64,000 bases of DNA from a virus. The stretch spans positions 25,484 to 89,483 of the IMG/VR virus record IMGVR_UViG_3300030098_005498; one strand, written 5' to 3'. Positions 1 through 64,000 of this stretch are shown here, in pieces (the stretch's first letter is position 1; every line of letters begins with the position of its first letter). The position numbers and the translations under genes were made by a program. The notes under the pieces were generated by a model. That model was not told where the DNA came from. It did no database searches and worked only from the letters and a program-made list of their open reading frames with translations.

Positions 1-560
1 TTAGAAACGTCTGATTCTCTACCTGATGTTTGCAAGTACCACTGATCATCGCCGTTAAAAAACTGTTCATAGTCATGTTCAACGTTTTTGATTTTCTTTA
101 GAGTGGTTTTGAGCTTACCACAAAGCATGATTCTATGGCACTCAGCATCACTCTGATCAACATAATAGATTGCCTGCGGCTCATAGTCAAGCTGTATATG
201 ATTACCCTTAAAGAGATTTGCAAATCCGTTTACATTTGATGTCACGCATAGAACATTACCATTGGCGGCAACTTCTTTTAGTACATTAAGATTTTGATTT
301 GAAACATATCTAACAAGGTCGAACCAGCCGTTTTTGTTTTTTGCATATAAAATATACCCATCAAATTGACATCCGATGATTGGTTTAATTCCATGTTTTT
401 TGCAGTCTTGTTGGAATTCTACAGCACCAGATACGGTTCCAAAGTCCGCAATACCACAGGCCGAGTAACCATATTCAGAGCAACGTTTTGCCAACTTATC
501 CGTTTTACAAAACCCATGCTGTAGACTGAAGTGAGTTTTACAATTAATGGGATTCCACAT
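1..560 (-). CDS. dnaE: DNA polymerase III alpha subunit, N-terminal PHP domain (runs off the window edge)
   Basis: Not in the ORF track. Manual translation from ATG at 560 gives MWNPINCKTHFSLQHGFCKTDKLAKRCSEYGYSACGIADFGTVSGAVEFQQDCKKHGIKPIIG, the DnaE PHP pattern (HxxxSL, xAxTDxG, GIKPIIG). GAGGA RBS upstream. Confidence 0.88.
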   Translation of the reverse strand, partial: MWNPINCKTHFSLQHGFCKTDKLAKRCSEYGYSACGIADFGTVSGAVEFQQDCKKHGIKPIIGCQFDGYILYAKNKNGWFDLVRYVSNQNLNVLKEVAANGNVLCVTSNVNGFANLFKGNHIQLDYEPQAIYYVDQSDAECHRIMLCGKLKTTLKKIKNVEHDYEQFFNGDDQWYLQTSGRESDVS

Positions 561-593
561 AATGTTCCTCAATTATTTAATAGATGTTTCCCT

Positions 594-622
594 ATTATAC
601 TATACAGTCTTTTGTTTGTCAA
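594..622 (-). promoter_or_regulatory. sigma70-type promoter upstream of dnaE
   Basis: Perfect TTGACA-17 nt-TATAAT on the minus strand. Confidence 0.85.
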
Positions 623-632
623 TTATAGATGT

Positions 633-1490
633 CTAAAAACTCACATGTTTTACCATAGGTTTATCTTTGTGTTCTTTTTTTAATTTGTTGTATTTTAATA
701 ACTTTAATTTAAATGTTTCTTGGTATACTTGTTGTATGTATTGGATGTAATAATCAGAACAAAGTCTCCCAGCACCATTCATAGAGTTGTCGTTCATAGA
801 AAAAAAACTACCAACATTTTTAGAGTTGTATTCCAGAGAGTCAGATGGATCGACTGTAGACAAAAGCATTGTATTATAAATCTCTCTGTGTTTTATATCG
901 TAGGTTCTTTGTTCTGCACCCTGATGAACATGATATGATTTTATTAAGTGACATGGGTTAATAACTTTAAAATTATTTACAATAGCTAAAAAGCAAATAT
1001 GATTATCGCAACATTGTGTACCTTGATAAAAGAAAGATGTGTTTATCATTTCTTCTGGTATTTTTTTTCTGAATGCCCACACATCTTGAGAAAAAGCTTC
1101 GTGCCCTTGTATTTCAGTTTCACTATCGTAAGTGTTCCATCTGGTCAAACAAACAAAATAATCTTCTTTAATGCCTTCAAGTTGGGCTAGGGTATTGTCA
1201 AAGTAAATATCATTATTTGCAATTATGTATATTGTATTTTCACAAAAATTGTTGTTGCAATATGTAAAATAGTCTGCATAGGTCATTCTTTTCTTTGTTG
1301 GAATGCGTGTTATTTTTTGATCTTTACAAAGACTCACATCTTTATCGGCAAAAACGATTATGCTATCAATATATTCGCACTCTATGTTTTTTTGCAATAC
1401 TTTAGAAAATTCTTCGTTTCTTTGTGAAAACTCAGATTTGTAAAGTTCAACAAGTAGTGTTATACTATCCCGGTGCCTCATAATGTCCAA
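633..1490 (-). CDS. putative glycosyltransferase-like protein (GT-A fold)
   Basis: IIANNDIYFD (DxD-like), SQDVW and CDN motifs seen in phage and giant-virus GT-like proteins. Confidence 0.5.
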   Translation of the reverse strand: MDIMRHRDSITLLVELYKSEFSQRNEEFSKVLQKNIECEYIDSIIVFADKDVSLCKDQKITRIPTKKRMTYADYFTYCNNNFCENTIYIIANNDIYFDNTLAQLEGIKEDYFVCLTRWNTYDSETEIQGHEAFSQDVWAFRKKIPEEMINTSFFYQGTQCCDNHICFLAIVNNFKVINPCHLIKSYHVHQGAEQRTYDIKHREIYNTMLLSTVDPSDSLEYNSKNVGSFFSMNDNSMNGAGRLCSDYYIQYIQQVYQETFKLKLLKYNKLKKEHKDKPMVKHVSF

Positions 1491-2490
1491 TATTAAATCC
1501 TTCCTTAGTGCATTTTTCTACAGTATCATCATAACCAAATGCCTTAAGATGTTCTTCTACATGTTCGCACATTGAGATGTTTGTTCCGGGCCAATTCTTT
1601 TTATAAAAATCACATAATTTTGTACATTTAAAACTAGTCCTATTCCTAGAGCATGGTTGCGGAAAATCATTGCGTTGAATTTGTTTAAATCTTTGTTCTA
1701 GCATTCCTAGAAATTTTTCTTGATCATTTTGATCGAAACACATACTGAATGGGCCACCATCCCTAATAAAAAATATAGACATAATTGCCTGATCATAGTC
1801 AGGGTACAGTTTAGAAATTGCATAGTGATATAAAAGCAACTGAGGATCTTCAATTAACTTTTCATATGTTTTTTCTTCTCCAGTAGCCCAGTTTTTACGT
1901 TGTCCAGTTTTCCAATCAATAACTTCAATAATTCCATCGTCAACTTCAGTAACAAGGTCAATTGTTCCCTTGATCGCTAATTGACACTCCGTTATTTTAC
2001 CGTCTGGCGTCTTGTATTTAAATTTTGCCCAGTCACGATCAATCGGAATATCAAACTGAGGCTCCGCTTCTACGATGTTTCTTTTTCTGGGGTCGAATTG
2101 TCCATTATGATATTCTAGTGCTTGATCAGTTAGCTTTCTACAAAACTTTTTATCAGACCCCGTATATTTATGTATGCAGTTGCTTGTATAATGATCATAA
2201 CTTCGATCTAATATTTTAGTAACAAGGGTTTTTGTAAATAGGTTTTTAGCTGTAAAATTCACCTTACCAATTGCATCATCATTTATAAATAAACTTTTTT
2301 TATTATTATTATTATCTTGAAGTTGTTTTTTACAAGAGGCTAATATCTCCATAACCTTATGAACAATCGTTCCTAGTTGTGCTTTTTTCCCAGATGTTGT
2401 TTGATGTCCTAATACATAGGTCATAAAAAATTGCATTTGGCAATAATCATAGTTATTATAAGATGAACTTCGGATATATGTTACTATCAA
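1465..2490 (-). CDS. PD-(D/E)XK exonuclease, Cas4/RecB/AddB-like
   Basis: GTIVH, KGTIDLV, IDWKTG and QLLLY motifs; Cys residues at the N- and C-termini. Confidence 0.85.
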   Translation of the reverse strand: MIVTYIRSSSYNNYDYCQMQFFMTYVLGHQTTSGKKAQLGTIVHKVMEILASCKKQLQDNNNNKKSLFINDDAIGKVNFTAKNLFTKTLVTKILDRSYDHYTSNCIHKYTGSDKKFCRKLTDQALEYHNGQFDPRKRNIVEAEPQFDIPIDRDWAKFKYKTPDGKITECQLAIKGTIDLVTEVDDGIIEVIDWKTGQRKNWATGEEKTYEKLIEDPQLLLYHYAISKLYPDYDQAIMSIFFIRDGGPFSMCFDQNDQEKFLGMLEQRFKQIQRNDFPQPCSRNRTSFKCTKLCDFYKKNWPGTNISMCEHVEEHLKAFGYDDTVEKCTKEGFNIGHYEAPG

Positions 2491-3311
2491 TCTTTTGCCT
2501 TTATAGTATGGAGTCCTTTTTTATGATTAGTCACCGTGGGTTCTCCCAGCCAGCCCCATTCATTTAATTGTTTTATCACCTCTACACAAAGATCTTTTAT
2601 ATCCATATCTTCATTGTCAATAATCACATCAAATGCATCGGGATTTTCTTTAATAATTTGTTCACTAGCGTGACTGTCTTCATATGGGCGTCTGGTTAAA
2701 GCTATTACTTTTCCTCCAGCTTCTTGTATAGCTTTAATTTCGTTGCCAAAACGACAATCATCAATAACAGCCAACAAGGATTCTTCTTCTTGTATATTTT
2801 TAATACACCGATTAATCCATATCGGTTCATACATTTTCCTGCAAATATTTGTACCAAAGTATTGTAGAAATTCACGGACTGTCATTGGTCCAGACTTTTT
2901 ACGATTATTTTTAGACCTTCCTGGCATGTTTTCCCATCTAAGATGAGGTACTTGCTGCATCTTATAAGCCTCTGTGCCGTACACTTGCTCGTTAGTTAAT
3001 CCGAACAATCCTACACTTATATCTTTTAGAGAATCTGCAAAAGAATATTTTTTTACAAATGGCCACATATGGTAAATAGCCCATTCTATGAATTCTGCGT
3101 CTTTTCGATTTAAATCTATATATGTATCTCCAACTTCTTTTTTGCCCTCAGCTAAAAGGATTTCAGTTTTTACAGCTAATTTTCCTTGATTATCAATAAA
3201 GAAATCTTGGACCACTTCTTGAGCACGTAATTGATATCCATGCAAAAAGTTGCAACAAGTTGATTTTCCGGCCTGTTTAGCACCAGCAAATGCTAAAATT
3301 CTAGTGTTCAT
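2487..3311 (-). CDS. deoxynucleoside monophosphate kinase
   Basis: P-loop GAKQAGKST, SFADSLK, REFLQYFGT, DDCRF (T4 gp1-like). Confidence 0.85.
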   Translation of the reverse strand: MNTRILAFAGAKQAGKSTCCNFLHGYQLRAQEVVQDFFIDNQGKLAVKTEILLAEGKKEVGDTYIDLNRKDAEFIEWAIYHMWPFVKKYSFADSLKDISVGLFGLTNEQVYGTEAYKMQQVPHLRWENMPGRSKNNRKKSGPMTVREFLQYFGTNICRKMYEPIWINRCIKNIQEEESLLAVIDDCRFGNEIKAIQEAGGKVIALTRRPYEDSHASEQIIKENPDAFDVIIDNEDMDIKDLCVEVIKQLNEWGWLGEPTVTNHKKGLHTIKAKD

Positions 3312-4380
3312 TAATTAATTCCTTAATTTGAGGATAGATAAGTTCTTTAATTTGTTCTACTGTAAGATCTCCAATATCTTTTATACCGTCTGGCATATCT
3401 GGTCTGATATAGTTAAATCTTCTACCACACTTTTTAATAATTTGTTCAGAAGCTTTCTTTCCAGCATCGTCATAATCTGTTAGGATTATCAAATTTAATG
3501 CTCCGCTTTGTTCTAGCAGAATTAATTGGTCTTCATTAATACTACAGCCAAAGATGCCAACCGTCATATCTAACCCGGCTTCAACAGCTCTCCAAACATC
3601 TCCCTGTCCTTCAACAATAATAGCGGTACGTGTTTCAAATATTTTATTTTTGGCTAAATTTAATCCATACAAAATATTTTTAGTAAATCCTTTACTGTGC
3701 AACCATTTTGGTTGTAGGTGTTCTTTAATCGCTCTTCCTACACAGCCTACATAATTGTAGTCTTCATCGTAGATTGGAACAACGACTCTACCGGACATTG
3801 GTTGATTTTCTTTTAAACATTCACCAACATCAAAACACTCTAATACTGATTCAGTATAATTTCTTTGCAAATAATATTTTGCGGGTATATCTAACTTTTG
3901 TTGTATTGATGATCTTGTTACATCTGATTTGTTTCTAGATATTGAACGGTTGAATATATCTATAGTTTTAGCATGGTGTTGTTGGGGAATTTGTAAAGAT
4001 TCTAGATCTTTTTTCAAAAAATGACATAAAAAATCTGCTGTTTCATTCATACTTACAGATCTTTCTCTTTGTTGAGATAAGCAACCTCTAACAAAACCAA
4101 AAAGATTATTAATATATTCTTCATGACAATTATGTGTCCAGCAAGCCCAGTTACCTTTATTGGTCAATCCATCAGTAAATATACAGCACGCTTCTCTATT
4201 ATCACCCCCATGTACGGGGCATGGAAAAGCGATTCGATTTGGATACTCAACGTAGTCTATTCCAAAATATTCTAACAAAGATTGAATTTTTAAAAGTGTT
4301 TCATCACACAGAGATGAGATCTTCTCCTTCGTCAATCTCCTGTGTTTCAAATCCCTGCTGTCTGTTTGCGTTGTTTTCAT
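3301..4380 (-). CDS. dnaG: DNA primase (Zn finger + TOPRIM)
   Basis: CPVH...CWTHNC Zn finger; VEGQGD and DYDDAG TOPRIM motifs; adjacent to the helicase; start uncertain. Confidence 0.9.
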   Translation of the reverse strand: MKTTQTDSRDLKHRRLTKEKISSLCDETLLKIQSLLEYFGIDYVEYPNRIAFPCPVHGGDNREACCIFTDGLTNKGNWACWTHNCHEEYINNLFGFVRGCLSQQRERSVSMNETADFLCHFLKKDLESLQIPQQHHAKTIDIFNRSISRNKSDVTRSSIQQKLDIPAKYYLQRNYTESVLECFDVGECLKENQPMSGRVVVPIYDEDYNYVGCVGRAIKEHLQPKWLHSKGFTKNILYGLNLAKNKIFETRTAIIVEGQGDVWRAVEAGLDMTVGIFGCSINEDQLILLEQSGALNLIILTDYDDAGKKASEQIIKKCGRRFNYIRPDMPDGIKDIGDLTVEQIKELIYPQIKELINEH

Positions 4381-5773
4381 GAATTTCGTTTCTTGTTAAA
4401 CCTTGTTCAATTCTACCAAATCTACCGTGCATTGTCATACTGATATAATCGCCATCATCCAAGCCCTCTCCATGTCTAGCAACCACTGGAACAATTTTTC
4501 TGTCTCCATTTTGAGTTCCATCCTCCGCTTTTTCTTCATCTGATTTTAATTTGAATATTGAAAAACTTGTACACAGCCAAATAAGTCTATCAGAACCAGA
4601 TACTACATCTGTAGATTCTTTTGTTATGCCATCACGATTAAGTTGTACAAAAGCACAACATGCTACATCATACTTAACCATAAAGTTGTGGAGTTTCGTA
4701 ATTTGAAAACCCAAAACTTGGTATTCTTGCATTGCAGCATTGATACCTTCCGATCCCATGAGTTTGAGATAGTCATAGACAATCAAACAATCATTAGTTC
4801 TTCCATTTTCATCAAAGCCAACATGTTGATAAATCCATTTCCTCATTTGACTTAGAATATTTTCAAATGATTCACCGGCAATACTAATATAATGATAAGG
4901 AATCTCTTTAAGTTTTTGAGCGGCTATTTGTACTTTTTCTTTTTCTATTTCGTTTTCTGTAAATCGACCACTGGCAATTCTATTTATCTCTATTCCTGAT
5001 AGATTAGCTAAGATTCTATTGTAATGGTCTTCTTTAGACATTTCTGTATCTAGAACAAGGACTGGTATGTTTTCCTTAGAGGCTACATGAAGTGCAACCG
5101 CATCGCCAAACATTGATTTACCAACCTTTGGTCGTGCTGCAATCAGATCAACACATTTTCTGCGAAAACCACCACCAATTGCAGTATCATATGCGGGAAA
5201 CCCTGAAGGTATTCCTATAAAATCTGACACATTGTTCGCTAAGAAATCCAAGTAATCATCTAAACCTTCTCCTAGAATCTCTGTTTTTTTACTGGATGAT
5301 TGATAAATATCCCCAGTAGCTTCCAGTAAAGGTTCTTCAATTTTGGCAACGATGTCCATTACATCCTCTTCGCCACTAATACTGCCTAATTCCTTTTCAC
5401 ACGCTTTGAGTGTTTGTAGAAGATCTCTTGAAAGTTTTAATTTAGCAATCTTGGCTGCATAACTTCCTACATTTGATTTATGTATAGGAAAATTAAATAA
5501 AGAACGTATAAAGCCTATTTCTTCTTTATTATTTACTTGTTCCTCTACACCTAAATCATTTGCAGCAGATAGGATGGAAGAAAGTTCAACTTGAGTATTT
5601 TCTGAGATAGATTTAAAAACACATTCAAATATTAAAGCGTTCATAGAATCTGTAAAATCATCAGAACTAATAAAGTCTATTTCTAAATATGCATCAAGAC
5701 CGTATTGACATAAGGCAGCCAATACAGCACGTTCTGAAGCTAAATCTGCTAATTTTGTTATCGTCTTAGGCAT
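4304..5773 (-). CDS. dnaB: replicative DNA helicase
   Basis: SERAVL N-terminus, AARPKVGKS Walker A, YDYL, QLNR. Confidence 0.93.
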   Translation of the reverse strand: MPKTITKLADLASERAVLAALCQYGLDAYLEIDFISSDDFTDSMNALIFECVFKSISENTQVELSSILSAANDLGVEEQVNNKEEIGFIRSLFNFPIHKSNVGSYAAKIAKLKLSRDLLQTLKACEKELGSISGEEDVMDIVAKIEEPLLEATGDIYQSSSKKTEILGEGLDDYLDFLANNVSDFIGIPSGFPAYDTAIGGGFRRKCVDLIAARPKVGKSMFGDAVALHVASKENIPVLVLDTEMSKEDHYNRILANLSGIEINRIASGRFTENEIEKEKVQIAAQKLKEIPYHYISIAGESFENILSQMRKWIYQHVGFDENGRTNDCLIVYDYLKLMGSEGINAAMQEYQVLGFQITKLHNFMVKYDVACCAFVQLNRDGITKESTDVVSGSDRLIWLCTSFSIFKLKSDEEKAEDGTQNGDRKIVPVVARHGEGLDDGDYISMTMHGRFGRIEQGLTRNEIHENNANRQQGFETQEIDEGEDLISV

Positions 5774-6159
5774 CTATCACACACATAAAATTCGCGGGCA
5801 TGTTGGGGGTGGACTTCTACTGTCTTGCTGCAACGAGAGCAAACCTGTTCTATTTTTTTAAAGGCAGGTCTTCTGCGTTCTGTTGGTTCAATTGGGGGGG
5901 TTTTATTCTCCTTATCTTTATGTTCTGTTCCATCATCTGAGAATTGATTATATCTCTTACGTTTAGTAACGGGTTCAGGTGTTACTTTGCTTACCTTGTC
6001 GTTCATTACGAACTGATTATTGTCATCTTCTTTTGGTGGATTTCTTTTATACACAGGCTTAGTTTCTTGTTGTTGTGTATCTAAAAGACTTTGGGCTAGT
6101 TCTGCTTTTTGTTCTGGAGTTAATGTGTCCAGAAGACTTTTAATGATGTCGTCGCTCAT
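5758..6159 (-). CDS. hypothetical protein with C-terminal Zn ribbon
   Basis: CSRC...CDRC; coupled to its neighbours. Confidence 0.6.
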   Translation of the reverse strand: MSDDIIKSLLDTLTPEQKAELAQSLLDTQQQETKPVYKRNPPKEDDNNQFVMNDKVSKVTPEPVTKRKRYNQFSDDGTEHKDKENKTPPIEPTERRRPAFKKIEQVCSRCSKTVEVHPQHAREFYVCDRCLRR

Positions 6160-6635
6160 TATTTTCTCCTAGCTATATTACTTAGTGTTTCTGCCATTTT
6201 AATAATCCTGTTATGTTTTCCATCTAGGGTTCTTACTCTAGCTTCCGCATGATTTTTAATTTTTAATATTTCTGATGCTAGTGGATTTTCTCTAACTGCA
6301 CCATAATACTTTTCTTGCCACTTAGAGTACTGTCCGCCATATTGATTTAGCACTCCACTTATTATAAACCAGATTGATGATTCTGACCATTCCAAAATAT
6401 TTTTTTCTTTAGTGTTTTCTGTCTCAATGTATTCAGCATAAGCATATAATTTAAAAGCATTAATGTTACAAGTTTCCGAATTCCAAGATTTTATATCATC
6501 AGTACTAGCATTAAGAACAAGTTCTATATCTTCTGGAGGATTTACTGGTGCTAGATATTTAGATTTTGTCCAGTCCTCTACAGCTTGTATAAACTTAGTT
6601 AATTTTTGCTCTCCACTCATTTTCATTCTCGTCAT
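6159..6635 (-). CDS. hypothetical helical protein (possibly a recombination mediator)
   Basis: 158-aa ORF between recA and dnaB; function guessed from position only. Confidence 0.5.
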   Translation of the reverse strand: MTRMKMSGEQKLTKFIQAVEDWTKSKYLAPVNPPEDIELVLNASTDDIKSWNSETCNINAFKLYAYAEYIETENTKEKNILEWSESSIWFIISGVLNQYGGQYSKWQEKYYGAVRENPLASEILKIKNHAEARVRTLDGKHNRIIKMAETLSNIARRK

Positions 6636-6993
6636 AATTAAATGTTACAATTATAATTTCATTGATTCTACACCATTCTAATTTGTCTCTATCTCTTGCC
6701 TGGGCACGAAAAAAGGAGAGCTTATCTCTATAATGAAATTTATTAAACTTGAAATGTTGTTCGCCGTGAACTTCAATAATTAGATTTCTGTTTGGTATAT
6801 AAAGATCAGCACGTAAAACGCTTTTTCTTATTGAAGTTTTAGTGCCCGGAAGTGAAACTTCCTCTAATATTTTATCATACGGATACCATATATCAAGAGC
6901 CCTTTTGGCTTTTTTATGTAGTTTAGATCTTTTCCCACCTCCAGATTTGGGATTCCATTTATAGTTTTTTCCGTCTAATCCTATTACTTTCAT
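6595..6993 (-). CDS. Vsr/DUF559-like PD-(D/E)XK endonuclease
   Basis: LRADLYIP...IIEVHGEQH...RDRDK motif. Confidence 0.75.
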   Translation of the reverse strand: MKVIGLDGKNYKWNPKSGGGKRSKLHKKAKRALDIWYPYDKILEEVSLPGTKTSIRKSVLRADLYIPNRNLIIEVHGEQHFKFNKFHYRDKLSFFRAQARDRDKLEWCRINEIIIVTFNYDENENEWRAKIN

Positions 6994-7894
6994 ATTGCAC
7001 TCTGTCTAATAGTTCTTCAAAATTTTCTTCTAACAACAATGAATAGTCATAATCTACTTGACCATGCTCTTCATAAAAATCTTGAATGAGCTTGTAAACA
7101 TTACTAAATTCATATCTACTTACAAGTATCATGGGCCAGATCTTAGAAAAGATTCTATTCATCCAATTATCCATTGCTACAGGAACCGTGTTGCATAAGA
7201 TGCATTCCCAAGTTCTAAATGTATCTAGTCCATTTCCAGTAGGAGAAATAGCAAAATTATAAGATGCTAATACTTTCATAAAGTCAACGAATGGCATTCT
7301 ATCTCCCTTGAGGATACCCATATTTAATTCTACATCTTGGGTATCATATCTTTTAGGAAAATTACAATCAATAAATTGTTGCTGCCAACACCATTCGGCT
7401 ACTCTAATTCTATATGGAGAGGTTATGGTAAAGTTTGCATAACATAGATTATCCTTGGGTATAGATCTAAGTTCTTGTATGTCAATGGCATTCCAGTCTT
7501 CACCATGATTAACTCCTATGGGTAATGGGTATATTTTCCTATGAAGAAATTGTCCCATATTAGTCATATACCAGCGTCTTACATGAGGAAGTATTGAATC
7601 TATTTCTATATTGAAATATACTCCTCCATGAGCAGCGTCTTCAATCGTATAAGAGTATATTGAGTCAAATGAAATATTACATTGAGTTTTTTTAATTCCC
7701 CAATCTCCAGCGTGAGTAATCAAAGTCTTGTTACTGTCTAGAGACAAATTTAATTCATTTTGTATAGCTTGTTGCGTTTTGGTTTTTGTGCCGTGTCGTA
7801 AATCTTGTGCATTTATTTTTTTACAACATTTGTAAAGATCGCAAAATACATTGCTGTTAATCAATCCCTCTTTCTTGTATTTCCACATGTTCAT
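6959..7894 (-). CDS. exostosin-like (GT47-like) glycosyltransferase
   Basis: PLPIG and FAISPTGNGLDTFRTWECILCNTVPV. Confidence 0.7.
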   Translation of the reverse strand: MNMWKYKKEGLINSNVFCDLYKCCKKINAQDLRHGTKTKTQQAIQNELNLSLDSNKTLITHAGDWGIKKTQCNISFDSIYSYTIEDAAHGGVYFNIEIDSILPHVRRWYMTNMGQFLHRKIYPLPIGVNHGEDWNAIDIQELRSIPKDNLCYANFTITSPYRIRVAEWCWQQQFIDCNFPKRYDTQDVELNMGILKGDRMPFVDFMKVLASYNFAISPTGNGLDTFRTWECILCNTVPVAMDNWMNRIFSKIWPMILVSRYEFSNVYKLIQDFYEEHGQVDYDYSLLLEENFEELLDRVQYESNRIRRKKL

Positions 7895-8985
7895 TTGGAC
7901 AATCCTTCCTTTATCAATTTTTCTAACACGTCTACTAGAACGGGATTAGATTTTAAAAAATCATACAATTTGTTTTGACCTTGAAACTTGCCAGCCTTAA
8001 TGGAAAATAACTCTTCGTCATTTTCAACATCAATATCTGGAAATATTTCTTTAGCTATATCTTTATACATTTCTAAGAAACTACAAGTGAACCAAGCACC
8101 GGATTTGTTGATCAAACCTATATCTAATGCTAAAGTTAGTATTTCTTGTGTTTTATCAATACCATGTCCATAACGAATATAGCTTTGTACTTGGCCTCCA
8201 GGCGGTCCCATTGATGAACAAATAATTTTCCAATTTACAAGTTGTCCAATTTTTTTACCGTCGTCATCATCCCAAAACTTCACCGCCGAAACCTTTTCTC
8301 CACCACCAGCAATTTCCATTCTTGTATCTGCTTGATATTGTATTTTATTGCCGCCATCAGCCATTTTAGCTTTGCCAAATCCAGATGTGTTAGCGATATA
8401 ATGCGTAATCGCTATTACTAGTCCACGTTGCCTTGGTAACAATTGGCCCACCTTTTTGGTAAAAATACTAAGAATTTTGGGCAATCCTGCACGACCTGGA
8501 CTAAAGTCATTATCTAATTCTTTTTCTGGAATAAGAGAAGAAATAGAGTCAATAATAACAGCAGCACCATGATTGTCTGGATGACTCATCATTAGGTATG
8601 CCCATTCTAGAAATTTTTCAGCGGGGATCGGTTTGTCTTCAGGTGCCATAATCAACATCTTTTCTGGATCAAGACCGTCAACTTGAAAATTCATATCTTT
8701 GAATCTTCCCTCGGCATCAATATAGATTACATTTCTACCTAACTTTTGACAGTTGGCAGCAATTTGCATAGCTGTGGTGGTTTTACCAGATTTAGGATCT
8801 CCTGTCAGTGTGACCCAGCTTCCTTCTTTGATCCCGCCTCCAAGTGCAATGTCAATTGCGGGGCCGACAGATATTATTTCATAGTTACTTTTTTCTTGTA
8901 ATACCTCGGCCCCCGTTTTGATAATTTGACCATAGTCTTTTGCGGACTTTTTTAAGTAATCTGGTAACTTATTTGCCACTGCCAT
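7891..8985 (-). CDS. recA: RecA/UvsX recombinase
   Basis: DIALGGG, GDPKSGKTT, YIDAE, IIDSISSL, GGNKIQY, KSGAWF. Confidence 0.93.
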   Translation of the reverse strand: MAVANKLPDYLKKSAKDYGQIIKTGAEVLQEKSNYEIISVGPAIDIALGGGIKEGSWVTLTGDPKSGKTTTAMQIAANCQKLGRNVIYIDAEGRFKDMNFQVDGLDPEKMLIMAPEDKPIPAEKFLEWAYLMMSHPDNHGAAVIIDSISSLIPEKELDNDFSPGRAGLPKILSIFTKKVGQLLPRQRGLVIAITHYIANTSGFGKAKMADGGNKIQYQADTRMEIAGGGEKVSAVKFWDDDDGKKIGQLVNWKIICSSMGPPGGQVQSYIRYGHGIDKTQEILTLALDIGLINKSGAWFTCSFLEMYKDIAKEIFPDIDVENDEELFSIKAGKFQGQNKLYDFLKSNPVLVDVLEKLIKEGLSK

Positions 8986-9442
8986 CTGCCTTCCTTAGTT
9001 TAGATAATAAACTTTTTTTATTTGGTAATGATTTACGGGGCTTGTATTCACCCTCTAGTTTTTCTACAACCTTTTTAGGTTTAGCATCTTCAGTATCTGT
9101 AATTTTTTTAGATTTCTCTATACCCCTTTTTACAAAATCTAAAGCTAAAACAAACTTTTTAGTTTTATGCAAAAAGCCCAATGAATACACATTTGATCCG
9201 CTTGGGCTATTTAAATAGTGAAGAATTGGTTTCTCTCCATACTTTTTTATTAATTTATGTGCGACACGAACTTGTATTTGATAAGTATCGCCTTTGTTCC
9301 AAAATTTGTAAGCTAGGCTACCCTTATTTTCTTTCTCGGCACGTCTGATGCAGACTAGTTCTGCAATATATTGAGCCGAGCTACACGGCTGCCCCGTTGA
9401 TATACTCTTGTATTTTTGCGTGTTTGATTTTTTTTGAGTCAT
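8969..9442 (-). CDS. hypothetical protein
   Basis: ORF overlapping its neighbours in the operon. Confidence 0.6.
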   Translation of the reverse strand: MTQKKSNTQKYKSISTGQPCSSAQYIAELVCIRRAEKENKGSLAYKFWNKGDTYQIQVRVAHKLIKKYGEKPILHYLNSPSGSNVYSLGFLHKTKKFVLALDFVKRGIEKSKKITDTEDAKPKKVVEKLEGEYKPRKSLPNKKSLLSKLRKADGSGK

Positions 9443-9902
9443 GTTTAAAAATCATTTGATTGATAGACTGTTCGACAACTTCTCTAATTTCTTTTTCTGG
9501 CTCAAGATCTGTTTCCGGCCATATAAACTTTCTTACGTCCACTTTATCGCATTCAGGTCGCAATAATGACACAGACAAAAATTGAAAATCTTGATGAGAT
9601 CCATCCAGAGATTGGTCTCTTGAACAACCTCTCATAATTGAAAATCCATCTAAGCCTTCGGGGTCTTCAAAAAAAGTATATTCAGGCATACCAAACATGT
9701 ATAATTTAATTGAGGTGGGAGATGTTTTATTGTTTTCGCAATACATTTTAAATCTTTCCCAGCACTTTTCATATCCTGGTCTTTCATAATCACCCCAAAT
9801 AACACTACCGTCCAACATTTCAGCCTTCCAACTCATTGTAATTTCATTATGCGTCATATGACGCATATATGCATCAAATGTTTTGCAAACTTTAGTGTTC
9901 AT
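9381..9902 (-). CDS. hypothetical protein
   Basis: 173-aa ORF in the operon. Confidence 0.6.
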   Translation of the reverse strand: MNTKVCKTFDAYMRHMTHNEITMSWKAEMLDGSVIWGDYERPGYEKCWERFKMYCENNKTSPTSIKLYMFGMPEYTFFEDPEGLDGFSIMRGCSRDQSLDGSHQDFQFLSVSLLRPECDKVDVRKFIWPETDLEPEKEIREVVEQSINQMIFKHDSKKIKHAKIQEYINGAAV

Positions 9903-9912
9903 ACTTATTATC

Positions 9913-10215
9913 TCACTTTATTTTATGAATATGCCTTCCATAACGTGGAGGGACGCCATTTGCGGCTTCCTTTCTTCTTTCCTGCTTTTTATCGGAGGCC
10001 ATGGAGGCTTCCATTGTAGATATTGTAACTCCACGCTCTTCATCTTTAGCATATAGTGCTTTTGTTGGAGTTTCTGGGTTTGCCAAATTATCTAGATATC
10101 TTTCAACGATTGCTACAGATCTATTTAAAGCTGTAGCCATAGCACTAGATTTAAGATATTGATGATTTTCTTCAATGTATTTCTTTTCAGAATTTGAAAG
10201 TGGACCTTTTTTCAT
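9913..10215 (-). CDS. hypothetical protein, possible HTH
   Basis: SEKKYIEEN...MATALNRS resembles a Myb/HTH-like segment. Confidence 0.5.
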   Translation of the reverse strand: MKKGPLSNSEKKYIEENHQYLKSSAMATALNRSVAIVERYLDNLANPETPTKALYAKDEERGVTISTMEASMASDKKQERRKEAANGVPPRYGRHIHKIK

Positions 10216-10216
10216 T

Positions 10217-10561
10217 TTATCTCTCCGATAGTAAAATTCTTCTTGCAGTGGTAAAGTGTATTTTATTTTTGCTATTCAGATACTTAACAAAAGCATCAAA
10301 AGCTTTTTTATTAACCTTTTTAAACTTAAACACATCCGATATGCGTTTTCTACTCAAATTGTCGTCTATTCCATATGGATCAATAAGCTCACCCCTGCCA
10401 ACTCTTACAAAGTATTGAGAAGTACCACTTGTTGTGAGTGACTTTTTAGCAAAGCTAGAATATTCCTCACATTCAAGTCCATCCTTGCCAATGAATTTAG
10501 TTATTACTTCATCGGGATCGGGGATGCCCATTCTAACAAATTCATTTTCTTGATTCGACAT
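10217..10561 (-). CDS. hypothetical protein
   Basis: ORF with GGAGA RBS. Confidence 0.6.
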   Translation of the reverse strand: MSNQENEFVRMGIPDPDEVITKFIGKDGLECEEYSSFAKKSLTTSGTSQYFVRVGRGELIDPYGIDDNLSRKRISDVFKFKKVNKKAFDAFVKYLNSKNKIHFTTARRILLSER

Positions 10562-10847
10562 TTAAGTTCTCCAACATGTTTTTTACTTTACAAATACATT
10601 CTGATTCTGTAGCTCCCTTGATATGTATTTTAGCCTTGTCGCTCATTCCAAATTTTCTTAACTCTTGGTTACTTAGAATAGATTCACCCATCATGTTATC
10701 ATTAGCAAGAGATCTTACTTCTATTTTAAAGGTAAGAACAGCAATATGTGGGAAATCTTTTCTTGGTGTTGATTCAAATTTTTCTAATTCTTTTTTTCTA
10801 GCTATCTCCATTAGCTCTGAAAAAGAAGATGGGGATTGTTTTTCCAT
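10542..10847 (-). CDS. hypothetical protein
   Basis: ORF coupled to its neighbours. Confidence 0.55.
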   Translation of the reverse strand: MEKQSPSSFSELMEIARKKELEKFESTPRKDFPHIAVLTFKIEVRSLANDNMMGESILSNQELRKFGMSDKAKIHIKGATESECICKVKNMLENLNVESRK

Positions 10848-11203
10848 TATTTAGGCGTTTCTCCTGTTTTTATATAGTGCGTTTGTTGTTCAGGAGTCAT
10901 AGATTGAATAGCTCTGTGTTGTTCTCTTTTCTTTTGCACTTCACTGCTAACCTTTTTCTGTAATTTATCACCCTCTCTTTTGGCCGTTAGTTCCATGTTA
11001 CTCATTTGCTGTGTATTTCTATCGGCTAACTGCCCTATAGTCGTGGCTTCACCCCTAACAAAAACTGTTGGAGCTGTTATAAAGATTTTATTTAAAGTTT
11101 CTTCTCCGCATATTGGGCATTTTAAAGTACTAGGATCATTAAAACCCTGTTTTATTTCTGTATGATATGCACAGGGTTCACATTCAAAGTCATAAGTTGG
11201 CAT
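10847..11203 (-). CDS. FmdB-family zinc-ribbon protein
   Basis: MPTYDFECEPC...CPICG signature. Confidence 0.85.
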   Translation of the reverse strand: MPTYDFECEPCAYHTEIKQGFNDPSTLKCPICGEETLNKIFITAPTVFVRGEATTIGQLADRNTQQMSNMELTAKREGDKLQKKVSSEVQKKREQHRAIQSMTPEQQTHYIKTGETPK

Positions 11204-11273
11204 AACTTCTCCAATAATATATAAAGAATCGGGTTACTTTATTATCGTTTATAGTATCCCGTAAAACAACAAA

Positions 11274-11942
11274 TTATTGCAATCTAGTCAAAATTTTAGA
11301 TATGATATCATTTCTAACAATATCTTCATTTGTTAGTTCGCATATCGCCACACCTTCTAGATTTTCTAAAGAAGACATACATCTTTTTAAGCCACCAAAA
11401 GCATCACCTCTAAGGTCTGTTTGATCTAGGTCTCCGTTTATAACAGCTTTTGAGCCAATCCCAATACGTGTTAAAAACATTTTAATTTGTTCAAAGGTTG
11501 CATTTTGGGCTTCGTCAAGTATCATAAATGTATTATGAAAATTTCTTCCACGCATATACTCTAGTGGGCATATTTCTATAGTATTTGTTGCCCTCATTGA
11601 GTTGTGTGTTTCTACGCCCAAGTATAGTTTTATTTCTTCTATAGTCGGAACCATGTACGGGTGAATTTTTTCATTTAAAGTTCCGGGTAAAAATCCAATA
11701 CCTCTACCGGATTCTACAACTGGTCTAGTTATAACAATTTTTTCTACTTTGTTTGATAAGATATATTCACAAGCCATGCCTACTGCTACAGCAGTTTTTC
11801 CAGATCCGGCGGGACCAGAGCAAAATGTTATATCCTGTTCCGCCATAGATATAATATAATTTTCTTGATTCTCCGTTTTGGGTTTTAGTTTTTTTCTAGA
11901 AGGTCTAATTGGCTGTTTCTGAGATGATCGTTTACGACCCAT
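11274..11942 (-). CDS. phoH: PhoH-like ATPase
   Basis: GPAGSGKT, TRPVVE, GFLPG, YMRGR, LDEAQN, GDLDQTD. Confidence 0.95.
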   Translation of the reverse strand: MGRKRSSQKQPIRPSRKKLKPKTENQENYIISMAEQDITFCSGPAGSGKTAVAVGMACEYILSNKVEKIVITRPVVESGRGIGFLPGTLNEKIHPYMVPTIEEIKLYLGVETHNSMRATNTIEICPLEYMRGRNFHNTFMILDEAQNATFEQIKMFLTRIGIGSKAVINGDLDQTDLRGDAFGGLKRCMSSLENLEGVAICELTNEDIVRNDIISKILTRLQ

Positions 11943-11961
11943 GCTATCTCCCTACAAAAGA

Positions 11962-13155
11962 TTAATAGATTGCACCATCTAACGGGACATAATTTTGTGC
12001 TGTCGCTCCTTGATATAAAAATAAATCACTGCAATCATTTTGAAAACTAAGTGTTGCTTCTATATTTCCACCTCCGGTATCACCTCCCGTTACATCAAAA
12101 CTTGTCAAATAATTTCTATTACTTAAATCCCATTGAAAAAGATCAGTTGGGCTAGATTCTGGATAAAGTATATTTGTTAAAATACGAATTTGTCGATTTG
12201 TTTGATACTTACCAATACCTTTGTTTTCAGCTCCATATGTTCCTGCTGTATGGTAGGTGTCTGTAAGGGTGTGATTTTGATCTGCACTGCTTACAAAATA
12301 GTGAGATCTAACAAGACCTGTAAAACTAGCCGTTATTGCAACTGGTAATTCCATAACCTTCCATCTGTTAACCTCTGAGGACGTATCACTACCTCTCCAC
12401 ACGCCAGTATCTGGAAGGTCTCTGTAGCTAAAAGAACAATCTATATTGATACTTTGTAGTCCAAAAATTGGAGATCCTTGAAACTCATTACCTATATTGA
12501 ATGCTTCATTTACCTCTTTTGGAAATATACAGTTCGATATATCAATGTCTTTTCTGGTTAAATTTTGGGCACCTTGTGGTAATGAACCAGCAGAGCTTGC
12601 CGCATCAGAGAAGTCAGTCCATGTAGAATCATTTAATTGATCATACATTTGGGATTGAAAAGTAAGATCTTCTGTTATAGTTCCATCGACACTTATATTG
12701 TACGATATATTGGTCAATAATGAATGTTTAAATATATAGACAGAATATTCTGCTCCTAACCCGGCAGCACCAATATTGTTTAAAGAATCTGAACCATAAA
12801 AAATAGCTATATCATAATCTTTTACAGATTCACCACCTGGACCGACTCCGTTTGAGCTAAGTAAATGACCGGCTTCATAGGTAGTTTGAGATGTCTTATA
12901 AAAAAACCCAGAACCGTTGCCTGCAAGCGGTAGCGTTCTAGAAATTGTTATAACAAAATTTGTTTTACCATATCTAGTAAAAGTTTGGTTTAATCTACCA
13001 TTATCAAAAAGTGTTTCAGGAGCTATTTCTCTATTGATACCTATAGCCTGAACTCCAGGTAGCCAGTTAGTTGCACCCGTTCCGCCATCTCCAGTCCAAA
13101 CGCCTTGACAGGCATAAAATATTCTATTATTTGGTGTAGTAAATGGATCGCTCAT
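11962..13155 (-). CDS. putative virion structural protein (tail tube-like)
   Basis: NNRIFYACQ start, G/T/S-rich beta composition with an internal two-domain repeat; preceded by the putative late-promoter motif. Confidence 0.5.
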   Translation of the reverse strand: MSDPFTTPNNRIFYACQGVWTGDGGTGATNWLPGVQAIGINREIAPETLFDNGRLNQTFTRYGKTNFVITISRTLPLAGNGSGFFYKTSQTTYEAGHLLSSNGVGPGGESVKDYDIAIFYGSDSLNNIGAAGLGAEYSVYIFKHSLLTNISYNISVDGTITEDLTFQSQMYDQLNDSTWTDFSDAASSAGSLPQGAQNLTRKDIDISNCIFPKEVNEAFNIGNEFQGSPIFGLQSINIDCSFSYRDLPDTGVWRGSDTSSEVNRWKVMELPVAITASFTGLVRSHYFVSSADQNHTLTDTYHTAGTYGAENKGIGKYQTNRQIRILTNILYPESSPTDLFQWDLSNRNYLTSFDVTGGDTGGGNIEATLSFQNDCSDLFLYQGATAQNYVPLDGAIY

Positions 13156-13191
13156 TTTGCTTCCTTACGGACAATCAATTATTATTCTATG

Positions 13192-13202
13192 CTTTATACA
13201 CA
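13192..13202 (-). promoter_or_regulatory. putative phage late-promoter motif TGTGTATAAAG
   Basis: Identical 11-mer at 20206-20216; both are intergenic and upstream of structural-type genes. Confidence 0.5.
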
Positions 13203-13203
13203 T

Positions 13204-13503
13204 TCAGTCTCTTTCTTTAATAAAAATTCCATCTACCATCTTGCCTTTTCTGTCCTTGATATCATTCCACGCTTGTTCTAAACAATCAACTAGTGAAAGA
13301 TTATTTCGTTCTGCAATATTAATCAAAACCACCATCATATCACCAATATCATCAGAAATATCTTTACCCCTGCATAAATTGTCCGATAATTCTCCCATTT
13401 CTTGGGCTAGTTTGCAGAACTGGTCTTTATCTGTAGATCCTTCAATAAGGTTTCTGGCATGATGCCATTGTTTGATCTTTTCAACATAATTCTCTAGACT
13501 CAT
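13204..13503 (-). CDS. mazG: MazG-like nucleotide pyrophosphohydrolase
   Basis: KLAQEMGEL...DDIGD...IKDRKGKMVDGIFIKE. Confidence 0.85.
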   Translation of the reverse strand: MSLENYVEKIKQWHHARNLIEGSTDKDQFCKLAQEMGELSDNLCRGKDISDDIGDMMVVLINIAERNNLSLVDCLEQAWNDIKDRKGKMVDGIFIKERD

Positions 13504-13510
13504 TTTATCC

Positions 13511-13708
13511 TCATTTTTTAAACTTGAAATGTATCTTGTCTAAATGAATCGTAATATATGTCTCGTCTCCGACTTCATTGACTTCGACATTCTTTACTAC
13601 TCCACCCACAATATTCGATAATTGTTTTATCAATTCTTCATCAATACCAAATCTCTCTAATATTCCATTAATAAAGCCGTGAATAATCCCATAATTTTGT
13701 TGGTCCAT
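13511..13708 (-). CDS. hypothetical protein
   Basis: Short coupled ORF. Confidence 0.5.
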   Translation of the reverse strand: MDQQNYGIIHGFINGILERFGIDEELIKQLSNIVGGVVKNVEVNEVGDETYITIHLDKIHFKFKK

Positions 13709-13927
13709 TTAAAATAACTCCGATTGATATCTTTTTAATGTCTCAATTCTACCATCAGCATCAGCCAATTTGGATAATGCTTCGTTCAAATTATTATGGA
13801 GATCTGATGTGCTATGATCTCCAATACCCGCTGGGAAATCTAGCATAATTTTCAAACTAGTCAAAGCTTGAAAGCGATCAGTTTTAGCTTGACTCAACAA
13901 GGCATTATATACATTCTTTTTATGCAT
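13709..13927 (-). CDS. hypothetical phage protein
   Basis: PAGIGDH motif common in small phage proteins. Confidence 0.6.
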   Translation of the reverse strand: MHKKNVYNALLSQAKTDRFQALTSLKIMLDFPAGIGDHSTSDLHNNLNEALSKLADADGRIETLKRYQSELF

Positions 13928-14549
13928 CCATGGATCTCCTAATTATGTCTAGTGTAAATTTGAAGGGTTGTCCGTCAATTGATTCTACTAAGTCCCACAT
14001 TTGCTGAGCTATATCTCTGATTTCTATCTGGGCGTGTTCACTATTTCTAAGCTTCTGAAAGTTGGCAAAACTCCGCATATTGAACATTATATCAGCCTGA
14101 ATCTGACTGTTATAAGTCTTGAAGAATCTGGCCGATTCTTTTGCTCTTTTGCGTCCTAAAATAGGTTCGAGTTCGGCAATGGCTTCATGGTATAGATCAT
14201 TACCCATCATTGTATACTTTTCAAGTTTTGCTGCCCAGTCATCGGGCCAATCTTCTGGTAGGTAGTATTTATTTTCTTGAAGTTCTTTGTATCTGGCGGA
14301 TTCAGCGTTAAGACTACTGATTCTGTGTTTCAAAAGATGGATATGACTGGCGATTTCGGTATCAACTAGAAAATGCACAACACCTTTTTCAAATGGAGTC
14401 TCGTGACCATTACTCCACAACATATCAATTAGTTTAGGGATTCTTGCCCGCTTTTCATCAGTTAGGTTTCTGCTTGTGGAGGTCCAGGCACTGCAAGCAA
14501 TCACAGTGTCAGAACCATAATAACCCAATAGCTCAACTTTGTTTCCCAT
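13920..14549 (-). CDS. thyX: FAD-dependent thymidylate synthase
   Basis: HETPFE, KHRISSLNAESARY, LRNSEHAQIEIR. Confidence 0.93.
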   Translation of the reverse strand: MGNKVELLGYYGSDTVIACSAWTSTSRNLTDEKRARIPKLIDMLWSNGHETPFEKGVVHFLVDTEIASHIHLLKHRISSLNAESARYKELQENKYYLPEDWPDDWAAKLEKYTMMGNDLYHEAIAELEPILGRKRAKESARFFKTYNSQIQADIMFNMRSFANFQKLRNSEHAQIEIRDIAQQMWDLVESIDGQPFKFTLDIIRRSMDA

Positions 14550-14585
14550 ATTATTCGTTATTGTTCCTTGTTTAAAACTACCGAA

Positions 14586-15038
14586 CTATTCTCCATTGTA
14601 GTCTTCTTTAACTTTTCCTAGCAATTGACTAGACGATGTGGTTTTTTCGCCTCCAACATTGTAGCGTAGATATATTCCATTTTGCTTACAAAATTCTGCT
14701 TCTGGAGTATTATCTCCGGCCCTATCTCCTCCATTCATAAAATATATACCATTTACAAATGGATCATCACAATGCATATTGTAAATTTTTTGAATGGACT
14801 TTACAACAGTATGATCTTCATCTATAGAAAGTATAGCCATATGAACAGCTTCCAAGGCGTTTATAATTCTAAGCCTTGAAACCTCATCCATAAAGTTGGT
14901 AGAGCCTTTAAGTTTTACCTGATTGTCATTATTTACAATAACGTAAAGCCATTCACACTTTTCTTTTGCACCCTGTATATAGTCCAAATGACCAGTGTGA
15001 ATTGGATTAAAGTATCCTGAAACAATTCCTATTCTCAA
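14586..15038 (-). CDS. cytidylyltransferase-family nucleotidyltransferase
   Basis: SGYFNPIHTGH (HxGH), NGGDR, KTTSSS. Confidence 0.85.
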   Translation of the reverse strand: MRIGIVSGYFNPIHTGHLDYIQGAKEKCEWLYVIVNNDNQVKLKGSTNFMDEVSRLRIINALEAVHMAILSIDEDHTVVKSIQKIYNMHCDDPFVNGIYFMNGGDRAGDNTPEAEFCKQNGIYLRYNVGGEKTTSSSQLLGKVKEDYNGE

Positions 15039-16105
15039 AGCAGGTCTCCTAAATCCATGTCATCCAAATCGTTTTTACTAGCACCAATTTTATAACTAGT
15101 AATTTCATGTTCTTGTGGTGCGACTTGAACACTTTCACTTTGCATCCAGGCTTGTGTCCATCCGGCAATCGGATTCTTCCCTACATTGTCATAAGGTAAG
15201 CCAATAGCTTTGCGTCTTGACATACAAAGCCAATCAATATATTCATGAAGTACTGATTCATTTAAACCAATAATTGAACCATCTTTAAACAAGTAAGAGG
15301 CCCATTGTTTTTCTTCCCTGGCGGCACTTTCAAACATTTTTATTGCCGCACCCTGGCATTGTTCTGCTGTCTTTAGAAATCCTTCAGATTCTTCTGAGTT
15401 TAAAATCTTCAAAATTTCTTGAGTATTTGTTAAGTGTAAAGCCTCATCTCTTTTGATAAGTTTAATAATGTCAGCATTGCCAACCATTTTTTTATTTTCT
15501 GCAAAGGCAAAACTACAAATAAAACTAACATAAAATCTTACAGCTTCCAAGATATTAATACTGATAACAGTCATGTAGATCTGTTTTTTAATTTCGGAAG
15601 GTTTATTGGTTGCGGTATGCATACCCATCAGATTATTATAGTCTTCAATTGCCGAATTGGCACGTTTCATAATTTCTTTGTCTTCATAGATACCGTCAAA
15701 TACCTCGCGGCTATCAGCGTATACATTTTGTATAACATAGCTATAGCTCTGAGAGTGAATCTTTTCAAAAAACTGCCACGTCATCAAACACGCTTCTAGC
15801 TCCGAATTTGTGACATATTCTAACAATGTAGGAACGCCTCGACAAATAACACTGTCAAGCATTGTTTGGTACTTTAGATTGGATGTAAATATAAACTTCT
15901 CATTATCAGACATTTCCTTAAAATCAGAACGATCTTTCTTAAGCTCGATTTCTTCGGGCCTCCAGAAGTTTCCCATCTGCGTGCTGTCCAGCTTTTTAAA
16001 TACTGGATATTTTAAAACATCATATCTTTGAACACCGAGGTCTTTTCCAAGAAACAATGGTTGAGACATAGGATCTACATTTTTAGTATTAAATATTGTC
16101 TTCAT
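15035..16105 (-). CDS. nrdB: ribonucleotide reductase class Ia beta subunit
   Basis: FWRPEE, EKIHSQSY, EAVRFYVSF, RDEALH, VAPQE. Confidence 0.96.
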   Translation of the reverse strand: MKTIFNTKNVDPMSQPLFLGKDLGVQRYDVLKYPVFKKLDSTQMGNFWRPEEIELKKDRSDFKEMSDNEKFIFTSNLKYQTMLDSVICRGVPTLLEYVTNSELEACLMTWQFFEKIHSQSYSYVIQNVYADSREVFDGIYEDKEIMKRANSAIEDYNNLMGMHTATNKPSEIKKQIYMTVISINILEAVRFYVSFICSFAFAENKKMVGNADIIKLIKRDEALHLTNTQEILKILNSEESEGFLKTAEQCQGAAIKMFESAAREEKQWASYLFKDGSIIGLNESVLHEYIDWLCMSRRKAIGLPYDNVGKNPIAGWTQAWMQSESVQVAPQEHEITSYKIGASKNDLDDMDLGDLL

Positions 16106-16271
16106 TGCTCGCCTCTTTAATCTTATGCATCAGTTTAATAATTTCCTGCCGTTTCATTGTCTTTCTTTCCTTTGATAAACTTTTTTCAAGTTTTTTTATA
16201 AGTTCAATTACAGTCATTTTTATCCTTACTATACTTACACTTAGGACATTCTTGAAATTCTTCACTTTCAA
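16089..16271 (-). CDS. small hypothetical protein between nrdA and nrdB
   Basis: Short basic ORF; start uncertain. Confidence 0.35.
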   Translation of the reverse strand: MKVKNFKNVLSVSIVRIKMTVIELIKKLEKSLSKERKTMKRQEIIKLMHKIKEASNEDNI

Positions 16272-16316
16272 ATTCGTCTGTAACCTTGTTGCATTTCGGG
16301 CAGTGCCACCAAATAG

Positions 16317-18551
16317 TCATATTGCACAAGCCCCACTTTCACATCCAAGTTCTTTTTCGGTCTCACCATCTCCATCTGGAGTATTGGCATAATAAAAGTT
16401 TTTAAGTCCGTATTTGTAACCGTATATTTGATCTTTGATTAACGCACTTAGAGGAATATTGCCATCTTCATAATGTGCATAGTTGTAGTAAAGATTTGTA
16501 CTCATCGACATATCTACAAATTTTTGAATAACAGCTGCGATATTCATTAGGCTGTGATTTTCTGTCATTTGCCATGCTAGGGTGTAATGGTTCTTACGCA
16601 TATGATAGTTGGGTACTAATTGTTTTAAAACTCCATTTTTAGCCTTCTTATGAGTCAGTAAACTTCTAACTGGCTCTATACCGTTAGTGCTATTTTGAAT
16701 CACACTACTAGATTCACAGGGCATAATGGCGGATAGGGTGGAGTGTCTCATGCCGTGCTTTTTAACACGTTCTCGCAAGCCTTCCCAATCCATTTTGTAA
16801 TTTGGTTTGACTAGCTCGTCAACCGCTTTTTTATACCAGTCAATGGGCAATAAACCTTGAGCGTATTTAGTTTCTTCAAACTTCGGACACGCCCCCTTTT
16901 CCTTGGCCAGCTCACAACTTGCATTAATTAAATTCCATTGAATTTGTTCCATTGTTCCATGAATTAATTCTAATGCAGCAACATCCTCATATTTAAGTTT
17001 ATTCTTTGCTAAGAAACCAGCCAAATTTGTAATACCGATACCCAAAGATCTTCTGTTTTTGGTAAAGGTTTCCCCAGCCAATACCGGATAATCTTGATAA
17101 TCAATTACAGAATCCAGTGTTAGTACTGCCATTCTGCAGGCTTGCTCTATATCCTTTTCATTTGTTAACTCTAAAAGATTCAAAGCAGATAAAATACAGA
17201 TACCAATTTCGCCTTCGGGATCGTCTATTGATTTGATCGGAATAGTGGGGTGAATAATCTCTTGGCAAAGATTAGACATGTAAACAGGAACATCCCAAGA
17301 CCCGTTTTTATTTGCGGTGTCTATATTCATGGAATAGATACGTCCAGTTTCGAGTCTCTCACGAGCAAATATCTCAGCAAGCTTCCTGGCAGATATTTTT
17401 TTCTTAAATTTAAAAGATCTCGCATTTTCATACTTTAAATACAATTCTTCAAACTTTTTATTATCTCCAAAAGCCTCGTACAAACCCCTTGCCTCGTCGG
17501 GGCTAAAAAGAGTGATGTCTTTATTGGCTATTAGACGGTCATAGAAAAGTTTACAAAACTGAATACTATAATCAAGTTTGCGGACTCTGTTGTCGTCTGT
17601 GCCAGCATTGTTTTTAAGCACCATAATATCTTCTATTTCATAATGCCAGAAAGGAATATGTACTGTTGCGGAACCTCCACGAAGTCCATTTTGACTAGTT
17701 GACTTTACGGCGGATTCAAAATTCTTTAGATAAGGAATTACACCAGTATGAATTACTTCACCACCCCTGATTGGAGAATTGATTGGTCTCATACGTCCAA
17801 TATTCAGTCCAATACCAGCACGTCTTGCTGTGTATTTTCCAACAGCGTGGATACTAGAGAATATTCCATCAAGATTGTCATCGACATCAACCAATACACA
17901 AGATGCAAATTGACGGATATTTGTTCTAACACCTGCCATAATTGGCGTTGGTAAATTTATTTTAAACGTTGAATAACAATCATAAGCTTTTTTGGCTTCT
18001 GAAACATTGTCAAATAACGACATTGCAATACACATATAAGCAAATTGTGGCGTTTCATATATCGTGCCAGTACTTCTGTTCTTAACCAAGTACTTGTCAA
18101 TCATCTGTTGTAATCCGGCGTATGTAAACAAATTATCTCTAGTATGGTCAATATATTTACCTAAAACGTCTATATCTAATTCTGACCATTTTTCTAAAAT
18201 AGTCGGATCATAAATTCCTTTATCTACATTCCTACGTAAAAAAATAAGAAAGTCAACAGGTTTGTGATGTCTGCTGCAATTCCATACATCTTTTCTTAAC
18301 TGCATATTAAGCAATCTAGCTGCTACGTATTGATAATTCGGATTGGATTCAGAGATTAAATCATTAGCAGATCGAATTAAGATTTGTTGTATTTCTTTTG
18401 TTGGAATACCATCATAAATAGATAGGTTTGCATTCATTTCTACGTCTGATAGAGATACTCCGTTTATTCCATCGGTGGCCCATTCAACTATTTTATGTAT
18501 TTTTTCAACGGAGAAATCTTCCTTTTCTCCAGTGGCTTTTGTGACTTGCAT
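16317..18551 (-). CDS. nrdA: ribonucleotide reductase class Ia alpha subunit with ATP cone
   Basis: VTKATG ATP cone, ETPQF, FASC, SNLCQEI, CESGACAI C-terminus; start placed at MQVTK. Confidence 0.96.
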   Translation of the reverse strand: MQVTKATGEKEDFSVEKIHKIVEWATDGINGVSLSDVEMNANLSIYDGIPTKEIQQILIRSANDLISESNPNYQYVAARLLNMQLRKDVWNCSRHHKPVDFLIFLRRNVDKGIYDPTILEKWSELDIDVLGKYIDHTRDNLFTYAGLQQMIDKYLVKNRSTGTIYETPQFAYMCIAMSLFDNVSEAKKAYDCYSTFKINLPTPIMAGVRTNIRQFASCVLVDVDDNLDGIFSSIHAVGKYTARRAGIGLNIGRMRPINSPIRGGEVIHTGVIPYLKNFESAVKSTSQNGLRGGSATVHIPFWHYEIEDIMVLKNNAGTDDNRVRKLDYSIQFCKLFYDRLIANKDITLFSPDEARGLYEAFGDNKKFEELYLKYENARSFKFKKKISARKLAEIFARERLETGRIYSMNIDTANKNGSWDVPVYMSNLCQEIIHPTIPIKSIDDPEGEIGICILSALNLLELTNEKDIEQACRMAVLTLDSVIDYQDYPVLAGETFTKNRRSLGIGITNLAGFLAKNKLKYEDVAALELIHGTMEQIQWNLINASCELAKEKGACPKFEETKYAQGLLPIDWYKKAVDELVKPNYKMDWEGLRERVKKHGMRHSTLSAIMPCESSSVIQNSTNGIEPVRSLLTHKKAKNGVLKQLVPNYHMRKNHYTLAWQMTENHSLMNIAAVIQKFVDMSMSTNLYYNYAHYEDGNIPLSALIKDQIYGYKYGLKNFYYANTPDGDGETEKELGCESGACAI

Positions 18552-18653
18552 TAATAACATACCTTTCTGATTCAATGTTTTATCTATGTAGATTATTATA
18601 CACTATCTAGATAGAAAAATCAATATGAAAATTCAATATTAGAGATAATTTTC

Positions 18654-18910
18654 AATATTTGAAACGTAATATTGTTTGTCTCCAAAGAGGGGTTAATTCC
18701 TCTTGGAATTCTATAGCTTTTGACACGGCTTTATTTCCATGAAAAACTTTATCTTTTGGTTTCCATGCCCGTTGTAACTTATATACAAGATTTTCAGTAT
18801 AGCAATATCTGTTCAATTTGCTCTAAAGAAGAATTTTCTTTTATACTTTCAATAACTTCTAATTTTCTGTTATGATCCTCAAACTCAAAATATTCTGTGA
18901 GAAGTATCAT
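18654..18910 (-). pseudogene. possible frameshifted small gene upstream of nrdA
   Basis: An ATG with AAGG RBS opens MILLTEYFEFEDHNRKLEV..., which stops after 38 codons; coding-like fragments continue in the other two frames to ~18654. Confidence 0.3.
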
Positions 18911-18930
18911 CCTTTTTCTTTCCTAAAAAT

Positions 18931-18954
18931 AAAAAAGGGGGAACATGTCCCCCT
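18931..18954 (-). terminator. Rho-independent terminator
   Basis: AGGGGGA-CATGT-TCCCCCT hairpin followed by a T tract. Confidence 0.75.
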
Positions 18955-18971
18955 AAATCTAATGTATAATC

Positions 18972-19307
18972 TTATTTATGGTGAGCGTCTATCTTAGAAA
19001 TTACGGTATCAAATTTGTTATTAATTTCCGCAGAGATCTTTTCGTAGGCGTTCTTGTTTTCTGATGTTATCATTCGACATTCAACAACGTTTTCAGCGAT
19101 TTCGTCTATCTTCTCTTCTACATTTCCAATACGCTTTTCTACACGTTGCAGCCGTTGATTTAAAGACTCGTTTACTTTTTGTTCTAACACGATAATCTGC
19201 TTTCCTTGTTGAACTAAAGTGTATATAACCCAAGAAAATACAGGTATAGCAAATACGCTAATCATTTCAATTAAGTTGCGAATTAGTTCCCATGTTTCGG
19301 GGGTCAT
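18972..19307 (-). CDS. single-TM coiled-coil protein (holin/XhlA-like)
   Basis: N-terminal hydrophobic helix followed by a heptad pattern. Confidence 0.5.
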   Translation of the reverse strand: MTPETWELIRNLIEMISVFAIPVFSWVIYTLVQQGKQIIVLEQKVNESLNQRLQRVEKRIGNVEEKIDEIAENVVECRMITSENKNAYEKISAEINNKFDTVISKIDAHHK

Positions 19308-19417
19308 GATGGAGGCTCCGGTGATGTATGTTTAATCAAAAAAGAAAGGGGCTTATGAAATACTTAAGATTATACTTCATAAGGAAAGTGTCATAAACCC
19401 CTTTCAAAAATCAAGGT

Positions 19418-20125
19418 TTACATACCAGTAATTGGTTTGTAATCAAAGAAGTCGCCACCACTAGAAACTGAAGTGGTAACAAAGTCTACCTTCATAACCA
19501 ATTCACCAGGAATAGCACGAGTCGGATTGGCAGCACTGTCGGATTGAGATGCGGTTGATCCGGCAACAGGATCAAACATATCAAGATCAGTAGCTGTTGA
19601 CGGTGCTTCTGGGGCAGTCCCTCCAGAATTCAACCAATTAAGCCGTGACTTAATGGAAGTACCATTATCAAGATTTCCATTCCAAGAGAATGAGTTACCT
19701 CTCCATTTAGCAAGCAACCTAGCACCGAAGTCGTGCTTGAATTGAAGAATTGAGTTGCCTTGATTACTAGAGTTAGCTCCAGGAATCAATAAGTTGGTTT
19801 TTGCAACACCAGAAAGAGTGGTGGTTTGTGTCATAATAACATAACTTCCAGCTGCCTGGAAAGCAAAAGTACCACCAGAAAGTACTTTCTGAGTGCCGTA
19901 TAAACCGCCGGTATTTGTAGGATAAGAACCGTAACCTGGGTAATCACGTTCTACCGGACCGGGTACTTTTTTAGTGTCATCGGTAGCGTCCTTCAAGGGG
20001 AAAGATTTTGTGATAACCGTTCCAGTAGTTGAATTACCAAGAATTGTTCCGCCTTGGGTAGTTGCTGAATAAGCACCGCCTGTAGTGTTTACAAGGTAGC
20101 TTGCAGAGCCATTTGGTACTGCCAT
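19418..20125 (-). CDS. putative virion structural protein
   Basis: G/T/S-rich; strong AAGGAG RBS before MAVPNG; preceded by the late-promoter motif. Confidence 0.55.
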   Translation of the reverse strand: MAVPNGSASYLVNTTGGAYSATTQGGTILGNSTTGTVITKSFPLKDATDDTKKVPGPVERDYPGYGSYPTNTGGLYGTQKVLSGGTFAFQAAGSYVIMTQTTTLSGVAKTNLLIPGANSSNQGNSILQFKHDFGARLLAKWRGNSFSWNGNLDNGTSIKSRLNWLNSGGTAPEAPSTATDLDMFDPVAGSTASQSDSAANPTRAIPGELVMKVDFVTTSVSSGGDFFDYKPITGM

Positions 20126-20205
20126 AATAAAATCTCCTTTTGAATAAGTATAAAACAAAACTACGATGATTCCAATTTATCCAAAAGAAGATCCGATTCC
20201 TATGA

Positions 20206-20216
20206 CTTTATACACA
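20206..20216 (-). promoter_or_regulatory. putative phage late-promoter motif TGTGTATAAAG
   Basis: Identical to 13192-13202, with a similar downstream CATAG(G)AAT. Confidence 0.5.
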
Positions 20217-20221
20217 AAATT

Positions 20222-20701
20222 TTAAAATTCACATATCATTTTACATGTTTTTATGGCATTTTTTAGTTTGCGTCTAGCAGTTTCCCTTGAATAGCCATTT
20301 CTACGTCCAATCTCTTTCATGGTCATGTTTTCGTAAAATCTTTGTTCTAAGATATTTGCGGTTTCTGGCTCAAGTCCATTGATAATGTCAATAACTTCTA
20401 ACTTATTTATATAATTGCTATCCATTTTATCAAAATCATCAACATTGAACTCTACTCTTTTTTTCTTTATTTTATTTTTAAAAGCGTATGAAAGTTGTTG
20501 GTATAAATAAGACGTGAATTTAGTTCCACGAGTTTCGTCATATTTCTCAATACATCTCCATAAAGTATTCATTTGAATGGATTCAATATCATCAAAATCA
20601 ATATTGTTTTTATACCTGTTAGAAACTTTATTCATAATATTTCTAACGTTGCTATCATTCCATTTCTCATCAAATTTTTGATTTACACTATCCATCATCA
20701 C
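20222..20701 (-). CDS. RNA polymerase sigma70-family factor (regions 2 and 4 only)
   Basis: LWRCIEKYDETRGTKFTSY (region 2); MTMKEIGRRNGYSRETARR (region 4 HTH). Confidence 0.88.
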   Translation of the reverse strand: MMMDSVNQKFDEKWNDSNVRNIMNKVSNRYKNNIDFDDIESIQMNTLWRCIEKYDETRGTKFTSYLYQQLSYAFKNKIKKKRVEFNVDDFDKMDSNYINKLEVIDIINGLEPETANILEQRFYENMTMKEIGRRNGYSRETARRKLKNAIKTCKMICEF

Positions 20702-21335
20702 CCCTTAAAATAATTCCACCAATTGATTGTTTTAATTCAACTAATTTATTCAAACCTTCTAGATACTTATGATCTAATTTATCAGAAACAATATAATCTA
20801 CTTTGCCCGTTGAAGCAACTAAAATAGACCAATACTTGTTGTGTTTTAATTGCTCTTTTACAAGTTCTACCGTTGCTTGAGTTTCTTCTGTCATGACCTC
20901 CGTTTCTGTATAAGTGCAAATTTTATTTTCAATATCTATCCTAACATCCTTGAAATCAAAAGTAACGGGAATCCCTATACAGAAGGTGTATCGACCCATA
21001 ACCTTTAAGGCTTCAATACCTTCTATATCATTTGCTAAAATATCTTTTATATCGTTGGTGATACTAAAATTAGTAACTCCTATTCTGCAATCCCACATAT
21101 CAGATGGCTTAAACATAGACTCCATGGGAAACATGCCAAATGGTGTATGTAGCATGTTCATTTTTTCCATGCCTCCCATAAACAAACCAAGAGGAGCCGA
21201 TGTTATTTCTGTTTGATCAATATTATTCAGCTCTTCTTCCATTTTGTCTAATTCGTCATGATATGCTTCAATATAATCTTCTGCCAAAGCATTCCAGCTA
21301 GTCCAGATGATTCTTTTATGTGATTTAATTGACAT
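20688..21335 (-). CDS. hypothetical protein
   Basis: 215-aa ORF with RBS. Confidence 0.6.
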   Translation of the reverse strand: MSIKSHKRIIWTSWNALAEDYIEAYHDELDKMEEELNNIDQTEITSAPLGLFMGGMEKMNMLHTPFGMFPMESMFKPSDMWDCRIGVTNFSITNDIKDILANDIEGIEALKVMGRYTFCIGIPVTFDFKDVRIDIENKICTYTETEVMTEETQATVELVKEQLKHNKYWSILVASTGKVDYIVSDKLDHKYLEGLNKLVELKQSIGGIILRGDDG

Positions 21336-21349
21336 TTCAAAATCTCCTG

Positions 21350-21691
21350 TTAAATATTGAAAACTTGATCAGGAGGGACTACTACATCATTGCCATTTTC
21401 GGTCTTGGTATTCTTTTGAGCTTGGCTATTTATTAAATTAACAACAGTCACATAGTCGGCCTCGTTACTATTTATTACGCATTCATTTTTGATTTCTTTA
21501 AAAATCTCTTCTCCAAAATTTTCTATTAGTAACTTGTAGAATATTGAAGCCAATCCTATTAAACCTTCTTCACCAGAAATCCAATTACAATTATATTCTA
21601 CTATACCATCAGTGTCAGATTGTATAATCAATTCACAGCTGACAGTTTTATTGTCCGATGGTTCTTGGGGTCGAGGTGATTGATTTTGCAT
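21350..21691 (-). CDS. hypothetical protein
   Basis: ORF in the operon. Confidence 0.55.
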   Translation of the reverse strand: MQNQSPRPQEPSDNKTVSCELIIQSDTDGIVEYNCNWISGEEGLIGLASIFYKLLIENFGEEIFKEIKNECVINSNEADYVTVVNLINSQAQKNTKTENGNDVVVPPDQVFNI

Positions 21692-22019
21692 ATATTTCCT
21701 TTATTTTTAAATCATCTAGAGACATTATTTTATAATTTGGTTTGCAGACTAAAGTTCCAGTTTCTAGAACTGTTACGTATATAGCTTCTACTGTACCCTT
21801 TTCTTCATGAACTAAATCTGTTAATTGAGGGTTTAACCAAGCGTAGTTGATATTAATGCAAGATGAACATAAATCAATTAATGTCTCGTCAATATTTTTT
21901 GTGGAAACGTATTTATTTGGAAATTGATTATTTTTGTTTACCACCAATCTAGCTTTAGGAAACGCTGCTCGATTGTATGGAGGAACTTCCAATATTATAA
22001 GAGTAAGTTTTGTTTTCAT
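21648..22019 (-). CDS. hypothetical protein
   Basis: ORF in the operon. Confidence 0.55.
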   Translation of the reverse strand: MKTKLTLIILEVPPYNRAAFPKARLVVNKNNQFPNKYVSTKNIDETLIDLCSSCININYAWLNPQLTDLVHEEKGTVEAIYVTVLETGTLVCKPNYKIMSLDDLKIKEIYAKSITSTPRTIGQ

Positions 22020-22270
22020 TATTTTTTCTTTTTAGTTGCGTTTTGCTTTTCAGCCTCCTGTCTTTGAAATTTTTGACTCGCCAACATTTGACCTCTTAAA
22101 TCTTGTAAAACATCGACTTGATTTTTCAAAATTGTATATTTTTCTACAGCAGACTCCAGTCTGTCAAGTGACCCCTTTTCAGTGGGTCTTAAAATAGATG
22201 CATTCATTTGAAACATACATTCAGACATGTTAGCTTCATACCTAGCAATCAACACTTGCAAAATGTCCAT
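22019..22270 (-). CDS. hypothetical protein
   Basis: ORF in the operon. Confidence 0.55.
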   Translation of the reverse strand: MDILQVLIARYEANMSECMFQMNASILRPTEKGSLDRLESAVEKYTILKNQVDVLQDLRGQMLASQKFQRQEAEKQNATKKKK

Positions 22271-22287
22271 TCTACATCTTTCCTTCG

Positions 22288-22767
22288 TTAAAGTGATAGA
22301 GAATAAGCTAAAGCGTTAAAATTTTTAGATACTTCAACTTTTTCAATTTCGTTTAATCTATGATTGTCTGTTCCTACTGTTGACTTAAATATAGAAACTA
22401 TACCATCTCCATATCCATCATATTTATCTTTGAGTGATCCATCAAATACGTTTTCTGTTGCTTTGATGTATACATCTCCCATTTGTTGAGCATCGCAATC
22501 GTAAGATGTTATCCTCTTGGAAAAAACATCGTTGAATATGGCTAGTCTAGTCCTATCGTCTAATTCGGTTACTTTGTCAGCAACTGGTTTTACCAATTGC
22601 TCAGTTTTATCGGTCATTGGAGATGTTAGCTCAATATCCACTTTTGGACTTACAGGTTGTGCCAACACCTCTAAAATTTGATTTCCAAATAAACCTATAA
22701 CTATAAAGGCTAGACCTAGCCAGATTCTATTACTCATTTGATTTCTCCGGTTCTGAGTCGTCATCAC
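22288..22767 (-). CDS. membrane-anchored hypothetical protein
   Basis: N-terminal TM/signal segment; the true start may be MSNRIW. Confidence 0.6.
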   Translation of the reverse strand: MMTTQNRRNQMSNRIWLGLAFIVIGLFGNQILEVLAQPVSPKVDIELTSPMTDKTEQLVKPVADKVTELDDRTRLAIFNDVFSKRITSYDCDAQQMGDVYIKATENVFDGSLKDKYDGYGDGIVSIFKSTVGTDNHRLNEIEKVEVSKNFNALAYSLSL

Positions 22768-23056
22768 TTAAGTCGTCATGGTCGTGATGCTTTACACCAA
22801 TCAATAAAGGAAATACCTCATCTAATTTTTCACAAGCCTCGTAAAGTCCAGCCTTGTGAGTTGCATCAGAAAGACACTCCCACTTACAGACTAAATCTGT
22901 AAGATCCCTATCTACAGGAGTATTATCCTTTTCTCTTTCTTTCCAAAATCTGGCGATCCACTCCCTGCCATTGGTGACAACGGGGCCACCTAGAATAAAA
23001 ACACCAATTGCAATAAGCATCCACTGAATAGGATTAATATCCGATAGAAAGTCCAT
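22730..23056 (-). CDS. membrane-anchored hypothetical protein
   Basis: N-terminal TM helix. Confidence 0.6.
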   Translation of the reverse strand: MDFLSDINPIQWMLIAIGVFILGGPVVTNGREWIARFWKEREKDNTPVDRDLTDLVCKWECLSDATHKAGLYEACEKLDEVFPLLIGVKHHDHDDLSDDDSEPEKSNE

Positions 23057-23078
23057 AATAGTTCCTCAATGTGTTTGA

Positions 23079-23270
23079 TTATTTAGTTTCTCTAACAGTG
23101 TCACCAATAACCCAAGCTACAACAATTGTAATAATACCAATTAGCTGTTCTTGATTAAGTTCAATACCAAACGCTTCAGAAGTTACAATAGAAGCCAAAG
23201 CAACTGCCGAAACCCAGAAACGTCTAGATGTCAAAAGCGATTTCAGTTTACTCATAATAATTTCTCCCAT
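23079..23270 (-). CDS. holin-like two-TM protein
   Basis: LLTSRRFWVSAV...WVIGDTVR, a typical small-holin pattern. Confidence 0.65.
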   Translation of the reverse strand: MGEIIMSKLKSLLTSRRFWVSAVALASIVTSEAFGIELNQEQLIGIITIVVAWVIGDTVRETK

Positions 23271-23279
23271 ATTTAAAAA

Positions 23280-23816
23280 TTAACGACGATGGCCAAAAAT
23301 GCGGCCAAATACACCTCTTCTTTTTCGAACTGTTCTGCTTACCCCTGTTACGGCCTTCTCTCCAGAACCTGAAGATTTAACAGTCCCTGATCATGAGCCG
23401 CCTGTCCCGCCTTGAATTTCTTTAACTTCTTCTGGATTAATTTTTATCTCTGATGGAGGATAAATCAGTTTATTTTCATTAATATCATACGTAGGGAGTT
23501 CTTGTGGATCTCCCGTATGATAAGGACAAGGTGAAACATGTCCGTCCCCCTGTACGATTTTTCCAGTACCTTTGCAAATACATTTTTCAGGATCTGGATC
23601 TGGGCCAACTGGTTGTGGGGTTGGCCGGGGTGTAACACCTAAAACTTCTTTTTCCGCCTTATGAAAACCAGCTTCTGTGTCTTTAATTATAATATCTATA
23701 TCGTCATTTGTCAACCCGTAGTTTACAGGAATTTTTTCAAATCCTGTGAAATAAGCGTATCCAAAAATAACAATAATACCTATAATAATTTTTTCTCGTG
23801 TAGTTAATTTTTGCAT
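23280..23816 (-). CDS. membrane-anchored Cys-motif protein with an in-frame UGA at 23391-23393 (possible Sec or readthrough)
   Basis: The 141-aa ORF (CICKGTG...GDG...CPYH) continues in frame past TGA for 36 codons to TAA at 23280-23282, filling the gap to the next gene. Confidence 0.6.
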
Positions 23817-23828
23817 AACATACCTCGC

Positions 23829-24764
23829 TTAAAATTGGTCATCGAAACTAGACCAGTCAATTTCTCTGGCGGGAAATCCATCTACATCACTAAAGACCCA
23901 AGCACCCCCTCCAGAAAGCATTCCACGGGCATCTTTTTCTCTAATCCAAAAAGATCCTTCTGGCTGTTCATGAACTTTTGGGCCACTATTCCAAATGCCC
24001 CAACTGTTTTGTACCAGGAACAGAGTTTCATTAAGTCTTTCTTTTGTGTCGTCACAGGCGATCCAAGCCATCGCGTGTGCCCACGAACCTGACTTTTTAG
24101 CAATGCCGTTAGAATCTCTACGAGAACTAAAACCATATCGAGAACATACAGATAAAGCGTATCCATTCGCTAATGCATCTCTAGCCTCTTCTACAGTTCT
24201 TACGTTTGAAATTGTTTTTACTTGATGTTTACTTGCTTCTGTCTTGTATACACTATCGGGGATAAGTTTTTTAGCTCCTAATCTTGAGTTATATACTGTA
24301 AGGTCTCCGTGCTCTACATTGTAGTCTTTTCTTAAAAGTATACCACCGTTTTGTGCGACATATCTAGCTGCACCTGAACACGTCATCCCCTGACCCATAT
24401 GTTCACGAGATTGATAAATTGCTTCGGTTGCGGATCGTGTTTCAAATATTTCTCTATCATCTTTGTGTAAAATTTCATAAGCACGAGTTACATCTACCGC
24501 ATTACGTGTGCTATGTGATACGCAGTCCCCATCAGTCTGCCTTTCAGATGGACCAAACCCTGGATCAAATTTTAGTAATGCTTTGAAGGGTAGACTAAGT
24601 TTCCCCTCCCCAGATCCAAATAAATCATATGCAGCAGCACCAAAAATAGGCATGGGCAATTCGCCAAGTAGTGCCTTTACATCTTCTTCATCACAAATTG
24701 CACCAACAAAACCATCTTTGTAGGCTTTCAAAGTTTGTCTAGGTGTTATAAAATTAGAGTCCAT
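23829..24764 (-). CDS. papain-like (C1) cysteine peptidase
   Basis: QTDGDCVSH (Gln/Cys), WAHAM (His), QNSWG (Asn). Confidence 0.85.
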   Translation of the reverse strand: MDSNFITPRQTLKAYKDGFVGAICDEEDVKALLGELPMPIFGAAAYDLFGSGEGKLSLPFKALLKFDPGFGPSERQTDGDCVSHSTRNAVDVTRAYEILHKDDREIFETRSATEAIYQSREHMGQGMTCSGAARYVAQNGGILLRKDYNVEHGDLTVYNSRLGAKKLIPDSVYKTEASKHQVKTISNVRTVEEARDALANGYALSVCSRYGFSSRRDSNGIAKKSGSWAHAMAWIACDDTKERLNETLFLVQNSWGIWNSGPKVHEQPEGSFWIREKDARGMLSGGGAWVFSDVDGFPAREIDWSSFDDQF

Positions 24765-25806
24765 TTAGTAACTCCTGTGCTGAATTTTTCCACGTAAATT
24801 GGTTGGCTGTATGCATACCCATAAAATTTTCTACATTACCCCATTTTTGTTTAGTTTTATGTACAGATCTAAGATGTTCAATCAGTTGATCTTTTGCTCT
24901 CTGATTAAAGCTCGCCCATTGTCCATACTCGCCAGAAAAGAAAACACCATCATGGGCATTTTCTAATTCATCAATGTTGATCAAATAGCAATTTTCCTTA
25001 TTGCAAAACTGGGTGTGTGCTGAGTAATTTGTGGCTATAACGGACTTGCCGCAGGCCATCATTTCTAATAGCTCTAAATTCCATCCTTCGGCTCTTGCTG
25101 GAAAAACACCACAATCCGTTTGCTTCATTATATTATACACATCTTTATGTGTTTGTTGTCTTGGAATTATTCTTATCTTGCTACCCAGGGGGGAGTTCTT
25201 GTACAAATCTTGCCAACCTTGATTGTTGGGTCCAATGAAAGGATTATCACACATCATCCATAATTCTACATTATCAGTTTGTTTAAAAGCTTCGTTAAAA
25301 CATTCTAATAAAACATCATGCCCCTTACGCTTTTCCCATTTTCCACAATTAAAAAAAATGGTTTCTTTGCGACTAGACTTTTGAGGTCGGAACGTTTCAA
25401 GATCCACTCCGAGTGGTACGACATGGACAGGCGGACAGGTCCATCCCTTTTGATTGTATAAAACATCTTTAGCCCATTCTGAGCAGACAAATATTTTATC
25501 ACAATGCATAATGCTTATTGCTTCTTCATGAGAAAATTCTGTTAATTCAAAAATGGGAAACCCTATATGGAGACCCTTTCCTACATGTGTATGTAATTCA
25601 TTCTGATGCCAAATCTTTACAGAGGGATTGTCAGACAAATCTGTAAATCTATTGGTCATCCCGGCACGAATATATTTATCAACAAACTCTGGTTTAGAAA
25701 TAGGATATAGGGAAGTGGATGGATGAAGTTTGTATAACTCTTTATAAATATTGTACCCAGCTACCCCATATCCTAAATTGTTAATTGGTGTAATTAACTT
25801 TAACAT
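24754..25806 (-). CDS. GT4 (group 1) glycosyltransferase
   Basis: VPLGVD, RKGHDVL, EGWNLELLEMMACG. Confidence 0.9.
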   Translation of the reverse strand: MLKLITPINNLGYGVAGYNIYKELYKLHPSTSLYPISKPEFVDKYIRAGMTNRFTDLSDNPSVKIWHQNELHTHVGKGLHIGFPIFELTEFSHEEAISIMHCDKIFVCSEWAKDVLYNQKGWTCPPVHVVPLGVDLETFRPQKSSRKETIFFNCGKWEKRKGHDVLLECFNEAFKQTDNVELWMMCDNPFIGPNNQGWQDLYKNSPLGSKIRIIPRQQTHKDVYNIMKQTDCGVFPARAEGWNLELLEMMACGKSVIATNYSAHTQFCNKENCYLINIDELENAHDGVFFSGEYGQWASFNQRAKDQLIEHLRSVHKTKQKWGNVENFMGMHTANQFTWKNSAQELLNGL

Positions 25807-25807
25807 T

Positions 25808-26587
25808 TTATTTCAATTCCCTGTATGCTGATTTCCAATGATTTAGTGGCTTTGTTTGTCCTAATGCTTGACTAGATAAAAAGAAAATATCTCCCTCAGA
25901 ATATATAGATGCTGTATAAGAAAGACCGCTTTTACTTCCAAGAAAAACTTTGGCTGTCACAAATTCATGAAATGTGGTTGTTAATGAATATTTTTGGTTG
26001 TAAGCCATTGGTTCTGAAAGTTTAAATGTGGTTTTTTCTATAAACTCCTGGGGCCAGTTACGTAATATACTTTCAAATTCCTGTATTTGACCTTCGGAAT
26101 GAATTGCTACATTATAATGATCTGGGTATTTTTTTATTAATGCAGGAATGGCAGTGTTGTACCATTCATTTGATATATATCTTCTTTCTCGGTCTTTGAC
26201 GTGCCAATCAGACATGCCTGTCTTCAAGTCTCCTCGACGTATGTGGATTACTATTTCTTCTTTGACTGGTTCGGGTTTGGATGTAGACCAATAAAGTTCT
26301 CTTATATGCGAAAGAACTTCATTAGTGTAATATGCATTTGGACTCCAAAAAACTCTACGACAATCCTTACGAGATAAATGTATATTCTTACCTTCTCTAT
26401 TGTCGGCAATTCCAATGAATTTATTTAACTCTTCTGCCTTATTTTCCCATCCATGTGCTACATGTGTGAAAGGCGTATGAACGTAGTTATATTTTGAACT
26501 GTTAAAACAAAAGGCAATACCGGATAGCTTGGCATTTAACTGACATCCAAATCCGTCAACCTTTCCTTTTACTGTTAGATTTTGCAT
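25808..26587 (-). CDS. GT11-like (fucosyltransferase-like) protein
   Basis: DGFGCQ, HIRRGD, SKSGLSY. Confidence 0.7.
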   Translation of the reverse strand: MQNLTVKGKVDGFGCQLNAKLSGIAFCFNSSKYNYVHTPFTHVAHGWENKAEELNKFIGIADNREGKNIHLSRKDCRRVFWSPNAYYTNEVLSHIRELYWSTSKPEPVKEEIVIHIRRGDLKTGMSDWHVKDRERRYISNEWYNTAIPALIKKYPDHYNVAIHSEGQIQEFESILRNWPQEFIEKTTFKLSEPMAYNQKYSLTTTFHEFVTAKVFLGSKSGLSYTASIYSEGDIFFLSSQALGQTKPLNHWKSAYRELK

Positions 26588-26634
26588 TTTTATCTCGTTT
26601 TATAGTATGGAAATCTATGTGTATGATATGTATT

Positions 26635-27420
26635 TCATTTTAAGAATTTCCACCTCGATAAGGGGACTTCTATTTGTTTGTCGGTTTTTCCATGATTTAT
26701 GTAATATACCTTATTAGGGTTGAGTATACCGGCAACATGGGACAGGCTACTCTTGCCTATAAATAAAACCTTAGCTGCTACCATTTCATGAAAAGTGTAT
26801 TGTAACTCTTTTACATGATCCTCTCTTATTATATGGTTTTTTATCCTAAAATGCAATAGATTGAACCGATTACAATCTAAATTTTTATCAAAGAAGTCGA
26901 TGATAGATTCATTATCGTTAGTGTGTATAATTATCTTTTCATTATTGTATAACGAGATAATCTTTTTTATATAACTTAAATACCATTCATTAGTAAGGTG
27001 TCGCTTCCTTCCACTTTCACCATAACCTCTGGAGGCGACATCGCCTCTTCTTATATGCACAACTATAGAGCCATCTTGTACGGCTGGTTTATCTGAACTA
27101 AAATATCTTCGTCTTATTTCCGCTACAACTTCGTTAGAAAAAATTTTATCTGGAATTTCAAAAGCTTTATACATTTTATCAAAAACAACAATTTTTTTTC
27201 TTTCCACTTTTTGATTAGGAAAGTTAGACCATCCAACAAAATCATTCATCTGTTGCAGGTCATCATGTCTAAAACCGTGCTGGCGATGATTAATTCTGTT
27301 CATTTCTGTATAAATATATTGGTATTCAGGAAACAAATGACAGAATCCATAACCATACATTTTTTTTAGATACTGAGAACCAAATCCATCTCTGCAAACA
27401 ACACTTAAATATTTGGTCAA
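26635..27420 (-). CDS. GT11-like (fucosyltransferase-like) protein
   Basis: DGFGSQ, HIRRGD, KSSLSH; likely TTG start at 27420 behind AAGGA. Confidence 0.7.
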   Translation of the reverse strand: MTKYLSVVCRDGFGSQYLKKMYGYGFCHLFPEYQYIYTEMNRINHRQHGFRHDDLQQMNDFVGWSNFPNQKVERKKIVVFDKMYKAFEIPDKIFSNEVVAEIRRRYFSSDKPAVQDGSIVVHIRRGDVASRGYGESGRKRHLTNEWYLSYIKKIISLYNNEKIIIHTNDNESIIDFFDKNLDCNRFNLLHFRIKNHIIREDHVKELQYTFHEMVAAKVLFIGKSSLSHVAGILNPNKVYYINHGKTDKQIEVPLSRWKFLK

Positions 27421-27422
27421 GT

Positions 27423-28220
27423 TTATTTCCTTACAAAAGATACCTCTGGTACTGAGTGTGCATTTTTCCAATGATTTAGACCTCTGTTTTGACCCTTCGC
27501 CCTAGCGGCAACAAAGTACACATCGCCTTCGCAAAGTATTGAAGAGGTATATGATAACCCACTCTTACTGCCTAAAAAAACTTTAGCTGTTACCATTTCA
27601 TGAAAGGCTGTTGTAAGAGAGTATTTTTGTTCTCTTACATCATCTTCGGCAAGTTTAAAGTTAGTTCTTTGTATCAAATCTTCAGGCCACCCGTCCAATA
27701 TAGAACTAAACTCTTCAAAATCTCCTTCGGAATGAATTGCTATTTGATAATGATCTGGATACAATGCTGCCAAGCTTGGTATTTTTTTATTATACCAAGG
27801 GTTGTACATATGCCTTCTTCTTCTGTCTCCAGATCTTGAAAGGCTAACATCGCCCCTTCTGATATGTACAACAATTTCTTCTTTTACATTGGGTGGCTTT
27901 GGTGTAGACCAGTACATTCTTCTTAAATGATTTAATGTTTTCTCATTATAAAAATCATTAGGGTTACCAAATACTTGATTCATATACCTATACACGCAGT
28001 GTATTTTTTTACCACGTCTATTATCAGGTATACCCATGAAGTCATTTAAGATATCTACAGCGTCCTGGTCTCTCCATCCATGCGAAACGGTTGTAAAGGG
28101 TGTATGTACGTACCTATATTTAGGATGATTGAAACAGAATGCTATGCCGGAAAACTTAGCGTTTAATTGACATCCAAATCCATCCTTTTTTCCTCTAATT
28201 GTTAGATTCTTGTATCCCAT
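27423..28220 (-). CDS. GT11-like (fucosyltransferase-like) protein
   Basis: DGFGCQ, HIRRGD, SKSGLSY; start moved to MGYKNL to remove the overlap. Confidence 0.7.
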   Translation of the reverse strand: MGYKNLTIRGKKDGFGCQLNAKFSGIAFCFNHPKYRYVHTPFTTVSHGWRDQDAVDILNDFMGIPDNRRGKKIHCVYRYMNQVFGNPNDFYNEKTLNHLRRMYWSTPKPPNVKEEIVVHIRRGDVSLSRSGDRRRRHMYNPWYNKKIPSLAALYPDHYQIAIHSEGDFEEFSSILDGWPEDLIQRTNFKLAEDDVREQKYSLTTAFHEMVTAKVFLGSKSGLSYTSSILCEGDVYFVAARAKGQNRGLNHWKNAHSVPEVSFVRK

Positions 28221-28227
28221 TATCTTC

Positions 28228-29439
28228 CTACCAATTTTTACATGACCAATATCGTGCCTTCCATCTAGGTCCAGGGTTTGTATCGCATTTATGTCTTGCA
28301 CGAAAGCTCTTGCGTCTTGCAGGATCGTCTCGCTTGATCTCCATGTTGGGATCGCCAAAATTAACCTTAACGACATTGCCTTTTTCGTTTTTTACATAAA
28401 CGCTAAACTTCTTGGGGCCATCTGGAGTTCTAAATGGTTTACCCAGCTTGACTGTGCGACCTTTATATTTTGCTGCTTTGCCTTTATACACCAATGACTG
28501 TCCATCTTTTTTATAATTTCCAATTCTATCATAAGTATAAATTTCGCCCGTCTTGGGATTCTCATACAAAAAGGCAGAAAATGCAACCATTGCTTTAGAT
28601 TTTTTTGGATGTCCTTTTGGTAAAAGATCATTATCTTGTTTATAATTAGGGTTACTGGGTTTGCCCGTTCTTAGAAGGTGAATAAAAGCTCTAACTCTAG
28701 CCATAGCCCATCCGTCGCGGGACATTTTAGGAGCATGACTAGTAGAAAAAGCACCAGCACCACGCCGATAAACTGCTTTTAACATTCCAAGCGTTGCTTT
28801 AGAGCCCTTGCCTTTAGCGTTATGCTCTCTTACTATTTTAGAAAGTCTAGCGGTAGTCTCTTTGCTAAAAGTTATTTTCCCTCTAGGATTTTTTGCACTT
28901 CCTGGTTTGTTTTTCTTAGATCCTTTTTTTTGGTCTTTCTTGGGAGCTGGGGTTTTTCTGGGGTCGTTGGGTCCAGGCTTACCTCTCTGTAGTGCTTCTG
29001 TAGATTCTTCGTTAGTGCCACATATTTTCTTTTCTTGGGCACGTTTTAATTGCTCTTGCGTGGGACGGTCTGGGTCTCCAGGTTTTGCTGGTCGGTAATT
29101 TTTGCCTTCGCGTTCTTTTTTCTTGCGTATATTTTCCCATAAGCCAGGTTTAGCTACGGCGATGTCCCAGTCTTCCTCCTGCTCGCCAAAATCTACATAT
29201 TCCGCCTCCGTTGGAATATAAAAGTTGTCCTCATTCAGATCTTCTGTGTAGCCCAATTCTTCCACATTATACTTCAAATCTATTGCAGCCATAGCATTCA
29301 TGTCTTCTGTAGCCCTAGTCATACATACAGCTAGACGTTGATCCCTGTTGGGAAATTCTTTTGATGCTTTATCATCCGACATACAACGTGAAATAAAATT
29401 TTCTCTGGTTTCTTTTTCCCCTCGTTGTGGAAGTGGCAT
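28228..29439 (-). CDS. basic multi-module phage protein
   Basis: Concatenated short modules (FISRCM..QRLAVC; GLWENIRKK; LKAVYRRGAGAF..WAMARV; FGDPNM..RRKSFRARHKC..YWSC) familiar from large-phage proteins; start at MPLPQR. Confidence 0.65.
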   Translation of the reverse strand: MPLPQRGEKETRENFISRCMSDDKASKEFPNRDQRLAVCMTRATEDMNAMAAIDLKYNVEELGYTEDLNEDNFYIPTEAEYVDFGEQEEDWDIAVAKPGLWENIRKKKEREGKNYRPAKPGDPDRPTQEQLKRAQEKKICGTNEESTEALQRGKPGPNDPRKTPAPKKDQKKGSKKNKPGSAKNPRGKITFSKETTARLSKIVREHNAKGKGSKATLGMLKAVYRRGAGAFSTSHAPKMSRDGWAMARVRAFIHLLRTGKPSNPNYKQDNDLLPKGHPKKSKAMVAFSAFLYENPKTGEIYTYDRIGNYKKDGQSLVYKGKAAKYKGRTVKLGKPFRTPDGPKKFSVYVKNEKGNVVKVNFGDPNMEIKRDDPARRKSFRARHKCDTNPGPRWKARYWSCKNW

Positions 29440-29441
29440 GT

Positions 29442-30122
29442 CTATTCTCCTCGTGTGAATAATTCTGGAAACATTTTGAATTTTAAGTCTTCCCAAATGA
29501 CACTAGATATTGTCATGGCAGCATCATTATCACTGGGGTAGTGAACTCCCTGTAAACATCTTGCATATCCAGCAATACCCGGTTGAGAAAAGAACTCATT
29601 GCTGAACTCTGGATATTGTGCTGAGAATAAATGTGCAGCCATCGCTGTGTAGCATGTATGACCACTGGGATACGCTGGTGTATGATGTGTAGATGTTTCA
29701 ATTACATTAACTTTTAGGCCAAAATAAGGAGCTAATTGTTCCGGTCTTGACCTGTTAAAAAGATATTTTAGTCTCATCACCACTGGACGAGAAACCCTCC
29801 AAAGCTTTTTAAAGCCCTCTTTGTCTACTTTTAAATTGTTGTTTCTTATGGTTTTATCAAATAAGTCTAAAGGCTCCTTGTCAACCAATTCAACCAGTGC
29901 CTTCTGAGCAACCGAAATATTCTCGGTTAACTCGCTCAAATATAACAATTCACTGTGAGTTATTTTGCTAGAGTTAACAGGAGGTTTGGGTAGAGAATTT
30001 TTCCAATCAACTGTAAAATCTTCGCTAACATTGTATTTTTTTATTTCTTTTGAAACATCTTCAGTGTATACTTCTGAGTCAATGCTTTTTTTTAGTTCTT
30101 CAAATACCTCTTGTGATTTCAT
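29442..30122 (-). CDS. PAP2/acid phosphatase-vanadium haloperoxidase family protein
   Basis: KxxxxRxRP, YPSGH and RxxxGVHYPSD motifs. Confidence 0.88.
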   Translation of the reverse strand: MKSQEVFEELKKSIDSEVYTEDVSKEIKKYNVSEDFTVDWKNSLPKPPVNSSKITHSELLYLSELTENISVAQKALVELVDKEPLDLFDKTIRNNNLKVDKEGFKKLWRVSRPVVMRLKYLFNRSRPEQLAPYFGLKVNVIETSTHHTPAYPSGHTCYTAMAAHLFSAQYPEFSNEFFSQPGIAGYARCLQGVHYPSDNDAAMTISSVIWEDLKFKMFPELFTRGE

Positions 30123-30154
30123 TGTCGTTCCCCTTTCGACAATATGTACACATT

Positions 30155-30523
30155 TTACATCTTAGCCAAACAATCTTTCAGTAAATCTTCTACATTTGTA
30201 TGTCGTTTTTCAGAAAACAAACTGCTTGCGATTTCTCTGCCTTTCTTTTTTGCAATTCCCAATGATTTCAGTGCTGAAATTGTTTCTTCTATAATCGGGT
30301 TCGTCTCTTTGGTCTCTTTGGTCTCTTTGGTCTCTTTGGTTTTTTTCTTAGGGCGATCTTTGTAGACTATTTTTTCTTTTTCCACTTCTACGTCTACATA
30401 GATTATTCGAGAGGAACGCTCCAAACTTTGAATTACGTCACCAATAGACTCTATGATTCTCATCAAACAAAGAATAATGAACGGGGATACTAAAAGCAAA
30501 ATCAGCAATTGTGTTTGGTTCAT
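30155..30523 (-). CDS. TM protein with a C-terminal RuvA domain III-like region
   Basis: N-terminal TM helix; EETISALKSLGI...VEDLLKDCL resembles RuvA_C. Confidence 0.55.
   Translation of the reverse strand: MNQTQLLILLLVSPFIILCLMRIIESIGDVIQSLERSSRIIYVDVEVEKEKIVYKDRPKKKTKETKETKETKETNPIIEETISALKSLGIAKKKGREIASSLFSEKRHTNVEDLLKDCLAKM
30303..30338. repeat. 9-bp tandem repeat (GTCTCTTTG)x4 encoding KET repeats
   Basis: Directly visible in the sequence. Confidence 0.9.
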
Positions 30524-30951
30524 TCTCTATCTCTCCAAGTTTTATTCCTAGTATCAAACACCCAACAGTGAATGTCGCAATATTCTACTCTGTCTCTGTA
30601 CTTAGTCCAGTTGTCTGTTTTAGCAAGTAAAATGACTAATGGTTTACTATCTGTTTTTTTGGAATAATAAATGGATTGGCCTACCCCCTCAGCCCATTTG
30701 CTTTCCCAGTCTATTTCACAAGCCCAACCATCAAATAATAGATCAACTCTGGTTCCATCATGAAGGCGATACTCTTTCTCACCTTCTGTAAATTCATGTA
30801 TATAGTCTTGCCAATATCTCTCTGTGCCATACGCAGAACCTGAAATTTTTTCTGATGCTGCTTGAGGGGGAACAGTGGACCAAATACTAATAAAAATTAC
30901 TAACCCAAATACGAGCAAGAAAAAAACTTGCCCCAGTGTCGATCTTGTCAT
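30520..30951 (-). CDS. PD-(D/E)XK-like protein with N-terminal TM
   Basis: EYRLHDGTRVDLL...EIDW...KWAEGVGQSIYY. Confidence 0.6.
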   Translation of the reverse strand: MTRSTLGQVFFLLVFGLVIFISIWSTVPPQAASEKISGSAYGTERYWQDYIHEFTEGEKEYRLHDGTRVDLLFDGWACEIDWESKWAEGVGQSIYYSKKTDSKPLVILLAKTDNWTKYRDRVEYCDIHCWVFDTRNKTWRDRE

Positions 30952-30955
30952 CTTA

Positions 30956-31222
30956 TTATACCTTGCTATTTCTAATAGTCAATCCTTTATTTTGAATCTT
31001 TCTGATTTCTTCTTTCATTTCCCACGTTTCTTTTTCAGCTTTCCTGTCTTTAATATTATCGGCAAGTCTCCTTTCTGCCTTTATCTTATTTGCTCGTTTT
31101 CTTTCTAATTCTTTTTTAGCTTTTTTCTTTCCTTTTGCTAAAGCCTTGTCTTGTTTTTTTCTATTTGGTTTTTTCATAATTTTTTCCTCAGTGATTAAGG
31201 ATATCTTTGAAGCTAAATACAA
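30956..31222 (-). CDS. small Lys-rich protein
   Basis: The true start is probably MKKPNR behind GAGG. Confidence 0.55.
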   Translation of the reverse strand: MYLASKISLITEEKIMKKPNRKKQDKALAKGKKKAKKELERKRANKIKAERRLADNIKDRKAEKETWEMKEEIRKIQNKGLTIRNSKV

Positions 31223-31312
31223 ACAATAAACGAATTATGATAGATATAAGAATTAGTAATATTACTTTTTTAGGGAAATTACGCATTTTAAAAGATCAAA
31301 TATCCAATCGGA

Positions 31313-31708
31313 TTAGTATGAATTAGACAATTTAAATTTTCTAAACGGCTCTTCTTTTGTTGGGATATGGCAAAGTTCGCCGTTCAAAATTTTTTCAGAC
31401 GGGTTTCTTGTTTCTAACCATTGTACATACATGCTATCAACTTTACCTAAAATATATTGTGTTCCAGAGTTGGTAATAATAGCACCAGTCTCATTGTCTA
31501 CATCAATTATCTTAGAAGTAATAACCTTGGTGTAATCTTCATGATCTGGGTGTCCTATTATATCACCACATAGTTTAATGATTCTAGAGTCGTCATTCCA
31601 GAAATGTGGATCTTCCCACACTTTGTAATAAACAGGGTAGTGAACACTATTGAAGTCACCAGAATTTATATTTTTAACAACAGACCAACAATCAATCTCA
31701 ACTGCCAT
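31313..31708 (-). CDS. hypothetical phage protein
   Basis: GHP...VITS...TNSGTQYILG pattern seen in large phages. Confidence 0.6.
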   Translation of the reverse strand: MAVEIDCWSVVKNINSGDFNSVHYPVYYKVWEDPHFWNDDSRIIKLCGDIIGHPDHEDYTKVITSKIIDVDNETGAIITNSGTQYILGKVDSMYVQWLETRNPSEKILNGELCHIPTKEEPFRKFKLSNSY

Positions 31709-31747
31709 TTAAAACCTTACTAGTCGAACTCGACTAAATTATTGTCT

Positions 31748-32224
31748 TCAGTAATTACAACGTGAAAAAACTGCACACCAGTAAATTCTTCCAGATTTCG
31801 ATTTGGCAGCACCAAATCCAACAGCGTTATATCCGCCTAAAATGTTGGACCTATGACCGCCGGAGTTCATCCAAGATCTAGTAACCTCACCATAGCCAGA
31901 TTGACCATAGGCAATATTTTCTCCAATTCCGCCAAAACCAGACCCAACTCGTCTAGATGGGCTTGATCCATTTCTTCCTGTATGACTAAGCCTGTTACTG
32001 CTAGCCATCCAATCTGCATGTTTTTGTGCGGCATCTGTAAGTCTTTTATCTAATACTAAGGCACGACGACCATTTCGAGAACGTTCGCGATTATGAGTAA
32101 GCAAAAGATTATCATTTAATTTCTTTACTAATCTAACTCTTTTTTGTTGTGAAGTTTCGGTCTCCTGCGTCCACGCATTGGAAACCAAGCAACAACAAAC
32201 AAGCAAACTTAAAACACTTCTCAT
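31748..32224 (-). CDS. secreted CAP/SCP-domain protein
   Basis: Signal peptide; HNRER, AAQKHA, SHTG, GENIAYG, WMNSGGHRSNIL. Confidence 0.9.
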   Translation of the reverse strand: MRSVLSLLVCCCLVSNAWTQETETSQQKRVRLVKKLNDNLLLTHNRERSRNGRRALVLDKRLTDAAQKHADWMASSNRLSHTGRNGSSPSRRVGSGFGGIGENIAYGQSGYGEVTRSWMNSGGHRSNILGGYNAVGFGAAKSKSGRIYWCAVFSRCNY

Positions 32225-32248
32225 AACAAACCTCCATGTTTAAAAAAA

Positions 32249-32352
32249 GATGTCTTGAAAACGCCTAGCCGCCGCCAGATACACGAATTTACAGAAGGTG
32301 AGAAAGAAGCATCGCCCCAGCGGGCATTCTTTGCCGCTATTTTCAAGACATC
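32249..32352 (-). ncRNA. candidate structured RNA closed by a 13-bp perfect stem with a U7 tail
   Basis: GATGTCTTGAAAA / TTTTCAAGACATC inverted repeat enclosing a GC-rich 78-nt interior with an inner hairpin. Confidence 0.4.
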
Positions 32353-32397
32353 GGTTAAATAAAAAGTAATAACAAAACACAACCACAAAATTAACCA

Positions 32398-33027
32398 TTA
32401 TTTTTTCTTATGAATACCAAATCCATTTCTGTCATGTGAATCAATAATACAGTCCCACTCTGGATCGTCTAGCAATTCTCGGTGTGCCATTCTTGTTTTT
32501 AACTCTAGCGTGTCGTCAAGAATTATAATTTTTGATTTAGGTTTAAGCAATTTAAATTCTGCAAAAGTGCTAAATTCACCACCATCCAACAGTAGTACAT
32601 CTATTTCCATGTTTTCTAAAAGGTGTGCTTCATTGTTACAGCTTTTAAAAGCCTTTACGTCGTCATCAAAGAATCTTTTAGAGAGGGATTTATGTACATG
32701 GTTTTCGTAATTCGCTTTTACATGTGGAGTTTCTAGGGTCCACATGTCTTCTATTTCAATAATCCTTCCATGCACTAAGTTAAACTGATTATTAGGCTTA
32801 TCCCCCCAAAAATTCAAAGCCTGATCATAAAAATTTTTGTTTGCTTCAAAAGATATAAATTTCCAGTTATCGGCTCGGGTGGATAGTCCATCCCAAAAGC
32901 ACAGCGTAGAACCTTGACCATTCCAAGTTCCTATTTCTACATAATTTAGGTATCGCTCATCTAAAGCTAATTCATGAATTATGTCGCCTAAAACGCTACC
33001 TAAATTTATTTGTCCTGGCATCAGCAA
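32398..33027 (-). CDS. class I SAM-dependent methyltransferase-like protein
   Basis: VEIGTWNGQGST, LLLDGGEF, ILDD. Confidence 0.75.
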   Translation of the reverse strand: MLMPGQINLGSVLGDIIHELALDERYLNYVEIGTWNGQGSTLCFWDGLSTRADNWKFISFEANKNFYDQALNFWGDKPNNQFNLVHGRIIEIEDMWTLETPHVKANYENHVHKSLSKRFFDDDVKAFKSCNNEAHLLENMEIDVLLLDGGEFSTFAEFKLLKPKSKIIILDDTLELKTRMAHRELLDDPEWDCIIDSHDRNGFGIHKKK

Positions 33028-33048
33028 TATACCTTTTAATTTTTTGGT

Positions 33049-33231
33049 TTAGTATGATTGATTAAGTTTTCTTACAAGTTTTTGTTTGTCCTTTTCTAAC
33101 TTTCTTTTTCTCTTGTTAATTTCTTTAAACTCTGATGAGTTTAATTCAACATTGTAAGACTTTTCTTGAAGCAGATCTAATCTGTCTTCAATATTACGAA
33201 TCGAGTTAAGTATATTCTTTTTGTTTTTCAT
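33049..33231 (-). CDS. small coiled-coil protein
   Basis: Likely start MKNKKN; the longer upstream extension overlaps a hairpin. Confidence 0.45.
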   Translation of the reverse strand: MKNKKNILNSIRNIEDRLDLLQEKSYNVELNSSEFKEINKRKRKLEKDKQKLVRKLNQSY

Positions 33232-33312
33232 GATTTTATAAAGACCGGCGGAGCAAAAGAGAAGATGATGAAACAACTAATTCGTTCACTCCGCGAGGTC
33301 TATTTTTAAATG

Positions 33313-33654
33313 TTAAAAGGTTTCAGCCTTTTCCCTAATTGGCTTAACAACCTTAGAAAACGTACTAGGCAGCACAGAATAAGAAGTACGACTAACTCCA
33401 TTTTTGTCTTCCCAATTACGTTGACGCAATCTGCCATCAATAATTACACGATCACCTTTGCTAAGGTCAACATTTTGTGCATATCCGGCATGACTTCCCC
33501 AACCATCTACATCCATATAAACAGTTTCTTCTTTTCCATTGCCTGTGCTTTCATTGACAGCAATACGAAAAGAAACGAGATCCTTATCAGACACTTGCTT
33601 ATATTCTGGATCTCTAGTCAAATTTCCCTTTAGAATAATTCTATTATTCAACAT
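33313..33654 (-). CDS. ssb: single-stranded DNA-binding protein
   Basis: NRIILKGNLTRDPE, KGDRVIIDGRLRQRNWEDKNG. Confidence 0.93.
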   Translation of the reverse strand: MLNNRIILKGNLTRDPEYKQVSDKDLVSFRIAVNESTGNGKEETVYMDVDGWGSHAGYAQNVDLSKGDRVIIDGRLRQRNWEDKNGVSRTSYSVLPSTFSKVVKPIREKAETF

Positions 33655-33668
33655 TTCAAGCTCCCAAA

Positions 33669-33881
33669 TTAAGTTACATTTCTACGATTCAAAGCTTTGC
33701 GGGTCAAGGTTCTAGCACGATTAACACCGCCTGTACGAAGAAGGCTACGAACCTCTCCCCCTGTATCAGTTCCCGCAAAATGTGAATAAAATTCACGTCC
33801 AGTAATGTCCCCCATTGCAAATTTTTGTGCAAGAGATACATTCTTGCGATTCGATAAAATCGAATTCCAATCAGTCATCAT
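33669..33881 (-). CDS. hypothetical protein
   Basis: Short coupled ORF. Confidence 0.5.
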   Translation of the reverse strand: MMTDWNSILSNRKNVSLAQKFAMGDITGREFYSHFAGTDTGGEVRSLLRTGGVNRARTLTRKALNRRNVT

Positions 33882-34303
33882 TTACTCTCTCCTTTCAAAG
33901 AAACACTCACTAATTTATGTGGACAATTATACAAATTATCGCACAATACAGACTTTTTAAATTTGCCCATATATAGGATATGGGTTCCCCCCGATACTTG
34001 TCGCTTTCCGAACTTGGAAATCTCATAAGCTTTTATATAATCTCTTCCAAGTCCTTGAATTTCAAATTTACCATATGACCCCATGTAAACCTTTTCTTGT
34101 GTTTCAGGATTTTGCCAGTAAGGACCGTTGCCATATATAGATCTTATAATATCACCAGTTTTTAATTCCTTCCAATCTTTAACCAATGCCACTTTTTTAG
34201 TGTAAAAACAATGTCCACAATCACATTCAGATTTTCTTGCATGAACTTTTAATCCACATTTTGGACATGTTTTAAGTGGTGCCCCACGTTTCTTTTTAGC
34301 CAT
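33878..34303 (-). CDS. Zn-ribbon protein
   Basis: KTCPKC...CDCGH. Confidence 0.65.
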   Translation of the reverse strand: MAKKKRGAPLKTCPKCGLKVHARKSECDCGHCFYTKKVALVKDWKELKTGDIIRSIYGNGPYWQNPETQEKVYMGSYGKFEIQGLGRDYIKAYEISKFGKRQVSGGTHILYMGKFKKSVLCDNLYNCPHKLVSVSLKGESK

Positions 34304-34342
34304 CCGTATTTCCTTTACTTTACTCGCTTCGGTTTACACTAC

Positions 34343-34371
34343 ATTATAGCCTATGGTTGTACTTTTGTCAA
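34343..34371 (-). promoter_or_regulatory. sigma70-type promoter
   Basis: Perfect TTGACA-17 nt-TATAAT. Confidence 0.85.
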
Positions 34372-34401
34372 CTCTTCAAGCAACATTTTTTAAAAATAAT
34401 G

Positions 34402-34920
34402 CTATTTATCAACTCTTTTTGATGATAACATAACCGCAGATTCAATAAAATCTTTATCGTCAATTTGATTCGACGGAATGTAAAAAATATTGATAGTTTC
34501 TGAAACCATTTTTAATACTTTGTGATAGTCTTCATTCCCAATTACACATTTAGGATCTGACACATCTGTAAATATAATTTCTCTTATACCACATTGGTAT
34601 AATGCCTGCAAACAATACAGACAGGGAATTGCGGTTACATAAGCCGAGGCCCCCAGTGTGCTACGTCCTAGTCTTGTGCAGTTATAGATCGCATTTGCTT
34701 CAGCATGAATCATGTATGGATATTTTTCTGGCCTACTTTTAGGAAGTGCATCATCATCAACATTTCTAATAAAACCATTGTATCCACTAGATAACATAGT
34801 TTTATCTTTAACCAATACACAGCCACATTGTGTTTGCTGATCAGGACTTGATCTTGACCAAAAGATTGCTTCCAATAAAAATTTATTATCCCATTTTGTT
34901 AATTTTCTAGATTCAAACAT
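34402..34920 (-). CDS. dCMP deaminase
   Basis: SPD..TQCGCV, SGYNG, HAEANA, PCLYC. Confidence 0.92.
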   Translation of the reverse strand: MFESRKLTKWDNKFLLEAIFWSRSSPDQQTQCGCVLVKDKTMLSSGYNGFIRNVDDDALPKSRPEKYPYMIHAEANAIYNCTRLGRSTLGASAYVTAIPCLYCLQALYQCGIREIIFTDVSDPKCVIGNEDYHKVLKMVSETINIFYIPSNQIDDKDFIESAVMLSSKRVDK

Positions 34921-34945
34921 GCTACATCCTTAATAGTTCAATATT

Positions 34946-35212
34946 TGGAATGGCGAATTGGGTAACAAGGCTCGCCACACCCCGTGCTACTTACGCAGCA
35001 AGTGCAAGAGTTTCCTCTGCATTTAAAAATTTGATCTTGTTTTTAGGTAGCCTCAAGACCAACTACCACATGCAACCATTACTTCTATTTGTACGTCGAA
35101 TCTAAGTCACCCCCTTTTTTAATTTATCGAGTGGAGGTGGGGGGAATTGCACCCCCGTCCGCAGCAAATGCCTATAACAGCGTCTACATGTTTAGTTCTC
35201 CAAAAGAAGAAC
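34946..35212 (-). ncRNA. ssrA: circularly permuted (two-piece) tmRNA, tag AEETLALAA
   Basis: The acceptor piece (...CTAAACATGTAGA...GGAC-GGGGG TGCAATT CCCCC-CACCTCC-A, ending ~35132) lies upstream of the 5' GGGGGTG at 35114. G3-U wobble present; GATTCGAC D-loop analogue; tag ORF at 35020-34991; outer boundaries approximate. Confidence 0.9.
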
Positions 35213-35215
35213 AAA

Positions 35216-35258
35216 GCCAATCCTGGGAATCGAACCCATAATATACCTATTGGTTGGC
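35216..35258 (-). ncRNA. tRNA-like minihelix (acceptor stem + T arm only)
   Basis: GCCAACC...TGGG TTCGATT CCCA GGATTGGC; no D arm or anticodon arm. Confidence 0.4.
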
Positions 35259-35262
35259 TGTA

Positions 35263-35370
35263 TCAATTTAACCACAGCGGTGCTACACTTGTAACAAACA
35301 ACATTACACAAATAGCCCAAAATACCGGATTTAGAACGCAAGTAAACATCCACTGTGAAATAAGCCTCAT
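35263..35370 (-). CDS. 35-aa hydrophobic small protein
   Basis: MRLISQWMFTCVLNPVFWAICVMLFVTSVAPLWLN with AGGAG RBS; below the ORF-track cutoff. Confidence 0.5.
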   Translation of the reverse strand: MRLISQWMFTCVLNPVFWAICVMLFVTSVAPLWLN

Positions 35371-35471
35371 CTTTTTTCTCCTATACAATAAAAAGTTAAC
35401 GATGTGGGAATAACTACCATTATGGATTATTACGCATTATGAAAAGAAAATGCGAATATATTGTCTATTTG

Positions 35472-36839
35472 TCAAACTATTATCTCTTCTATTGAAAATG
35501 TTTTTGCTTCCTCTCCGTTAAAGTGAAAAGGAATTTGATCTTCCAATGGAACAGAGTATTTGGCACATCTGCCACAGTTTCTATTTCCACCATTACCACC
35601 GTGGTTGGTGGCTGAATATTTTGAAATATGTTGCACCGGAGATGGGTCAAAGAACCACATAGATCTACCCATTTTGTTCATAATCCCCCCTATAGCGGTA
35701 TCGCTATTTTGGATAGTGTGTGGATTTTTTTCTCTTTCCCTTTTCTTGTTTTCCCATGCTGACTTTGTTTTTATTCTGGCACCTCTCCAGTTTTCTATCA
35801 TCGGATGTTGCATCACCTGTTCTAAAACTTTTCTCGGCCAAATAACTGCACAAGTTCCCCATAGTGCCCTTGTGGGAATATGATTCAGTCCAATAGGTCT
35901 ATAGGGTTTGCTTTTAAGATGTTGTCTTTTACTATAATGCCTGGGTGTATATAATGATACAAATCCAGTTGTGGTACAGGGCCATAAAAATTTTTCAGAA
36001 AAAGACTTTGAGTCTGGGTGGAACAATGAATCATCTTGTACTGTCATTATAATATCTGCATCACTATTGTCAAGTGCATATCTACAGCTTGATATCCAAT
36101 TCCACCAAATTCCTTTTCTTTCTTCGTGAACAATTAGGTTTTCTTTATATTCATCATTTATTTGATACACTCCAGGTTCGGCAAATATATATGGTCTCCA
36201 GCCATTTATTAGCAAAGAATCTAAACAAAGTTGCAATGTTGGTTCTTTTCTTGGTGCTGTTGTCACAGCTACAAACCAATTGTGTTTTTGCCTGCCTTCT
36301 TTTTCTTCCGCTCTTCTTATAGCCGTTTGAACCAGATTTGTACAAACCTTACGGGTAGCAAGGTCTGGAACCCATGACAAAAAACTACGTTTATTTTTTT
36401 CGTTTATTAATCTTTGCACTATGTGATGAATATTTCTCTTGCATCCTTCAATGCCCCATAAGTTCATTTTTTTTGCATAGTTTCTACAGTCGCACGACGG
36501 TTTTTCCATCCACTCTGGAATCATTTTCTTCAATTCTGTACCCGGACCTTCGCCAAAATATTCTTTTGCTTTTTCACGAACTTCTACTCTTGTCTTGTCT
36601 TTATTTGCCAATCTTGCAAATCTAATGCCTTTATTATCTGGAGATTTTTCATATCCTCCAGCGTTTTTACACAATGTACAATGAACTGTTTCAACATATA
36701 CTGTTTGTTTGTTGTTATTTAAACTCGTGGCAAATTTACAAATCATATTATTTGTTGTCGGGCATTTTGTACGCATATTACATGGAAGGTTTTCAAACTG
36801 TTGTGTTTCAACCACTCTAATATTTTTTTTGTTATCCAT
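35472..36839 (-). CDS. Cys-rich domain fused to a GT2-like glycosyltransferase domain
   Basis: GPGTELKK..CDC..MNLWG..C module; VTTAPR, TVQDD (DxD-like), PSPVQH. Confidence 0.6.
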   Translation of the reverse strand: MDNKKNIRVVETQQFENLPCNMRTKCPTTNNMICKFATSLNNNKQTVYVETVHCTLCKNAGGYEKSPDNKGIRFARLANKDKTRVEVREKAKEYFGEGPGTELKKMIPEWMEKPSCDCRNYAKKMNLWGIEGCKRNIHHIVQRLINEKNKRSFLSWVPDLATRKVCTNLVQTAIRRAEEKEGRQKHNWFVAVTTAPRKEPTLQLCLDSLLINGWRPYIFAEPGVYQINDEYKENLIVHEERKGIWWNWISSCRYALDNSDADIIMTVQDDSLFHPDSKSFSEKFLWPCTTTGFVSLYTPRHYSKRQHLKSKPYRPIGLNHIPTRALWGTCAVIWPRKVLEQVMQHPMIENWRGARIKTKSAWENKKREREKNPHTIQNSDTAIGGIMNKMGRSMWFFDPSPVQHISKYSATNHGGNGGNRNCGRCAKYSVPLEDQIPFHFNGEEAKTFSIEEIIV

Positions 36840-36899
36840 AAAATAATTCCCGAAGTTTATATAATAAATAGATTGATCAACGTATTATAGTTATTTATA

Positions 36900-39800
36900 T
36901 TACTCGTCGCACGATTTTTGTTGCCCAGATGCATCTTTATAACCGCATGGTATTATTATAGTTTGATTAGCATATCCAATACAAGGATTTGTGTCTAATC
37001 CATAACAGTCACAGGAGTTATTCTCTCTCCCCTTGCAGTCATTGATGAAATTAACAACGTTTTCATTTTCATCGCATTCGCAAACACATCCACCGTCACA
37101 GCATTCATTATAAATTGGATAAAATGAATATGCTGACGCTGTACAGCATCCCGTTCCAACAGTTACGCTACCAGTAGCATCTCTCAATAGAGTGTCATCA
37201 TACCAGGGACTAAGTATAACCTTTCTGAAATCTAAGGAAGATCCTAATGCTGTTGCTGCCAAATAACCAGCAGACGTGTTTTTAACTTCATAATCTCTTG
37301 ATGTTAGACTAGCATTGTTTGGATCGTCAAAAGTGTCTGTAGATGCTTCATTGTCTAATGCAGAAGGGGCTCCGGTTATATCACTTGCTAGACAATTCGT
37401 CTTAGGAAGGTTGGTAGAATTTCCTTGTATACATCTATCAGTCGAACTAGAGGAGGTGCAATCACTAACTATAGAGTTTTTTATTGCTCCACCAGCACCA
37501 GAAACTGCCGAAACACCCCTACAGGCGTTGTTAACGGTGGTAGCGTCGTGAAATGTGCAATGGTATATACTTAGAGGTTGGTTTGATGGATTCTGGTATC
37601 TAATAAATCCACTGGTGCCACTTCCAGTGGAAGTGCTAGTAAACTTATAAATTAAAGAATTATACATATTTAAAGCGATACTATGGTTTGGCTTACCTTC
37701 TATCATGAAGTTGCCCCTATTTGACGTGGATATATTTCTCATAATACAACGTTTTATATTAATTGTTTGTGCGTTTGTATTACGAAGACTCCACATTCCT
37801 TGAAAATTCGTTCCAGGATTATTGCCATTAAAGTCAATCAATAAATCTTCAAATGTGAACTCGGGTGCATTTGCTGTCGTGCCCCAAATAAATTGATAAT
37901 TTCCGCTCCAAATAATTCTACATTTACCACCAGCTCCATTAGCCGCGACATTTCCTTCATGAGCAGTGCCACTAGCGGGACGTATAGTAACGCTGTTTAG
38001 AAAAGAGTTTGGATTAATGCCAGTAGTAGAAAATTCAATGGCTGAATTAATTGTATGATCTTCTCCACGTAGTACAAATATAACATCTTGTATATGGTTG
38101 CCCATGCTAGATAATGCAGTAAAGGCTGCCGCAATTGTAGCATAGTCATCGCTGGCGTCTGATCCAACTGTGAATGTAGCTGCTGGAGCTACGTAGGTTG
38201 GCTCATCGCTTGTATAAGTCTTATATGTACAATCTGTCACCTTTGTAAAGTTAACAGGATCTGCATCATCATCAGCAACTCTAAACCAAAGATCATAATG
38301 CATGTCAGTTGCAACTACGTCGGTAGCCCCCCCGGTTCTTTCATTTTCACAAGGAAGACGGTCCTTTCCCTTTGCCGCCGCACAATCTCTTGCACAATCA
38401 CGAACTAACCATGTCCAGGGTGCATAACGGGCTGCGGGATAACCGTGTAATTTTGTCATAGTAGCATCATCTCGCCAGAAGAATGTGCCCCCATCACAAT
38501 GCTCTTCGCAACTGGCTGGAGTTTCTTTATCCATCCATACTTTATTACAATTCGTTCCAGTGCAAGATTTTTTAACTGTAAGAGTAAAATTTTCTGGCCC
38601 AGTCGTAATTCCGGCATCAGCAGTTCCGGCTTCATTCTTTAGTTCTATATAGCTTCCACAGTATGAGAGATCAAAACCACTAATCGTATAAATGCCACTA
38701 TCTGTTCCGGTTTTTTCTACTCGATTACCTTCCGCAATACCCTTTTCAAAAGCCTGATCACACCACGCATAAGTTACACCCCCCGCACCCGCCACGCCAT
38801 CTATTCCAATTTCAGTACAGGTCAATTGATATTCATCTGGATTATCCCATGCATAGTTATTTCTAACAAAATAAATCTGTATGTCGCGTTTAGGACTACC
38901 CTCTGTGCAGGTAATATAAAATGTATAATGTGATGTTTCTTCTACTCCAGGCACTTGATTGTCGTTTTTATCAAGACATTCACATTCTATACACTCTCCT
39001 TCATGAGTTCCAATAGTGTCAGCTGGCTCATCGTTATCACAAAACTGGTTTGGAATTTCTAATTCCGCCGTGTACAATGCTTTTCCAGCCGTGCCATCAC
39101 AAAAGTTTGCGATCGCAGTATCTCCTGCATCATAATATGCTTCGTCGCTATTGTCTACCTGAGATGAAGAATCACAAATTTTAGTAAATGTCAATGTGGT
39201 TCCATTTGTGTCATTGCATCCACATGGGTCAGTGGAAGATGAAATACCGCTTATATCATCAGAAGAGTTTATTAATACCGTGAATTGTTCTGGACATGTT
39301 GTGCAGTCGCTACTGCTTGAACTAAGGTCACTACTTGAACTGGAACTACTAGAACTACTGGAGCTGCTACTCGAAGATGAACTGCTGCTGGAACTACTGC
39401 TGGAACTACTACTACTGCTACTGCTGGAACTACTACTCGAAGATGAACTACTGCTGGAGCTACTGCTTGAAGAACTGCTACTGCTGGAGCTACTGCTCGA
39501 AGAGCTGCTGCTACTACTGGAACTACTAGAGCTGCTAGAGCTACTGGAGCTACTTGAACTACTGGAGGAGCTGCTTGAAGATGAGCTACTGCTGGAACTG
39601 CTGCTGGAACTGCTGGAGCTACTGGAGGAACTGCTGCTAGAACTGCTGCTGGAGCTACTAGAGCTACTGCTTAAAGAACTAGAACTACTGGAGGAGCTAG
39701 ATTCTTCTTCACAGCATTTCTTGCCATGTCCATGACGAACCCTATCTCTAGACCCTAAACCGGGAGGGAAATACTCTTTCCAAACCCCACTCTTCGAGAC

Positions 39801-42800
39801 CCATTTTTTCTGCGGCACCGCAACGCTAACTCCGTTAACATTACGAATGACGACCCCATCCCTGGTGGCGGGTGCGGGGAAAGTCGAGAAGAAGTCGGAG
39901 TTCCCGTCTGCACCCGTGCCGTATACGTCAAGGTGATCTTGGTTATTGTCGTAGAATAATATGGTGCCGCTACTGTCAGTGCTAGACATTAATATAAATG
40001 CCTTGGTTTGTTCTTGCACAGAAGTAGACCCCAAGTTTGTCGGGTAGGTCCATGTCATATCCTGCGTGCCATTCTGTTCAACAGTATTTTCATATGAGAT
40101 TAGCCTACAAGAGATATCTGCACCCGATGGATTATTGAACCACTGGGTAGCAGGATACCAGACATACTGATAAGAAGGCTCTTGAAGATATCCGTCGATG
40201 AGTGAGTTGGTTGAGTGCCCGATAAACCGACACCGCTCTATGATCATCTGATCAAGATTTTGCTGACCTGTGCTTTGCTCCATGTCAAACACTCGCACAG
40301 TCTTGCCATTGAGATTGAAGATGCAATCACTGAACCTGACCTGTGGAGTTCCAATCTGAAAAAACATGATCGAATCTGTAGCGGGCTCCGATCCAAAGGT
40401 GCATTCTTCGCAGACAAGACTCTCTAGTGGGCCACCAGCGGTTCCGCCGGTAAAACCTGATCGGCTGAATGTGCAGTTACGGAAGATGGCTGCATCCGGC
40501 TCAAGGCCCGCTTCGAATGCAAGCGACTTGCTGAATGATGGGCCTCCTTCTCCAGTGATTTGGTATCGGTTGTCGCCCGGATCGAACACGCAGTTGGTAG
40601 CTGTGAACGTGCGGCAGTTCTGAATCTTGCACGCAGTCTGTCGCCCGTCTACACCAGAGTCGCTCTGGACATTTCTAAGTGTACAGTTGGTCATGGATGC
40701 GTTTGTGACGTAGCCCCCCGGCAGACTACCGTCGCCGCCAGTGTTCCAATTACACTCAGCATTGTTTCCTTCGGGGCCATTGGGAGCAGACTTGATTGTC
40801 CCTGTTGCGGGAGATGATGCACTACCGCTCATTGTATAAGTGTATGTGTTTGCGTCAGAAACAGTTATCGTAAATGTACCGTTATAATTTGCTTCGTTAG
40901 CACCAGATATGAAAACCTTTAAACCTGTTATTAACCCGTGAGAAGTGTGAGTTACGGTCGCTGTTGTGCCAGCACTGGTTATGGTAACTACATCGTTGGG
41001 GCCACGCGAGTCAACATCTACATCAACATTCGTAAACGAGACTGTATTCAGATCCCGATACTCAGTACCGCCATTGATGGTTCTAGCTCTAACAGTAAAG
41101 CCACGACGATTATTAGTAAGGGTAGCATCACTGACATCTACATAATCACCATAAGTCGCAATAGCGTTGTAGTCGTTGCCCGTTGCTGTGAAGTTAGTTA
41201 CAGTACAGTTGTCACCGTCGATGACAAGCCCTTCACCCGATGCTTCCCACGTAGCACCGCCAGCGGTTACAGCTTGCTGGGAAGCCATTATATTATTGAC
41301 TTGGCAATTATCTACAACGATGTTGTCACCGTCAATCACCATGCCGAGAGGAGTATTGGTCGATGCCCCCGTGTATTCATTATTGCCATCTACGATGAGT
41401 TGATCAATATCACAGTCGGAACCGGCGAACTTGACAAGATATGTCCAAGAACTGTCAGCTGGCTTTAGTGTTAGTCCATTGAATTCATAGTCTACATTGA
41501 CTGTATTAAACAGGAACTCTGATACGAGTACAACACCATCGCTAGAACAGATGATAGTGTCTCCAGATTGTGATGCTGTATTAGCATCGGAAAGTGCTTG
41601 ATTAGAGCTGGGCTGGCTGGATAGTCCGCCATACTCTGCCACTTTGACGCCTCCACGCGAGATCTCCACGGTGAAGTTGGGTTGTACTCCAACCCCTAAA
41701 CTAACACTGCCAGACGAGCTTCTTAAGGGAGAGCTAAGATACCAAGAGGTTTCCAATAATTTTGTCAAGGCATCTGTAGAACCCAGAGCTGTTCCAGATA
41801 AATATCCTAAAGATGAGCTTTTAACAGTGTAGTCTCTTGCTGTCAATGCTGCACTCGGATCTGTAAAGGTATCTGTGTCAGCTTCGTTTATAAGTCCAGA
41901 ACTACCCTGACTATCACTAGTCAGAGTATCTGTCAATGCTAAATCTGCTGCCAGTCCCTGAACAGTTCTAAAATCAGTTGTCGCATCAGCTGTTATATCA
42001 CTTACTATACTATTCTTAATTTGAGCTTGATTTGTTACGGATTGTACGTAAACACCTCTAGCAAAGTTTGAAAATCCTCCAGTTTGCACAGCATTAAAGT
42101 CATGCAATATACTATGATATATACTTAAAGTACCATCTGTGCCAGAAGACCATCTAATAAAACCACAATTAGAGTTATTAGCTGCATAACTATTTTCCAT
42201 CTTGTAAAGTAAACAATTATACAGGTTAACACTCATATCAACACCAGTTCCTGCACTCCTGATCATATATTGACCGGCAAGAGAACTTGAACTATTTCTC
42301 AAAATACAACGTTCCATTGTTAGCGATTGAGTGCCGATGGAGTCTATCTGAAAAAAAGCGTTGTTTGAAACACCACAATCGTTTCCTTGAAAGTCAATTA
42401 ATAAATCTTGAAAAAGATAGTCCGGTGAACCTGTTGTTTGTTCCCATTTAATTTGATAATCTCCACCCCAAAGTATTCTACATTTTCCACTAGAACCAAG
42501 TATTGCAAGATTACCTTGATGAGCGGCTCCAGAAAAGGGACGGAGAGTTACATTAGTAATTGCCAAATTTGTATCAATTCCAGTAGTTGAAAACGTAACA
42601 TTGGAGTTTATTGTATGATCTTCTCCACGCAATTCAAAAATTACTGTAGCGTTGGGAATAAACTCTAAATCAGTAAGAGCTGCTTCCACTGTAGCATAAA
42701 CATCACTACTATCCGAGCCAACTGTATAAGTATATGATGACGGAACGTATTCATTATTACACCCAACTGTAACGTCTCCAACCCTCATTCTTAGGGGTTT

Positions 42801-43784
42801 GGTATCATAGTAGGGTGTCGCTAATGGTTTTCTTAATACATCTGTAGTTCCTAGTGCTGTCCCGGCACTATAACCAGCTGACGTGTTTTTAACAGTGTAG
42901 TCTCTTGATGTCAAAGTAACATTGTTTGGGTCTACAAAAGTGTCTGTGTCCGTTTCACTATCTAAAGAGTCTGGACTGCCTGTTGAGTCACTGGTTAACA
43001 CGTCTGTTTTAGCAAGATTGGCAGAACTTCCCTGTATACATTTTGCATCGCCAGACCCAGAAGCTGTTACACTGCTTACTATAGAGTTTTGTATTACTCC
43101 ACCTGGGCCTGAAGACGCAGACACACCCCTAGCGTTATTGTCTGTAGTAGTAAGATCATGAAATGTACAATGACGTATACTAAGCGGTGCGGTTGTACTT
43201 CCCTGAAGCCTAACGAAACCACTAGCACTTCCAGTACTTCCAGAAGTATTTGTCATCTTATAGAATAGACAACTAAATAGATTAATGCTAATATCACTTC
43301 CAGGCTTTGATTCCATTATGTATTGGCCTCTACTGCTGGAAGAGGTATTTCTAAGAATGCAACGCTCTAAGGTGACAGTTTGTGCATTAGTGTTACGAAA
43401 ACTAAAAATACCCTGAAAATTACTTCCAGCATTGTTTCCTTGGAAGTCTATTAAAAGATCCTGAAATTTAAAATTGGGCGTATTGCTTGTAACTTCCCAG
43501 AGCCATTGATAGTTACCACCCCAGAGTATTCTACATTTACCACCAGAACCATCTGCGGCTAGATCTCCTTCGTGTGCAGTTCCACTAGCGGGACGTATGA
43601 TAACGTCAGAAATGGCTGAATTTGGATTAATGCTAGTAGTGGAAAACTCAGTATCAGCATTGATCGTATGATCTTCACCCTGTAATTCAAAAATTACTTC
43701 TGTATCAGTAAGGGTTGATAGAGCAGAAAATGCGTTTGTAATTGTTGCATAAGTGCCCGTAGATCCAACAGTATAGGTTGCCAT
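36900..43784 (-). CDS. 2294-aa surface/virion protein with three repeated beta-helix-like domains, a poly-Ser linker and Cys-rich regions
   Basis: Three copies of a ~340-aa unit (TVGS, GEDHTIN, GKCRI, DLLIDF, RDY.VK); ~130 nearly uninterrupted Ser. Confidence 0.8.
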   Translation of the reverse strand: MATYTVGSTGTYATITNAFSALSTLTDTEVIFELQGEDHTINADTEFSTTSINPNSAISDVIIRPASGTAHEGDLAADGSGGKCRILWGGNYQWLWEVTSNTPNFKFQDLLIDFQGNNAGSNFQGIFSFRNTNAQTVTLERCILRNTSSSSRGQYIMESKPGSDISINLFSCLFYKMTNTSGSTGSASGFVRLQGSTTAPLSIRHCTFHDLTTTDNNARGVSASSGPGGVIQNSIVSSVTASGSGDAKCIQGSSANLAKTDVLTSDSTGSPDSLDSETDTDTFVDPNNVTLTSRDYTVKNTSAGYSAGTALGTTDVLRKPLATPYYDTKPLRMRVGDVTVGCNNEYVPSSYTYTVGSDSSDVYATVEAALTDLEFIPNATVIFELRGEDHTINSNVTFSTTGIDTNLAITNVTLRPFSGAAHQGNLAILGSSGKCRILWGGDYQIKWEQTTGSPDYLFQDLLIDFQGNDCGVSNNAFFQIDSIGTQSLTMERCILRNSSSSLAGQYMIRSAGTGVDMSVNLYNCLLYKMENSYAANNSNCGFIRWSSGTDGTLSIYHSILHDFNAVQTGGFSNFARGVYVQSVTNQAQIKNSIVSDITADATTDFRTVQGLAADLALTDTLTSDSQGSSGLINEADTDTFTDPSAALTARDYTVKSSSLGYLSGTALGSTDALTKLLETSWYLSSPLRSSSGSVSLGVGVQPNFTVEISRGGVKVAEYGGLSSQPSSNQALSDANTASQSGDTIICSSDGVVLVSEFLFNTVNVDYEFNGLTLKPADSSWTYLVKFAGSDCDIDQLIVDGNNEYTGASTNTPLGMVIDGDNIVVDNCQVNNIMASQQAVTAGGATWEASGEGLVIDGDNCTVTNFTATGNDYNAIATYGDYVDVSDATLTNNRRGFTVRARTINGGTEYRDLNTVSFTNVDVDVDSRGPNDVVTITSAGTTATVTHTSHGLITGLKVFISGANEANYNGTFTITVSDANTYTYTMSGSASSPATGTIKSAPNGPEGNNAECNWNTGGDGSLPGGYVTNASMTNCTLRNVQSDSGVDGRQTACKIQNCRTFTATNCVFDPGDNRYQITGEGGPSFSKSLAFEAGLEPDAAIFRNCTFSRSGFTGGTAGGPLESLVCEECTFGSEPATDSIMFFQIGTPQVRFSDCIFNLNGKTVRVFDMEQSTGQQNLDQMIIERCRFIGHSTNSLIDGYLQEPSYQYVWYPATQWFNNPSGADISCRLISYENTVEQNGTQDMTWTYPTNLGSTSVQEQTKAFILMSSTDSSGTILFYDNNQDHLDVYGTGADGNSDFFSTFPAPATRDGVVIRNVNGVSVAVPQKKWVSKSGVWKEYFPPGLGSRDRVRHGHGKKCCEEESSSSSSSSSLSSSSSSSSSSSSSSSSSSSSSSSSSSSSSSSSSSSSSSSSSSSSSSSSSSSSSSSSSSSSSSSSSSSSSSSSSSSSSSSSSSSSSSSSSSSSSSSSSSSSSSSSSSSSSSSSSSDLSSSSSDCTTCPEQFTVLINSSDDISGISSSTDPCGCNDTNGTTLTFTKICDSSSQVDNSDEAYYDAGDTAIANFCDGTAGKALYTAELEIPNQFCDNDEPADTIGTHEGECIECECLDKNDNQVPGVEETSHYTFYITCTEGSPKRDIQIYFVRNNYAWDNPDEYQLTCTEIGIDGVAGAGGVTYAWCDQAFEKGIAEGNRVEKTGTDSGIYTISGFDLSYCGSYIELKNEAGTADAGITTGPENFTLTVKKSCTGTNCNKVWMDKETPASCEEHCDGGTFFWRDDATMTKLHGYPAARYAPWTWLVRDCARDCAAAKGKDRLPCENERTGGATDVVATDMHYDLWFRVADDDADPVNFTKVTDCTYKTYTSDEPTYVAPAATFTVGSDASDDYATIAAAFTALSSMGNHIQDVIFVLRGEDHTINSAIEFSTTGINPNSFLNSVTIRPASGTAHEGNVAANGAGGKCRIIWSGNYQFIWGTTANAPEFTFEDLLIDFNGNNPGTNFQGMWSLRNTNAQTINIKRCIMRNISTSNRGNFMIEGKPNHSIALNMYNSLIYKFTSTSTGSGTSGFIRYQNPSNQPLSIYHCTFHDATTVNNACRGVSAVSGAGGAIKNSIVSDCTSSSSTDRCIQGNSTNLPKTNCLASDITGAPSALDNEASTDTFDDPNNASLTSRDYEVKNTSAGYLAATALGSSLDFRKVILSPWYDDTLLRDATGSVTVGTGCCTASAYSFYPIYNECCDGGCVCECDENENVVNFINDCKGRENNSCDCYGLDTNPCIGYANQTIIIPCGYKDASGQQKSCDE
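39309..39703 (-). repeat. poly-serine coding tract
   Basis: ~130 codons mixing AGY and TCN Ser codons. Confidence 0.95.
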
Positions 43785-43808
43785 TCCAGTCCTTCTATAA
43801 AAATTTAA

Positions 43809-46800
43809 TTAAAATTCTTCATGTTCAATCAATATTGCTGCTGAGTTATCAGTTTTTCCAATGATGATTCTCTCTGTTCCAGTGCCCGTAGTAACACCTA
43901 AAGAAGTATAATCAGTTCCCGATGCTTTAACTTCCCATCCGTCTGGCAAAACATAACTTAAAAAATCAGTATAACTACGTCGTCCTCTAGGGGTTGGTAA
44001 TCCAACCTGATTGGGGCCAATATCTCTACGATTTTCAGTTTTAGTGGTCATAAATGATAGATTTGAGCTATCAGTAAGCGTAATATATGGACCTTGAAGA
44101 TTATCAATACCCGGCAAGTCTGTTTCATTGGCACCCTCTCCATATAGTGAGCCGCTTTGATTGGCTATCATATTTTCTTTTGTTCCATAGTCGCTGTCCC
44201 CAAAATTGCCGGGAAGTGGAGTTTGTGCGGCAACATCGGATTCGTTCCACATATTGAGTAAATCGTTTGTTACTGGACTAAGTATTTCATGTCCATTTTG
44301 ATCAATCAAATACGCTGTGTACATATTGGGAACCGAACTTTGTCCTAGTAAATTCTTATCAACATCTGCGTTAAACCAAGCATTTCTATCCCAATAAGTA
44401 TATCTTGTAGCGATTGGACTTCCGGTAGTACCAGATGTTGGACCGTCTCCTATTTTATAACTAGTTGTGGAGAAATATCCTGAGCTTTCTTGTAAATATA
44501 TAGAGTTTGTCCAGTACTGACTAGCGTTTGCCTCTAACCTTGGGGCTCTTGACCATTGATATTGGCAACATGCAATATTACCAATCATATTTACACTGGC
44601 ACCACTTGTCTTTATTTTGTAAACACCGTCTGGAGAATTAACTAACTGCATTCCTGTGAATTGATTATTGACTAACCAATGAGGCACACTTCCAACATTT
44701 GATTGGCAAGATATAATTCTATATCCAGAAAATGAACTACCTCGACGCTGAGTGCAAATAAGAATAGGGAAATCCTGATCGGGACCATTAGTGTTTTGAT
44801 ATTCAGTTCTGGTTGGATATGACCCACTCATTCTTGTGGATATCTTGCAACTGCTAGATGTCCAATCTGATGTTGCGGTCCAAGTGTACAAAAATCTATC
44901 TGCAACATAACGTCCAGCGGACACAGTGTCAATAAGGCCCGAAACTGCTGATCCACCTTCAGTCAAGGACACTTGAAAAGTGTTTGTTGTTGAGTTTATT
45001 ACATAATATTCATTACTTGAGGTGGGCCTGTTTCCAGTAGTGAGGCCACTACTAGTAGCATATGTTTCTTCGTTCAAGCCAGTTGGTATTGCTGTATTTT
45101 GACTGCCAATAAATACAACTCTGTCATTATCGCTAAAACCATGATTATTAGCTGTGAATGTATCCCCGCCAGACAATGTATAAAGTTGATAATTTCGTTG
45201 TTGTATAGCTCCCGATGAGTCGGTGTTATTGAAGGCTACGGATGGGCTAGTGGTTAGATCCCAATTATCATAACCGTTCACAACTCCATTACTAGTAATT
45301 GTAAATTCACCGTAATATCTTGGATGGGAATTGTAATAATATCCATTGGAAGCGTTGCCAATTGTTGCAGGCGTGCCGCCTTCAAGATTTGTATTAGACG
45401 TATTCATACCGTGATTAGCTTTGTTGTGATGAATAACATGACCGCCATCACTTTCATCTGATTCAAACAAATCATCATATAAGGCATAGAAATTGTTATG
45501 ATGAACTTCATTGTGCAATACTAAGTTTTGCCCACCAGAACCCCCGGTGTGGGTGAAGGAATTTTCATAGAAATTACTCCAATCAGACCATTGAATAACA
45601 GTAGATGTAGTACGCATATCCCAACCTTCATGCCCCCAATAGAAGTTTGCGAATCCGGTACGAGCATCGTTTGGGTAATATCCTGGGAAAATAGTACAAT
45701 CTTCTATGTTCCACCATTTGTTTGTTTCCCCGTTATTTCCACCCGTATAAAACCCACCATGACTATCATATCTTTCACCACTATCTGCTAGTGCGTGAAT
45801 GTCCACATTTTGAATGTCTGGATTTTTAATTTCAACCCTTGTAAATGTTATACCATAAGAATCAGAGGTACTAGAACTCGAAGGTCCATATATGGCAAAA
45901 GTATCAATATCTCCACTTAAATCGTTTCTCCAATTTTTAACTCTAAAATTATCAAAGATAAGCCAGTTAACACCACCAGCAACAGTAGCAAAACTCATTC
46001 TAGGAAGTTCTGTAGTATTTCCTTGTCCTTGTATGTATATAGGATTAAGTTCAGTTCCTACAATACTTATTCCTTCTAACCGATTAGTACCAGTTTTGTC
46101 AGAAAAATCTCCAGCAGGAATGTTGATAATATCTCCAGCGGCAGCGGGAGTCCCTCCGGCACCAGTACATCCCAGTAACTGACGGATTTCAGTAAGTGTG
46201 GTTGGATTGTGCGTTGTTCCCCCCGTGGGTAATACGGGTCTTTGGCGTGTTCTAAACGTTGAGGTTATAATATATGAACCTCCTTGATTAGCTCCATTTG
46301 CATAAACGCCATTAGAATTATTTAATGTAATTTGTATATCATACTCTGTATTTGGGCTAAGACGCATGATGCAACCCGAGATATTGAATCTATAGGTTTC
46401 CCAAGTTTGTGCCCCTCTTGTTTGCCTAGCGTTAACTGCTCTATACCACGTCGTTGTTCCGGTTCTTTTATAGCGTACTTCGGCTGTTGTGTTTTTTCCG
46501 TAATCTCCCCTCGTATGAATTCTAAAGTTGCAAGTTTCGTAGGTAACATCTCCAGTCCATTCAACAAGATATACTTCTTCTGCAAAGGGGGTGTTGATAT
46601 ATCTACCGTCCGCAGTACCAGTTCCAGTCCAGTCTGCATTTGACACATTAAATGTTCCATTGGGGCCACTAGAATGATCTGTTATAGTATAGGTTGTACC
46701 AGTGGTGAAACCTTGGTCATTAGCAGGAATTGTTCCAGCACCAATTGTCTCAAATTGTATATATTCAGCAAAGTCTGTAGTGTCCCAGTCGCCTAAAGTT

Positions 46801-47756
46801 GGAAAATCTGTTAATGTAATAGTATCAGCGGTAGTGTCTACCGTATAAGCATACTGAAAACCAAAATCATCAGTTGGTGCCCCCGTCCAGCTCTGTGTTG
46901 TAAATCCCCATGTAGAACTACTACTTTCTCCGGTATTGGAACCTGGATCATTTATAGCGGGCTCTGTAGTAGAACTTCCCGGGTCTTTGAAGTGTGTTTG
47001 AGACCACAAACCATGCACGACTTCCATCCAATCTTCAAGCTGTTGCAAATTCCAGTCAGCGGTAGCACAGCCTCCAACAACTCTTAAAACTCCATTATCA
47101 TCAACTCTTGATCCAGTAAGATTGATAGTTGTACTGTTATCTTTTACTACTGCACCTAGACCATCTCTAAATTCTTTTCTCTCTATTACATCACTTCCTG
47201 AAGCGGAGGTTAAAAGTTCTTCATATCTCTCCCACTCAGTTGCTGCGGAAGGAGAAGGTGTAGATGTCGCTGGATTACCCTTTACACCAAGTTCAAGACC
47301 TACTTTCGCATATCCTTTTTCATCGACACTACTAAGAAATCTTCCTACAACAGTGTCTGAACCACCATCAATTCCAGCAGCAACGCTTGGTGTAGCTATT
47401 TTTCCACTATGCCCCAGATACGCCAAATCTCCACCGCTTGGCGTGCCCTCTAAATCATTAGTAACTACCCAACCCTTTTTGACAAGGCATACCTTACCAC
47501 CCTTTGGGGATTGGTCAGCCTTTCCCGATTGTAGCTTTCTTCTGCTAAGATCACTATCTACAACATCGTTAATCAATAATCCTACAGGAATCTTTCCAGA
47601 AGGATCTGCGGAATAAGTTACCAAAGACGAGCCTTGATCCATAGCGGCCCCAGAACCAGCCGTGTCATAAACTGTCATTCCACCACGTTCAGCCGTCTCA
47701 TTCATAAAAAAAGAAATATCTGTTTGAAGTGATGAACGGTCTTGTTTCAGGGCCAT
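43809..47756 (-). CDS. 1315-aa protein: capsid cement-like N-terminus + FN3-like + pectin-lyase-like beta helix
   Basis: The N-terminal ~160 aa (PVGLLINDVV, KGGKVCLVKKGWVVTN, VGRFLSSVDEKGYAKV) resemble capsid decoration proteins; AAAGDIINIPAG beta-helix cap. Confidence 0.6.
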   Translation of the reverse strand: MALKQDRSSLQTDISFFMNETAERGGMTVYDTAGSGAAMDQGSSLVTYSADPSGKIPVGLLINDVVDSDLSRRKLQSGKADQSPKGGKVCLVKKGWVVTNDLEGTPSGGDLAYLGHSGKIATPSVAAGIDGGSDTVVGRFLSSVDEKGYAKVGLELGVKGNPATSTPSPSAATEWERYEELLTSASGSDVIERKEFRDGLGAVVKDNSTTINLTGSRVDDNGVLRVVGGCATADWNLQQLEDWMEVVHGLWSQTHFKDPGSSTTEPAINDPGSNTGESSSSTWGFTTQSWTGAPTDDFGFQYAYTVDTTADTITLTDFPTLGDWDTTDFAEYIQFETIGAGTIPANDQGFTTGTTYTITDHSSGPNGTFNVSNADWTGTGTADGRYINTPFAEEVYLVEWTGDVTYETCNFRIHTRGDYGKNTTAEVRYKRTGTTTWYRAVNARQTRGAQTWETYRFNISGCIMRLSPNTEYDIQITLNNSNGVYANGANQGGSYIITSTFRTRQRPVLPTGGTTHNPTTLTEIRQLLGCTGAGGTPAAAGDIINIPAGDFSDKTGTNRLEGISIVGTELNPIYIQGQGNTTELPRMSFATVAGGVNWLIFDNFRVKNWRNDLSGDIDTFAIYGPSSSSTSDSYGITFTRVEIKNPDIQNVDIHALADSGERYDSHGGFYTGGNNGETNKWWNIEDCTIFPGYYPNDARTGFANFYWGHEGWDMRTTSTVIQWSDWSNFYENSFTHTGGSGGQNLVLHNEVHHNNFYALYDDLFESDESDGGHVIHHNKANHGMNTSNTNLEGGTPATIGNASNGYYYNSHPRYYGEFTITSNGVVNGYDNWDLTTSPSVAFNNTDSSGAIQQRNYQLYTLSGGDTFTANNHGFSDNDRVVFIGSQNTAIPTGLNEETYATSSGLTTGNRPTSSNEYYVINSTTNTFQVSLTEGGSAVSGLIDTVSAGRYVADRFLYTWTATSDWTSSSCKISTRMSGSYPTRTEYQNTNGPDQDFPILICTQRRGSSFSGYRIISCQSNVGSVPHWLVNNQFTGMQLVNSPDGVYKIKTSGASVNMIGNIACCQYQWSRAPRLEANASQYWTNSIYLQESSGYFSTTSYKIGDGPTSGTTGSPIATRYTYWDRNAWFNADVDKNLLGQSSVPNMYTAYLIDQNGHEILSPVTNDLLNMWNESDVAAQTPLPGNFGDSDYGTKENMIANQSGSLYGEGANETDLPGIDNLQGPYITLTDSSNLSFMTTKTENRRDIGPNQVGLPTPRGRRSYTDFLSYVLPDGWEVKASGTDYTSLGVTTGTGTERIIIGKTDNSAAILIEHEEF

Positions 47757-47769
47757 TTTTATTTATTCC

Positions 47770-48054
47770 TTATACTTCAACTGTTTCGCTTAAAACGACC
47801 ATGATAATAAGTATGTATTGGTTAAATTCATCGGGCCTTAATTCGTATCCAAGCGATGCCAGATAGTTTCTATACTCCAACCTTTGAGTTCTATCAAAAG
47901 CAATAATTAATTTTAAAAAATTTAAAGTATCAACATCCTCTTTCCGTATCATTTCTTTTAATTTCGTATATACTTGCCAAGCTTTTTCTTCAGATATGGG
48001 CCAATCATAAATTGATCCAATCAGTTGCAGAAGTTTATGTTTGCTCATATTCAT
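47770..48054 (-). CDS. hypothetical protein
   Basis: 94-aa ORF. Confidence 0.5.
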   Translation of the reverse strand: MNMSKHKLLQLIGSIYDWPISEEKAWQVYTKLKEMIRKEDVDTLNFLKLIIAFDRTQRLEYRNYLASLGYELRPDEFNQYILIIMVVLSETVEV

Positions 48055-48105
48055 AGCTAGATTCCATAGTACAGATACTGTCTTATGCTATATAGTACAC
48101 AACTT

Positions 48106-49182
48106 TTATACTTTATTATCGTAATGTACCCTATTAACTTTCACAGCTTTTGCACATTTTGGTAAATCTTTTAGACAGGTAGCCCCAACGTAAGCACAAC
48201 AGCTACGCAAACCACCCTGAATATCGTTGATTATGATGTCAACTGAACCTTTATAGGGTATTTTTTTAACCCTCCCCTCGCTGCAAACGTAGTTTGCCAT
48301 ACCCCCTCTGTATTTTTCTTGAGCTTTTTCTGAGGACATTCCATAAAAACTTAAATTTTTCTTTACCATTACTGCATCCAGATCTCGTTCATACTCCCAC
48401 TCGCCTTCACATTCTTCTGTGCCCGCCAACATACCTCCCAGCATAACAAAATCAGCGTTAGCAGCGAAAGCTTTGCAAACATCGGCTGGCAGTCGACATC
48501 CACCATCGGCACAGATTAGACCCATTCTTTTGTCTTCACTTTTCAAACCATGTGCTGCATGACTACATTCAATTATTGCAGAAAGTTGAGGATATCCACA
48601 ACCCGTCTTTAATCTAGTGGTGCAAGCACTACCGGGACCAATTCCAATCTTTACAATGTCAGCCCCGCCATGAAGAATTAATTCTTGTACCATTTCTGGA
48701 GTGCAAACATTGCCCGCCATTATGATTGAATTTGGAAAGTTTTCTCTAATCTTTGCACACCATTTAACAAATTTTTCCGTATAACCATTGGCGACATCAA
48801 TACAAATATTCGGAGCATTATATAGTCCTTTGGATATATCTTTGACCTTGAATATTTCGTTTTCGTTCATACCAATGCTGACCCATATATTTTCCTCTGC
48901 TTCACATGAGTCAAAAAAGAAAAAATCAGAACCATAATGTTTGTGTAAACAAGTAATAGCATTATGCTTACTGAGTGCGATTCCCATATTCAGAGTGCCT
49001 GTTGTGTCCATATTGGCGGCCATAATGGGGAATCCTTGCCACTCTTTTGAGGAATGGAAGAACTTGAAACTTCTTTCAAGGTTTACTTCTTTTCTACTTG
49101 CTGCGGGAGATCTTGCGGGAACCAGTAATATATCATCAAAGTCTAACTTGGTATCTTCTACAATTTTCATTAATCTTTCCAA
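48106..49182 (-). CDS. guaC: GMP reductase
   Basis: AANMDTTG, CIDVANGY, KIGIGPGSACTTR, GYPQLSAIIEC, FYGMSS. Confidence 0.95.
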   Translation of the reverse strand: MERLMKIVEDTKLDFDDILLVPARSPAASRKEVNLERSFKFFHSSKEWQGFPIMAANMDTTGTLNMGIALSKHNAITCLHKHYGSDFFFFDSCEAEENIWVSIGMNENEIFKVKDISKGLYNAPNICIDVANGYTEKFVKWCAKIRENFPNSIIMAGNVCTPEMVQELILHGGADIVKIGIGPGSACTTRLKTGCGYPQLSAIIECSHAAHGLKSEDKRMGLICADGGCRLPADVCKAFAANADFVMLGGMLAGTEECEGEWEYERDLDAVMVKKNLSFYGMSSEKAQEKYRGGMANYVCSEGRVKKIPYKGSVDIIINDIQGGLRSCCAYVGATCLKDLPKCAKAVKVNRVHYDNKV

Positions 49183-49784
49183 TCATAAGAATTAAACCAT
49201 TTAGAAAATTGCTTTTGCTTCAAAACAACTCCAGACTTACCACCCATATAATTTATAGGTTTAAACAAATTATTTTTCTTAGCATCTTCGTAAAACTTTT
49301 TTACTTGATCAGACCACATGATACCCCATTTAATTTGATTATTTTTAGACTCTATTAATTTGATATGCTGATCAAGATTATAATCTTTAGGTTTTCTTAA
49401 GTTTGTCCCACATTTTACAGAGTTATAAATAAACAAGATGTTGGCATTTTCTTTTACATAAGCTTTTAAGTCGTTTTCCTTTAATGTAAACTTGCCAGCG
49501 GTGGGAACCCATTTAATTTCTAGAGGTTCGTCTTTTACTTCACGAGGAGACCAGTCAGTTACAGATCCACTAATAGCATAATCGGCTCCGGCAGTATTTC
49601 CTTTTTCAATAAACTCACCATCGTTCCCACATCCATTGTCTTTCCAAGAGTCAACTTTTACATTACTATTTTTATCTTTGACCCTTTTTAACCAACCCTC
49701 AAATAAATATTTTTCCAACATCGTTGCAAATTTAATATCCCTCTTAAATGTATCAATACTTCGATTATCAAATCTATTCGACAT
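49170..49784 (-). CDS. hypothetical protein, possible restriction-endonuclease fold
   Basis: ADY...EIK pattern. Confidence 0.5.
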   Translation of the reverse strand: MSNRFDNRSIDTFKRDIKFATMLEKYLFEGWLKRVKDKNSNVKVDSWKDNGCGNDGEFIEKGNTAGADYAISGSVTDWSPREVKDEPLEIKWVPTAGKFTLKENDLKAYVKENANILFIYNSVKCGTNLRKPKDYNLDQHIKLIESKNNQIKWGIMWSDQVKKFYEDAKKNNLFKPINYMGGKSGVVLKQKQFSKWFNSYDWKD

Positions 49785-49797
49785 TTAATTTCCTTTT

Positions 49798-50004
49798 CTA
49801 AATCAGGTCTTCATCTCGCCAGAATTCATCAATAGCTTTAGTTTCGTCGTCGTTTTTGAATTCAAGCATTACCTTTTCAAATTCTTCTTGAAATTCTTTG
49901 AAATTATAATCTGGAAAAGAATAAGACAAACTACTTTCAGTTGCAATGAATGTCATGTTACTTAAAAGTTGTTTCCAGGCCGCTTGCAAATTTTCATTTT
50001 TCAT
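49798..50004 (-). CDS. hypothetical protein
   Basis: AGGAG RBS, downstream of a promoter. Confidence 0.55.
   Translation of the reverse strand: MKNENLQAAWKQLLSNMTFIATESSLSYSFPDYNFKEFQEEFEKVMLEFKNDDETKAIDEFWRDEDLI

Positions 50005-64000: not shown

What the first reader, a model, noticed from the sequence alone, without database searches (positions are those of the whole stretch)
23280..23393. In-frame UGA followed by a SECIS-like hairpin: candidate phage selenoprotein or programmed readthrough
Seen: ORF 23391..23816 ends ...GGTGGS-TGA, but the frame stays open as SGTVKSSGSGEKAVTGVSRTVRKRRGVFGRIFGHRR-TAA. This continues the Gly/Ser linker and ends 10 nt before the next ORF, in a region where intergenic gaps are otherwise small. 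Fifteen nt after the UGA there is a hairpin UCUUCAG-GUU-CUGGAGA whose loop starts with G, 22 nt from the UGA. Established: bacterial SECIS elements lie just 3' of the UGA with a G-led apical loop about 16-37 nt away. Inference: the phage uses host SelB/tRNA-Sec, or leaky readthrough, to make long and short forms of a membrane-anchored Cys-motif protein next to a holin-like gene and a cysteine peptidase.
Basis: partly seen in the sequence, partly recalled or inferred. Interest (0 to 1): 0.75.

Follow-up and report, generated by a model that had tools for sequence, protein, structure and literature searches.

The report
Conserved stop splitting phage membrane protein
A group of uncultured marine phages keeps a UGA stop codon just before the ancestral membrane-binding tail of a small membrane protein, so the tail is either a recent relic or is made only by occasional read-through; selenocysteine is unlikely.

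Summary
ORF 23394-23816(-) ends GGTGGS-TGA, and the frame stays open for 36 codons to TAA at 23280-23282.

New here: those 36 codons are the ancestral C-terminus of the protein family. About 100 marine-virus relatives encode core, linker and a basic-hydrophobic tail (RRGIFGGRLFGR type) in one ORF. A profile of their tails ranks the post-TGA frame end first of 1769 frame ends in the 89-kb record. The tail resembles the C-terminal end of E. coli MinD.

The stop is fixed in a narrow clade. It is TGA in 4 of 4 DNA versions. All 18 protein variants, on 123 contigs, end GG[TA]GGS. Contigs from four studies show no other letter there.

TGA is an ordinary stop elsewhere in this phage. The "SECIS-like" hairpin is weak (-5.6 kcal/mol), and an equivalent one follows 10.5% of positions. 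No Cys aligns with the stop (0 of 80). No tRNA-Sec or SelB is encoded. The tail shows no purifying selection (dN/dS 1.5 from 10 changes).

Odds:
- truncation with a relic tail and at most unprogrammed leak, about 0.5
- selected read-through giving two isoforms, about 0.3
- selenocysteine, about 0.07

Earlier notes of this scan describe phage selenoprotein candidates on other DNA; their criteria are not met here.

The parts
23394..23816 (-). 141-codon ORF: N-terminal hydrophobic anchor, Pro-rich spacer, invariant core GPDPDPxKCICKGTGKIVQGDGHVSPCPYH, then a long clade-specific linker ending GGTGGS
   Evidence: Under purifying selection against L002 (dN/dS 0.30, Sd 10, Nd 11). No Pfam, PHROG or PDB-sequence match.
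23391..23393 (-). In-frame TGA, fixed in the clade
   Evidence: TGA in the window, L002, L010 and L011. All 18 protein variants on 123 contigs end at this place. No other letter in contigs of 4 studies.
23283..23390 (-). 36-codon tail in the same frame, with no in-frame start codon; the ancestral C-terminus of the family
   Evidence: profile of the tails of 76 relatives: 18.8 bits, rank 1 of 1769. dN/dS 1.5 against L002 and L010.
23283..23324 (-). Last 14 codons, KRRGVFGRIFGHRR: basic-hydrophobic motif like the C-terminal end of E. coli MinD
   Evidence: L002 and L010 read KRRGVLGRIFGRRR.
23280..23282 (-). TAA that ends the extended frame
23359..23375 (-). 7-pair hairpin with a GUU loop (the 'SECIS-like' element)
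   Evidence: -5.6 kcal/mol, with a chance frequency of 10.5% for an equivalent hairpin. Invariant in all 4 DNA versions, so no covariation test is possible.
23327..23386 (-). Larger predicted stem (8 pairs, 23386-23379 with 23334-23327) that encloses the hairpin; not significant
   Evidence: minimum free energy -22.4 kcal/mol for 101 nt, z = -1.18; 28 of 200 shuffles fold as well.
23829..24764 (-). 311-aa upstream gene of the cassette, papain-like by eye only
   Evidence: A homologue lies directly upstream in 78 of 83 loci with room. No Pfam, PHROG or PDB match.
23079..23255 (-).
   Evidence: A homologue lies downstream in 87 of 101 loci with room. No family match.
22730..23056 (-). 108-aa membrane-anchored protein, the next gene of the cassette
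   Evidence: A homologue lies downstream in 93 of 101 loci.
23686..23714 (-). Perfect TTGACA-17-TATAAT promoter-like site inside the 141-codon ORF
   Evidence: 6 perfect sites in the window, all on the minus strand, against 0.12 expected.

Best explanation
The TGA is a genuine termination codon that became fixed in one narrow clade of an uncultured marine phage group. It lies in the variable Gly/Ser linker of a conserved small membrane protein, just before the family's ancestral C-terminal tail. That tail is a short basic-hydrophobic motif of the kind found at the end of MinD. The main product in this clade is therefore a tail-less 141-residue protein released by RF2. The 36 codons behind the stop are a young relic of the old C-terminus that has not yet decayed. 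A full-length 178-residue form arises, if at all, only through ordinary unprogrammed leak at UGA. Shown: the homology of the tail, the fixation of the stop, normal use of TGA elsewhere in this phage, and the lack of visible constraint on the tail. Inferred: that termination dominates, and that the tail-less form is what selection keeps.
For: - The tail is the family C-terminus. 74 of 105 relatives pass a loose basic-hydrophobic end rule, and 114 of 972 control frames pass the same rule. A stricter motif is found in 29 of 105 relatives and in 1 of 972 control frames, and that one frame is this tail. The profile score is 18.8 bits, rank 1 of 1769.
- Only this clade has a stop between core and tail. 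Among 27 loci, only L002, L010 and L011 have it. Among 81 further loci, only L054, which lies on the same contig as L002.
- The stop is fixed. 4 of 4 DNA versions read TGA. 18 of 18 protein variants end GG[TA]GGS. No full-length variant with a sense codon appears among the 105 hits of the 5.8-billion-protein search.
- The tail evolves as if unconstrained. Nd is 8 and Sd is 2, giving dN/dS 1.5, against 0.06-0.30 for the upstream part and 8 neighbouring genes. P(>=8 of 10 non-synonymous) is 0.026 at omega 0.3 and 0.47 at omega 1.
- Tail-less members of the family exist naturally, for example P0087-P0096, L126 and the thioredoxin fusions.
- TGA ends 16 of 69 ORFs. These include NrdA, which ends ...GCESGACAI, an ending I recall (no call) as typical of this enzyme.
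- The context is CA at -2/-1 and U at +4. These are not the AA and C+4 that the review links with leaky UGA (passages of PMC7026636).
Against: - The terminal motif is intact in both lineages that could be compared. The frame has no stop or indel after 10 substitutions.
- The first 42 nt after the TGA carry 0 changes, where 5.5 are expected at the regional synonymous rate (P = 0.004). This is a post-hoc cut, and 11.8% of comparable runs of four-fold sites are equally silent.
- GGxGGS just before the stop is invariant in 19 of 19 sequences, while residues just upstream vary. All linker indels are in frame.
- A 120-nt non-coding stretch is long for this tightly packed block, where the neighbouring gaps are 12 and 22 nt.
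- The stop has never reverted in a clade that has diverged to 86% protein identity. The stop itself therefore seems to be kept, which fits a selected two-isoform design equally well.
Confidence: 0.5

Rival explanations
1. Selected stop-codon read-through. The UGA is kept because it sets a ratio between a major tail-less form and a minor full-length form that carries the membrane-binding tail. The UGA is decoded by a near-cognate tRNA. This would tune the amount of a membrane-active tail in what may be a lysis or envelope cassette.
For: The stop is fixed and has never reverted in 18 variants on 123 contigs. The tail motif and frame are intact in both comparable lineages. The stop is UGA, which the review calls the leakiest stop codon (passages of PMC7026636). 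GGxGGS before the stop and the 14 codons after it are invariant. The extended frame ends 9 nt before the next ORF. An RNA-library contig spans the stop and tail, which is weak support because DNA may be present in such libraries.
Against: dN/dS of the tail is 1.5, from 10 changes only. No stimulatory context is present: U at +4, CA at -2/-1. No significant RNA structure was found. The local nucleotide and four-fold-site silence is within what the neighbourhood shows. No second case exists in the 89-kb record: of 5 TGA-separated open pairs on the coding strand, the other 4 are ordinary gene ends or neighbouring genes.
Confidence: 0.3
2. Selenocysteine. The UGA is decoded by host SelB and tRNA-Sec, guided by the hairpin at 23359-23375 or the larger stem 23327-23386. 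This would put one Sec into a linker that in many relatives is rich in Cys.
For: There is an in-frame UGA with coding sequence behind it. A hairpin with a G-led loop starts 22 nt after the UGA. 62 of 80 tailed relatives have Cys in the linker, and the column next to the stop is Cys in 29-32 of 80. Some relatives carry a thioredoxin domain instead of the tail, a redox theme. Earlier notes of this scan report phage selenoprotein candidates elsewhere (unchecked by me).
Against: With an unbiased X at the stop, 0 of 80 relatives have Cys in its column, and the linker cannot be aligned reliably. The hairpin is weak and expected by chance at 10.5% of positions. No Rfam SECIS match was found. No covariation is visible. 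The UGA occurs in one narrow clade only. A lone residue in a Gly/Ser linker has no redox partner motif nearby. The 89-kb record and the 44.7-kb relative encode no tRNA-Sec or SelB. The host is unknown. The phage's alpha-type tmRNA points towards Alphaproteobacteria, and a preprint passage Pelagibacter genomes 'lacking selC' (10.64898/2026.04.03.716425). [quoted passage not shown]
Confidence: 0.07
3. Short ribosomal hop. Peptidyl-tRNA-Ser leaves the UCA before the stop and re-pairs with the identical UCA just after it (UCA UGA UCA). This skips the stop and keeps the frame.
For: Identical codons flank the stop in all 4 DNA versions. Take-off and landing bypass is a known mechanism (T4 gene 60; passages of PMC7026636).
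Against: Ser codons are common in this Gly/Ser linker, so matching neighbours are unremarkable. No nascent-peptide or structural signal of the kind described for gene 60 was looked for or seen. The low efficiency of such short hops is recalled from memory, not read here.
Confidence: 0.03
4. TGA is a sense codon for this phage or its host (code 4 or 25), or it is read by a phage suppressor tRNA encoded in the missing 43% of the genome.
For: Gly at the stop would fit the Gly/Ser linker. The record is only 57% complete.
Against: TGA ends 16 of 69 ORFs of at least 80 codons, several followed at once by a second stop, and NrdA ends at its usual C-terminus. Only this one candidate exists in 89 kb. 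Only tRNA-Arg(TCT), tRNA-Ile(TAT) and a tmRNA are encoded.
Confidence: 0.03

Closest known systems
Bacterial selenoprotein genes with an in-ORF SECIS read by SelB (prototype E. coli fdhF; recalled, with passages of PMC7026636 and PMC12013277)
   Same: An in-frame UGA is followed by more coding sequence, and a stem-loop lies close behind the UGA.
   Different: No Sec/Cys pair can be shown. The hairpin is weak, within chance and without covariation. The UGA is confined to one narrow clade. The site is a flexible linker, not a redox motif. No Sec machinery is visible, and the host is unknown.
Programmed UGA read-through, as in the coat and read-through proteins of RNA phage Q-beta (recalled; the title of Weiner & Weber 1973 was seen in the reference list of PMC7026636)
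   Same: A UGA separates a major short product from a possible minor C-terminally extended one. The extension has no start codon of its own.
   Different: This is a dsDNA phage and a membrane protein. The extension is only 36 residues and is an ancestral part of the protein, not an added domain. No sign of constraint on it was found, and the context is not favourable.
C-terminal membrane-targeting sequence of MinD (the E. coli MinD end read; its membrane-binding role is recalled)
   Same: It lies at the very C-terminus. A basic pair is followed by G, two hydrophobic residues, R and L/I-F: MinD ends KKGFLKRLFGG, relatives end RRQGFLNRLFFN or RRGIFGGRLFGR, and the window reads KRRGVFGRIFGHRR.
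   Different: The rest of the protein has no homology to MinD. This protein also has an N-terminal transmembrane anchor, and the side of the membrane on which the tail sits is unknown.
Genes truncated by a fixed nonsense mutation with a still-readable downstream remnant (general knowledge)
   Same: There is a single in-frame stop. The upstream part is under purifying selection. The downstream part is recognisably homologous but evolves at roughly the neutral rate.
   Different: The stop has persisted without reversion or deletion of the remnant in a diversified, globally sampled clade of a compact phage genome.

Membership tests
Selenoprotein gene (SelB/SECIS-dependent UGA decoding) | In-frame UGA with conserved coding sequence on both sides | tested here: met
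   the tail after the UGA matches the profile of the family's C-terminus (18.8 bits, rank 1 of 1769).
Selenoprotein gene (SelB/SECIS-dependent UGA decoding) | Homologues carry Cys, or UGA, at the aligned position | tested here: inconclusive
   with X at the stop, 0 of 80 relatives have Cys in that column under three MAFFT modes (gap in 42-47, Gly in 16-19, Tyr in 10). The next column is Cys in 29-32 of 80. The linker is gap-rich and not reliably alignable. The UGA is found only in the narrow clade.
Selenoprotein gene (SelB/SECIS-dependent UGA decoding) | SECIS stem-loop just 3' of the UGA, beyond chance or with covariation | tested here: not met
   -5.6 kcal/mol, and an equivalent hairpin follows 10.5% of positions; z = -1.18; no SECIS family match up to E = 10; the stretch is invariant, so covariation cannot be assessed.
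Selenoprotein gene (SelB/SECIS-dependent UGA decoding) | Host, or phage, has selA, selB, selC and selD | not testable with these tools
   The host is unknown. The phage record has no tRNA-Sec above cut-off and no SelB, and it is only 57% complete.
Programmed stop-codon read-through | Extension under purifying selection in relatives that share the stop | tested here: not met
   dN/dS is 1.5 (Nd 8, Sd 2) between the only two lineages with DNA. Power is low, and the last 14 codons keep the motif.
Programmed stop-codon read-through | Leaky stop with a stimulatory context or downstream structure | tested here: not met
   The stop is UGA, but with U at +4 and CA at -2/-1, against the C+4 and AA named in PMC7026636. 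No significant structure was found.
Programmed stop-codon read-through | Both protein forms are made at a set ratio | not testable with these tools
   This needs expression, a Western blot or mass spectrometry.
MinD-type C-terminal membrane-targeting sequence | Short basic-hydrophobic motif at the extreme C-terminus | tested here: met
   one strict pattern matches the E. coli MinD end, 29 of 105 relatives and the window's tail, but only 1 of 972 control frame ends, which is the tail itself.
MinD-type C-terminal membrane-targeting sequence | Amphipathic helix that binds membrane | not tested
Binding needs an experiment.
Alternative genetic code (TGA as sense, tables 4 or 25) | TGA in frame in many genes and rarely used as a stop | tested here: not met
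   TGA ends 16 of 69 ORFs. NrdA ends at its normal C-terminus on TGA. There is only one candidate in 89 kb.

The most novel reading that the evidence does not exclude
The clade keeps the UGA on purpose as a translational valve. Most ribosomes stop and make a tail-less protein. A set minority decode the UGA, by a near-cognate tRNA or less likely as selenocysteine, and add a MinD-like membrane-binding tail. The dose of a membrane-active end is thus controlled in a conserved peptidase-plus-membrane-protein cassette that may serve lysis. This would be programmed UGA recoding in a dsDNA phage that gates a membrane-targeting signal.
Probability: 0.35. Interest if true: 0.65.

Novelty: new member of a known kind. 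Interest (0 to 1): 0.38.

Why it matters
If the stop is only a truncation, the case is ordinary. It still gives a clean natural experiment: the family's conserved tail is dispensable in one successful, globally sampled phage clade. If read-through is selected, it would be one of few cases of programmed stop-codon read-through in a dsDNA phage, and it would gate a membrane-targeting signal. Either way, the work defines an unannotated, widespread marine-phage protein family: membrane anchor, CxCxGxG...CPxH core, variable and often Cys-rich linker, MinD-like tail. The family sits in a conserved cassette with a peptidase-like gene and small membrane proteins. No library searched here names any of them.

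Tried and rejected
- **Sequencing error:** rejected.
- **Whole-genome TGA reassignment:** rejected.
- **RNA-level conservation around the stop:** the 65-71-nt invariant block is not exceptional. Longer invariant runs of 104, 84 and 79 nt occur in the 4-way alignment, and runs up to 189 nt in the 3-way alignment. 17 of 17 silent four-fold sites is matched by 11.8% of sliding windows.
- **Rfam:** nothing but chance-level snoRNA and sRNA hits at E >= 2.3.
- **Cultured relatives:** blastn and tblastn of this region against 50,697 phage records gave no match. The helicase is at most 28.6% identical to any. The tmRNA has no match.
- **Function libraries:** Pfam, PHROGs, PDB sequences and the protein atlas gave nothing for the 141-aa protein or its three small neighbours.
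- **More clade members:** a degenerate DNA pattern around the stop found 4 stretches in viral contigs. Three were unrelated and one was the contig of L002.
- **Host:** not resolved.
  - A 21-nt piece of the tmRNA matched 3 Gemmatimonadota MAGs exactly, which is uninformative.
  - Relatives' contigs sit in MAG bins labelled Flavobacteriales and SAR202. These labels conflict and probably reflect binning.
  - The Rfam alpha_tmRNA match is the only lineage hint.
- **Second read-through case:** the candidate at genome position 19930 is a neighbouring gene with its own ribosome-binding site and GTG start.
- **Literature:**
  - Searches for selenoprotein+bacteriophage+SECIS (30 papers, 15 listed; listing only), SAR11+selenocysteine, pelagiphage+tmRNA and bSECISearch showed no listed title or abstract on a phage-encoded selenoprotein. 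I did not open most of the papers.
  - PMC7029224 mentions selenocysteine only in a reference.
  - Supplementary files were not consulted.
Full report
**What is there**

The window is the right-hand 64 kb of an 89,483-base IMG/VR virus record judged 57% complete. It has 36.5% G+C and nearly all genes lie on the minus strand.

At 23816..23394(-) lies a 141-codon ORF that ends GGC GGC TCA TGA. The same frame then runs 36 more codons, SGTVKSSGSGEKAVTGVSRTVRKRRGVFGRIFGHRR, to TAA at 23282-23280. This stretch has no in-frame start codon, so it can only be translated by ribosomes that pass the TGA. The next listed ORF starts 9 nt after the TAA.

**The tail is the ancestral C-terminus**

A search of about 5.8 billion proteins gave 105 relatives of 97-312 residues, all from marine or aquatic metagenomes and none with a functional name. 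They share four parts:
- an N-terminal hydrophobic anchor;
- a Pro-rich spacer;
- an invariant core, GPDPDPxKCICKGTGKIVQGDGHVSPCPYH;
- a variable linker, often rich in Cys.

Most also end in a short basic-hydrophobic motif such as RRGIFGGRLFGR, RRQGFLNRLFFN or RRGLFFRR. By a loose rule, 74 of 105 end this way, but 114 of 972 control frames pass that rule too.

A stricter pattern is found in 29 of 105 relatives and in 1 of 972 stop-to-stop frames of the 89-kb record. That one frame is the post-TGA frame.

I built a profile from the last 16 residues of 76 tailed relatives, leaving out the TGA clade. It ranks the post-TGA frame end first of 1769 frame ends (18.8 bits, E 1.6e-4; the next scores 12.0 bits). 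The 36 codons are therefore the old C-terminus of this protein.

I fetched E. coli minD and read its end as ...EEEKKGFLKRLFGG. The family tail has the same pattern. That this MinD end is a membrane-targeting amphipathic helix is recalled knowledge.

**Only one narrow clade has the stop, and there it is fixed**

I translated 27 loci and 81 further loci through their stops. Core, linker and tail lie in one ORF everywhere except in the window's own clade. That clade comprises L002 (the same contig as L031 and L054), L010 and L011. All four DNA versions read TGA at the same codon. L011 breaks off 14 codons later.

The four protein clusters of the clade hold 18 distinct variants of 132-141 residues, 86-100% identical to the window's protein, on 123 contigs. 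All 18 end GG[TA]GGS. No full-length version with a sense codon appeared.

20 of the 24 listed public runs, from 6 studies, hold the stretch. I laid 4 of these 24 runs, from 4 studies. Each has a contig across 23391-23393 with no other letter there. One of the four is a metatranscriptome, which may also contain DNA.

**TGA is otherwise a normal stop**

Of 69 minus-strand ORFs of at least 80 codons, 43 end in TAA, 16 in TGA and 10 in TAG. NrdA ends ...GCESGACAI-TGA; that this is its usual C-terminus is recalled, not tested. On the coding strand of the whole record there are 5 places where a TGA separates two open stretches. The other four are ordinary gene ends or adjacent genes with their own start.

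The record encodes tRNA-Arg(TCT), tRNA-Ile(TAT) and a permuted tmRNA. It encodes no tRNA-Sec above cut-off and no SelB. The 44.7-kb relative has the same two tRNAs.

**The selenocysteine reading**

The hairpin folds at -5.6 kcal/mol. A hairpin that meets the same rule follows 10.5% of all minus-strand positions. The 60 nt from the UGA fold no better than 14.6% of windows. The 101-nt fold has z = -1.18. No Rfam SECIS model matches up to E = 10, though these models cover bacterial elements poorly, as a preprint passage notes.

The 71 nt around the stop are identical in all DNA versions, so covariation cannot be tested. Such invariant runs are common here. The silence of 17 four-fold sites is matched by 11.8% of comparable windows.

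With X at the stop, no relative has Cys in its column (0 of 80 in three alignment modes). The neighbouring column is Cys in 29-32 of 80, and 62 of 80 relatives have Cys somewhere in the linker. The linker cannot be aligned with confidence, so I call this test inconclusive. My first alignment had put the stop in a Cys column only because the tool writes U as C.

The host is unknown. The tmRNA matches Rfam's alphaproteobacterial model. Two-piece tmRNAs are known in marine phages of SAR11 and OM43 (passages of PMC9004378). A preprint's methods Pelagibacter genomes 'lacking selC'. I put selenocysteine at about 0.07.

**Is the tail still translated?**

I compared the window with L002 and with L010.
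- The upstream 141 codons give dN/dS 0.28-0.30.
- Eight neighbouring genes give 0.06-0.27.
- The 36 tail codons give 1.5 (Nd 8, Sd 2).

Eight or more non-synonymous changes out of 10 have P = 0.026 at omega 0.3 and P = 0.47 at omega 1. Ten changes in 108 nt sit close to the 14 expected at the regional synonymous divergence of 0.13. This is what a relic would show.

Against that, the changes are unevenly spread (P = 0.0008):
- none in the first 42 nt (5.5 expected);
- 7 in the next 24 nt;
- 3 in the last 42 nt, which are F to L, H to R and one silent change.

The end motif therefore survives in both lineages. No indel or stop has arisen.

GGxGGS before the stop is invariant in 19 of 19 sequences, although residues just upstream vary and carry two different in-frame deletions. 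The stop has never reverted.

The context is not favourable. The review names C at +4 and AA at -2/-1 as leaky contexts, whereas here they are U and CA.

These data cannot separate a kept truncation from a kept two-isoform design. Given how rare programmed read-through is, I put truncation with at most unprogrammed leak at 0.5 and selected read-through at 0.3. A UCA-UGA-UCA hop and a suppressor tRNA in the missing part of the genome get about 0.03 each.

**Surroundings**

The gene sits in a conserved block. Among 108 loci, not de-duplicated:
- a homologue of the 311-aa gene lies directly upstream in 78 of 83 with room;
- the 58-aa two-helix membrane protein lies downstream in 87 of 101;
- the 108-aa membrane protein lies downstream in 93 of 101.

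None of these proteins matches Pfam, PHROGs or PDB sequences. By eye the 311-aa protein has papain-like Cys, His and N-S-W-G motifs. That is a recalled pattern and was not tested. Earlier notes of this scan called the same block a possible protease-based lysis cassette. I confirmed the gene order, not the function.

Some relatives replace the linker and tail with a thioredoxin domain.

A perfect TTGACA-17-TATAAT site lies inside the ORF at 23714-23686. It is one of 6 in the window, all on the coding strand, against 0.12 expected.

**Verdict**

Selenocysteine is not supported. Read-through is possible but unproven. The most useful new facts are:
- the tail is homologous to the family's MinD-like C-terminus;
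- the stop is fixed across 18 variants;
- the tail shows no measurable constraint.

Noticed in passing
window 34987-35212 (-): Phage-encoded circularly permuted tmRNA. It matches Rfam tmRNA_permuted (105 bits) and alpha_tmRNA (64.8 bits), and ARAGORN reads the tag as AEETLALAA. Two-piece tmRNAs in marine phages are described in PMC9004378 (passages read). It has no blastn match in 50,697 phage records.
   Followed up: partly
window 594-622, 23686-23714, 34343-34371, 36046-36073, 59893-59920, 62950-62977 (all -): Six perfect TTGACA-N16-18-TATAAT sites, all on the coding strand, against 0.12 expected from shuffles. One lies inside the 141-codon ORF and could start a transcript for the downstream membrane-protein genes.
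   Followed up: partly
window 22730-24764 (-) and loci L002-L113: Conserved, unannotated cassette: a 311-aa peptidase-like gene, the CxC membrane protein, a 58-aa two-helix membrane protein and a 108-aa membrane protein. The gene order is kept in most of 108 marine viral and metagenome loci. No cultured phage has it (tblastn gave no match).
   Followed up: partly
P0100, P0102, P0103, P0106; L073, L103, L104: Some family members carry a thioredoxin domain (WCxPC) in place of the linker and tail. Many others have a CxCGCxxxGCxC-type Cys cluster in the linker. Together these hint at redox or metal chemistry.
   Followed up: no
L033/L125, L123 (CAXDOW01 MAG) and L122, L126 (VFHP01 MAG): Contigs of related phages sit in MAG bins labelled Flavobacteriales and SAR202. 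NrdA is 85-87% identical to the window's, and one lies on a 152,655-base contig. This is probably binning carry-over, and it gives no reliable host.
   Followed up: partly
window 16106-16316 (-): A 211-nt spacer lies between nrdA, which ends on TGA, and nrdB. The nrdA frame stays open for 75 Lys-rich codons after the stop. This looks like chance in AT-rich sequence, not coding.
   Followed up: partly
L114-L116: A 21-nt stretch of the 5' part of the phage tmRNA matches three Gemmatimonadota MAGs exactly. This is probably conservation of the tmRNA 5' end.
   Followed up: no

Follow-up and report, generated by a model that had tools for sequence, protein, structure and literature searches.

To our knowledge, the way in which a tmRNA gene becomes permuted, and how easy or reversible that change is, could until now be deduced solely from ancient events that divide entire bacterial classes. 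The alphaproteobacterial two-piece tmRNA (RF01849, Caulobacter type) is encoded in the order acceptor piece, spacer, coding piece, with a hairpin before the P2 strand, a tRNA-like domain that bears a G3-U pair, and fewer pseudoknots, while the reduced tmRNA of mitochondria provides a precedent for a permuted gene that regained the standard order. In phages, the sections of Buchholz et al. (2022; PMC9004378) that deal with tmRNA count 133 unique genes, 53 of them two-piece and 50 of these marine or aquatic. The two-piece phage form is therefore not itself new, and the original prediction, in describing phage tmRNAs as mostly one-piece, reflects an older state of knowledge. The genes described there (Melnitz, Mosig, and some cyanophages) are marine and permuted, come with no report of a phage SmpB in those sections, and are interpreted as belonging to host lineages. 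The gene analyzed here, on the minus strand of a 64-kb window (64,000 nt, the whole stretch of DNA under study), is likewise marine and permuted and shares every feature of the RF01849 type listed above. However, it differs from that type in the sequences of its P2, PK1, and 3' pseudoknot, in having no encoded CCA, in being carried by a phage lineage, and in having one-piece sister genes, and it is only weakly like 62 alphaproteobacterial genes. Other differences set it apart from the published phage genes: blastn of its family against 50,697 deposited phage genomes gave no match, the window yielded no glutamine riboswitch, the phage backbone is DnaE-type rather than T4-like, and the family spans a phage lineage in both gene orders. 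A tmRNA family with both orders is what we regard as new, and the supplementary lists of PMC9004378 and PMC11915505 may already include a member. We put the probability at roughly 0.75 that the locus encodes a working two-piece tmRNA (ssrA) that is phage-owned rather than a recent host capture, and whose gene order switched within the lineage.

The window was taken from an 89-kb IMG/VR virus record (57% complete) that carries a phage replication and nucleotide-metabolism module, and the record is that of an uncultured marine phage. Directly upstream of the tmRNA lies an odd, truncated tRNA-like minihelix (35215-35258, minus strand) consisting of a 7-bp acceptor stem and a T arm, in which neither a D arm nor an anticodon arm was found by sequence or ViennaRNA folding. 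Such a neighbor would suit a reading in which the permuted order is a misassembly, or the locus a decaying fragment beside a tRNA, i.e., a dead relic. However, L017, another IMG/VR contig, reproduces the tmRNA arrangement at 96.5% identity, contigs from two further studies span 34402-35500 unbroken with one base difference, and the same order recurs in 35 distinct family sequences. Since independent assemblies show the same permuted order, the assembly artefact raised in the original prediction is excluded. Together with the strong covariation of the tmRNA fold described below, these observations already contradict the artefact or relic reading, which we consider exceedingly improbable. At least half of the sampled words from the locus were present in 17 marine metagenome runs (among the 6 studies listed). 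In L017, an A-to-G change perfects the acceptor stem of the minihelix, and the next nearest relative, L264, has a promoter and an intact tRNA-Arg(tct) at the same position. A promoter-like site in the window (35266-35238; TTGATA-17-TATTAT, 10/12 match) overlaps the minihelix; as a promoter reading it was rejected, the number of such sites being at chance level (7 found vs. 6.6 expected in shuffles). On the other side, a dCMP deaminase gene (34402-34920, minus strand; phrog_174, 3.5e-30; PF00383, 1.2e-20) begins 26 nt past the tmRNA region, and a terminator scan found no terminator-like site between the two. The RNA evidence is a single 168-nt metatranscriptome contig (34970-35137, depth 4), which crosses the spacer and so represents either unprocessed precursor or contaminating DNA, contigs being incapable of revealing RNA ends or RNA absence. 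In RNA runs X19 and X20, contigs left most of the 1.1-kb stretch uncovered and were uninformative as to absence.

Every element listed in the original prediction was present at its place on the minus strand, and all features given below lie on that strand. The permuted gene occupies 34946-35212 (ARAGORN and Rfam RF04321). It opens with a 5' hairpin (GTTCT/AGAAC, 35195-35212) that caps the acceptor piece directly upstream of the P2 strand and corresponds to the alpha-model hairpin at positions 40-57; by eye, the permuted relatives L188, L204, L206, L207, L208, L210, L215, L220, L264, and L232 have hairpins of differing sequence in the equivalent position. The acceptor piece (35132-35194), which is the ARAGORN 3' tRNA domain and is also aligned by RF04321, comprises the P2 3' strands (from 35194, starting TAAACATGTAGA), the GGAC that lies between the P2 3' strand and the T arm, the T arm itself (GGGGG/TGCAATT/CCCCC, 35156-35140), the acceptor 3' strand (CACCTCC, 35139-35133), and the discriminator A (35132); no CCA is encoded in the sequence at this end. 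An A/T-rich intervening spacer of 17 nt (35115-35131) is followed by the start of the coding piece (35068-35114, the ARAGORN 5' tRNA domain). Here the 5' acceptor strand GGGGGTG runs from G1 at 35114 and contributes to the G3-U pair, GATTCGAC comes after it and before TGCATGT, and the P2 5' strands end in CATGT (35072-35068). PK1 (GGTAG/CTACC and GGTCTTG/CAAGATC, 35033-35067, from covariation) precedes a TAAAT resume context, which stands before the tag frame GCA...GCG TAA (34991-35020; ARAGORN), encoding AEETLALAA and a stop. The 3' end of the coding piece is a single 3' pseudoknot (GGGG/CCTT and GGCGA/TCGCC, loop GTTACCCAA, 34952-34983, from covariation), for which the beta model consensus has an alignable counterpart.

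Model scores agreed with this layout. ARAGORN called a permuted tmRNA at 34900-35221 on the minus strand with the tag AEETLALAA, and RF04321 (tmRNA_permuted; gathering score 47) matched over its full length (positions 1-213) at 105.3 bits (E 1.7e-19), the 3' tRNA half preceding the 5' half. RF01849 (alpha_tmRNA) scored 64.8 bits, above its gathering score of 50, with only positions 40-274 of 355 matched; the terminal regions (1-39 and 275-355) were unmatched, so that the gene does not fit the alpha model as a whole. Scores fell below the gathering score for RF01850 (beta_tmRNA, 60.2 bits vs. 84) and RF01851 (cyano_tmRNA, 40.5 vs. 70). The beta value lies inside the 45-72 bits that alphaproteobacterial genomes give on the same model, and the likeness to the beta consensus is limited to the 3' pseudoknot. 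With the standard one-piece model, RF00023, the window's genome yielded two separate fragments of 13.2 and 12.6 bits (threshold 47). The tRNA-Ala-like domain is complete in its 7-bp acceptor stem, G3-U, T arm, and discriminator A; the tag frame has a resume codon, a short frame, an ..ALAA-type tail, and a stop; and PK1 lies between P2 and the tag frame. The record is viral and every sequence-level examination for a tmRNA was positive, which bears out the prediction of a phage-encoded, circularly permuted, two-piece tmRNA; judged by its sequence, the gene is a real one.

Covariation was measured in a set of eight permuted relatives (456 cells, 58 pairs). Results showed that 90.1% of the cells were paired, compared with 37-44% when partners were slid, and that 31 of the 58 pairs had changed on both sides, values that 0 of 500 shuffles reached. 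The G3-U pair was invariant (8/8 sequences), the T arm had 97% of cells paired, and the P2 helices had 90-100% and showed compensatory changes. Pairing was 90.0% and 90.9% in the two PK1 stems, where 4/5 and 5/7 pairs had changed on both sides, and 96.9% and 100% in the stems of the 3' pseudoknot, the second of which had 3/5 such pairs. The 5' hairpin reached only 52.5%, because MAFFT misaligns it. The nine-codon tag frame was kept in all 42 distinct family copies, and AEETLALAA itself occurred in 15 distinct copies under five synonymous nucleotide versions. Fold and tag thus appear to be under selection. This conservation also bears on whether the RNA might be made without rescuing ribosomes, acting as an SmpB decoy, as an inhibitor of host tmRNA, or in phage-specific tagging. 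No SmpB gene was found in the 89-kb record or in five related records, one of them 94% complete, as would suit a decoy; PMC4131195 and PMC11915505 describe the phage tmRNA DS6A, which consists of the TLD only, as probably inhibitory; and selective tagging of host proteins is suggested in the tmRNA sections of Buchholz et al. (PMC9004378). However, the tag frame, resume context, PK1, and 3' pseudoknot would be superfluous in a pure decoy, yet all are conserved with compensatory or synonymous changes, and we therefore regard such a role as improbable. Since no phage SmpB was found, a working tmRNA would use that of the host.

The alpha score raises the question of whether an alphaproteobacterial two-piece ssrA, e.g., of the SAR11 type, was recently taken up by a marine phage. 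The marine habitat fits such a capture, relatives of the gene score 52-78 bits on RF01849, the T loop of some is of the GGCAGTA type, as in the alpha consensus, and the large subunit of the phage RNR has its best phage match (56.6%) in Pelagibacter phage Mosig. As a precedent, PMC9004378 proposes such capture in pelagiphages and in Melnitz, an OM43 phage. However, in 8/9 family members tested the alpha match is local (positions 40-274), whereas 10/11 other viral alpha-typed tmRNAs match the whole alpha model at 69-120 bits. Nearly all alphaproteobacterial genomes give 89-171 bits on RF04321, and the alpha and beta models cross-match widely, as the beta scores of alphaproteobacterial genomes given above illustrate. 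Profile HMMs of the two gene halves separate the groups further. Family members score 37-70 bits on half A and 113-153 bits on half B, compared with maxima of 21.9 and 19.9 bits for 62 alphaproteobacterial loci, 36.3 and 38.1 bits for one-piece bacterial tmRNAs, and 34.1 and 41.4 bits for other viral permuted tmRNAs, the half-A comparison scores being inflated because those sets were picked by the window's T-arm motif. The motif of the 3' pseudoknot was absent from 30 alphaproteobacterial loci, and that of P2 occurred only at chance level in 401 Pseudomonadota genomes. In the tmRNA trees a long branch of their own sets the alpha references apart, and an AU test of a clade joining the permuted family copies with those references did not reject it (p 0.11). 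Bacterial comparison genes were alpha and one-piece; beta and cyanobacterial lineages were compared through Rfam models or consensus, and none of a 151-genome sample of the phylum exceeded the beta cut-off. Considering also that phages with DnaE proteins just 51-70% identical have kept the gene, and that it has no blastn match to any deposited phage tmRNA, recent capture from a host seems unlikely.

All finds of the family to which the gene belongs, 42 distinct complete copies among them, come from viral and metagenome contigs of uncultured marine origin. Three family queries gave no blastn match in the deposited phage genomes mentioned above. A first pattern search returned mostly unrelated viral permuted tmRNAs that had the T arm alone in common. 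As a lineage marker, the T-arm motif was rejected: its 83 loci gave 74 standard and 2 permuted genes, mostly from Omnitrophota and Chloroflexota. ARAGORN misses the family members L210, L215, L220, and L264 as well as the long-spacer members L204 and L206. The carriers share a split DnaE polymerase, the N-terminal part of which was found in 7/10 carrier records (51-70% identity); they form one DnaE clade with support of 100/100, and identity to DnaE of cultured phages is at most 32%. On this evidence the carriers are one phage lineage, and the gene would have been inherited within it, among uncultured marine phages of ~150 kb with a split DnaE.

Among 96 loci examined, 58 held complete copies, 43 permuted and 15 standard, which reduce to 35 permuted and 7 standard one-piece sequences in the set of 42. 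The standard loci were confirmed as RF00023 (83-121 bits) in 11/11 metagenome loci tested and in L212 and L213, and the permuted ones as RF04321 in 7/8 tested. The halves of the one-piece genes (L212, L213, L238, and others) are homologous to those of the window gene, which is 83% identical to L213 over 65 nt and 80% over 51 nt. They share PK1, the 3' pseudoknot, AE..LALAA-type tags, and the absence of an encoded CCA; their halves, however, stand in reverse order around a linker of 24-143 nt, whereas those of the window gene are separated by an excised spacer. Since both orders of one tmRNA family occur inside one phage lineage, the switch of order took place in phages. It probably happened once within the lineage, between the two-piece and the one-piece form.

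The direction of this switch is less settled. In the tmRNA tree the one-piece genes group together as a clade (support 89/89, recurring in 92% of bootstrap trees) that is nested among permuted copies, and in the DnaE tree, which includes one one-piece carrier, the permuted carriers form one clade in just 4% of bootstrap trees. The best trees thus favor a two-piece ancestor that would later have reverted in one subclade, for which mitochondrial tmRNA offers the precedent; unlike mitochondrial tmRNA, both forms of this family keep the tag frame, PK1, and pseudoknot, and both reside in phage genomes. However, AU tests of all permuted copies as one clade gave p 0.077 (24 rows) and 0.17 (54 rows) for the tmRNA tree and 0.32 for the DnaE tree, and therefore both directions remain allowed. 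It is possible, and we hold it as a tentative second reading, that the ancestor was a compact one-piece phage tmRNA and that the permutation arose anew in a phage genome, e.g., through a tandem duplication from which the outer halves were then lost. Its origin would then be separate from the alpha, beta, cyanobacterial, and mitochondrial events, and the one-piece clade (L212, L213, and kin) would be the surviving ancestral form. Besides the AU tests, the family's P2 strand (ACAUG/CAUGU, in the context TAAACATGTAG) and PK1 layout are consistent with this, since they resemble one-piece tmRNAs such as L135 and L137 and the P2 of RF04321 and the beta consensus is GGUUG/CAACC, unlike that of the family. 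A 145-row FastTree places the family on the one-piece bacterial side, away from the alpha clade; the half-B maximum is higher for one-piece bacterial genes than for the 62 alpha genes; and the alpha model matches most members only locally. Against a fresh permutation stand the nesting of the one-piece clade, or of its carrier, within the permuted ones in both best trees, the far greater diversity of the permuted forms (35 distinct sequences vs. 7), and the fact that the top half-B outgroup (41.4 bits) is itself a permuted viral group. Nor did a scan around 58 family loci reveal duplication scars: neither relic half-genes nor tandem copies turned up, just ~10-bit matches resembling tRNA T arms. 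The suggestion of an independent permutation in the original prediction therefore holds as far as a switch of order in phages is concerned; as to a fresh permutation, both best trees point to reversal and the AU tests allow either.

By analogy with known two-piece tmRNAs, from which the steps of the mechanism were drawn, the favored reading of a working, phage-owned tmRNA would proceed as follows. One precursor would be transcribed through acceptor piece, 17-nt spacer, and coding piece; host RNase P would cleave 5' of G1 (35114), host 3'-end enzymes would trim past the discriminator A (35132), and the CCA missing from the gene would be supplied by the host CCA-adding enzyme, no gene for such an enzyme having been found in the 89-kb record. 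Pairing in the 7-bp acceptor stem and along P2 (~20 bp of helices) would hold the two RNAs together. The tmRNA would then be charged by host alanyl-tRNA synthetase via the G3-U pair, host SmpB and EF-Tu would bring it to stalled ribosomes, and translation would resume at GCA to append the degradation tag AEETLALAA. The probable benefit to a large phage that also carries tRNA genes would be that ribosome rescue is maintained during infection; the original prediction had proposed either support of rescue or replacement of host tmRNA cut by defense nucleases, and both are possible roles. Once excised, the spacer would be free to vary. Indeed, spacer length across the 43 permuted copies ranges from 6 to 618 nt, and some spacers contain a homing-type endonuclease gene, the putative gene being an ORF within the spacers of L204 and L206; spacer ORFs gave matches in PHROGs and none in Pfam.

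Whichever way the switch ran, the lineage offers natural one-piece and two-piece versions of one tmRNA, together with a spacer that tolerates 6-618 nt, homing-type endonuclease gene included. Since related genomes hold both kinds of gene, with halves up to ~80% identical, the two can be compared base by base. An excised spacer also appears to be a safe landing site for mobile endonuclease genes, and marine viromes owe some of their "alpha-type" tmRNA signal to this family, which is carried by phages and often escapes standard finders.

The original prediction placed a circularly permuted two-piece tmRNA on the minus strand at 34946-35212, and the elements it listed match the sequence exactly. 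The acceptor piece comes first, with a 5' hairpin (35212-35195), the 3' strand of P2, which begins TAAACATGTAGA (from 35194), GGAC followed by the T arm (35156-35140), the acceptor 3' strand CACCTCC (35139-35133), and the discriminator A (35132). After a 17-nt, A/T-rich spacer (35131-35115), the coding piece opens with the 5' acceptor strand GGGGGTG, GATTCGAC and TGCATGT (from 35114) and continues through pseudoknot PK1 (35067-35033), a TAAAT resume context, the tag frame AEETLALAA with its stop (35020-34991), and one further pseudoknot 3' of the tag (34983-34952); CCA is not encoded. ARAGORN called a permuted tmRNA with tag AEETLALAA at this locus, and the covariance models agreed, with RF04321 (tmRNA_permuted) giving 105.3 bits over the full model vs. 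a gathering score of 47. The alpha model (RF01849) also passed, at 64.8 bits vs. 50, over positions 40-274 of 355 only, while full-model matches to RF01850 (beta, 60.2 bits vs. 84) and RF01851 (cyano, 40.5 bits vs. 70) and fragmentary ones to RF00023 (standard, 13 bits vs. 47) fell below cut-off. The beta score is uninformative, since alphaproteobacterial genomes score 45-72 bits with this model and none of the 151 genomes sampled exceeds its cut-off (148 of the 151 were tallied with a permuted tmRNA; the sample includes the unpublished G043, and no claim is built on the tally).

An assembly artefact, which had been named as a possible source of the permuted order, was ruled out, because the stretch is reproducibly assembled and the order recurs in independent contigs. 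A second IMG/VR contig, L017, shares 96.5% identity with the window over 375 nt, contigs from two other studies span 34402-35500 unbroken with a single difference, and in the 6 studies listed, 17 marine metagenome runs contain half or more of the sampled words. One metatranscriptome run yielded a 168-nt contig identical to 34970-35137; since it crosses the spacer, it represents either precursor RNA or carried-over DNA. A second run yielded a contig inside the dCMP deaminase gene, and these contigs are no more than a weak hint of expression. We conclude that the phage carries a genuine two-piece tmRNA gene, which, judging from its sequence, is very probably functional.

Relatives were found by searches with the P2 strand and PK1 region, and then in metagenome contigs. 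The T-arm motif says nothing on kinship because in GTDB genomes it mostly marks genes that are one-piece and come from unrelated phyla (83 loci: 74 standard, 2 permuted); among the 58 viral contigs that carry it, ARAGORN called a permuted tmRNA in 40 and a standard one in none, and L017 alone otherwise resembles the window. Alignments showed that members have in common the P2 3'-strand sequence TAAACATGTAGA, the sequence AGTAATnnCTGCATGT, a PK1 of two stems with TAAAAA after it, a tag nine codons long, a CCA that is usually not encoded, and a single 3' pseudoknot of the form GGGG...CCTTnTTAyCCAA. On family HMMs, members scored 37-70 bits for half A and 113-153 bits for half B, compared with maxima of 36.3 and 38.1 bits for one-piece bacterial tmRNAs and 34.1 and 41.4 bits for other viral permuted tmRNAs, the half-A values being biased upwards for comparison sets picked by the T-arm motif. 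No match to three family queries was found by blastn among 50,697 deposited phage genomes. The P2 motif with 0 or 1 mismatch was absent from 401 Pseudomonadota genomes, and with 2 mismatches it occurred in 7 of them, the level of a reversed-pattern control. Unusual T loops or long spacers kept ARAGORN from calling members L210, L215, L220, L264, L204, and L206, and Rfam at gathering thresholds also missed L215 and the long-spacer members; annotation of the family in viromes is therefore likely incomplete.

The fold derived from the window was scored on eight permuted members and was strongly supported: 90.1% of 456 cells were paired vs. 37-44% with partners slid, 31 of 58 pairs were altered on both sides, and the observed values were reached by 0 of 500 shuffles. 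G3-U was invariant (8/8). The 9-codon tag frame was kept in all 42 distinct copies, and AEETLALAA was encoded by five synonymous versions among 15 distinct copies.

Both gene orders occur within the family. Loci L212 and L213 hold ordinary one-piece tmRNAs (ARAGORN standard, tag AEPSLALAA; RF00023, 83 and 97 bits) whose halves are homologous to those of the window, 83% over 65 nt and 80% over 51 nt, in opposite order. Complete copies numbered 58 in the 96 loci examined (43 permuted, 15 standard); since a number of contigs are represented both in IMG/VR and among the metagenome loci, the fair count is the 42 distinct sequences (35 permuted, 7 standard). Rfam confirmed 11/11 standard loci submitted (RF00023, 83-121 bits) and 7/8 permuted loci (RF04321), the missed one having a 611-nt spacer. 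The carriers are related: 7 of 10 family-bearing IMG/VR records match the N-terminal part of this phage's DnaE at 51-70% identity, the other three being fragments (6-53% complete), and DnaE carriers formed one clade with 100/100 support vs. cultured-phage outgroups. We conclude that the gene-order switch took place inside this phage lineage.

On a tree of 54 tmRNA rows with halves re-ordered, the standard copies formed one clade (89/89 support; 92% of bootstrap trees) nested among permuted copies. Similarly, the sole placeable one-piece carrier was nested among two-piece carriers on the DnaE tree, where the latter formed one clade in 4% of bootstrap trees. A single clade of all permuted copies was not rejected by the AU test (p = 0.17 with 54 rows; p = 0.077 with a smaller set), the DnaE counterpart gave p = 0.32, and a scan of family loci found no relic halves or tandem copies. 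Thus a switch within a phage lineage is supported, and the independent permutation originally envisaged is one of its two possible directions: two-piece to one-piece is favoured, though not established, as the AU tests allow either.

The two-piece state of the lineage may itself derive from a known bacterial two-piece lineage, such as the alpha one, or from a separate event. The comparison took in alphaproteobacterial genes among the bacterial two-piece types. The window gene passes the RF01849 cut-off and a joint clade with alpha references was not rejected (AU p = 0.11), as an alpha origin would have it; however, the alpha match is local only in 8/9 family members vs. 1/11 other viral alpha-typed genes, the family P2 sequence is one-piece-like, and alphaproteobacterial genes score weakly on the family HMMs (maxima of 21.9 bits for half A and 19.9 bits for half B, 62 loci), all of which argue against a simple alpha origin.

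Spacers of permuted copies measure 6-129 nt, apart from outliers at 361 nt and at 611-618 nt. In L204 (4256-4813, plus strand) and L206 (4690-5253, minus strand), the spacer holds a homing-type endonuclease gene of 185-187 codons identified with PHROGs (phrog_3322, 2.5e-27 and 8.3e-23, with further matches to HNH and endonuclease VII families), and the TGA stop of the L204 gene lies within the coding-piece start GGGGGTGA. One-piece genes L227 and L285 have ~600 nt inserted between coding and acceptor parts, an insert apparently protein-coding in L227, where RF00023 scored 107.9 bits over 714 nt (471-1184, plus strand). Also in L227, a TAAACATG duplication makes a hairpin ahead of the P2 strand.

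Upstream, tRNA genes precede the tmRNA gene in relatives; L264, the nearest after L017, has a TTGACA-17-TATAAT promoter and tRNA-Arg(tct). At the same place the window has a tRNA-like minihelix (35258-35215, minus strand) whose acceptor stem is 7 bp long and whose T arm is canonical (GGGTTCGATTCCC), with only 12 nt replacing the D and anticodon arms; its L017 counterpart carries a compensating A-to-G change. We read it as a relic of the tRNA-Arg(tct) intact in L264; it could be such a relic or a signal that guides processing of the acceptor piece at its 5' end. A putative 35-codon ORF for a hydrophobic peptide, preceded by AGGAGA, lies between a 455-aa gene and the tmRNA (35263-35370, minus strand).

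All long ORFs of the window are on the minus strand, and minus-strand ORFs of the record encode a DnaB-like helicase, primase, UvsX-like recombinase, both RNR subunits, glycosyltransferases, Ig-like and beta-helix proteins, and a dCMP deaminase starting 26 nt past the tmRNA region. Two giant minus-strand ORFs of 2294 aa (36900-43784) and 1315 aa (43809-47756) have no Pfam match, only a weak PHROG match (phrog_9998, 8e-08), and neighbours encoding Ig-like, coiled-coil, and beta-helix proteins; they probably represent an undescribed kind of virion or tail protein. Two minus-strand ORFs upstream of the window (L007, 6928-8550 and 11487-12977; PHP, Pol III alpha NTPase, finger, HhH, and OB domains) together encode a split DNA polymerase of DnaE type (Pol III alpha), which is only 28-32% identical to its closest cultured-phage match. 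About 2.9 kb and four ORFs separate the two, and G302, a related record, matches the N-terminal portion in three separate pieces. The phage genome also has a CAP/cysteine-rich secretory protein domain gene (31748-32224, minus strand; PF00188, 3.5e-20) and a transposase-like gene (58299-59796, minus strand; phrog_506, 6e-20) directly adjoining tRNA-Arg(tct) and tRNA-Ile(tat). The window covers bases 25484-89483 of an IMG/VR virus record of 89,483 bases (57% complete by CheckV). Searches turned up neither SmpB nor a CCA-adding enzyme in this record, nor SmpB in five related records, one 94% complete; the tmRNA therefore has to draw on SmpB, alanyl-tRNA synthetase, RNase P, and CCA-adding enzyme supplied by the host.

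Two-piece tmRNAs carried by phages are not in themselves new, since Buchholz et al. (2022; PMC9004378), in the sections on these genes, report an ssrA of this form from the OM43 phage Melnitz, count two-piece forms as 53 of 133 unique phage tmRNAs (marine or aquatic in 50 cases), and assign them to alpha, beta/gamma, and cyanobacterial host lineages. Older surveys, in the portions covering phages, listed one-piece genes only (PMC4131195), and the text of the tmRNA database paper gives 79 bacteriophage sequences and a 're-permuted' mitochondrial gene in Jakoba libera (PMC11915505). Other viral contigs with alpha-type permuted tmRNAs have a glutamine riboswitch (49.5 bits) or manA RNA (73.1 bits) nearby (L025, 339-387; L057, 7795-8009), a combination like that of riboswitch and tmRNA described in Melnitz; neither RNA was found in the window. 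Supplementary tables aside, searches of the literature on two-piece, permuted, and re-permuted tmRNAs turned up no account of a phage family with both gene orders. The window gene is thus of a known kind and belongs to a new family, whose value lies in having closely related one-piece and two-piece versions inside one phage lineage.
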